Positions 1-38,004 of a DNA stretch of 38,004 nucleotides are shown in pieces. The notes under the pieces were generated by a model. The model saw only the letters and a list, made by a program, of their open reading frames with translations, was not told where the DNA came from and did no database searches. Position numbers and translations under genes: made by a program. This DNA is from Candidatus Aenigmatarchaeota archaeon (lineage in GTDB: Archaea; Aenigmatarchaeota; Aenigmatarchaeia; CG10238-14; SCSR01): contig JAWCSL010000008.1 in assembly GCA_039090665.1 (NCBI GenBank), positions 1-38,004 on the forward strand, read 5' to 3'. Every line of letters begins with the position of its first letter. Within the stretch, counting starts at the first letter, position 1.

Positions 1-1437
1 AACAAATTCATGTGGTAACATTATTTCTGGTATTTCTATACCAAACTTCCATCCAACTTCCTTAAGCTTAGCGTATTTGTTCCTCAAATGTTTTTTGTTG
101 AATGTAACGAAGTATTCAGCACCCAACAAGGAATAAACTATTATGGCAAGCGCATCCTCAGTTTTAATTTTAGCTTCTTTTGCAAAGTTCTCAGAAAATT
201 CCTTAATTTTAATACCCCTCTCTTTTTCAAAATTTCTTATTATTTTATCAGGATCAACAGTTTTGCAAAAATCTTTAAATAAGGAAATTAGTTTACTTAC
301 TATAGTTTTATTTTTCCAAGTTGCTATTTGATCTAAGGTATGTTTGCTTGCGATTAATTCGAATTCTTTTTCTTTAAGCCTTAAGAAATCGAAGAAGTCT
401 TTCGCCTCCTTTTTTCTAGCATCTTTTTCCATCCAGACATGAACAGAAGCAACGTCTATGTCAAAGGTTAATTTCCTTTTCCTTCTGAAGGCCGTTATCA
501 ATGGGAGAGCTAAAACTCCAGCATAGCTTACATTAGTAATTTCACTCAAAGAAGATTGAGTCTGAGCTAAAGCTGCTGGAAAAATCAAAATTGAAAAAAC
601 TATCGCTGATGAAAAAACTATAACTTTAAATGTGTTAATATTAATTCTTAATTTAGGTGGAGGCGTTGAAAAAAGACTTGTTAAGGAAATTAGAGGCTTT
701 ACCTTTAATACCGAGTGAAGTGAAGTTGAGATGTTTAGTTGAGGTGCTAAAGCAAAAATCCAGATCAAAAAGTTATAGAAAGAGTGTGCAAAGATAGAGG
801 TAAACAAATTAAAATCAGTAATGATGTAAATTATGGCAAACAAACTTCCAGAAAAAAATGTATGAGAAATACCATAAATGCTTCTATGGTATTTTGTTAG
901 TTTAGTTAAATGTTCTCCAAGATAATGGGCTAATGACCATAAAACTACAGAAGTGAGTATACCAAATAATGAAGTTTTAAACAGCACTGTTATTACTCCA
1001 AACCTGAATAGCAATTCTTCAACAATCGGAGCTATAATAACTCCTTCGAGGAATAACCCCCAAACATTGATTAACTGTTTTTTAACTAGGATTATAAACT
1101 TCCCGAAAACGTATACTACAAAGCCTGTTAAAAGTCCTGTAATAAAACTCTCGAGATTTAAAACAATTTTTGGTGTGTATGTCAAAAGAAGATAAATTGA
1201 AACTCCAAAAAGAACCAAAGTTATTAATAAACTTATTCTTCTAGAAAGTTTAGGCAGTTTTGCAGCAATAATGTAAAGTAGAAATATTAAAAATAGAGAG
1301 AGAATAAAATACAAATCTAAGTTAACATCTATAGGAGTAATTTCACTCAAAGGATGAGTCTGAGCTAAAGCTATAGAGGATAACATGCTCAGTGCAATCA
1401 AAACCATTGAAAATGTTTTAAATTTGGGACTCATCAT
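1..1437 (-). CDS. Partial (runs off window) multi-module membrane protein or polyprotein: signal peptide + CPBP (Abi/CAAX-type) intramembrane protease + second signal-peptide-like cassette + PIN-like domain
   Basis: Hand translation from ATG at 1437 (ATGA overlap with the upstream stop) shows no stop to position 1. It begins MMSPKFKTFSMVLIALSMLSSIALA/QTHPLSEITPIDVNLD. CPBP motifs: APIVEELLFR, WSLAH, AHSFYN. Second cassette: FSILIFPAALA/QTQSSLSEITNVSY. PIN-like motifs: LTFDIDV...TEDALAI...YFVTFNKKHL. Absent from the ORF track because the stop lies outside the window. Confidence 0.85.
   Translation of the reverse strand, partial: MMSPKFKTFSMVLIALSMLSSIALAQTHPLSEITPIDVNLDLYFILSLFLIFLLYIIAAKLPKLSRRISLLITLVLFGVSIYLLLTYTPKIVLNLESFITGLLTGFVVYVFGKFIILVKKQLINVWGLFLEGVIIAPIVEELLFRFGVITVLFKTSLFGILTSVVLWSLAHYLGEHLTKLTKYHRSIYGISHTFFSGSLFAIIYIITDFNLFTSIFAHSFYNFLIWIFALAPQLNISTSLHSVLKVKPLISLTSLFSTPPPKLRININTFKVIVFSSAIVFSILIFPAALAQTQSSLSEITNVSYAGVLALPLITAFRRKRKLTFDIDVASVHVWMEKDARKKEAKDFFDFLRLKEKEFELIASKHTLDQIATWKNKTIVSKLISLFKDFCKTVDPDKIIRNFEKERGIKIKEFSENFAKEAKIKTEDALAIIVYSLLGAEYFVTFNKKHLRNKYAKLKEVGWKFGIEIPEIMLPHEFV
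535..574. repeat. Copy 2 of an in-gene direct repeat encoding ALAQT(QSS/HP)LSEIT
   Basis: agtaatttcactcaaag-aagat-tgagtctgagctaaagct; shares identical 17-bp and 18-bp blocks with 1336-1372. Confidence 0.9.
1336..1372. repeat. Copy 1 of an in-gene direct repeat encoding ALAQTHPLSEIT
   Basis: agtaatttcactcaaag-ga-tgagtctgagctaaagct; differs from 535-574 only in the short central spacer (3 nt shorter, frame preserved). Confidence 0.9.
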
Positions 1438-2006
1438 TTTTTCCTCCTTTTCAAGAAACAAAGTTTAGCCCTGCCAACTTCTCTTTGTTCTACCAAACCT
1501 CTTACAACCAAAGCATAAACATACTTTGATATAGTTTGGCGAGGAATATTGAGAACTTTAGCTATCTCTAATATTTTCATACCTTCTGAATGCTTCTCCA
1601 ATAGCTTGAGTATATCTTTTTCACTAATTCCACTAAATCTTACAGATCTTTTGGGTTTTTCTTTAAGATGTTCTTCCTTATTTTTAATTTTTTCAAGAAT
1701 TTCATCCTTAGAGTTATCAAAATATTTTGCATCTATCACTTTTAATATGTCTTTACCTTTAAAGAGAAGACCAATTCCATGCTTTTTGAGAACTTCAAAA
1801 GGCAATACAATAAAAACTTTGTTGGCTTCTTCCAGATAGTGAAGGCATTGTCCTATTGCAGTTTGTATCTCATCTGCAGATTTCTTCTCCTCAAATGCAA
1901 CAACTTCTTTATCATTGTAGGCAATTAAGTCTGCTATTTTTCCTCCTATTCCTACATGTTTTACAGTTTTATAACCTTCTTTATACAACCATTCTGTTAA
2001 GTTCAT
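1434..2006 (-). CDS. PD-(D/E)XK restriction-endonuclease-like domain fused to C-terminal winged HTH
   Basis: GGKIADLIAY...VAFEEKK...AIGQCLHY (D...ExK and QxxxY pattern); C-terminal GMKILEIAKVLNIPRQTISKYVYAL..RGLVEQREVG wHTH. Confidence 0.75.
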   Translation of the reverse strand: MNLTEWLYKEGYKTVKHVGIGGKIADLIAYNDKEVVAFEEKKSADEIQTAIGQCLHYLEEANKVFIVLPFEVLKKHGIGLLFKGKDILKVIDAKYFDNSKDEILEKIKNKEEHLKEKPKRSVRFSGISEKDILKLLEKHSEGMKILEIAKVLNIPRQTISKYVYALVVRGLVEQREVGRAKLCFLKRRKK

Positions 2007-2635
2007 GCTATTCCTCCCTCCTTTTTAGCTAGAAAACAAAGCTTAGCAGTACCAACTTTCCTTTGAGTGATCATCCCTGCTCCAGAAAGTTCATAGATAT
2101 ACTTAGTGACAGTATTCCTGTTTACTCCCAGAATTTTAGAGATATCAAGGATTGTTATTCCTTCTTGATGTCTTTCCAAAATTTTCATTATCCTTGCTTT
2201 TAAATCTTCTTTAATCATTCTACTGGTAAACTCTTTCTTTCTTAAGCCCATGAGAAGATTGAATATGGAAGATTTATTTGTACCTGCTTCAATAACAACT
2301 TGAACTTTTTTCCTACTCAAACTTATAAGACCAATTCCATATGATTTAAGAGTAGATTTTGTATCATCGTTCAGTTTTTCGAGTTCTTTGGAGGGTAATG
2401 CTATGTACACTTTATTACATTCGTTCAAATAGTGTAGACACTGGTCTATCGCTTCTCGTACCTCTTCAGCTCTTTTTTTCACTTCAACTATGGCGATTTC
2501 TGCTTTTAGAGCTAAAACATCTGGAATTTTTCCCCCCAGAGGTACTTCTTTTACTATCTCGTATCCTCGTTTTTCAAACCATGTAGAAATGAGTGAGCTA
2601 TCGAAAGGATCTGAGTGATTTTCAGTCAAATGCAC
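2003..2635 (-). CDS. PD-(D/E)XK restriction-endonuclease-like domain fused to C-terminal winged HTH (paralog of 1434..2006)
   Basis: GGKIPDVLAL..IAIVEVKK...AIDQCLHY; wHTH GITILDISKILGVNRNTVTKYIYEL..AGMITQRKVG; GTG start; stop overlaps next gene (ATGA). Confidence 0.75.
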   Translation of the reverse strand: MHLTENHSDPFDSSLISTWFEKRGYEIVKEVPLGGKIPDVLALKAEIAIVEVKKRAEEVREAIDQCLHYLNECNKVYIALPSKELEKLNDDTKSTLKSYGIGLISLSRKKVQVVIEAGTNKSSIFNLLMGLRKKEFTSRMIKEDLKARIMKILERHQEGITILDISKILGVNRNTVTKYIYELSGAGMITQRKVGTAKLCFLAKKEGGIA

Positions 2636-2661
2636 ACCTTTTTTGCTTTTCTCGTCATTTT

Positions 2662-2693
2662 TGCTTAGCTATGCATATATGCATAGCTAAGCA
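2662..2693. repeat. Perfect 32-bp palindrome
   Basis: tgcttagctatgcata|tatgcatagctaagca, 26 bp upstream of the 2635 start. Confidence 0.95.
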
Positions 2694-2860
2694 CATACTC
2701 TATGTTTATCATATATGTCGAACTTTATATGATTTTCTATTTTATAGAAAATCCAAAATCGAATAAGCTGTGATTAAAAGTTTCCAAAACAATTTGGAGT
2801 TTTTTCGACAAGAAAAAAAGTTTATTTTTTGTTTTTTACTCGAAAACTGAATTGATTTAA

Positions 2861-2921
2861 ATTTCAATTCAAAAAATTTTCTATAAAAATCCGACTTGAA
2901 ATATATTTCAATTCAAAAAAT
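2861..2921. repeat. Two identical 17-bp direct repeats in an AT-rich divergent intergenic region
   Basis: atttcaattcaaaaaat at 2861-2877 and 2905-2921. Confidence 0.8.
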
Positions 2922-3023
2922 AACATTTAGAAATTGAATTTTCTCAAGATTTTCCCGAGTCGATTTTTTCGACTTGATTTCGACTTAAAAAATCAATTTT
3001 AAGCCAAAAAACAAATAATAATT

Positions 3024-3515
3024 ATGCCTCTTTTCCAAAAAATGAAGGAAAACAAAGATTTGAATACAGAAATTCCAAAAGAAGCTGTTCTGATTGGTGC
3101 TACCTTGGAAGTTTTAAGGGAGTTGAGGGAAAAGCTAGATGAACTTTACCTTAAGGTTGATAGGCTTGAAAAAACCATAAATGATAAAATTCCAGAAAAA
3201 GTTTTAAGCGAATCAACTTTTAAGCAAGAAATAATTGACAGCAATGAAGTCATAAACAAAATAATTTCCGAAATTAAAGCTGTCACAAGACCAATAATTG
3301 CTTCAAAAGAAAAACTCACAATAGTTGAACAAAAAAGGATAGAAAAGATAATCGATTTGTTACAACAGCACGGAAAGCTTTCATCTTCCCAGCTTGCCCA
3401 AATATTAGGTCTGTCAAGAACAAGATGTAACGAATACTTCAAACAAATGGAAGATTTGGGCTTGGTGGAAGGAATAGAAATAGGGAAAGAAAAGTTTTAC
3501 AAGCTCAAAAACTAA
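3024..3515 (+). CDS. Coiled-coil + winged-HTH DNA-binding protein
   Basis: Heptad-like LEVLRELREKLDELYLKVDRLEK; C-terminal KLSSSQLAQILGLSRTRCNEYFKQMEDLGLVE...GKEKFYKL. Confidence 0.75.
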   Translation: MPLFQKMKENKDLNTEIPKEAVLIGATLEVLRELREKLDELYLKVDRLEKTINDKIPEKVLSESTFKQEIIDSNEVINKIISEIKAVTRPIIASKEKLTIVEQKRIEKIIDLLQQHGKLSSSQLAQILGLSRTRCNEYFKQMEDLGLVEGIEIGKEKFYKLKN

Positions 3516-4099
3516 TATTTGCATCCTGTAGCTGATTCAAACCACTCTATTGTTTTAACTCCCGGTTCAATTCTTCCTGCAAAGACTACTGAAGGCACTT
3601 GAGTCACATTGGCTTGTACACAATTAACCACAAGATCCCCATCACAAGGCACGTAAAGCTTTGTTGAATATACACCAAGAACATTCAACTGGAGCAAAGT
3701 TGCTGTTTGATTGCTCAAGCCAAAAATTCTTACACCTTTGCTATCTAAACAATCCACAAAATCTTTTAACCTTTTCATTTGCTGTATCGACTGCTCAACA
3801 AAAATGACATTTTGTGTCAAAAGCTTTCCATCCTTGCTAATGTAGATTTCAGCATAGTTTGTTCCCGCTGGCCCAACAGCTTTTATCAAAGCTTTATACA
3901 AACCACTTTCTTCATTTAAAGTTAAAACTTCTACACTAGTTCCAGGATTTGCGAGCTCATACAAAGTTTTTATCCTTTCACTGACTTTACTTTTCGGTAT
4001 GCCAAAACACAAAGTAATAAAGCCTGTAGTGCTAATCGCTAAAAGTAAGCCAAGTAAAACCAAACAAACAGCTATCACTAATATTCTCGATTTTTGCAT
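3512..4099 (-). CDS. Membrane-anchored thioredoxin-fold protein lacking CxxC
   Basis: N-terminal TM; DsbC-N-like YISKDGK; FVDCLDSKG....G...Q....G....YVPC...C......VPS...G......ESATGC pattern of VKOR-associated Trx-like proteins. Confidence 0.5.
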   Translation of the reverse strand: MQKSRILVIAVCLVLLGLLLAISTTGFITLCFGIPKSKVSERIKTLYELANPGTSVEVLTLNEESGLYKALIKAVGPAGTNYAEIYISKDGKLLTQNVIFVEQSIQQMKRLKDFVDCLDSKGVRIFGLSNQTATLLQLNVLGVYSTKLYVPCDGDLVVNCVQANVTQVPSVVFAGRIEPGVKTIEWFESATGCKY

Positions 4100-4159
4100 G
4101 TAAATAAATTATAACTTAAGTTTAAAAAACTTTAATTCTAGGAGAACAAAATTAATTTT

Positions 4160-5152
4160 ATGAAAAGCTTTTTATCCCTAGCATTTTTTCTTCTTCTCCC
4201 TACTTTAGTTTTAGCCTATTCTTGTAATTTAAGACAAGGTTGCTTGGAAAATGAAGTCGCGATTTTATCTTTAGCAAAAAATGGTAATGCTCATGCAGCA
4301 GACTACAACTTTGACTATCAATACAAGCTATGTTGTTCGAATGCTGTTTATTCTTCAATTAAAACAAAATGTGAAGGAGAAGAAACAGAAGTTATCAGCC
4401 TTTACAAACTTAACAACTCCCATGTAGCAAAGAAAGATCATGCTCAGTATAAGCTTTGTGTGAAATTCACTTCTTATATGAATTGTATTCTCAACTCAAC
4501 TTGTAATGTTGGTGAGTGTCTTGGTTCTTTAGCTAAAGAAACAAATTCACATATTGGTCCTTGCAATTATTATCCATACCAAATTTGTTGTGGCAATCTT
4601 ACGGTAACAGTTGAAGCGGGTGGCCCTTATGTAAAATACACAACAGCACCGACTGTACTTATTGCAGGTGAAGTTAAGTTTGCAGGTGAACCAGCAAGTT
4701 TTGCAAATGTTACGATAAGAATTTACGAAGGATCTGTGCTTAAACTCATAAGAGAGCTAATAGCATCTTCAGATGGAAAATATTTCGTCGCAATCCCTAA
4801 TTTTGATTATGGTGGTTATTTAGTCAACGTGAGTGCTAACTATTCTTTTGCTTCTGCTTATAACATAGATACATTCAAAGTCATAGGTAAACTTTCAGGC
4901 TGTGTTCCAAAAATGGTAAGCTTGAGCGGAAAAGCTCAAGACTTTTTAACAGGAGAAATAATTCCTTCAGGTACAGTTAAAATTTACATCAAAGAAAATG
5001 GGGACGAATTCACCACAAACTTTTCAGAAGGAAGATGGTCTGTTGCTTTCACAACTTGCTTGATTCCTGATGAAAGACATGTTGCAATAGTTCAAATAAA
5101 AGATTTAGCTACTGGAAGAATTTCTTGGAGTGAAATTCAATTCAAGGTGTAA
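4160..5152 (+). CDS. Secreted Cys-rich surface protein with C-terminal beta-sandwich domains
   Basis: Signal peptide; three Cys-rich repeats (SL...N.H...Y..C); beta-rich C-terminal half with NxS/T sequons. Confidence 0.65.
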   Translation: MKSFLSLAFFLLLPTLVLAYSCNLRQGCLENEVAILSLAKNGNAHAADYNFDYQYKLCCSNAVYSSIKTKCEGEETEVISLYKLNNSHVAKKDHAQYKLCVKFTSYMNCILNSTCNVGECLGSLAKETNSHIGPCNYYPYQICCGNLTVTVEAGGPYVKYTTAPTVLIAGEVKFAGEPASFANVTIRIYEGSVLKLIRELIASSDGKYFVAIPNFDYGGYLVNVSANYSFASAYNIDTFKVIGKLSGCVPKMVSLSGKAQDFLTGEIIPSGTVKIYIKENGDEFTTNFSEGRWSVAFTTCLIPDERHVAIVQIKDLATGRISWSEIQFKV

Positions 5153-5156
5153 AAAC

Positions 5157-5759
5157 ATGAAATATTTACTTTTGATCCTAATTTTATTTCTTTTTTCATT
5201 CAAGCTTGTCAGCTCTTTAAATCTCACATGTGAAGTAGGTGGTCCTTACGGTACAGGTTCAACAATAATAGTTGTTGGCAATGTTACAGGCTATGTGAGC
5301 AACATAACTTCTATAACAATAGAGATAATTAAGGAAGGGACATTGAAAGTTTCAAGAACAACATCTTCTGACACAACCGGCACTTACTTTTCAATTTTCA
5401 CTCAATCTTTTGATATTGGAAGCTATATTGTTAATGTTACAGCAACCAATTCAACCCATACAGCAACATGTATCGATACTTTTGATGTAATACCACAAGA
5501 AGTCAGCAAAGAATGCCAAGATGCAAAGATTTCTGTAAGTGGAATAGCTTATGCTGAAGGAAAAATTTTAGGTTCTGGAAGGGCTTTCATCTCAATAGAA
5601 GGTTTGCGGGAAAGAAATACAACAAACTTTTCGAATAGCGAGTTTTCCCTATATTTATCAGCTTGTCTTCACAAAGGCAAAAGATACTTACTACAAATTT
5701 CCATTCTAGATGAAAAAGGTGGAAAAGGAACAATTTATATCCCATTCATACCAACATAA
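5157..5759 (+). CDS. Secreted beta-sandwich surface protein, paralog of the C-terminal half of 4160..5152
   Basis: Start moved to ATG 5157 (MKYLLLILILFLFSFKLVSS signal peptide); shares GGPY, G.YF, FD.G.Y.VNV.A, IDTF.V and TTNFS blocks. Confidence 0.65.
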   Translation: MKYLLLILILFLFSFKLVSSLNLTCEVGGPYGTGSTIIVVGNVTGYVSNITSITIEIIKEGTLKVSRTTSSDTTGTYFSIFTQSFDIGSYIVNVTATNSTHTATCIDTFDVIPQEVSKECQDAKISVSGIAYAEGKILGSGRAFISIEGLRERNTTNFSNSEFSLYLSACLHKGKRYLLQISILDEKGGKGTIYIPFIPT

Positions 5760-5763
5760 TTTT

Positions 5764-7698
5764 ATGATGAAGTGGTTTTTTTCACTCTTAATTCTTTTCT
5801 TGTTTTTTTCTGAGGTTTGTAAAGCAGTACCAACAATAATTGAATCAACACCAATAAACGGAAGCTACATCTATGGTAAAGATTATGAGATTTTTTCAGT
5901 CAAGATTGTTGGTACTTTGGATGAATCAACAGTAAAATTGCATTCTAGAGTAGAAGATCCAACTTCAACTTGGAAAAGTATAAGTATGGTATGTGGTTTA
6001 ATTTCACAATCAACTTGGTATTGTAATGCAACAATCCCTGGCTTAGAAGCTCTCATTTCTGATGGAAATTGGCTTCTCTATTATTTTGATGCTTATGATT
6101 CGGAAGGCAACTACGGAAATTTGGGAAATTCTTCTCACCCTTTAAGAGTTAGGATAGATAGAAGTGTACCAACAATAAGTTTTATTATACCACAAAATCA
6201 ATCTTACTCTTCTGGTGAAGTTGAAATTAAAATAGAAGTTTCGGATAGCTACTCTGGAATAAATCCTTCCACAGTTCAATACTCTTTTGATAATTCAACT
6301 TGGCAAGAGATGCAAGCTCTAGATGAAAAAATTTTTGTCAGCATCCAAAAGTGGGACACAAAAATTTACCAAAACAACCAAACTGTTTTCATCTTTGGTA
6401 GAGCAAGCGATAAAGTTGGAAATTTGGTTTACACAAAAATTCAAGTTTATGTAGATAATGAATTGCCAAACTTTTCAATTTTAAACTTAGAGCCAAACCA
6501 AACAATTTTTGATGTATATCCATTCAAAATTCAATTTTCAGATAAATATTCCGGTATAAATTCTGGCAGAGTTAGGATAAGCAATCATTTGGAAGAATTT
6601 CTTTGTTCAGGTACAGCTAACGAAGCCAATTGTACTTCAGAGTTTGATTCTAGATGGGTTGTTGATGGAAAACATCAAGCTATATTTGAATTTTTTGATA
6701 AAGCAGGAAATAGAGCTGAATTATCTTTACCTATTCTCATAGACAATTTACCTCCCAGTATAGTTATTTTGTCTCCTAAACAAGGAAGTACCTTGAGTGG
6801 TGAAATTAACATTTCAGCGCAAATTAAGGATGAAGGTACAGGATTAAAGATCTCTCAGTTTAGAATTGAATCTGACGGTGCTGTTGTTCGAGAATGGAAA
6901 AATATGAGCTGCATATCAGAAATATGTTCAGCAATTTGGAACAGTAGTGAAGTTGTAGATGGCAATTATTTGGTTAGAATTTATGCTGAAGATATGCTTG
7001 GAAGAAATTCTTCTTTAACTTCTTATATTAGTGTGGTTAACTCAAGACCGATACAAACAACTTCAACAACAATAATTTCAAATGAAAGAAAAACTGAAGA
7101 AGGAGAACAAAAATCCTCAAGATTCACAATTTCAAATCTTCTTGAAAGAATGAGAAAAACTCCCGTTATCACCACAATATTTTTCTTACCGATTTTTGTT
7201 TTGCCATTTTTGTTTTTATTTTCCAGAATTAAGCTGAGAAAAAAAGAAAAAGTAAACATAGGAGAAAATTTCGAAAAACTTTTTGGTGAGTTGGAAGAAA
7301 TAAGAAATTTCATGCAAGAAGCCCTCAAGATTTCAGATTCGAATCAACTTAAAGACAGGATAAGACTGATAATGATAAGAATAGGAAAAATAGAAAGAGA
7401 TCCGCTTAAGAAAACAATAAATTTGATTTCTGCTGCTAGTGAAGAGAAAATAGGTATAGCATTGGAATCTTTTTTGAAAGAAAAGAAAGAAGAATTAGAA
7501 AATTTGAGCATACAAAAAGAAGAATATTTGCAGGAAATTTCAAAATTGTTGAGCGATTCTTTGGGTGAAGAGAATGTTGATGAGATAAGAAAAAACCTTG
7601 GTGCTGCGTATATGCTAATGAGAAAACTTAAAAGTTTGGTTGAAAGAGAAATAAATATATTAAACGAAGGATTAACAAAAATAGGATATTTAAAGTAA
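5764..7698 (+). CDS. Type I membrane surface protein with tandem Ig-like (Big) domains and a cytoplasmic helical tail
   Basis: Start moved to ATG 5764; repeated D..GN....IDN.PP.I Ig-like linkers; Thr/Ser linker; TM IFFLPIFVLPFLFLF followed by RIKLRKK; about 155-aa helical tail. Confidence 0.7.
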   Translation: MMKWFFSLLILFLFFSEVCKAVPTIIESTPINGSYIYGKDYEIFSVKIVGTLDESTVKLHSRVEDPTSTWKSISMVCGLISQSTWYCNATIPGLEALISDGNWLLYYFDAYDSEGNYGNLGNSSHPLRVRIDRSVPTISFIIPQNQSYSSGEVEIKIEVSDSYSGINPSTVQYSFDNSTWQEMQALDEKIFVSIQKWDTKIYQNNQTVFIFGRASDKVGNLVYTKIQVYVDNELPNFSILNLEPNQTIFDVYPFKIQFSDKYSGINSGRVRISNHLEEFLCSGTANEANCTSEFDSRWVVDGKHQAIFEFFDKAGNRAELSLPILIDNLPPSIVILSPKQGSTLSGEINISAQIKDEGTGLKISQFRIESDGAVVREWKNMSCISEICSAIWNSSEVVDGNYLVRIYAEDMLGRNSSLTSYISVVNSRPIQTTSTTIISNERKTEEGEQKSSRFTISNLLERMRKTPVITTIFFLPIFVLPFLFLFSRIKLRKKEKVNIGENFEKLFGELEEIRNFMQEALKISDSNQLKDRIRLIMIRIGKIERDPLKKTINLISAASEEKIGIALESFLKEKKEELENLSIQKEEYLQEISKLLSDSLGEENVDEIRKNLGAAYMLMRKLKSLVEREINILNEGLTKIGYLK

Positions 7699-7725
7699 AA
7701 CTCAATTTATATTAAAGGTGAAAAT

Positions 7726-8682
7726 TTGGAGCTTGCTATTTGGGCAGAAAAGTATAGACCGACAAAACTCAGTGAAGTGATAAATCAAAAACATATAGTT
7801 GAAAGAATAAAGGCTTTTGTGAAAGAAAAGAACATTCCCCACATGTTGTTTGCTGGTCCTCCAGGATCGGGAAAAACAACTGTTGCTTTGGCAATCGCTA
7901 ACGAGCTATATGGAAAAAATTGGAGGCAAAATGTTTTAGAGACAAATGCATCAGACGCTAGAGGTATAGATGTCATAAGAGGAGAAATAAAAGATTTTGC
8001 AAGGACAAAACCCATAGGAGAAGTACCTTTCAAGATAATTATTTTAGATGAGGCAGATAACTTAACAACAGATGCTCAACAAGCCTTGAGAAGAACCATG
8101 GAAACTTTTACTTCAGTCTCTCGCTTCATTTTAATAGGAAATTATTCGAGCAAGATAATTGAACCTATTCAATCAAGGTGTGCTGTTTTTAGGTTTAAGG
8201 CTTTAAGTGAGGCTGATGTGAAAAAATACATTCAAAGAATTGTGGATGGGGAAAAGCTGAAAATAACAGAAGATGCAATAAACGCAATAGTTTATCTTGC
8301 TGAAGGAGATTTAAGAAAAGTTGCCAATTTGTTGCAGGCTGCAGCAGCTTCTGGAGAAAAAATTACCGAAGAGATAATTTATGAAGTGGCTTCGCAAGCT
8401 AGACCAACAGATGTGAAAGAATTACTTGAGCTAGCTTTGAAAGGTAAATTTGAAGATGTTAGAAAGAAATTGCAAGATATGCTTTTGAGACAAGGCCTTT
8501 CAGGTAAAGACATAATAAAAGAAATTCACAAACAAATTTACTCTTTACCAATTTCAGAAGAAGCAAAAGTTCAGCTTGTTGATAAATGTGGAGAATATGA
8601 ATTCAGAATTTCTGAAGGTGGTGATGATTTAATTCAGCTTGAAGCTTTCTTAGCACAATTTTTACTTTTATCTAAAAAGTGA
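7726..8682 (+). CDS. rfcS: Replication factor C small subunit
   Basis: WAEKYRP, GPPGSGKT, NASDARG, ILDEAD, AQQALRR, IQSRC, GDLR. Confidence 0.97.
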   Translation: MELAIWAEKYRPTKLSEVINQKHIVERIKAFVKEKNIPHMLFAGPPGSGKTTVALAIANELYGKNWRQNVLETNASDARGIDVIRGEIKDFARTKPIGEVPFKIIILDEADNLTTDAQQALRRTMETFTSVSRFILIGNYSSKIIEPIQSRCAVFRFKALSEADVKKYIQRIVDGEKLKITEDAINAIVYLAEGDLRKVANLLQAAAASGEKITEEIIYEVASQARPTDVKELLELALKGKFEDVRKKLQDMLLRQGLSGKDIIKEIHKQIYSLPISEEAKVQLVDKCGEYEFRISEGGDDLIQLEAFLAQFLLLSKK

Positions 8683-8686
8683 GTAA

Positions 8687-9886
8687 ATGTCATTCACAGA
8701 AAAATACAAGCCAAAAAATCTTAGCGAATTTGTAAATCAGAAAGAAGCTTTAGAAATTTTTTTGGATTGGATAAAAAAGTGGAAACCCGGAAGTAAAGCT
8801 TTGTTGTTATATGGAGCACCAGGTACCGGCAAAACAGCTTTAGTTCACGCATATGCTAATGAAAAAAATTTAGAATTGATTGAAATGAACGCTAGCGATT
8901 ATCGCAATGCTTCACAAATTCAAGCTGTTTTTGGTCAAGCGATGAAACAAGCATCGCTTTTCAAAAAAGGTAAAATACTTCTAATCGATGAAGTTGATGG
9001 GATAACGGGAAGAGAAGATACGGGTGGTGTAGGAGCAATAATAAAAATTATAAAAGAGTCAAAATTTCCAGTTATTTTAACAGCAAACGACCCTTTTGAT
9101 TCTAAACTCAAAACTTTAAGAGATTATTGTCAGTTGGTTGAATTTAAAAAAATTTCAGTTTTTGATATAGAGAAGAGATTGAAGCAAATATGTGAAAAAG
9201 AGAAGATTAAATATCAAGAAGAAGCTTTGAGGCAAATAGCAAAAATCTCTGAAGGAGATTTAAGAGCGGCGATAAATGATTTAGAAGTTTTAGCTGGTGG
9301 CAAGAACGAAATAACAATGCAAGATTTAGAAGCTCTTGGCTATAGGGAAAGAGAAAAAAATATTTTTGATGCTCTTAAGATGATTTTTAAGACAAGGACA
9401 GCTTTAGCAGCAAAATTATCTATTGCGGAAGTGGACAAAGATCCTGAGGAGATTTTTTGGTGGATTGAAAATAATATATCGAAAGAATACGAGAAACCAG
9501 AAGAAATTGCAAAAGCTTTTGAGTTTTTGAGTAAGGCAGATCTTTTCAGAAAAAGAGTAACATCCAGACAAGATTGGAGCTTTAGAGTTTACATGATTGA
9601 TTTGATGACGGCTGGTGTAGCAATAGCAAAGAGAGAAATGTACCACAAATTCACAAAATATCAATACCCAAGCAACATAATGCTTTTAGGCAGCACAAAA
9701 GCTTCAAGAGAAAGTGAAAATGAAATTTTAAGTAAGCTATCAAAAGAACTTCATACTTCGCAGAAAAAATTGAGATCAGAATATTTACCCTTTTTAAAAA
9801 TAATTCTCAAGAACAAAAATGCACTAAATGCTTTTTGTTCTAAACTCAAGGTGGAAAAAGAAGATTTAAAGTTTCTATTAGAATAG
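8687..9886 (+). CDS. rfcL: Replication factor C large subunit
   Basis: EKYKP, GAPGTGKT, EMNASD, LIDEVDG, GDLRAAINDL; adjacent to rfcS. Confidence 0.95.
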   Translation: MSFTEKYKPKNLSEFVNQKEALEIFLDWIKKWKPGSKALLLYGAPGTGKTALVHAYANEKNLELIEMNASDYRNASQIQAVFGQAMKQASLFKKGKILLIDEVDGITGREDTGGVGAIIKIIKESKFPVILTANDPFDSKLKTLRDYCQLVEFKKISVFDIEKRLKQICEKEKIKYQEEALRQIAKISEGDLRAAINDLEVLAGGKNEITMQDLEALGYREREKNIFDALKMIFKTRTALAAKLSIAEVDKDPEEIFWWIENNISKEYEKPEEIAKAFEFLSKADLFRKRVTSRQDWSFRVYMIDLMTAGVAIAKREMYHKFTKYQYPSNIMLLGSTKASRESENEILSKLSKELHTSQKKLRSEYLPFLKIILKNKNALNAFCSKLKVEKEDLKFLLE

Positions 9887-10276
9887 TTTAGTGGAAACAA
9901 AACTCTTTTTAATTTGAGATACAGGAGAAGTTAAAGTTATATTAAAAAACACTTGAGCCGCAGAAGAATCACAATTGAGTATCACATAACTCAAATCTAG
10001 ACTCAAAGTTTTAGTTGAAGCGTAATCTTCAACAAAAGTTTTATATTCTTCCAAATTAAACTCCAACTCTTCACAATTTTTGCTCAAGTTTACAGTTTCT
10101 TTCACTTTCTCAACTATGTTGTTGAAGATAAAAAATTCTTCCCTCATAACAATGTAAGAAGTGTCGGTTATTGTGTAAGGCTCAATCCACTGGCTAAGAG
10201 AGAAGATTGTCACGATTATCGCAAAAGCAGAAAGTACAAAAAACTGAGCTTTTTTAGAGTTTAACAAATTGTGCAT
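9878..10276 (-). CDS. Class III signal-peptide (pilin-like) protein
   Basis: KKA/QFFVLSAFAII hydrophobic N-terminus; similar to 23334..23969; start taken at ATG 10276. Confidence 0.6.
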   Translation of the reverse strand: MHNLLNSKKAQFFVLSAFAIIVTIFSLSQWIEPYTITDTSYIVMREEFFIFNNIVEKVKETVNLSKNCEELEFNLEEYKTFVEDYASTKTLSLDLSYVILNCDSSAAQVFFNITLTSPVSQIKKSFVSTKLF

Positions 10277-10553
10277 GCGGTATACCATCAATTAAAATTA
10301 CATTCTCTTTAACAATAAAACCGTTTTTGCTTGCTAACTCTACTATATTTTTCCCCATAAGATTTCCTATGGTAGCTTTTTCCAACATTTTTATTGCAGT
10401 CGTTCCATCTATCAACTTCCCTCCGTAAAATTTTTTACTGATTTCTATTGTAATCTTTCTATCCTTCATTCTCAATTTTTTCCCTAAAAGTTCCTCATCA
10501 CATATCACTACCAGTATATCTTTCTTGTCAGTAAACACATTACACCAAAACAT
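10254..10553 (-). CDS. DUF424 family protein
   Basis: LVVICDEELLGK...FYGG...ATIGNLMG...I.GIPHAQ; typical neighbour of aIF2-beta. Confidence 0.9.
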   Translation of the reverse strand: MFWCNVFTDKKDILVVICDEELLGKKLRMKDRKITIEISKKFYGGKLIDGTTAIKMLEKATIGNLMGKNIVELASKNGFIVKENVILIDGIPHAQFVKL

Positions 10554-10562
10554 TTCTACACC

Positions 10563-10967
10563 TCAAATATTTTCTACAGGATATCTTGCTCCACAAGCTT
10601 CGCAAATCAGAAAATTTATACGATCTTCCTTAACAAGTTTTGTGTCAGGTTCACCACAAACTTTACAATAAACAAATTTCTTTATGTAAGAGTTCACTTT
10701 TTCTTGTAGCAATCCACTTGGAAGTTTCCTTTGAAATATTAAAGTATTGCCCTCAATCCAACCAGGAGTTGCCAATTCCTTTAAAAGGAATTTTGAAAAA
10801 TGATTGTATTCTCTTCTTATAAAATTTGCTATTGTTCCAAAATTTTTGAAGATTGTTCTTGGTCCGTTGAATTCAAACTCAACTTCTGGCACAACAAATC
10901 TTTTCTTCTCTTCACTTTTCTTTGGTAATTTTTCCAAAGCTCTTTTTAACAATTCTTCATAATTCAT
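10563..10967 (-). CDS. eif2b: Translation initiation factor aIF2 beta subunit
   Basis: YEELLKRA, RFVVP, KNF, KELATPG, C-terminal CxxC...CEACGA Zn finger. Confidence 0.95.
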   Translation of the reverse strand: MNYEELLKRALEKLPKKSEEKKRFVVPEVEFEFNGPRTIFKNFGTIANFIRREYNHFSKFLLKELATPGWIEGNTLIFQRKLPSGLLQEKVNSYIKKFVYCKVCGEPDTKLVKEDRINFLICEACGARYPVENI

Positions 10968-11701
10968 TTTTCCACCTTTTTCAAAAAACCAGGTTTGGGC
11001 TCAAACAAATCTCCAGCACTCAAAAGATCATTTATTGTATTTTCAATCACCCTTTCAGGCAAATCTATTACTTCAAAAATTTTACTCATTTCCACTCCAT
11101 CACCTTTGTCTAAGCTTCTTATTATTTCAAGTATTTTTGGTTTATAATCTATTTCTCTCCCAACTTTTAAATTCTCTCTTATTGTGTTCAAACTTTCTTC
11201 ATCTAGCCCATATTTTTTCTTCACATATTCTTTCAATTCTTCTTCAGGTATTTGATCAACCAAATTCCTTATCTCTTCCACAACTTTCTTCTTTTCTTTC
11301 AAGTTTCTTAAAATCTCAAGTTTTCTTAAATTTTCGTAATTGATTTCAACTTTTCTCAAAGCTTCAGCAGCCACATAAATCTCACCATCATATTCCTTTA
11401 CCTTACCTATAACAATCAACATGTCTCCATTAGAAATACCATCTATCATTTTCACATTATCTCCAAAAACCTTTACTCTTATTGCTTCGGTACCATCATC
11501 TATTGTCAAGCTTCCATAATTTCCATCTTCTGATATGAAAGAATCGATGAGTGTTCCAACCAAATTAACTCTAGAAATTTTCTCTCCAAACCATGTAATA
11601 ACATAGTTTGGTTTCATCTCTATTCTGTTACCATGAAAAAATGTACCATTAACTAAATCAAAAATTCTAACTTTCTTTGCAACGGCTCTATTATTCTCCA
11701 C
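10964..11701 (-). CDS. RPA32/RPA2-like OB-fold ssDNA-binding protein with C-terminal winged helix
   Basis: ISRVNLVG...LTIDDGT...IRVKVF...VIGKVKEY OB fold; C-terminal LL..GDLFEPKPG. Confidence 0.85.
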   Translation of the reverse strand: MENNRAVAKKVRIFDLVNGTFFHGNRIEMKPNYVITWFGEKISRVNLVGTLIDSFISEDGNYGSLTIDDGTEAIRVKVFGDNVKMIDGISNGDMLIVIGKVKEYDGEIYVAAEALRKVEINYENLRKLEILRNLKEKKKVVEEIRNLVDQIPEEELKEYVKKKYGLDEESLNTIRENLKVGREIDYKPKILEIIRSLDKGDGVEMSKIFEVIDLPERVIENTINDLLSAGDLFEPKPGFLKKVEK

Positions 11702-11739
11702 GATAAAAAAATTAGTTATTAGATTTAAATATCCTTAAA

Positions 11740-14700
11740 TTACATCTTCTGCAAGAAGCCTGTTCTTGGTTCAAACAAGTCTCCCTTGTTCTTTAGTTCT
11801 GTTAAAATTTTTTCTACATCAAACTCTTTCAGTCCTTTATCTTTTGCAAGTCTAATCACATCTTCTTTTGGAAAAGTATTTCCGATAGTTTTGGATAACT
11901 CTTCTATAATATCAAGCACGATTCTGATTTTTCCTCTTTCTGAGGCAGTAGTTCGACCTTCAAGTCTATCTACATCAAATCTTCCTGTTTCAGCTTCAAA
12001 ACCAAATTCTCTTAAAGAAGCTTTCATCAATTTTATAGCTCTTATGGCATCTTCTCTTGTTACCACATCTCTTAATTGAACTTTTGCTGAAGCTTCTGCT
12101 AATCTTATTAAAGCTTCGTACTGCCTCAGTGTTATAGGTACTGCCGTTTCTTCTACAGCAGCTTTTTCTCTTAGACTAACGAAGAAATTCTTTATCTCTT
12201 CACCTGCTTCTTTAGAAAGTTTTGGATGACAATTTTTCCTAGCATATGCAATATACTTCTTGAGAAACTCAGGCTCTATAACAGGTTTAATTTCTTCCTC
12301 TCCATAATGCCTTGACTTAAGAATATGTTCAGCAACTTTTGCATCAAGCTCAGGATTTGGTATATCGCGTAAAGCAAACTTCAAATCAAATCTTGAAAGC
12401 AATGTTTCGGGAACATCTATTTGTTCTTTTATCGGTAAATAAGGATCAAATCTTCCAAGTTTAGGATTACCACCAGCAAGGATCGCTGTTTGTGCTGGTA
12501 AAGTAGCAACTATACTTGCTTTGGCTATGCTTATGGAGTTGTGTAAAATTAGGCATTCTGATACAAATGTTTTAGTAGGCTCGACTGTTATGTCATAAAC
12601 CCATTCATCTTCACATTTGATCTTTTGAACTTTCTTCACAGTTACCCATGCTATTTCACCAAATGCTAATTTTTTTAGAAAAATAACTTCTTCTTTGCAT
12701 AAAAGCATTTTATCAATAACATTTTTCAACCCTTCTCTATATTTTTCTAAATTGGTGCTAGTTTTCTCCCAATAAGATATATGTTGATGCGTCAAACCCA
12801 GAGTTTTGGCTATATCTTCTTGAGAGATAGAAAGCCTTTTTCTTATTTTTTTCAATTCACTAATATTCTTTGCTGATGAAATTTTGTATAATTGTTTTTC
12901 TAAATCGAAAATTTTCTTCTCAAATATCAACACAAATTTTTGTAAATTGGCTCGAGATATGTTTAACTTACCTTTTTTAATCGATGTTATAGAATGACCT
13001 AAAACTTTGCTTTCTTTTATTTTTAGATTTTTTGCAATTTTGGAAATTCTTTTTCCAACATTTGGAATTACATCTCTTGATATTTTTTTCGATAATTTTA
13101 ATTGTTGATTAAGCACACTATTTTTTCTTTTAGAAATAAAACCTATTTTTTCTTTGAATCTCTTCAAGTTTTCAATACCAGTAATACTTAATCTAAAGAA
13201 ATTTTTTCTTGATGGTAAACTTTCTCTGAATATTCTAGATTGAATTCTGAACATTAAGAGTAATGTTTGTATTTGTTCACAAAGCTCTTTGGAAGGGGAA
13301 ACAAATTCTACTCTATTTTTACCCACATACCCCCCACATTCAAACATAGCTCTTAACATTTCACGAATGTTGTTATTAGAAGTTTTCATAAAAGTTTCTG
13401 GTATTTTTTTATTTTCTGATTCCTCCCAAATAGAAGCATCCAAAGAATTTAAATACACAGATAAGGGTAGTGAAATTATTCTTGGTGTAGTAGTTTTCCC
13501 TAATCTATTTTGAACATAAGGAGCAAGGCCAAAAAGTTTGCATGAAATAGAAGAAAAATCTTTTATCAGATTTTCATCACTTTTATTAAAATTCACACTA
13601 TTCTTTTTTCTCCTATCGAGCTCGTAGCCTCCATCTGTGAGCAAATTCACTGTATATTTGCTCAATTTTTTATCATTGTATGATGGAAAATTTTCCAATA
13701 TTCTATCTTTTATTAAATTTTGATACATTCCTTTTATTGGTAGAATTTTAGGCACGGGAACATAAGACCCACTTTTTAAACTTTCAGCTCTTACAGTTGT
13801 AATCCCATCTTCTGTTAATATCCAAATAGGATGTTCTGGTGTTACTACTATTTCTCTACCATTTGAAAAACTAATTTTTATCATATATTTTCCCGCTTTA
13901 TGTCTACTCACTTGCTTTACTTCACTTTCATAGATTTTTTCAAAATCGGTTGTGAAAACTTTAATTTCACCATTCAGGTTTAATATTTCACAATTATTTC
14001 CATTAATAACTTTATCTTTATTCCTTTCAATTAAACCATTAACCAATTCTCCTATTTTAACTTCTCTCCCGTCGGATAGCAAAATTTTCGTATCCTTATG
14101 GTATGACTGCTGTTCCATCGCTTCGTGTAAAGCAATTTGATCACTTTTTTCAACTTTCTCAAATTCATCTATGGCACAAAGTGATTTATTACACATGACC
14201 AGAGCACCAGCTTCAAGAACCCATCCACCTAGAAATTCTTCATCTCTTACCACAGTTGCCGTTAATCCTGCAGCAGTTACTCCTTTACCAGAAACATATC
14301 TTCCACGAGGAATTAGTGTAGCAACTACTTTCATCAAAGCACTCTTAGCTGTTGATGGATCCCCAACTAATAATATGTGAATATCTCCTCTCACTCTAGA
14401 TTTATCTTTTTGAATGTGTGGTTCACCACCAAAAAGCTGGAGAACAATAGCCTCTTTTATTTCTTCCATACCATACAAACTTGGTGCTATTGATGCTACA
14501 AGCTTAGAATAAATTTCAGGATCTTTGGCAAGTTCAAGAATTCTCTTTTCGTCTTCTGGTGTGATTTCCAATTCTTCCCATTCTACTTCTACACTTTCAA
14601 CAGAATTTGCATCAATATAGATTTCAAGCTGTCTCGATCTAGTACCTCTAACTCTTCTTGGGATTTGTTTAAGAATACCAACAACTTTTATTCTATTTCC

Positions 14701-15318
14701 AGGATCTGTTTTGTTTTGCATCTTTGGTGAAGTCAAATCTTCTTTTAAGAAAACCATTATTTCAGAAGGTCTTTCACCACTTGTTATTTCAAAAGGTTCT
14801 TCTATTGTTATCCATCTCGCATCATAAAGCTTTTGGTCTACAAGTTTGAAATTTCTTCTATTTCCACACTCACACTCATTAGGTGGTTTAATGAATCTTT
14901 CTGTTTGAAGTACTGTTATCTTGGAGCCACATTCTGAACATTGAAAAACAGCTTCATAAACTTCTGGTCTAATTTCACTAGCTCTTTTAACAATTCCATC
15001 AACAGAAATAAGCTTGCCTATGTGCTCTGCTCTTATATTCCTTATTCTTATTTGCCTTTCTTCTGGCAAATTGAAAATCCTAATTCTCATAGAAGGTTGG
15101 CCTGGTAGATCTATTTGTTTTAAGGATTCTTCAGCTGCACTCAAAACTTCTTCTGGGTTATCAAGCAAATAGCTTGCCAGCTCTGGATTGAACTTGTCTA
15201 AAAGAGAAAAGTCTACAACCAAAGATTTTTTCCCTTCACTTGCGGCCGAAACTAACTCATTGTAGTAATATTCTCTCAAAAATTCAGCAAACTTTTCTAC
15301 TATTTCTTCCCTTTCCAT
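11740..15318 (-). CDS. mcm: MCM replicative helicase containing one intein (about 669 aa after splicing)
   Basis: Zn finger CSEC..C, GDIHILLVGDPSTAKS, AAGLTA, IDEFEK, HEAMEQQ/SISIAKA, LLSRFDL, ITLRQYEALIRLAEA. Confidence 0.97.
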   Translation of the reverse strand: MEREEIVEKFAEFLREYYYNELVSAASEGKKSLVVDFSLLDKFNPELASYLLDNPEEVLSAAEESLKQIDLPGQPSMRIRIFNLPEERQIRIRNIRAEHIGKLISVDGIVKRASEIRPEVYEAVFQCSECGSKITVLQTERFIKPPNECECGNRRNFKLVDQKLYDARWITIEEPFEITSGERPSEIMVFLKEDLTSPKMQNKTDPGNRIKVVGILKQIPRRVRGTRSRQLEIYIDANSVESVEVEWEELEITPEDEKRILELAKDPEIYSKLVASIAPSLYGMEEIKEAIVLQLFGGEPHIQKDKSRVRGDIHILLVGDPSTAKSALMKVVATLIPRGRYVSGKGVTAAGLTATVVRDEEFLGGWVLEAGALVMCNKSLCAIDEFEKVEKSDQIALHEAMEQQSYHKDTKILLSDGREVKIGELVNGLIERNKDKVINGNNCEILNLNGEIKVFTTDFEKIYESEVKQVSRHKAGKYMIKISFSNGREIVVTPEHPIWILTEDGITTVRAESLKSGSYVPVPKILPIKGMYQNLIKDRILENFPSYNDKKLSKYTVNLLTDGGYELDRRKKNSVNFNKSDENLIKDFSSISCKLFGLAPYVQNRLGKTTTPRIISLPLSVYLNSLDASIWEESENKKIPETFMKTSNNNIREMLRAMFECGGYVGKNRVEFVSPSKELCEQIQTLLLMFRIQSRIFRESLPSRKNFFRLSITGIENLKRFKEKIGFISKRKNSVLNQQLKLSKKISRDVIPNVGKRISKIAKNLKIKESKVLGHSITSIKKGKLNISRANLQKFVLIFEKKIFDLEKQLYKISSAKNISELKKIRKRLSISQEDIAKTLGLTHQHISYWEKTSTNLEKYREGLKNVIDKMLLCKEEVIFLKKLAFGEIAWVTVKKVQKIKCEDEWVYDITVEPTKTFVSECLILHNSISIAKASIVATLPAQTAILAGGNPKLGRFDPYLPIKEQIDVPETLLSRFDLKFALRDIPNPELDAKVAEHILKSRHYGEEEIKPVIEPEFLKKYIAYARKNCHPKLSKEAGEEIKNFFVSLREKAAVEETAVPITLRQYEALIRLAEASAKVQLRDVVTREDAIRAIKLMKASLREFGFEAETGRFDVDRLEGRTTASERGKIRIVLDIIEELSKTIGNTFPKEDVIRLAKDKGLKEFDVEKILTELKNKGDLFEPRTGFLQKM
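12538..14106 (-). mobile_element. Intein (523 aa) in MCM with degenerate LAGLIDADG domain and an XRE-type HTH
   Basis: Begins SYHKDTKILLSDG after EAMEQQ; block B VTPEHP; ends WVYDITVEPTKTFVSECLILHN followed by Ser+1. Confidence 0.95.
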
Positions 15319-15402
15319 GACAATTATTTGTATGTACTCACTAATTTTAAGTCTTTTGGAATATTGAAAAAAATTGAAAAATAGGTGAAATGTTTGCAGT
15401 AT

Positions 15403-15960
15403 TTACTTTTCTTTAATTATTGCTTTTATGTTTTTTAGCTTATTGTAGACTTTGTTGAGAGCAGTTTTTACATCATTCACACTTCTTCCGCCTGTGCAAA
15501 CAATTTTTCCGGAACCAAAAAGCAGGAACGCCACTTTAGGTTCTTCCATCCTGTAAACAAGTCCTGGAAATTGCTCAGGTTCATACTCTGAGTTTTCCAA
15601 ATTTAGTGCTATCGTGTCTAAATTGAGATTGCCATCTATTTTTGCTGAGGCTACTATATTTTCGACTTGAATTTTAAAGTTCTTTGGAACTTGTGTACCA
15701 ACACTTTTAATTACAGAAATCACTTTCTTGAAAACCGTGTGAACATCTTCTATACTTTTTGCTCCAGTGCAAACAATTTTTCCAGAGCCAAAAATGAGGG
15801 CTGCTGCTTTGGGTTTATCCATCCTGTAAACAAGTCCTGGAAACTGTTCAGGCTCATACTCTGTTCCTTCAAGTTTTGTGACAATTTTTTCTAGAGGCAC
15901 TTCCACATTTAGAGAAGCGGAAGCCACTATATTTTCAATTTTTATCTTAAAGTCTGACAT
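15403..15960 (-). CDS. tbp: TATA-box binding protein
   Basis: Two repeats of ENIVASA...EYEPEQFPGLVYR...FGSGKIVCTG. Confidence 0.98.
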   Translation of the reverse strand: MSDFKIKIENIVASASLNVEVPLEKIVTKLEGTEYEPEQFPGLVYRMDKPKAAALIFGSGKIVCTGAKSIEDVHTVFKKVISVIKSVGTQVPKNFKIQVENIVASAKIDGNLNLDTIALNLENSEYEPEQFPGLVYRMEEPKVAFLLFGSGKIVCTGGRSVNDVKTALNKVYNKLKNIKAIIKEK

Positions 15961-16037
15961 TTTATCACTACCTATATTTATATTTTGCTAAAAGTATTTA
16001 AAGGGTTAATTTAAATAAAAAGTTTCATTATTAAATT

Positions 16038-16517
16038 ATGATAGAAATTTTTCTTTTATTTCTGAGAGAATATGGGTTGATTGCTCTTTTTCTTGCTTCA
16101 TTTTCTTCAAATTTTTTACTTTTTCCAGCGTTTGTAGAAGTTTCTTGCATCGTTTTTCTCAGTCTTAATTTTTCTCCTTTATCAATTTTCATTTCTTTGA
16201 TTTCTGGCTCGGTTTTGGGAGGAATAGCTAGCTACTATTTAGGGCTTTTCAGTTCCAAAACAATATTGAAACATGAAGAAAGAATAGAGGGAATGCAAAA
16301 ACTTATAGAAAAATATGGGAACTTTTCAGTTTTTCTAGTTTCTTTTTTACCTGTTCCGTTCCCATTTGCAATTTTTGCTATGTTGGTTGGTTTTTTGAAA
16401 ATGGATGTAAAATCTTTCCTTTTTGCTATCATGGCTGGAAAAGGTTTGAGAATTGCTCTAGTATTATTTGTTTTGAAATGGAGTGTTGAAATTTTGAAAA
16501 TTTTTGGTTTGATTTAA
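16038..16517 (+). CDS. DedA/VTT (YqaA-like) membrane protein
   Basis: Hydrophobic; GSVLGG..SYYLG, KYG, FLPVPF, GK.LR. Confidence 0.8.
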   Translation: MIEIFLLFLREYGLIALFLASFSSNFLLFPAFVEVSCIVFLSLNFSPLSIFISLISGSVLGGIASYYLGLFSSKTILKHEERIEGMQKLIEKYGNFSVFLVSFLPVPFPFAIFAMLVGFLKMDVKSFLFAIMAGKGLRIALVLFVLKWSVEILKIFGLI

Positions 16518-16990
16518 AAGTAGCATTCAGCCTCAATTAAGAAAGAATTGAGCTTAAATATAGGAACTATCAAAGTATTTTTCTCTTCTCTTAAATCTTC
16601 TTCCATTAAAGTTATCAATAAGGGTTTAATTTCAAAATTTTCTCCAACTTTCAAACAATCTTTTAAGGTTTTTTCTTTATTCAAAAGAGATTTTAATGCT
16701 TCCACTCTTTTTTCTTGTTCTGCTACACACATTTTTATTCTAGATTTCTTGTATCTTCCTCCTGACCATCTTTTGCAATCAACACAAAAAATTAGATTGT
16801 TTCTCACAGCCAACACATCTATCTCATATCTTCTTTCTGCTTTGAATCTAAAATTTTTCTTCACAACAAAACCATGTGCTCTGAAAATTTCTGCTACTAT
16901 TTCTTCAAATTCTTTCCATTTAAAATTTTTCAAGACTTCTTCTATTGGCATTTTTTTAGCAAGAATTTCTATTTCTTCTAACTCAACCAC
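16514..16990 (-). CDS. Mrr-like/NERD-like PD-(D/E)XK restriction-endonuclease-family protein
   Basis: WKEFEEIVAEIF...GF, EIDVLA, VDCKRW; start moved to GTG 16990 to leave promoter space. Confidence 0.75.
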   Translation of the reverse strand: MVELEEIEILAKKMPIEEVLKNFKWKEFEEIVAEIFRAHGFVVKKNFRFKAERRYEIDVLAVRNNLIFCVDCKRWSGGRYKKSRIKMCVAEQEKRVEALKSLLNKEKTLKDCLKVGENFEIKPLLITLMEEDLREEKNTLIVPIFKLNSFLIEAECYF

Positions 16991-17013
16991 AATTATAATA
17001 TAAAATTTCAATA

Positions 17014-17739
17014 ATGTTTTATAAGGTGATTAACATACTGATATGTGGTATAGATGAGGCTGGAAGAGGAGCAATAATAGGTCCGATGGTAATATCCGGA
17101 GTAGTCATCGACAGTAGAGATGAGAAAAAACTTAAGATGATTGGGGTAAAAGATTCAAAGCTTTTGTCTCCAAAAAGAAGAAAAGAGCTTGCTAGAAAGA
17201 TAGAAGAAATAGCAAGGAATGTTATTGTGTTAAGGATACAGCCCTGTAAAATAGATGCATATAGGGCTAAAAAAATAAACTTAGATAAAATAGAAGCGAT
17301 GAAAATGGCTGAAATAATTGATATTTGTGGGGCCAGAAAAGTTTTTGTTGATTCTCTAGAACAAAATGCTGAAAAATTCAAAGAGCTAATTTTAAGTTTC
17401 TTGAAAAATAAAAAAGTTGATCTAGTGGTTGAAAACTATTTGGATGAAAGCATTCCTGTAGTTAGTGCTGCAAGCATCATAGCTAAAGTCAATAGAGATG
17501 AAGTGATAGAAGAAATAAAGAAAAAAGAAGGGTTTGATTTTGGTGTTGGTTACAGCCATGATGTGAGAACTATAGAATTCATTAAAAAGTTAATGAAAGA
17601 AAGGGAAGGACAACTTCCCTCTTATGTTAGGCAGTCTTGGTCCACAATTCATGAATTAAAAAATAGATCAATACAACAAAAAATTAAAGATTTCTTTAAA
17701 AAAGATGAAAAATGTAAAGAGGGAAAAAGTGAGGGTTGA
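17014..17739 (+). CDS. rnhB: Ribonuclease HII
   Basis: GIDEAGRG..IGP, GVKDSK, VD, VSAASIIAKV.RD, DFGVGY; true start may be GTG 17026. Confidence 0.95.
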   Translation: MFYKVINILICGIDEAGRGAIIGPMVISGVVIDSRDEKKLKMIGVKDSKLLSPKRRKELARKIEEIARNVIVLRIQPCKIDAYRAKKINLDKIEAMKMAEIIDICGARKVFVDSLEQNAEKFKELILSFLKNKKVDLVVENYLDESIPVVSAASIIAKVNRDEVIEEIKKKEGFDFGVGYSHDVRTIEFIKKLMKEREGQLPSYVRQSWSTIHELKNRSIQQKIKDFFKKDEKCKEGKSEG

Positions 17740-18007
17740 ACAAAAAATAGTAATGGTTTATACGCTCTTGGGTTTAGTCTCAAGTTTTATCACAAACTAT
17801 TTGTATACCCTTGGACTGAATTTGATGATAGTAATAGCATTATCACTTTCAATTTATTTCATAACTTTACCTCTTCTTCTAATCTTAACAAAAAACAAAA
17901 AGATGATAATTTTTTACAATAGCTTCGTGACTTTTATTCTAGTTTGGCTAACATTTTGGATATTACTTTACAATTTAGGGGGAGTAAATGAAAAGGATTT
18001 TCACTAA
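17705..18007 (+). CDS. Small 3-TM membrane protein, possibly archaeal EMC6-like
   Basis: Three hydrophobic segments; C-terminal FILVWLTFWILLYN. Confidence 0.45.
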   Translation: MKNVKREKVRVEQKIVMVYTLLGLVSSFITNYLYTLGLNLMIVIALSLSIYFITLPLLLILTKNKKMIIFYNSFVTFILVWLTFWILLYNLGGVNEKDFH

Positions 18008-19295
18008 TGAGTTAAAAAAGTTTTTGGGGAAAAAAGTCAAGCTTTTTGGTTGGGTTCATGATGTAAGATTTCTTGGTAAGATTAACTTTATTGTTTTAAG
18101 GGATAGGGAAGGTACGGTGCAAGTAATAGTCCCGAAAGATAAAGTTCCTCCAGAAACTTTTGAAATTACGAAAAAGATGCATCAAGAAGATGTAATTGCT
18201 GTTGAGGGGAAGGTTGTCAAAAGTAAAGTAGCAAAAGTTGGTATTGAAGTTTTGCCAGAAAAAATTGAGATTGTAAACAAGGCAGAAACTCCATTGCCAT
18301 TGGATCCAAGGTGGGTAACACCAGCAAACCTAGACACAAGGCTAGAGTGGAGACCACTTGACTTGAGAAGGAGAGAAAATTTGGCAGTCTTTCGGATACA
18401 AGCAAAAATAGTTGAAGCAGCAGAAGAATTCTTGAGGAAAAATGGCTTCATCCAAGTTTTTACACCAGCAATAATAGGAGGAATTTCAGAGGGTGGCGCT
18501 GAAGTTTTTAAGATAGATTTTTTTGGTAAAGAGGCTTTTCTAAGGCAAGATCCACAATTACACAGGCAATTGGTTATCCTAGGTGGTTTTGAAAGAATTT
18601 TTGACATCGGTCCAAACTGGAGAGCGGAGCTTTCAGACACACCATACCATCTTGCAGAGCATAGAGGAATTGCACCAGAATTTATCTTAAAAGATGAGAG
18701 GGATGTGATGAAACTTGAAGAAAAAATGATAGTTTATATCATAAAAAAAGTTGTTAAAGAGTGTAAGAAAGAGCTTGAAATTCTGGGTAAAGAAATAAAA
18801 GTTCCAAAAACACCTTTTCCAGAGCTAAGATTTCCAAAAATTTATGATATCTTAGAAGAACATGGAAAAAAATTACCTTTTGGTTCAGATCTTGATAAGG
18901 AAGCTCAAAGAATTTTGGCTAGGTATGTAAAGGAAAAATTCAAGAATGATTTCTTTTTCATCAATAGATTCCCTTTTAAAGTTAAACCTTTTTATGTAAT
19001 GCGCGTGGATGAGGAGCCTGAATGGGCTAGAAGTGTAGACTTAATCTTCAAGGAAATAGAAATGTCTTCAGGAGGCCAAAGAGAACATAGGTATGATAGA
19101 ATAATTCAGCAAGTTAAAGAAAAAGGTATGAAGCTAGATCACATAAAATGGTTCACAGAAAATTTCAAATATGGAGCACCTCCACATGGTGGTTTTTGTT
19201 TGGGTCTAGAAAGGTTTACGATGCAGCTACTTGATATAGGAAACATAAAAGAAGCTACACTCTTTCCAAGATATGCTACAAGAATTCTCCCCTAA
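17988..19295 (+). CDS. aspS: Archaeal-type aspartate--tRNA ligase
   Basis: OB fold GWVH..R.LG, LDLR, EGGAEVF, PQL, RAE, SGGQREH, PPHGGF.LGLER. Confidence 0.93.
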   Translation: MKRIFTNELKKFLGKKVKLFGWVHDVRFLGKINFIVLRDREGTVQVIVPKDKVPPETFEITKKMHQEDVIAVEGKVVKSKVAKVGIEVLPEKIEIVNKAETPLPLDPRWVTPANLDTRLEWRPLDLRRRENLAVFRIQAKIVEAAEEFLRKNGFIQVFTPAIIGGISEGGAEVFKIDFFGKEAFLRQDPQLHRQLVILGGFERIFDIGPNWRAELSDTPYHLAEHRGIAPEFILKDERDVMKLEEKMIVYIIKKVVKECKKELEILGKEIKVPKTPFPELRFPKIYDILEEHGKKLPFGSDLDKEAQRILARYVKEKFKNDFFFINRFPFKVKPFYVMRVDEEPEWARSVDLIFKEIEMSSGGQREHRYDRIIQQVKEKGMKLDHIKWFTENFKYGAPPHGGFCLGLERFTMQLLDIGNIKEATLFPRYATRILP

Positions 19296-19537
19296 CCAGA
19301 TTCTTTTCTTAAAAAGAGTTTGACAGCTTCTATATGTGAACAATTTTTTTCTTTTAGTGTAAAATATGTACAATCACAAAAGAAATTTCTACTTATTTTT
19401 TCAAAAATTACAGAGTGCATTTCTGTTTCTCCTTGCACTTTGAAATGAATTCTTTTTTCAGTTTCAATTTCTTTTTTCACTTTACCTTCTTCAAAGAGTT
19501 TCTTGGCTTTCTTCTTGATCTCGTCAGAAATTTTCAT
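19292..19537 (-). CDS. SWIM-type zinc finger protein
   Basis: Start moved to ATG 19537 (MKISDEIKKKAKKL); FFCDC.....KNCSHI (CxCxnCxH). Confidence 0.75.
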   Translation of the reverse strand: MKISDEIKKKAKKLFEEGKVKKEIETEKRIHFKVQGETEMHSVIFEKISRNFFCDCTYFTLKEKNCSHIEAVKLFLRKESG

Positions 19538-19593
19538 TAATATTGAATTTTGAAGATTAAAATTTAAATCCATGAAAGAACAAAAAATCTTTG

Positions 19594-19719
19594 ATGAAAA
19601 AGTTTTGTGATGTTTGTAAAAAAAGTGTGCGAGAAGCTGGAAGACTCTATCGTTACCGCTTTCTTGATGTTTGTAAAAAGTGTAGGGAAAAACTGAAAAA
19701 GAATAAGAAATTAACATAA
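19594..19719 (+). CDS. 41-aa C4 zinc-finger microprotein (below ORF-track cutoff)
   Basis: MKKFCDVCKKSVREAGRLYRYRFLDVCKKCREKLKKNKKLT*; stop lies 3 nt before the dph2 ATG. Confidence 0.6.
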   Translation: MKKFCDVCKKSVREAGRLYRYRFLDVCKKCREKLKKNKKLT

Positions 19720-19722
19720 GTT

Positions 19723-20652
19723 ATGGAAATTCCTCAAGAAATCTTGGAAAAATTGAAAATTTTAAATGCCAAAAGAATTTTGGTTCAATTTCCTGAAGGC
19801 TTGAGACTTAGAATTCAGAAAATTTTAAATGAGCTTGAAAAAAACGGTTTTGAGCCGATTCTTTCAGTAGAAAAATGTTTTGGAGCTTGTGATGTTAGAG
19901 AAAATGAGGCAAAACTTCTAAAATGCGATGCAATTTTACACATAGGCCACGAAAGATTTCTACCAAAGTCAAAAGTCCCTGTTGTTTATTGGGAATATTT
20001 TATGGAATCAGATCCTTTACCAATACTTGAAAAAGAGCTTGAAAAATTGAAAGATTTTGAAAAAATAGGGTTGATAACGAGCATACAGTTTGTAAAACTT
20101 TTACCAAGGGTTGAAGAATTCTTAAAGAAAAGGGGAAAGAAAGTTTTTATTCATAAAGCTTTACAATATCCAGGCCAGGTTCTGGGATGTGATTTAAGAG
20201 CAGCTAAAGCTATAGAGAAAAAAGTAGATTGTTTTCTTGCAATCTCTGCAGGAGAATTTTATGCAGCTGGTTTAGTGCTTCAAACAGAAAAACCTGTTTT
20301 GAACTTGGATTTGGAAAGAAGAGAAATAAGAAACTTAGAAGAATTCAAAAAAAAGGTTCAAAAAATTGTTGTTTGGAATAAAGCCCAATTGAAAGATGCT
20401 AAAAGAATTGGTTTGATTGTGAGCTGGAAAAAAGGACAACTTAAGCTACCTTTTGAACTAAAAAAAAGATTGGAAGCTAAAGGCAAAGAAGTTTATATTC
20501 TAGCTATGGATGAAGTCACTCCAGAAAAAATTGAAGGTTTGGAGCTCGATTTCTTGATAAATTTTGCCTGTCCAAGAATTGCCATAGATGACCAAGCAAA
20601 GTATCCAATTCCAATCTTAAACTACGATCAACTGAACTCAAAAAGAATTTAA
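19723..20652 (+). CDS. dph2: Diphthamide biosynthesis enzyme Dph2
   Basis: QFPEGL, CFGACD, HIGH, GQVLGC, KKGQ, ACPRI (three Fe-S cysteines). Confidence 0.95.
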   Translation: MEIPQEILEKLKILNAKRILVQFPEGLRLRIQKILNELEKNGFEPILSVEKCFGACDVRENEAKLLKCDAILHIGHERFLPKSKVPVVYWEYFMESDPLPILEKELEKLKDFEKIGLITSIQFVKLLPRVEEFLKKRGKKVFIHKALQYPGQVLGCDLRAAKAIEKKVDCFLAISAGEFYAAGLVLQTEKPVLNLDLERREIRNLEEFKKKVQKIVVWNKAQLKDAKRIGLIVSWKKGQLKLPFELKKRLEAKGKEVYILAMDEVTPEKIEGLELDFLINFACPRIAIDDQAKYPIPILNYDQLNSKRI

Positions 20653-20686
20653 ATATTAGCAATTCAATAATAGTTTGAGTGGTTAA

Positions 20687-20968
20687 ATGGAGCTAAAGAT
20701 TATAAAAGAAGACGATAAAACCCTATTTATAGAAGCAACGGGAGAAACATACACTCTTACAAATACGATTAGAGAAGAACTTTGGAATGATAAAAATGTT
20801 TCTGAAGCTGCTGATGTTAAAGAACATCCTTACTTAAGCCAACCAAAGATTTTCGTGAGAGTTTCAAAAGGCTCTCCCAAAGAAGCTCTGGAAAAAGCTG
20901 CTGAGAGAATAGCTGAAAAAGCGAAAGAATTTGGGGAAGAATTCAAGAAAGCTTTGAGGGCTGAGTAA
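20687..20968 (+). CDS. rpoL: DNA-directed RNA polymerase subunit Rpo11 (L)
   Basis: GETYTL.N.IREEL...V..A....HP...P.I.V....P.EAL..A. Confidence 0.88.
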   Translation: MELKIIKEDDKTLFIEATGETYTLTNTIREELWNDKNVSEAADVKEHPYLSQPKIFVRVSKGSPKEALEKAAERIAEKAKEFGEEFKKALRAE

Positions 20969-20970
20969 AT

Positions 20971-21543
20971 TTAGCAAATTTTTTTACCAACTTCTTTCAA
21001 AAGTGTAGAATTCACATAGATTGAAGAATTTGTCCTTAAAGCTATTGCTATGGCATCACTTGGTCTTGCATCTAGGCTTACAACAATATTACCTTGTCTT
21101 AAGATAAGTTTGGAATAGAAAGAGTTTTCTTTAAGTTCAGTTACTTTGACCATTAGAACTTCTATTCCCAAAGAATTGAAAGCATCTGCTACAATATCAT
21201 GAGCATTTGGCCTTGCTACATAGCTTTTTTCTATTCCCCTTTGAATAGATTCAGCTTGACTAGCTTCAACACTTGCTGTCAACTCATAACAATCTGTTTT
21301 CAAGCTCACTGCACCCAAATTTCCAAGAGTTGCTGTTTCTATTTTCTCAACTTTGGAAAAACCAGAAGTGGAAAGCTCGGGCAAGATTATTTCTTGAAGA
21401 GTTTGTTCTAGCTCTTTTGGCCAGAATATATAGATTGTCAGGCCAATGACAATTAACAAGAGAATGAAAGAAAGGATTTTATAGCGTTCAGGTCCTTTTT
21501 TCCACTTGTATTTCATATTCATATTTATTTCTTCTCCCAACAA
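20971..21543 (-). CDS. Bifunctional nuclease (BFN/DUF151) family protein with N-terminal TM helix
   Basis: A.SI..GI.....RPNAHD, FYSKL, LDARPSDAIAIALR; TM ILSFILLLIVIGLTIYIFW. Confidence 0.85.
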   Translation of the reverse strand: MLGEEINMNMKYKWKKGPERYKILSFILLLIVIGLTIYIFWPKELEQTLQEIILPELSTSGFSKVEKIETATLGNLGAVSLKTDCYELTASVEASQAESIQRGIEKSYVARPNAHDIVADAFNSLGIEVLMVKVTELKENSFYSKLILRQGNIVVSLDARPSDAIAIALRTNSSIYVNSTLLKEVGKKIC

Positions 21544-21581
21544 GATAAAAGCTTTTATAGGGAATAGTCCATAATAAAATT

Positions 21582-21995
21582 ATGAGTTCAAAAGCTATAA
21601 GTCCCATGATAGCCACTATTCTTTTAATAGCTTTCACAGTGGCTGTGGGTGGAATAATAAGTGTTTGGCTTACAGGTTACACAAGAACAACAGGTGCTGC
21701 AGTCTCCGGAGCAACAGAAGATCAGATAAAATGCTTGGGAACCTATCCAAACATATATGCTGTTACTGACAAGGCAATTTTCATAACAAATCCTGGCAGT
21801 GAGAATATAACTGACATCATTTGCATGAGTGGTGATGGAAAATCATTTGGCCCAATAGGAGATCTTACTCCAGGCAACATAACTTCTGTAGAATGGCACA
21901 TGGGAGCAAATACTTCTGTTGTTTGTTCTGGTAAGTGCAGATCAATAGGAGTTACTGGAGAATGTAGAAAAGGCCAAACTTGTTGGGCTTCATAA
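21582..21995 (+). CDS. Archaeal type IV pilin
   Basis: SKA/ISPMIATILLIAFTVAVGG class III signal peptide. Confidence 0.88.
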   Translation: MSSKAISPMIATILLIAFTVAVGGIISVWLTGYTRTTGAAVSGATEDQIKCLGTYPNIYAVTDKAIFITNPGSENITDIICMSGDGKSFGPIGDLTPGNITSVEWHMGANTSVVCSGKCRSIGVTGECRKGQTCWAS

Positions 21996-22116
21996 GGAAG
22001 AAGCAGGTTTCGAAGCCTTTTCTTACCATTACTTATTTAGATCTTGTCCTTATCTTATCCTTAAATGTGAAAGAATTTTCCCCCTTCTGATAAAGAGTTG
22101 AATTTCTTAGGAAAAG

Positions 22117-23292
22117 TTAGCAGGTAGTTATTTTCAATATAGGCTTGCCATTAACCTCGCCAGCTTTTTCTACACAAATCTTGTGAGTCCCTTTACTAAT
22201 CCTGAAATTCCCTGTTAAGATGATTTTGTTATATTCAAGAACAAGCTGATAATTTGAGGCTTTAGTATCGTAATTTTCTTTTATTTCTTCCTCGCTTAAA
22301 GCTCTGTTGTAAATTCTAACTTCATCTATTGTACCATTAGCAATATAATGAACATCCACTTTCCCCAAAACTATTGGTTTTGAACCATTTGCCAAAGCCC
22401 CAATAACAACAGTTGGTGAAGAAATTAAACCATTGGCGACAGTATAAACCTTGCTCCCATCAAAAATGATACCGACTTGATTCCATTCAGCGGGAGAAAT
22501 AGAAAGTGATGGTGCATTGAAATAAGTTCCAGTCATGTTTGTGATTTGTGCAAAAACCGACAAGCCATTGCTAGCTACCAATACACGATTTCCATCTTCA
22601 CCATATCCATTTAGACCAGTGATTATTGTGTGATAGCTTGACTGTACACCGCCTGCTGGTCCAGATCTTTTCCACCAAGCTAACGCAGTGAAAGAATTTG
22701 GAACAGAAACAACATAAGAAGAGTTAACATAATCATCTATTCCATCAAATTTCAAAGCCCTTCCAAACTTTCCATCAACCCATTCAGGACACCCTGCTCC
22801 AACTAAAGGGGGATTTGAGCAAATTGAGCTTCCATTGTAAAGTGTGCCATGATTTCCATAACCAGAGCTATCTTCAGCCATTGTCCCATTTCTTTCATCA
22901 AACCTCCAATATCCAATCAAGCCTATAGCGTTCATACCAACAGTATACTTCAGATTTCCCACTTTCTTCAACATAGGTGCAGCAAACGGGCTATATTTTA
23001 ATTCAGCTTTGAATTGTAAAGCTCCTGTAAAATTTCCACTAGTGTTTACTATTCTGTAACTTCCATCAGAAACTTTAACAACAACACTTCTCAAGCTTCC
23101 TATACCTTCTGAAGCAACTTCCCTTATCAAGTTATCTAAAAGCTTCATATTTTGTTCGGCTTCATTTATTAAGGCAGATTCATAAGCTCTTTCAACTGTA
23201 GGCTTTAAAACATTGAGTGCAAGATAAGTTGCTGTTGTTGAAATTAAAATAAGCAGAAGAATGGAAATAAAAGTTGAAATTCCTTTTCTCAT
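22117..23292 (-). CDS. Pilin-like protein with inserted LamG-like jellyroll domain
   Basis: RKG/ISTFISILLLIL; GLIGYWRFDE..G..AEDSSG..NHGTL, GKFGRALKFDG, GTIDEVRIYNRALS. Confidence 0.88.
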   Translation of the reverse strand: MRKGISTFISILLLILISTTATYLALNVLKPTVERAYESALINEAEQNMKLLDNLIREVASEGIGSLRSVVVKVSDGSYRIVNTSGNFTGALQFKAELKYSPFAAPMLKKVGNLKYTVGMNAIGLIGYWRFDERNGTMAEDSSGYGNHGTLYNGSSICSNPPLVGAGCPEWVDGKFGRALKFDGIDDYVNSSYVVSVPNSFTALAWWKRSGPAGGVQSSYHTIITGLNGYGEDGNRVLVASNGLSVFAQITNMTGTYFNAPSLSISPAEWNQVGIIFDGSKVYTVANGLISSPTVVIGALANGSKPIVLGKVDVHYIANGTIDEVRIYNRALSEEEIKENYDTKASNYQLVLEYNKIILTGNFRISKGTHKICVEKAGEVNGKPILKITTC

Positions 23293-23333
23293 TAAATAAG
23301 AAATTGTTTTTCTTTTAGTTTATTGGTTATCAC

Positions 23334-23969
23334 TCAAACAATCTCCAAAATTATGGAGAACTTGTCTCTATTTTTTATTTCCCAACCAACCATCTCAAGG
23401 TCAAAAAATCCCACAAACTTATTTTTTCCAATTTCCACTGGAATCGTGATATTGTAAGAGTTGATTTCTTTTGATGTTGTGAAAGTGAGTGTTAAAGTGT
23501 AATTAACATTTGAAATAGTGTTAAAAACAAAATCTTTTTTTATACTCGTTCCATCTTCAAAATTAAAAAAGCTCTGACTTGAACCATCATAACTGAAACT
23601 CAAGTTCAAATTATTTATGGGTTCACCCAAAAAATTAAAAATCGTTACATTTAATCCTGTGTCAGAGCCCGCCGTGACATTTCTATAGCTCGCTTCAACT
23701 GCAATACCTTTTAATTCTATTGTTTTAGATTTAAGTCTAAACCTCACATAATTTAAATAATTTTCTATTTTTTCACCCTCATTTTTATTGTAAGAATATT
23801 CAATGGTTCTTATCAACCCGTTCTTTACATTCAAGAATTCTTTTCTTGATATACTGCTCTCAAGACTTCGCTTGTTTTCTATTATTTTAGTAAGGTCTAA
23901 ACTACTTTTAATTAAAAAAAGCACGATTATGATTACAATTGCTGATATCAAAAAAAACTGGCCTTTCAT
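23334..23969 (-). CDS. Class III signal-peptide (minor pilin-like) protein
   Basis: MKG/QFFLISAIVIII. Confidence 0.7.
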   Translation of the reverse strand: MKGQFFLISAIVIIIVLFLIKSSLDLTKIIENKRSLESSISRKEFLNVKNGLIRTIEYSYNKNEGEKIENYLNYVRFRLKSKTIELKGIAVEASYRNVTAGSDTGLNVTIFNFLGEPINNLNLSFSYDGSSQSFFNFEDGTSIKKDFVFNTISNVNYTLTLTFTTSKEINSYNITIPVEIGKNKFVGFFDLEMVGWEIKNRDKFSIILEIV

Positions 23970-24352
23970 GTTCCTCGCCAGAGATAAAGCAAAATTTCTC
24001 TTGGTTCCACATGAGTCACATTGCCTGCAACAAAATAGCTAACCGAAACAACTTTTTCTGACTTAAAATTAATGGTTGGACAAGTTTGTTCACATATCAA
24101 AACTTTATAATCAAGACCAATTGGTAAAAGTTCAGTTAAAGCATCTTCTATTTTTTCACTCTCATTTGCCAAAGCATAATTGGCAAGCTTGTTTGAATCG
24201 TCTAAAACCTTGAGAGCTTCAAATCCCCTAATCTTCCATATCACAATTTCAACATCTGGAATTTTTTCTTCTGTTCTAAATAAAGAAAAGTAAGCTACTA
24301 AAACAAATAATATTGCAACCAAAACTTCAAAACTTTTCAATATACCTTTCAT
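23966..24352 (-). CDS. Class III signal-peptide (minor pilin-like) protein
   Basis: MKG/ILKSFEVLVAILFV. Confidence 0.65.
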   Translation of the reverse strand: MKGILKSFEVLVAILFVLVAYFSLFRTEEKIPDVEIVIWKIRGFEALKVLDDSNKLANYALANESEKIEDALTELLPIGLDYKVLICEQTCPTINFKSEKVVSVSYFVAGNVTHVEPREILLYLWRGT

Positions 24353-25050
24353 GAGAGTTCCACCCTAAATGCATAGCCTTTTGGGATTGTTTGCAAAACT
24401 TCTTCATAATTTAAGCTTCTCAATGCTATAAGCTTGTTTACAGAAATCATTTGAAGCTCTTGGACAGGAAAAATTTCGAAAGAATAATTCGTTTCATTGA
24501 CAGGAAAAGGTAAAGAATAGTTTGGTGGAATTACATTTTTTTCAGAAGAAAAATAGAGGAAAAAGAATTGGGATTGATAAGGCTGTAAAGATATATTAAA
24601 AACAATTTCACCTGTTTTAAGATAACCCCCATCACAAAAAGTTTGATTGTAAAGTTGGAAAGGAACTTCTGAATTGTTTGAATTGTAAAGTCTAATTGTA
24701 TTATTCGAAATTTTCCTGTTACAACTCAAATCAAATTCCACACTTCCATTTATTGCTATGTTATTTCTTTGAGTACCATTTTTTTCAGTAACATTTATTA
24801 AGATTCTGTATAAGTTGTTCATCAAACCTATCTTCACAGGAGCAATTTCTGAATCTTCCCAATTAGCGGGTACTCCTTTATCGATAAAAAAAGTGGTAAA
24901 AAGGTCTGAAGCTATTCCACGTAAATCAGAAGATTCAGCAATACTCCTGTAATTCAGGAGATAACTAACCAAATAGCCAAAAAGAATTCCAAGAAAAACT
25001 ATGAAAATACCAGTAGCTATGGCAAAATCTATGTGGGATAATACCATCAA
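24349..25050 (-). CDS. Minor pilin-like protein
   Basis: N-terminal IDFAIATGIFIVFL TM; KGVPANWE motif; coupled within the pilin operon; basic cleavage motif not clear. Confidence 0.55.
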   Translation of the reverse strand: MMVLSHIDFAIATGIFIVFLGILFGYLVSYLLNYRSIAESSDLRGIASDLFTTFFIDKGVPANWEDSEIAPVKIGLMNNLYRILINVTEKNGTQRNNIAINGSVEFDLSCNRKISNNTIRLYNSNNSEVPFQLYNQTFCDGGYLKTGEIVFNISLQPYQSQFFFLYFSSEKNVIPPNYSLPFPVNETNYSFEIFPVQELQMISVNKLIALRSLNYEEVLQTIPKGYAFRVELS

Positions 25051-25634
25051 CTCACCTTGATATCTATAATTATATCCTGAGGACCTATCACTATACTATC
25101 TCTAATCGTGCCATTCCAATTATACCTGAAATATCTCAAAGTGCTATTCAAACCGTTCTCACTTTTTCCTTGAACAGAAACATCAACATTCGGAATTTCT
25201 CTTTCCACTTCTATAATAGGTGATTGTGTAGTCCTCAAGATAATTTTAATACCTGAAGATTTTATCACTGGTGCAGCAGCTGGCTTTCCTTGAACGCTAA
25301 CATTTGAAATCTGAATCCAAATTGGGTTTGTCGTGATCAAAATAACTTCATAATTCCTTCCAGAAACTTGATTAGGCAGCTTTAAGTCAATTTCAGCTAG
25401 CTTTACACTTTCATTAACTCCAGGATAAAATTTTGAATTTTTTCCAATCTCATACAGTTTTATTATATTGCTGGATATTTCCATCCCAATTTGATTCAAA
25501 TTATTTTCAATTTCATTTTTGAGCTGGTTAGTGTAGAAATTGTAAGCCATAACTGAGATGGTAGCAAGCACTATTACACCAAAGAAAACCATGAAAATAT
25601 TTTCTACTATTTCAGCTTGTCCTTTTCTCATCAA
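25047..25634 (-). CDS. Class III signal-peptide (minor pilin-like) protein
   Basis: RKG/QAEIVENIFMVFFGVIVL. Confidence 0.7.
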   Translation of the reverse strand: MMRKGQAEIVENIFMVFFGVIVLATISVMAYNFYTNQLKNEIENNLNQIGMEISSNIIKLYEIGKNSKFYPGVNESVKLAEIDLKLPNQVSGRNYEVILITTNPIWIQISNVSVQGKPAAAPVIKSSGIKIILRTTQSPIIEVEREIPNVDVSVQGKSENGLNSTLRYFRYNWNGTIRDSIVIGPQDIIIDIKVS

Positions 25635-25687
25635 TTAAATTTTGTTATCTGCAATATATTTATTAGCCCAAATCCAAATTTAGATTA

Positions 25688-26119
25688 ATGAAAGGAATTT
25701 CGCCATTGGTAGCATCAGTTCTTTTGATAGCTATAACGATGTCAGTAGCAGGCATCCTAGCTTTTTGGGTTTCAAGTTACACTTCTTCAACTTTACCAAA
25801 AATGAATAGAACAGAAGAGTGTAGATTTTCAAATTTTGAAATATGGAGTTGTACGATAGATAAATCAACAGGAACTCTTACTTTTGTTTTACACAATATA
25901 GGCCAATATGAAATTCTAGATCTTACAGCTTATGTAGCCACCACTGACAATACAATCAGCCCAATGGTAAAACTGAATAGTTCTCTACTAGTTGGAGAAT
26001 ATAAAAGCTTTAGCTTAACAAATTCTTCAACAAATGTTCCAGCAGAAAAATTTTCTAAGTTAATAATCGCGACATCATGTCCAGATTTGAGTAGAGAATC
26101 TTTTTGTGTAGGAAGATAA
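25688..26119 (+). CDS. Archaeal type IV pilin
   Basis: MKG/ISPLVASVLLIAITMSVAG. Confidence 0.88.
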   Translation: MKGISPLVASVLLIAITMSVAGILAFWVSSYTSSTLPKMNRTEECRFSNFEIWSCTIDKSTGTLTFVLHNIGQYEILDLTAYVATTDNTISPMVKLNSSLLVGEYKSFSLTNSSTNVPAEKFSKLIIATSCPDLSRESFCVGR

Positions 26120-26120
26120 G

Positions 26121-26594
26121 ATGAAAGGCGTTTCCACTTTTATAGCTACAATTCTACTGATTGCTATAACAGTAGCTGTGGGCGGAATTGTGGGTAACTG
26201 GCTTTTTGGTTTCACAAAAAGCTCCACTCACTCAGTAGGACAACAAGCCGATATTGAAATTGTTTGTAGTTACGGTAGCATTTCTCTTTCAGACGTGTGT
26301 TATTCGAATAATTATCTTTCTGGTTTCATTACTAATACAGGCAAGATTCCATTAGGTAACATAACCCTAACAGTGATTTACAAAAACGCTTCCACCCAAA
26401 AGTATTACCTTTCTTTTGCTGATGGTACAGTAATTGCTGAAAAATGGTGTTGTGGTAATTTAACTATACTTGTGAATGAAAAATACATGTTCAATATTCC
26501 AACAGATGAAAATTATGATAGAGTTTATATCTCAACCAATTGTACTGGTAGAGTAACAGATGAAATTAAATCTTATGAAATAACACCATGCTAA
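26121..26594 (+). CDS. Archaeal type IV pilin
   Basis: MKG/VSTFIATILLIAITVAVGG. Confidence 0.88.
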   Translation: MKGVSTFIATILLIAITVAVGGIVGNWLFGFTKSSTHSVGQQADIEIVCSYGSISLSDVCYSNNYLSGFITNTGKIPLGNITLTVIYKNASTQKYYLSFADGTVIAEKWCCGNLTILVNEKYMFNIPTDENYDRVYISTNCTGRVTDEIKSYEITPC

Positions 26595-27415
26595 CCAAAA
26601 AAAGTGAAAATAAGTAAGCCAACAACTGCCATTATCAGGCTATGTTTCACACCACTTATTATTCTACCTTCGGCCATTTTTCCCACACATAAACCGGCAA
26701 AAGCTCCTTGTAATACAATAAGATTCATAAAAAGGTTTTTGTACTCATTAGCCAAATTTTGTTGTTGAACATTAGTTACACCTTCAACACTCACATTAAT
26801 TAAACTTGGTATCAAGAACCTACCCATAGCTATCATAACACCCAGAAAAACAAAAAAAATTATGTATCCAGTAGTTACTTGGGAATAAAGGTACATGGTT
26901 CTTTCTGCTTTAAGTCTTTCTACTTCTACATTTGCATTTACTAGTGCTTCAAGGGTATCAGTGAGATTACCACCAAAACGATGACTTTCAATAACTGAAG
27001 ATATAGTCCTTTGTATCATTTGTGATTTTGTGGATTTGGCAAAGTTGGTCAACACTTTTTCAACAGATACTCCCCAATCAAGCTGTGCCGCCATTTTTTT
27101 AACATAAGGATTGAGTTCTTTGTAATCATTCTTCTTCAAATTTTTCATAGCTTGCTCAATTGTCATACCACCCCTCATCAATTCTATGAAATCTCTGAGA
27201 AAAGCTGGAAACATAGCTTCAATAACTTTAAGCCTCTTGTATTTCAAATATTCAAACAAAACTATAGGCAACACAAACATTATGCAAGCAAGAATGTTTA
27301 TAGTGGAAAAAATGTTCGGGATTTCTTTCAAGAAAATGAAGTTAATTGCTACTATTCCAGCTACAACAAAACCGTTCAATATCACCAATGTAAGGTATTT
27401 TGTCTCTATTTTCAT
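26591..27415 (-). CDS. Type II secretion system F / TadC-like pilus platform protein
   Basis: FPAFLRDF.E..RGGM, DY.EL, WG, GGNL.D.L, GL..GKMAEG....GVKH. Confidence 0.9.
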   Translation of the reverse strand: MKIETKYLTLVILNGFVVAGIVAINFIFLKEIPNIFSTINILACIMFVLPIVLFEYLKYKRLKVIEAMFPAFLRDFIELMRGGMTIEQAMKNLKKNDYKELNPYVKKMAAQLDWGVSVEKVLTNFAKSTKSQMIQRTISSVIESHRFGGNLTDTLEALVNANVEVERLKAERTMYLYSQVTTGYIIFFVFLGVMIAMGRFLIPSLINVSVEGVTNVQQQNLANEYKNLFMNLIVLQGAFAGLCVGKMAEGRIISGVKHSLIMAVVGLLIFTFFG

Positions 27416-28284
27416 ATTTTAACCTCAATTCCAGACAAGAATACTAAAAAGCCAATGTTTATAATCGGAACAAGAATGTATATGCTGATTTTCATCAAAT
27501 CGAATATCCCAAACCCACCTAGAGTTGGTTGTATCATGTTCATGACTGCAAACAAAGAAATGATGAAAAGGGGGGCAGCAATCAATATTCCTGTGTAGAA
27601 TTCTGCAACTGTTGTCAATTGTTGAAGAAATTTTTCCCTTTTTATTCTCCATTCAAATAATGCTTGTTCTCCCATACTCTTCAAGAAAGTCTTTATGTTA
27701 CCACCAGCTTCTATTGTTGTTATGAAACCAAGGAGGACTTGTTTGAATTGATCACTTGGAGTCTTGTTAGCCACTTCTTTTACTGCAGTTAAAGGATCAA
27801 CTCCAAATTCATCTATATTCTTCACTATTTTTTCCATTTCTCTTGAGATTTCACCATATTCTTTAAATCTGCTGATGAGCTTGAAAACAACATAAGGAGG
27901 AATTCCAGATTCTGCTATGGCTCCCATGTGAGTCAAAGCAAATGGTAAATTCGCTTCTATATCTTTTTTCCTTCTTTCAGCACGCTGGGAAGGATAAAAT
28001 GTAAGAACAATAAAAATCACGATAGCTACAAAAAATGATGTGAAAAAAGAGTAAAAAATTTTCAAGAGAAAATGAGTTTGAACTATTGTGAAAGCCAAAA
28101 AAGAGATAAAGAGAGCTGAAATGAAAGTTATTAAAGAAATCAAAACTACTATACTAACATAAGTTCTATACCCAATTTTCATATCAGCTTTTGGCAAATT
28201 TTCTTTTACAATAGAAAAAAATTCTGGATATTTGTCAGCAATCCAACCAAATTTTGATGTTGCAAACCCTTTAATTGCTATCAT
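27412..28284 (-). CDS. Type II secretion system F / TadB/C-like pilus platform protein
   Basis: LPFALTHM.AIAESG, YGEIS.E, G.DPLTA, TPS, GGNIK.FL. Confidence 0.9.
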   Translation of the reverse strand: MIAIKGFATSKFGWIADKYPEFFSIVKENLPKADMKIGYRTYVSIVVLISLITFISALFISFLAFTIVQTHFLLKIFYSFFTSFFVAIVIFIVLTFYPSQRAERRKKDIEANLPFALTHMGAIAESGIPPYVVFKLISRFKEYGEISREMEKIVKNIDEFGVDPLTAVKEVANKTPSDQFKQVLLGFITTIEAGGNIKTFLKSMGEQALFEWRIKREKFLQQLTTVAEFYTGILIAAPLFIISLFAVMNMIQPTLGGFGIFDLMKISIYILVPIINIGFLVFLSGIEVKI

Positions 28285-30070
28285 CTTTTTCCCTCAAAAT
28301 TTTAAATCCAAGGATTTGTAACAAGGGTATTTTTTTTCTTTTTTCGGGTTTTTCCCTTTCTTCAAGTTTAATCAAAAAGGCTTCTTTCTCTAGCTTAGGC
28401 ATAGTTATTTCTTTTCCTTCAATTTTTTCGAATTCTTCTCCAGCAATTTCAAAAAATTTTTTCCTATCTTTACGGTAAAGGTTAAGCATCTTCACAACTT
28501 CTGTATATTCTTTAATTCCTTTCGCTTTCATCCATTCCAAAACCTTTTCTCTTATCTTTATTTCTTTCCAAGCATCTTCTACTTTTCCACCTCTTGCAAG
28601 AGTTACTTTCGCTACTTTTATACTATCAGCAATTTTTTCATATTCATCAGTTTCTGGATTCCATCTGAAGATCACTCTGTACTTTACTTCATTTGTTTTT
28701 GGGTCTACAGATTCTATTTCTACAACTTCTTTCACTCTTCTTGCAGATTTTCCTTTTTCTCTTGCATGAATCATCACAACCACAACATCCAAACCCTCTA
28801 TCAAAGTTGGAGAAAGTTCAATTGGTGGTGTGGTCAACCTTTTTATTAAAGTTTCAACTGAGCCTGCATGCATTGTGCTTAAGCTTGGATGACCAGAGCT
28901 TATACCTTGAAACATAACATAAGCCTCTTCACCTCTTGTCTCACCAACAATCACATAGTCAGGATTTTGTCTGAAACTTTCTTTTAACAAATCGAAAAGA
29001 CTAACACCACCATACTTTTCCCCAGAAGGCATAGGAATACCAAAGCCTGGTCTTGCAAGAGTAGGAACCCAGTGTTCATTTGGAATTCTCAATTCTCTAG
29101 TGTCTTCTATGCTTATTATTTTGGCTTCTGGTGGAATGAACATACATAAGGTATTTAAGAAACTGGTTTTACCAGTGGCAACTCCACCGATTATGAGCAT
29201 CGAAATGCCATGCTCCATTAAATACCAAAAATAAGCTAAAAGAGAAGAAGAAGCAGTTTTCATTTCCATTTGTTCAATTGGGGAAAAAGGTCTTTCACCA
29301 AATTTTCTTATAGTTATCACAGGACCACGAGTAGCAACATCTGGTGCCAAAGTTGCTGCTACTCTGCTACCATCCGGTAAAGTCCCATCCAATATAGGTT
29401 CAGCATAGCTCACATACCTTCCACATCTTTCAGCAAGTTTTACCACAAGTTCTCTAAGTTCTTCCATATCTTCAAAAACAACATTGGTCTTCAATGAGCC
29501 ATATTTTCTATGAACTACATAAAAAGGAATTTTAACACCATCACAACTTATATCCTCTATGTTTGGATCTTGCATGAATGGTTCTATTTCATTCAAACCA
29601 ACAAAATTTCTGTAAATGTAATACATGATTTTAACATATTGTTCTTGAGTTAGTTTCAATCCTAATTCCTTTATAACCTTTATCACATTCTTTTCCAAGT
29701 ATTCTATAACCTTTGATGGTTCTTTGATGCTTGAAAGTTCCACATCTACAAGCTCTATAAGCCCTTCAGAAATTTTTTTGAGAATTTTTTTGTCTTCTTC
29801 ACTCATCTTTGGTTCAAGTACATTGTAGATAAGCTCTTTTGTCTCAGGATTCCATTTGATTTGTGCATAAGCAAAAGGTTCAAGTAAAGGATAAATTACA
29901 TTAACTTTTGTTATATCTGTAATATCTGGGAACTCCACTATCCTTTTTGGTTTCATAACAGCAAATCCAGGTAAGATTTCTTCCCCGAATGTTTTTTGGG
30001 CTTTCTCTTTTCCAGCTTTCTTAATTTTCCTGTAAAGGATACCTCTCAAACTCAATATTTTTTTTATCAT
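28271..30070 (-). CDS. Type II/IV secretion (VirB11/CpaF/FlaI-like) pilus assembly ATPase
   Basis: DPNIEDISCDG, LPDGSRV, TIRKF, Walker A GGVATGKTS, SIEDTRE, RQNPDYVIVGETRG, SGH..STMHA. Confidence 0.95.
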   Translation of the reverse strand: MIKKILSLRGILYRKIKKAGKEKAQKTFGEEILPGFAVMKPKRIVEFPDITDITKVNVIYPLLEPFAYAQIKWNPETKELIYNVLEPKMSEEDKKILKKISEGLIELVDVELSSIKEPSKVIEYLEKNVIKVIKELGLKLTQEQYVKIMYYIYRNFVGLNEIEPFMQDPNIEDISCDGVKIPFYVVHRKYGSLKTNVVFEDMEELRELVVKLAERCGRYVSYAEPILDGTLPDGSRVAATLAPDVATRGPVITIRKFGERPFSPIEQMEMKTASSSLLAYFWYLMEHGISMLIIGGVATGKTSFLNTLCMFIPPEAKIISIEDTRELRIPNEHWVPTLARPGFGIPMPSGEKYGGVSLFDLLKESFRQNPDYVIVGETRGEEAYVMFQGISSGHPSLSTMHAGSVETLIKRLTTPPIELSPTLIEGLDVVVVMIHAREKGKSARRVKEVVEIESVDPKTNEVKYRVIFRWNPETDEYEKIADSIKVAKVTLARGGKVEDAWKEIKIREKVLEWMKAKGIKEYTEVVKMLNLYRKDRKKFFEIAGEEFEKIEGKEITMPKLEKEAFLIKLEEREKPEKRKKIPLLQILGFKILREKDDSN

Positions 30071-30073
30071 AAA

Positions 30074-30355
30074 TTATCTCAAGTGTTTTTTCCTCACACT
30101 TTTTCCAGGCTTGACCACACCGTGAAATCTTGCACAAGCCGGGCAAATTCTTATGGTTCTTGTCATGGTGTGGATGAACCTCTTGTCAACTTGCTGAAGG
30201 ATTGTTGGATCTGTTATTCTAAAACCTTTCTTTACTACAAATGTTTTGTAGCGTGGCACTTGTCTACCACAAATCCCACAGACTATTGTTGTCTCTTTTC
30301 CTCTAGATTTAGTGTGAGCATATTTTCTCCTGTAAGGTACAGTACTGATTGGCAT
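30074..30355 (-). CDS. rps26e: Ribosomal protein eS26 (S26e)
   Basis: SRG....IVCGICGRQVPR.K......DP.......ICPACARFHGVVK; matches the archaeal eS26 Zn-binding layout. Confidence 0.75.
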   Translation of the reverse strand: MPISTVPYRRKYAHTKSRGKETTIVCGICGRQVPRYKTFVVKKGFRITDPTILQQVDKRFIHTMTRTIRICPACARFHGVVKPGKSVRKKHLR

Positions 30356-30754
30356 GATTTCACCTAAATAGAATTATACTTTTGTAATTATTATGTTTTT
30401 TAGGTTAGATGCCCTCTAACTATATTTTCATAAATCCATTCAGAAAGTTCGGGGATTTCCATTTTTAAAATCTCTTTTGTAGAAAGTCTTTTTGTCTGAC
30501 CACTCAAATAAAATGCTGATAAAACTTTACCTTTTATCCTTCTTTTACTTTAAGGTGGCACATATCTTATTTTGGAATATTTTTCATTACTTTTTTTATT
30601 TTTTAGTAATTCGTTAATTTCAGAAACCCTTTTTTATTAAAAAGTGTTTTAATGAGTTCCAATTTTCACCGTATATTTCTTTTATCTTCATGCAATTTCT
30701 TCCTGTTATAAAAATTAAAAAAACTTTTCTATAGGTTTTATCAACTATTAAATT

Positions 30755-31054
30755 ATGCTCAAATACCCTGAAGAAGTACTCACAAAAGATAAAAAAGGAA
30801 ATTTGGAAGTTAGAAATTTAATTTCACGTGGCAAGTTTGTTCTATACGATTACAGGGATGTGAAAACTTTCAAGCAAGTTGAAAGTGGGAAGAAAAAACT
30901 ATACTTGAAAGATGAAAGCGGGGAGATAAAAGAATATTATATAATTCCAATGAAAGATGGAAGATCCCTTTTAATCGAGCCAAAAGAAAAGGAAGAAAAA
31001 GAAAGGAAAGTGTGGAATGATAAAACTAAAAAAGCAGAGGAATTGTGGGAATAA
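30755..31054 (+). CDS. Hypothetical protein
   Basis: 99-aa Lys/Glu-rich ORF with codon usage like neighbouring genes; no motif recognised. Confidence 0.6.
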   Translation: MLKYPEEVLTKDKKGNLEVRNLISRGKFVLYDYRDVKTFKQVESGKKKLYLKDESGEIKEYYIIPMKDGRSLLIEPKEKEEKERKVWNDKTKKAEELWE

Positions 31055-31100
31055 ATATATTTAAGTCTAACTAAAATTATAACATTAAGATTAGAGTTTG

Positions 31101-31158
31101 GCACGTGCTCACTTCAAAAACTGAAGAAATGGGCACGTGCAGTTAATTCTGCACGTGT
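31101..31158 (+). promoter_or_regulatory. Triple GCACGTG element upstream of rtcB, able to form two alternative hairpins
   Basis: gcacgtg at 31101, 31133 and 31151; stems 31101-31111/31130-31140 and 31134-31142/31149-31157. Confidence 0.5.
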
Positions 31159-31189
31159 TTATTAAAAGATAAAATAAAAATTATAAGAG

Positions 31190-32647
31190 GTGATTAGAAT
31201 AGGATTGAAAGAAAAATTGAGAAAGATTGGGCCTTGTATATGGGAACTGCCAAAAGAAGCCAAACCAGGGATGAAAGTACCGGCATGGCTTTTCTTGTCA
31301 GAAAAACTTTTGAAAGAAGTGGAAGAAGGAGCGATTGAACAAGCAGCTAATGTTACTTTTCTACCAGGAATTTACAAACATAGCATAGCATTACCTGATA
31401 TGCATTTTGGATATGGTTTTCCGATAGGTGGAGTTGCTGCTCTAGATTATGAGGAAGGTGGTTTAAGCCCAGGGGGAATTGGCTTCGACATCAATTGTGG
31501 GGTTCGCTTGCTCAGAACAAACTTAACAGTGGAGCAAATAAGACCAAAGCTTAAAGAATTGCTAGAATCAATTTTCCATAATGTTCCATCAGGAGTAGGT
31601 GAAGTGGGAAAAATTAAGCTAAGCTTTTCTGAGCTTGATGAAGTTTTGGTTAAAGGAGCAAGATGGGCTGTTGAAAATGGTTACGGAACAGAAAAGGATT
31701 TGGAACATTTGGAAGAGCAAGGTTGTATGAAAGGCGCAAACCCAGAAAAAGTTTCTAACGAAGCTAAAAAAAGAGGTGCTCCCCAGCTCGGAACTTTAGG
31801 AGCAGGAAATCACTTCCTTGAAATTCAAGTCGTGAATAAAATTTTCTTGCCAGAAGTTGCAAAAGTTTTTGGGATTGAAAGAGAAGGACAAGTTTGTGTG
31901 ATGATACACACAGGAAGTCGTGGATTTGGTCATCAAGTTTGTACAGATTACTTAAGAATTTTGGAATCAAAATTTAGAGATGAATTAAGAAAGCTTCCTG
32001 ATCGTGAGCTGGTTTATGCTCCTGCTGGGACTCAAGAATGTGAGGATTACTTTTCAGCTATGGCTTGTGCTATGAATTATGCATGGTGCAACAGAAGCAT
32101 GATCACGCATTGGGTAAGAGAAAGTTTTGTTAAGGTTTTGGGTACGAAATTGGAGGATATTGGTTTGGAAGTGATTTACGATGTTACCCACAATACAGCA
32201 AAGATAGAGGAGTATGAAATAGAAGGAGAAAAAAAGAAGGTTTATGTACATAGAAAAGGCAGTACACGTTGTTTTCCACCAGGACATTCAGATCTCCCAA
32301 CAGACTATAGGAAAGTAGGACAGCCTGTGTTGGTAGCCGCTTCAATGTCTACTCCAAGCTTCGTGTTAGTGGGAACAGAAAAAGCAATAGAAACTTTTTA
32401 TTCTACAGTGCATGGGTCTGGAAGAGTGGAATCACGGTCAAGAGCATTAAAGCAGATAAGGGGAGAAGAAGTTTTAAAGCAACTTATGCAAAAAGGCATT
32501 TTGGCTAAAGCGGCTAGCTTGAGGGTCTTAGCTGAAGAAAGGCCAGAGGCATACAAACTTTCGGTGGAAGTTGTTAGAGCAATAGAGGAGTCCGGTATAA
32601 GTAGACGTGTCACAGAATTATATCCTCTAGCCGTGATGAAGGGGTGA
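31190..32647 (+). CDS. rtcB: RNA-splicing ligase RtcB
   Basis: LPDMHFGYGFPIGGV, DINCGVRL, GAGNHFLE, IHTGSRG, HN, VHRKG, HGSGR; no intein. Confidence 0.97.
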   Translation: MIRIGLKEKLRKIGPCIWELPKEAKPGMKVPAWLFLSEKLLKEVEEGAIEQAANVTFLPGIYKHSIALPDMHFGYGFPIGGVAALDYEEGGLSPGGIGFDINCGVRLLRTNLTVEQIRPKLKELLESIFHNVPSGVGEVGKIKLSFSELDEVLVKGARWAVENGYGTEKDLEHLEEQGCMKGANPEKVSNEAKKRGAPQLGTLGAGNHFLEIQVVNKIFLPEVAKVFGIEREGQVCVMIHTGSRGFGHQVCTDYLRILESKFRDELRKLPDRELVYAPAGTQECEDYFSAMACAMNYAWCNRSMITHWVRESFVKVLGTKLEDIGLEVIYDVTHNTAKIEEYEIEGEKKKVYVHRKGSTRCFPPGHSDLPTDYRKVGQPVLVAASMSTPSFVLVGTEKAIETFYSTVHGSGRVESRSRALKQIRGEEVLKQLMQKGILAKAASLRVLAEERPEAYKLSVEVVRAIEESGISRRVTELYPLAVMKG

Positions 32648-33901
32648 TGATTTAAGTGCGTTCTCATAAAAATTAATAAAATCTTTTCCTTTCTTGCTTA
32701 TTATGTATTTCCCTCCTATCTTCTTTATAAATTCTCTTTTCCTATTATGTAGGAGATAAGAAAGGGCCGTAAAATAATTTAAATTATTTGTTATAGCAAA
32801 TTCTTTCACACTTTTTGGTCTTGTTAAACTGGATAAGCGATTGTAAAGCAAGGAAAAATAGTAATTATTGATAATGTTCTTTTTAGTTAAGAACTCTATT
32901 GCTTCATTTTTTCTTGCAATTTTTTCTTTATGTTTCAATTTTAATAGCCTGAGCAAATTTAACACATCCTTATTCCGTTTTATTTCGAGTACATAGTAGC
33001 TTTTTTTACTTACAATTTTTGTATCTCCAAGGTAATGATATCTCCCTTTCCTACAGTAAGTATATATTTCTGATTTTATTCCTATCCCTTCGAGTTTTTC
33101 TTTAATTATTTCTAGGATTTTTCTGTTTGTATTACCTATTTTGAGTTCGTATCTTACATTTTTTCCCAATTTTCTTTTAACAACACTTCCTTCTGCATCA
33201 AAGAATCCTGCTAAGAAAGCTAAGAATTCTTTTTTATTAAATTTCCTGAGAATTTCATTATTCCTCTTAGCTTGAAATAGAAAATCAAAAGTTTTATCCA
33301 AGTAGGCATAAAACCTTAACTCTCCTTCTTTACGAGGCGAAACTATAACTCCGTCTGTATATTTTAAAAACAACTTTCTAAGCAAATCTATGAAACTTTT
33401 GTGCGTGGAGCTAGTATTTACTTCAATTGTAAATCTAGAATTCCATCTGAAATGTAAGTCACCTAATACGATTCCTATAGAATTGAAGGAAAAATATAAG
33501 CTTTTTCTTCTGATGTACCCTTAAAAGGAGGTTTCTTATATTTTTCTTTGCGCAGTATTAATCCTTCTCTCTTACCTCTCAGTTTAACTTTATTTTTAAG
33601 TAAAATCCACTTTATTCCTGAGGCACTTGCTTTAAACAACTTAGCAATCTGTCTCAGAGAAAGTAACTTTTTAATATAAAGCCTTATGATTTTTGCTTCA
33701 TCTAGAAAAGTACCTCTTTTCATTGCCATTACTTCTTTTTTATTTCTCAACTTGATTATTTTCTTTAAGTGAGACTCTATAGTAGTTTTTCCGATTTCTA
33801 TCCCAAATTTATCTTGAATAAGTTTAGTAGTTTTTTCTAATCGAGTTTCCTTCTAAATACAACTTTTTTGCTTCTTCTAAAATTTCTGGTGTTATCTTCA
33901 T
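32627..33901 (-). pseudogene. Frameshifted free-standing HTH + double LAGLIDADG endonuclease-like gene
   Basis: Three fragments join into one protein: MKITPEILEEAKKLYLEGNS (ATG 33901); shift near 33831-33840; HTH LSLRQIAKLF; shift at 33479-33492 inside EKAYI/IGIVLGDL; second motif FLAFLAGFFDAEGS. Confidence 0.8.
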
Positions 33902-33964
33902 TTTTACTACCGTAATTATTATTGTAATTTAAAGTATTTAAATTTTACTGTAATAATTAAATAT

Positions 33965-34126
33965 ATGACACTTGAAGCTAAAACAACTTTAATACCACAT
34001 AAAAAAGCTAAGACTTTATATTTGACGATTCCTGCAGCTGTAGCAAATGACTCAGCATTTCCTTTTAAACCAGGAGAGGAAGTTAAAATCATCATAAAAG
34101 GAAATAAACTTGTGGTAGAGAAATAG
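33965..34126 (+). CDS. AbrB/MazE-type swapped-hairpin DNA-binding protein (53 aa, missed by ORF track)
   Basis: MTLEAKTTLIPHKKAKTLYLTIPAAVANDSAFPFKPGEEVKIIIKGNKLVVEK*. Confidence 0.75.
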   Translation: MTLEAKTTLIPHKKAKTLYLTIPAAVANDSAFPFKPGEEVKIIIKGNKLVVEK

Positions 34127-34169
34127 AATCAGAACTTACTTGGGTGGTAAATAGTAAACTGGGAACAAA

Positions 34170-34793
34170 ATGACAAAAAAATTAAAACAAGTAGAAAATA
34201 ATAAACTTATATTTTGGCTGCCATTTTTTTCTAATTTTCTAATAATAGTTGCTAACATTCTTATTTTATTTAAATATCTATTGCCGTTTTCTCCGTGGAA
34301 GTTTAATGGAATAGCTACTTTAATTTATTTGCTTTCTTTAGCAATAGTTGGATTAGCTTTACGTAAATGCAAACTTAAATTTTAAGTAATTAAAATTTTA
34401 GAGATACTTGGAATTCCCGAATGGAAAACTGACGATCCTTTTATTGATTTACCCACTGCTTTAATTTCACCTCCTTTTGCTCTTTTAATAGCACCAATAA
34501 CCGAAGAAACTCTTTTTAGAGGGATTTTAATAACTCCTTTAAAAGAAAAAGTAAAATTATGGCCCACTTGTGTACTTTCGATATTTTTCTTTGCTTTACA
34601 TCATCTATTTCCTTTCGGTGTTGGTGCTTTTATCCATATACTATTCTGGGCTCCTTTCCCAACAGTTTTATTCATATGGAAAAAAAGTATTTATCCTTCT
34701 ATTATAATGCACATAACTAACAACATTTTCGGTTATTTAATAATTCCACTAATTTTTTTAGACTTTTTAATCTTGAGTAGGCCAGCTTCGTAA
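34170..34793 (+). pseudogene. CPBP (Abi/CAAX-type) intramembrane protease interrupted by an in-frame TAA
   Basis: The frame continues past TAA 34383-34385 with APITEETLFRG, FALHH and MHITNN to the stop at 34791-34793. Confidence 0.8.
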
Positions 34794-34936
34794 GAGACTA
34801 AATTTATTGATTTAATTGCGTCAGGACTTATTACTGAAGGTTGAAGTAAAAGCAGGCAAGCCACATAGAACTTATCCTAAGGGTATGACGGTTTTGGATA
34901 AAAGTGATTTAGCAAATTTTCTGCTAAAGAATAAAG

Positions 34937-35074
34937 TTATCTGAAAGTAGCTTGAGATTTTTTTCTCAATTCCTTAGAATGGAATTCACACTCATAGCAA
35001 ACCCACTCATCCAAAATCTTCTGAAGGCTTTTGTTTCCACAGTTTGGACATTTTCTTGCTTCAGCTTTACCCAT
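34937..35074 (-). CDS. 45-aa CPxCG zinc-ribbon microprotein (missed by ORF track)
   Basis: MGKAEARKCPNCGNKSLQKILDEWVCYECEFHSKELRKKSQATFR*. Confidence 0.6.
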   Translation of the reverse strand: MGKAEARKCPNCGNKSLQKILDEWVCYECEFHSKELRKKSQATFR

Positions 35075-35116
35075 AATTTTAAATAATACCTAAAGAAAAT
35101 TAATTTGAGGTGAAAA

Positions 35117-35395
35117 ATGCTTTCTCAAATACCTTTAAAGCTTGAGAAATTGAATAAAAAGGAGCTGGATAAACAAATAGCAAGAGTTGGGATGATTGCT
35201 GAACTAGATGCGGTTAGCTTATATGAGCAGTTAGCAGCAGCAACAGAAAACCAAAAATTGAAGAAAGTTTTGCTTGATATAGCAAAAGAAGAGAAGACCC
35301 ATGTTGGTGAATTCCAAGCTTTGCTTTTAGAGATTGACAAAGAGCAGGAAGAAGAGCTGAAGAAAGGGAAAGAAGAAGTGGAAGAGTTGATCTAA
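35117..35395 (+). CDS. Small ferritin-like/rubrerythrin-like di-iron protein (encapsulated-ferritin type)
   Basis: AELDAVSLYEQ...LLDIAKEEKTHVGEF; SD-like gaggtg upstream. Confidence 0.85.
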   Translation: MLSQIPLKLEKLNKKELDKQIARVGMIAELDAVSLYEQLAAATENQKLKKVLLDIAKEEKTHVGEFQALLLEIDKEQEEELKKGKEEVEELI

Positions 35396-35811
35396 ATATC
35401 AAGAATAACTCTGGCTTTCCAAGCTTTATTCTTTTTTATCTCCATTTTGTGGTAGGTACAAGCTTTAACATGAGTTCTCGTTTCATGTTTACTTCTGTCC
35501 ATAGCCTCACCTTTACAAATTGCCTTCAGCTTTAAGTTTTTTTCATCAATTTCAACATCAAATTGAGAAAAAGCCAAATTTTCTGAATCAACAAAAACTA
35601 ACAAGCTGTTAAGCCAGTTGAACATCAAAGATTGTAAATCATCACCATTAACTTCAACTTCCCTTTTTTCTTTAGGCTCAACTTGTTTTGTGTTTACGAT
35701 AACTTCAAACATAGCTAAGGCGGAATTTGCAAAAAGCTCTTCCAGGCTTTTACCGTAAGCTTCAAAAGCTACATCGCTTGTTGTGATGTCAACAAACTTG
35801 AATTTCTTCAT
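35392..35811 (-). CDS. Archease (RtcB activator)
   Basis: KFVD.TTSDVAFEAYGKSLEELF.N.ALAM, VKACTYH.M, ILDI C-terminus; start moved to ATG 35811. Confidence 0.92.
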   Translation of the reverse strand: MKKFKFVDITTSDVAFEAYGKSLEELFANSALAMFEVIVNTKQVEPKEKREVEVNGDDLQSLMFNWLNSLLVFVDSENLAFSQFDVEIDEKNLKLKAICKGEAMDRSKHETRTHVKACTYHKMEIKKNKAWKARVILDI

Positions 35812-35869
35812 AATATTCTTTTTCTCTCCAACCAAAAAGTATTTATAAACTCCTTTTCAACTTTAAATT

Positions 35870-35969
35870 AGTTGGGGAGGTTGTTTAGGTAAAGTAGCGA
35901 TAAGCTACAAAAGTTCGAGACTCGAAAAGTCAAGAACTAAACCTAAACCTCAAGCTCAACTCTATTTTT
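35870..35969 (+). ncRNA. Candidate small structured RNA
   Basis: TTTATAAA at 35842-35849; nested stems (agttggg/ctcaact, gaggtt/aacctc, gtagc/gctac, agttc/gaact, gact/agtc); T-tract at the 3' end; no ORF. Confidence 0.35.
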
Positions 35970-36062
35970 CTCAACCGAAAAGATTAAATAGATGATTTTT
36001 GAATAATTTTCTTGTTGATGACTTTTTCTTTTTAGGGAAACATATTGAAAGGTGAAAAACAA

Positions 36063-37640
36063 ATGATAGACAAAATAGCTAGTGAGTTACTATTACCGAT
36101 ACTTCAAGAAGAAAACGCAAGAAGAGTAAAAGAAATAGGAACAGATTCTTCTAATCAAATTTTTAATAATTGGAGATGTATAGATGCAGTTTATAAGAAT
36201 TTTTTAAATGCTGTGGAGAAGGGAAATTTAAATGAAGCTAGAAAGTTAATATACGCTCAAAAACAATTCCTCAATTATTTTTCTGGCTTACTCGACAAAC
36301 TTTATAAAATAACAGAAATCGCAGAAGAAAGAGAAGATCAATCAAAGATTATGGAAATTCTAAAAAAGGAAGATGAATTAGAAATAATGAAAACATGGGG
36401 AATAAGAGAAAAAAGAAAGAGACAAATAAATAAAGCACGTAGGATGATTAAACAATACATAGAGTATTGTAAAAAATTAGAAGAAAATTTGAATGTAAAC
36501 AGTTCCGAATCTTTGTTCCACTACGGGACTTTAGTTTATTTAATGAATGAGAGAGCTTGCACAGCTTGTCAGATAATTGATACTACTCTTGATAGGACTT
36601 GCAGAATTTTAGAAATATGTAAAAATAAAGGTGAAGAGGAATACTCAAGACAAATTAGAGAATTGAAAAGGAAAATAACTTCAACGGCAGTTCGATATTT
36701 AACCACACTTAATCTTTCTAAAAATTTTGATAGGGTTGTTTCTTCAAACGGGAAAGTTTTTGGTGTACATGGTGAATATGATCATGATTATATAGGAGAG
36801 ACTGATTTAACACTTGCTCTCATTCAACCAATAAAATTTACTATTCCGCTTCTAGATGCAACCGATGAAGACATCAATAAACTTAAGAAAAAAATAGAAG
36901 AAGTGATAAAAGAATACGGATTGGATAAAGAAGCTGAAGTTAGTATCCTGAATAGAGTAAGAGGAGCGACAGATTTGTTATGGAATTTGTATGGGCTAGA
37001 TGACATAGATGCTGTTATTATTGATGCAAAACAACTTGAACTCATAACTAACGAAAGAAAACAAATTATAAGAGAATTATTTAAAAGGGGAAAATGCCAT
37101 GCCATACCATTTTTCCAAATCCAAACATTCATAGAACCAAAACTTTATCAAATTACTGATATTTTAGTGCGGTTTGTAAGTGAAAATATGAATGAACCAA
37201 CAACCCTAAAGAAGCAAGAGGAATATGCTAAAGATGAATATTTGAGAAAATATCATTCAATTCTTTATTCAATAGCAAGCACGCTTTCTCAATTAAAATC
37301 TACAGTTGAAGATGCAAAGCAAGGAAAAAGCATTCGATATCACGATTTGATTAATCTTCAAAAACAGCTATCTGAAAATGTAAAAGAACTTCTTAGTCCT
37401 TATGGCATATTATTGATAGTGGAAGAAAATCAGCCCCATAAATTAATTAGAGAGAACATACGTCTAATTTTGGAAAATATAGATAATGAGATTGAAAATT
37501 ACAGGAGAAATGCTAGTTTCTCAGAAGAGATGGAGAACAATATCATTCTTATGGGGGAATATGTGGCTAGAGCTATAACTCGAGCTCAATCTCTACAAAA
37601 CAGCGGAAAAAAAAATGAAGAACCAAATTATTTAGTCTAA
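36063..37640 (+). CDS. Large helical hypothetical protein
   Basis: Long open frame; start moved to ATG 36063 after aaggtg; no recognised motif. Confidence 0.7.
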   Translation: MIDKIASELLLPILQEENARRVKEIGTDSSNQIFNNWRCIDAVYKNFLNAVEKGNLNEARKLIYAQKQFLNYFSGLLDKLYKITEIAEEREDQSKIMEILKKEDELEIMKTWGIREKRKRQINKARRMIKQYIEYCKKLEENLNVNSSESLFHYGTLVYLMNERACTACQIIDTTLDRTCRILEICKNKGEEEYSRQIRELKRKITSTAVRYLTTLNLSKNFDRVVSSNGKVFGVHGEYDHDYIGETDLTLALIQPIKFTIPLLDATDEDINKLKKKIEEVIKEYGLDKEAEVSILNRVRGATDLLWNLYGLDDIDAVIIDAKQLELITNERKQIIRELFKRGKCHAIPFFQIQTFIEPKLYQITDILVRFVSENMNEPTTLKKQEEYAKDEYLRKYHSILYSIASTLSQLKSTVEDAKQGKSIRYHDLINLQKQLSENVKELLSPYGILLIVEENQPHKLIRENIRLILENIDNEIENYRRNASFSEEMENNIILMGEYVARAITRAQSLQNSGKKNEEPNYLV

Positions 37641-37641
37641 T

Positions 37642-37929
37642 TTATTCATAAGAGTGTAGGATTATATCTATCTCGGAGTTACCCATAGCTTTATATATAG
37701 CCATATCTAATAATCGTTGAGCTTCTTCTAGAGAATTCTCTATAGCTATTTTCTCTCTATAAGTAAGAGGAGCAAATCCTATACTGCCGGTATTATTTAT
37801 CTCGTCCACTTCTACATATACTCTTCTAACTCCTGGATTTTTCAGGTTTACCACTTGTAAAATTTCCTTAATATCTTCCGGATCTCCCACAATTTCGTAT
37901 TCCAGAATTCTTAAAGTTTTTGGAACCAT
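37642..37929 (-). CDS. Hypothetical protein
   Basis: 95-aa ORF convergent on and abutting 36063..37640. Confidence 0.55.
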   Translation of the reverse strand: MVPKTLRILEYEIVGDPEDIKEILQVVNLKNPGVRRVYVEVDEINNTGSIGFAPLTYREKIAIENSLEEAQRLLDMAIYKAMGNSEIDIILHSYE

Positions 37930-38004
37930 ATTTTCCTAATTTAAAATTGTTTTCAAAAATTTATAAAGTTTATTACCAACTTTATTCACAAAATTCAGTT
38001 AAGA

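Follow-up and report, generated by a model that had tools for sequence, protein, structure and literature searches.

An apparent in-frame cassette array in the leader of a fibre-like surface protein gene of an Aenigmatarchaeota archaeon, and its probable processing by signal peptidase I

Structure of the locus

We analysed a stretch of 38,004 nucleotides (hereafter the window; G000:C14:1-38004, G000 being the genome under study) from a Candidatus Aenigmatarchaeota archaeon. On its minus strand, one frame runs from position 1437 to position 1 with no stop over 479 codons and leaves the contig at its end, in agreement with the earlier note, which had reported a stop-free frame of at least this length. 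The start codon of this ORF overlaps the stop of the upstream winged-helix gene (1434-1437, minus strand), and a good ribosome-binding site, GGAGG, is at 1443..1447 on the same strand. The upstream neighbour (1434..2006, minus), coupled to the ORF start, joins a nuclease-like domain to the winged helix, and a second nuclease-like and winged-helix paralogue (2003..2635, minus) is the first gene of the run. This tandem pair (1434-2635) is present in G005 of the same genus too, and G007 has a bare winged helix; the pair may represent further insertions. The divergent intergenic region at 2636-3023 is AT-rich and contains, besides other inverted repeats, a perfect 32-nt palindrome (2662-2693); in genus g6 further toxin-antitoxin genes occur at its far side. 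The remainder of the window is ordinary chromosome, with RFC, MCM and AspRS close by, and a viral origin was rejected because the locus lies in such a setting. The MCM helicase (11740-15318; 1,192 aa) carries a large insertion that matches intein-bearing proteins.

Within the ORF, all features are on the minus strand. Signal peptide 1 (aa 1-25; 1363..1437), the orthologue of the single signal peptide in the insert-free fibre of G005, is overlapped by leader copy 1 (1322..1385), a direct repeat of leader 3 beyond the window. A hydrophobic helix (aa 42-60; 1258..1314) and then basic residues follow, and the helix would return the chain across the membrane. The CPBP/Rce1 protease core (aa 125-224; 766..1065) lies within cassette 1 (801 nt, 556-1356). 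Internal signal helix 2 (aa 272-291; 565..624) ends in Ala-Leu-Ala, has no in-frame start codon nearby and overlaps leader copy 2 (523..574), a deletion derivative of leader 3. A short hydrophobic stretch with RRKRK (472..531; KD 1.85, the second weakest open-frame case), which may cross the membrane, stands before the PIN/VapC-fold domain (1..477), part of cassette 2 (753 nt). Just beyond the window are leader 3 (L028:10-153, minus), the 33-aa convergent partner gene of PIN (L028:187-288, plus) and a TATA-like box.

Other assemblies supply the full ORF of 1,475 stop-free codons, ordered as leader 1, CPBP protease, leader 2, PIN, leader 3 and a 933-residue tail-fibre-like surface protein, of which the window holds the 5' third (protein P0010 is identical across all 479 aa). 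Two forms in a protein collection, one of 646 aa and the complete one of 1,475 aa, are identical to the window protein. The complete precursor has three leader matches and is without a hydrophobic segment after aa 540. Contigs of runs X7 and X8 continue for 163 letters past window position 1 and then enter a leader copy, with X1 (perhaps the run from which the window itself derives) and X3 consistent; this is leader 3, in frame, with the fibre after it. Metagenome contig L028, which differs from the window by 4 mismatches across 9,000 nt, keeps the frame open for 585 codons into the complete third leader. No G000 contig overlapped the window start, and the fibre body is absent from the G000 assembly. 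The passage from CPBP to PIN, proposed to be free of stops, was thus seen intact in independent assemblies. The suggestion of a much longer array did not hold, since the array is finite here, with two cassettes and then the third leader and the fibre.

The leader repeat and an insert-free relative

The helix-ALA|Q motifs of the window protein lie at aa 23-26 and 289-292, where the earlier note had seen a repeated cassette, and a DNA repeat beyond chance underlies both (535-574 against 1336-1372, 36 of 40 aligned columns). The longest exact repeat is 18 nt; a length of 17 was reached in 0 of 500 codon shuffles. The cassettes are present as described, but it had been missed that the repeat is the N-terminus of a downstream fibre, the main product. 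Among 60 relatives searched, the first 45 residues of the window protein match the N-terminal ends of long, fibre-like proteins encoded at this locus. A leader profile found matches in 36 of the 117 genomes of the order and 48 of the 370 of the phylum, and 175 matches among 1.84 billion protein representatives.

G005 has a fibre with a single leader and without an insert. Its signal aligns to leader 1, whereas its core and body align to leader 3, with 77% identity between the G005 fibre and the precursor body over aa 520-752. The ORF is thus a fibre gene plus an insert of 1,554 nt, composed of two cassettes of 801 and 753 nt. The 933 residues after leader 3 gave phage tail-fibre profile matches, and the fibre start as a query in the ESM Atlas returned unnamed viral clusters only, at 0.90. 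Judging from these alignments, the repeated helix-plus-motif is the putative fibre's own N-terminus.

Protease and PIN cassettes

The CPBP protease named in the earlier note was borne out by a PF02517 match (aa 125-224, E 2e-10) together with the EExxxR, xxxxH and HxxxN motifs of this family, its activity being putative. A single-sequence model of cassette 1 was uninformative (pLDDT 54, pTM 0.24). No CPBP relative was found among 627 candidates of 108-345 aa, nor with this query in the 116 other genomes of the order; an in-frame remnant occurs in P0017. The PIN-like domain, also named there, had no Pfam match, but its model was of high quality (pLDDT 95) and a fold search ranked VapC/PIN structures first. 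In an alignment with 15 relatives, D326, D328, E427, D428 and N447 never vary (15/15), and at D369 the family usually has Glu. Three acidic positions, presumably catalytic, are kept, with Asn at the fourth in 15/15; the window PIN is no more substituted than its free-standing relatives, contrary to the earlier impression of partial substitution. Neither PIN nor CPBP gave a PADLOC or PHROG match, and the PIN family was not found in viral contigs.

Other genomes have the PIN family at 19 loci, and in all of them a small gene on the opposite strand converges on it (19/19, a partly circular count because most of the 14 sequences behind the partner profile came from these very loci). The 33-aa partner in G000, just past the window, aligns with this partner family and is likely the antitoxin of PIN. 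Elsewhere, stop-to-stop PIN frames do not exceed 196 codons in 18 of the 19 loci; loss of start and stop therefore appears specific to fibre-type loci. In G050 (L018:2840-4345), a 502-codon frame holds a helix pair, PIN and filler over two antisense partner genes, and ends in a winged helix that duplicates the one of the upstream gene; the near-identical copies are 1,438 nt apart with PIN between them. P0001 (L082:88-840) is a PIN with its own start and no stop, fused to fibre remnants; 81-nt repeats of 95% similarity flank it, and beyond them come a nucleotidyltransferase-HEPN pair and a further fibre gene.

Arrays in related genomes

We read all 36 leader-bearing loci of the Aenigmatarchaeota order and found cargo at the leader site in 8 of the 36 genomes (G000, G010, G012, G022, G085, G086, G090 and G091); five of the eight belong to one genus, so the counts are not independent. 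The cargo comprised RelB/RelE-like pairs (with a ParE match), DUF433/DUF5615 pairs, two small membrane genes, tRNA-like genes, PIN and CPBP. Every cargo gene in genomes other than G000 and G022 was on the opposite strand. A TATA-like box preceded 6 of 9 opposite-strand cargo starts, compared with 306 of 4,800 random positions. Shared cassettes were 64-87% identical between genomes and differed in order; for example, the RelBE and tRNA cassettes in G090 are reversed relative to G091 and G012. The array contig of G010 stops before any fibre body. A protein library added P0012, with two leaders, and P0017, which carries the CPBP remnant in frame; two full leaders were present in 3 proteins among the 150 matches listed. 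P0012 and P0018 have a common filler ahead of the leader that resembles an off-frame reading of a small gene. Cargo varies among the eight genomes with no fixed fusion, as the earlier note had anticipated. Its view of the frame as a series of released modules stood in part: the same-strand CPBP and PIN would fit, but most relatives carry their cargo on the opposite strand and the frame there therefore encodes filler. Taken together, these comparisons indicate that the locus is an accessory-gene array inserted into the leader of a surface protein.

The fibre frame was open across the cargo in 7 of the 8 cargo genomes. All 12 leader-to-leader intervals (five genomes) were multiples of 3, and all 16 cargo segments (seven genomes) had 0 stops in the leader frame compared with 2-34 in the other two frames. 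The open frames used only the two stop-poor registers. Among G000's own genes, 200-codon windows had any open antisense frame in 1 of 526 cases and 90-codon windows in 107 of 1,290, and small control ORFs beside the arrays had one in 3 of 22. When the antisense genes of eight cassettes were recoded synonymously, the frame was open in 15, 25, 42, 46, 216, 313, 438 and 1,719 of 3,000 trials. An open frame is sometimes cheap for short opposite-strand genes; some individual cassettes are thus unremarkable, and homologous cassettes do not count as independent cases. The joint pattern across arrays is strong. The exception was G022, where one of two cassettes (PIN, 775 nt, 7 stops) breaks the frame and that PIN has a start of its own. 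Stops occur in comparable repeat-delimited arrays of other DPANN.

Six tRNA-Ser-type genes lie outside the window in G012, G090 and G091 (L017:1321-1423; L029:668-770, 2218-2321 and 2591-2690; L030:3182-3285 and 3566-3668). All six had 7/7 acceptor pairs, 5/5 T-stem pairs, G73 and a long variable arm; their T loop is interrupted by a bulge-helix-bulge intron and becomes canonical once this is removed. Of 96 cells, 95 pair, and the covariation exceeded 500 of 500 shuffles, although the sequences were few and related. The anticodons are of Glu (2), Ile (2) and Met (1) type, and the sixth gene parses as Ser or Glu; two ordinary relatives, taken from model matches, are tRNA-Ser(CGA) with the same acceptor start. 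Each gene has an exact 10-38 nt piece of itself repeated 57-88 nt upstream, beside its TATA box. ARAGORN missed all six and Rfam gave one sub-threshold match. Allo-tRNAs, which in the accessible part of PMC5389517 are bacterial with 8/4 or 9/3 stems, resemble this cargo in having serine-type bodies, non-serine anticodons and a position near toxin-antitoxin genes. However, the array tRNAs are archaeal, carry a T-loop bulge-helix-bulge intron and lie antisense inside an open frame, and we rejected an allo-tRNA identity as no 8/4 or 9/3 acceptor branch was found (7/5 type in 6/6).

Translation starts and membrane helices

In six arrays, the nearest ATG to the fibre-attached leader was 60-243 codons upstream and without an SD-like site, compared with 20-34 codons in 18 of 21 single-leader loci. 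The remaining single-leader loci were two winged-helix fusions or TTG starts; G026 and G033 gave 94 and 79 codons, and two loci had no ATG. One internal copy in G086 has a TTG with an SD-like site 24 codons upstream, a possible start. Because the fibre-attached signal lacks a start codon of its own, the fibre appears to depend on read-through.

Of the 15 cargo-followed leaders, 14 have a hydrophobic 15-mer with a hydropathy of 1.7 or more in the next 60 residues; of the 30 fibre-followed ones, 1 does. This cut was picked after the values were seen (rank test p 5e-7). The sole internal leader without such a return helix is the G022 copy ending in a stop. This pattern supports the earlier proposal that a helix with basic residues would leave PIN in the cytoplasm, although the helix before PIN is short. 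The small-x-Ala motif was kept at 14 of 15 internal copies (G091 has one copy without the -1 Ala), and jointly with the following Gln-His-Pro motif it occurred in 14 of 15 internal and 25 of 29 first copies. The hallmarks of a polyprotein were found here: one continuous ORF, several signal helices and small-x-Ala sites. A winged-helix domain was fused ahead of the leader in 10 of the 150 matches listed, and these fusions, like the HEPN domain of G226, suggest that cytoplasmic domains are tolerated ahead of the signal. In G226 (L074:3051-4796), the HEPN RNase domain shares a frame with the distant leader copy and the fibre that follow it.

The eukaryotic signal peptidase cuts internal signals in viral polyproteins. 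Archaeal signal peptidase I (TIGR02228) was found in 5 of 5 genomes, with G000:C10 above the curated cut-off, and archaeal signal peptidases resemble the eukaryotic enzyme, according to the accessible text of PMC4343526. It is likely that signal peptidase I cuts the precursor at the internal Ala-x-Ala sites.

Cassette movement

Over the 42 nt around the cleavage site, leader similarity was 0.79 within and 0.61 between genomes, and the flanks barely differed; in genus g6, the leader cores had values of 0.77 and 0.67, respectively. Archaeal attC sites are likewise more alike within genomes (PMC9668308, in its accessible part). The 1,598-nt contig G022:C20 overlaps itself by 55 nt at its ends and contains two cassettes and two leaders; it would be either an excised circle or a collapsed tandem repeat. 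An attC pair of core sites was not found on one strand in any of 29 leaders, and leader folds were mostly at shuffle level, just 2 of the 29 reaching a z below -2 on both strands. Tyrosine recombinases were present in 5 of 5 genomes (56-92% complete), and 9 of 9 best matched the archaeal XerA-like model NF040815; none was adjacent to an array, and the G000 recombinase matched the integron model in two separate stretches only. An integron was rejected given the lack of attC core pairs and of an IntI integrase in these genomes. Intein-like or intron-like removal was also rejected, as the direct repeats and return helices do not fit; the motif search was by Pfam only. We regard homologous recombination between leader cores as the simplest reading of how the cassettes would move.

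Direct repeats bracket the PIN module in 8 of the 19 PIN loci. In L087, L083 and L097, the bracketing repeats are partial copies of the 5' end of the downstream gene, with stops and separate starts, so that the fused frame seems to be a special case of a wider habit. In other DPANN-like contigs (L087/L115, L083/L095/L112, L097/L125 and L111), PIN and nucleotidyltransferase modules follow one another in runs, with partial 5'-end copies of a downstream gene, and stops, between them.

Discussion

We consider it probable that this is a surface-fibre gene with in-frame cassettes stacked in its leader, and that its one long product passes through the membrane and is cleaved by signal peptidase I at each Ala-x-Ala site, which frees the fibre. 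Each cassette would bring a new signal helix at its 3' end and no start codon, and this helix would often overlap an outward promoter for opposite-strand cargo. The fibre would be made only when ribosomes read through from the first ATG, a requirement that would impose selection against stops and frameshifts. After each internal leader, the return helix would bring the chain back inside and the next signal helix could export it again. Same-strand cargo such as CPBP and PIN may be released as membrane-bound pieces, and over opposite-strand cargo the frame would be filler. The cassettes were probably gained, lost and reordered by homologous recombination between leader cores of about 40 nt, via circles and without a dedicated integrase, and the toxin-antitoxin cargo likely stabilises the array or serves in defence.

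Other explanations have to be weighed. The ORF stands at a contig end and contains repeats, as an assembly artefact might, but the same sequence is present in L028, P0007, P0010 and contigs from the runs of three other studies, and other genomes have analogous arrays; we give this explanation practically no weight. A more serious one, unlikely in our view, is that the precursor stays whole and the uncut internal helices anchor the fibre to a multi-pass cargo segment. No further hydrophobic anchor is present in the fibre, and the winged-helix fusions (10/150 of the matches listed) and the HEPN domain of G226 recall membrane-tethered regulators. However, small-x-Ala with Gln-His-Pro is kept as often at internal (14/15) as at first copies (25/29), and the filler varies freely between genomes.

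The long direct repeats also suggest a DNA switch, in which recombination between leaders 1 and 3 excises the cargo, only the excised allele makes fibre and the open frame is a leftover; G005 would be the excised form, and G022:C20 resembles the excised circle. Yet a silent state needs neither open frames nor return helices, which seven genomes have. The insert is present in three assemblies and in contigs of four runs, and no joint skipping it was seen among the matches listed, although contigs drop rare variants. We think such a switch rather improbable. Still less probable is movement by a site-specific recombinase, an integron integrase or XerA in trans, at an att site in the leader core, which would leave the polyprotein part unchanged. 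The homogenised 42-nt core, the recombinases in all five genomes and the within-genome likeness of archaeal attC sites (as far as the accessible text of PMC9668308 goes) speak for it. Against it are the 29 leaders with no attC core pair and only two with fold z below -2 on both strands, the nine XerA-like recombinases of which none adjoins an array, and the variable cargo boundaries. A bolder version of the fibre-leader array is possible, though doubtful as a whole: integrase-free gene capture in the leader, circulating cassettes co-adapted on both strands, translation of the whole array as a cellular polyprotein, and some cassettes being anticodon-swapped serine tRNAs that act as mistranslating RNA toxins or nuclease decoys.

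The array of cassettes in the fibre leader has partial counterparts among known systems. Structural polyproteins of flaviviruses and hepaciviruses are cut by host signal peptidase and share with the precursor alternating signal and stop-transfer helices, Ala-x-Ala sites and one long product. The present precursor differs in lying on a cellular chromosome, in its variable cargo, a good part of which is on the other strand, and in an apparent purpose of rescuing one downstream protein. The cytochrome b-c1 precursor FbcH of Bradyrhizobium is a two-protein prokaryotic product likewise split at an internal signal, but it is a fixed fusion of two partner subunits with no repeats, cassette turnover or overprinting. 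Integron arrays, including archaeal ones, share tandem accessory cassettes, repeats more alike within a genome, toxin-antitoxin cargo, reordering and possible circles, according to the accessible part of PMC9668308. In contrast, the fibre-leader array has no attC structure and no integron integrase; its repeat is protein-coding and part of a host gene, and a single open frame runs through the array. In polymorphic toxin systems, as the accessible text of PMC3482391 describes them, toxin-bearing cassettes recombine into the gene of a large exported protein and replace its delivered C-terminal tip. Here the cassettes stack at the 5' end and would remain in the producing cell; a polymorphic toxin system was rejected, as the cargo is N-terminal to the fibre and P0010 ends in fibre sequence. 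In a literature search that covered mostly open-access main texts, no listed paper described this system.

If our reading is true, these archaea would possess a cellular, variable polyprotein processed by signal peptidase, and a gene-cassette system in which a signal peptide serves as the repeat. In several lineages, entire operons and tRNA genes are overprinted beneath a host reading frame, and defence-type cargo is tied to a probable host-attachment fibre of symbiotic archaea. Gene callers hide such arrays, either fusing the cargo into a single hypothetical protein or omitting it. The related toxin-antitoxin arrays of other DPANN, likewise delimited by repeats, suggest that such modules accumulate in a broader manner as yet undescribed.
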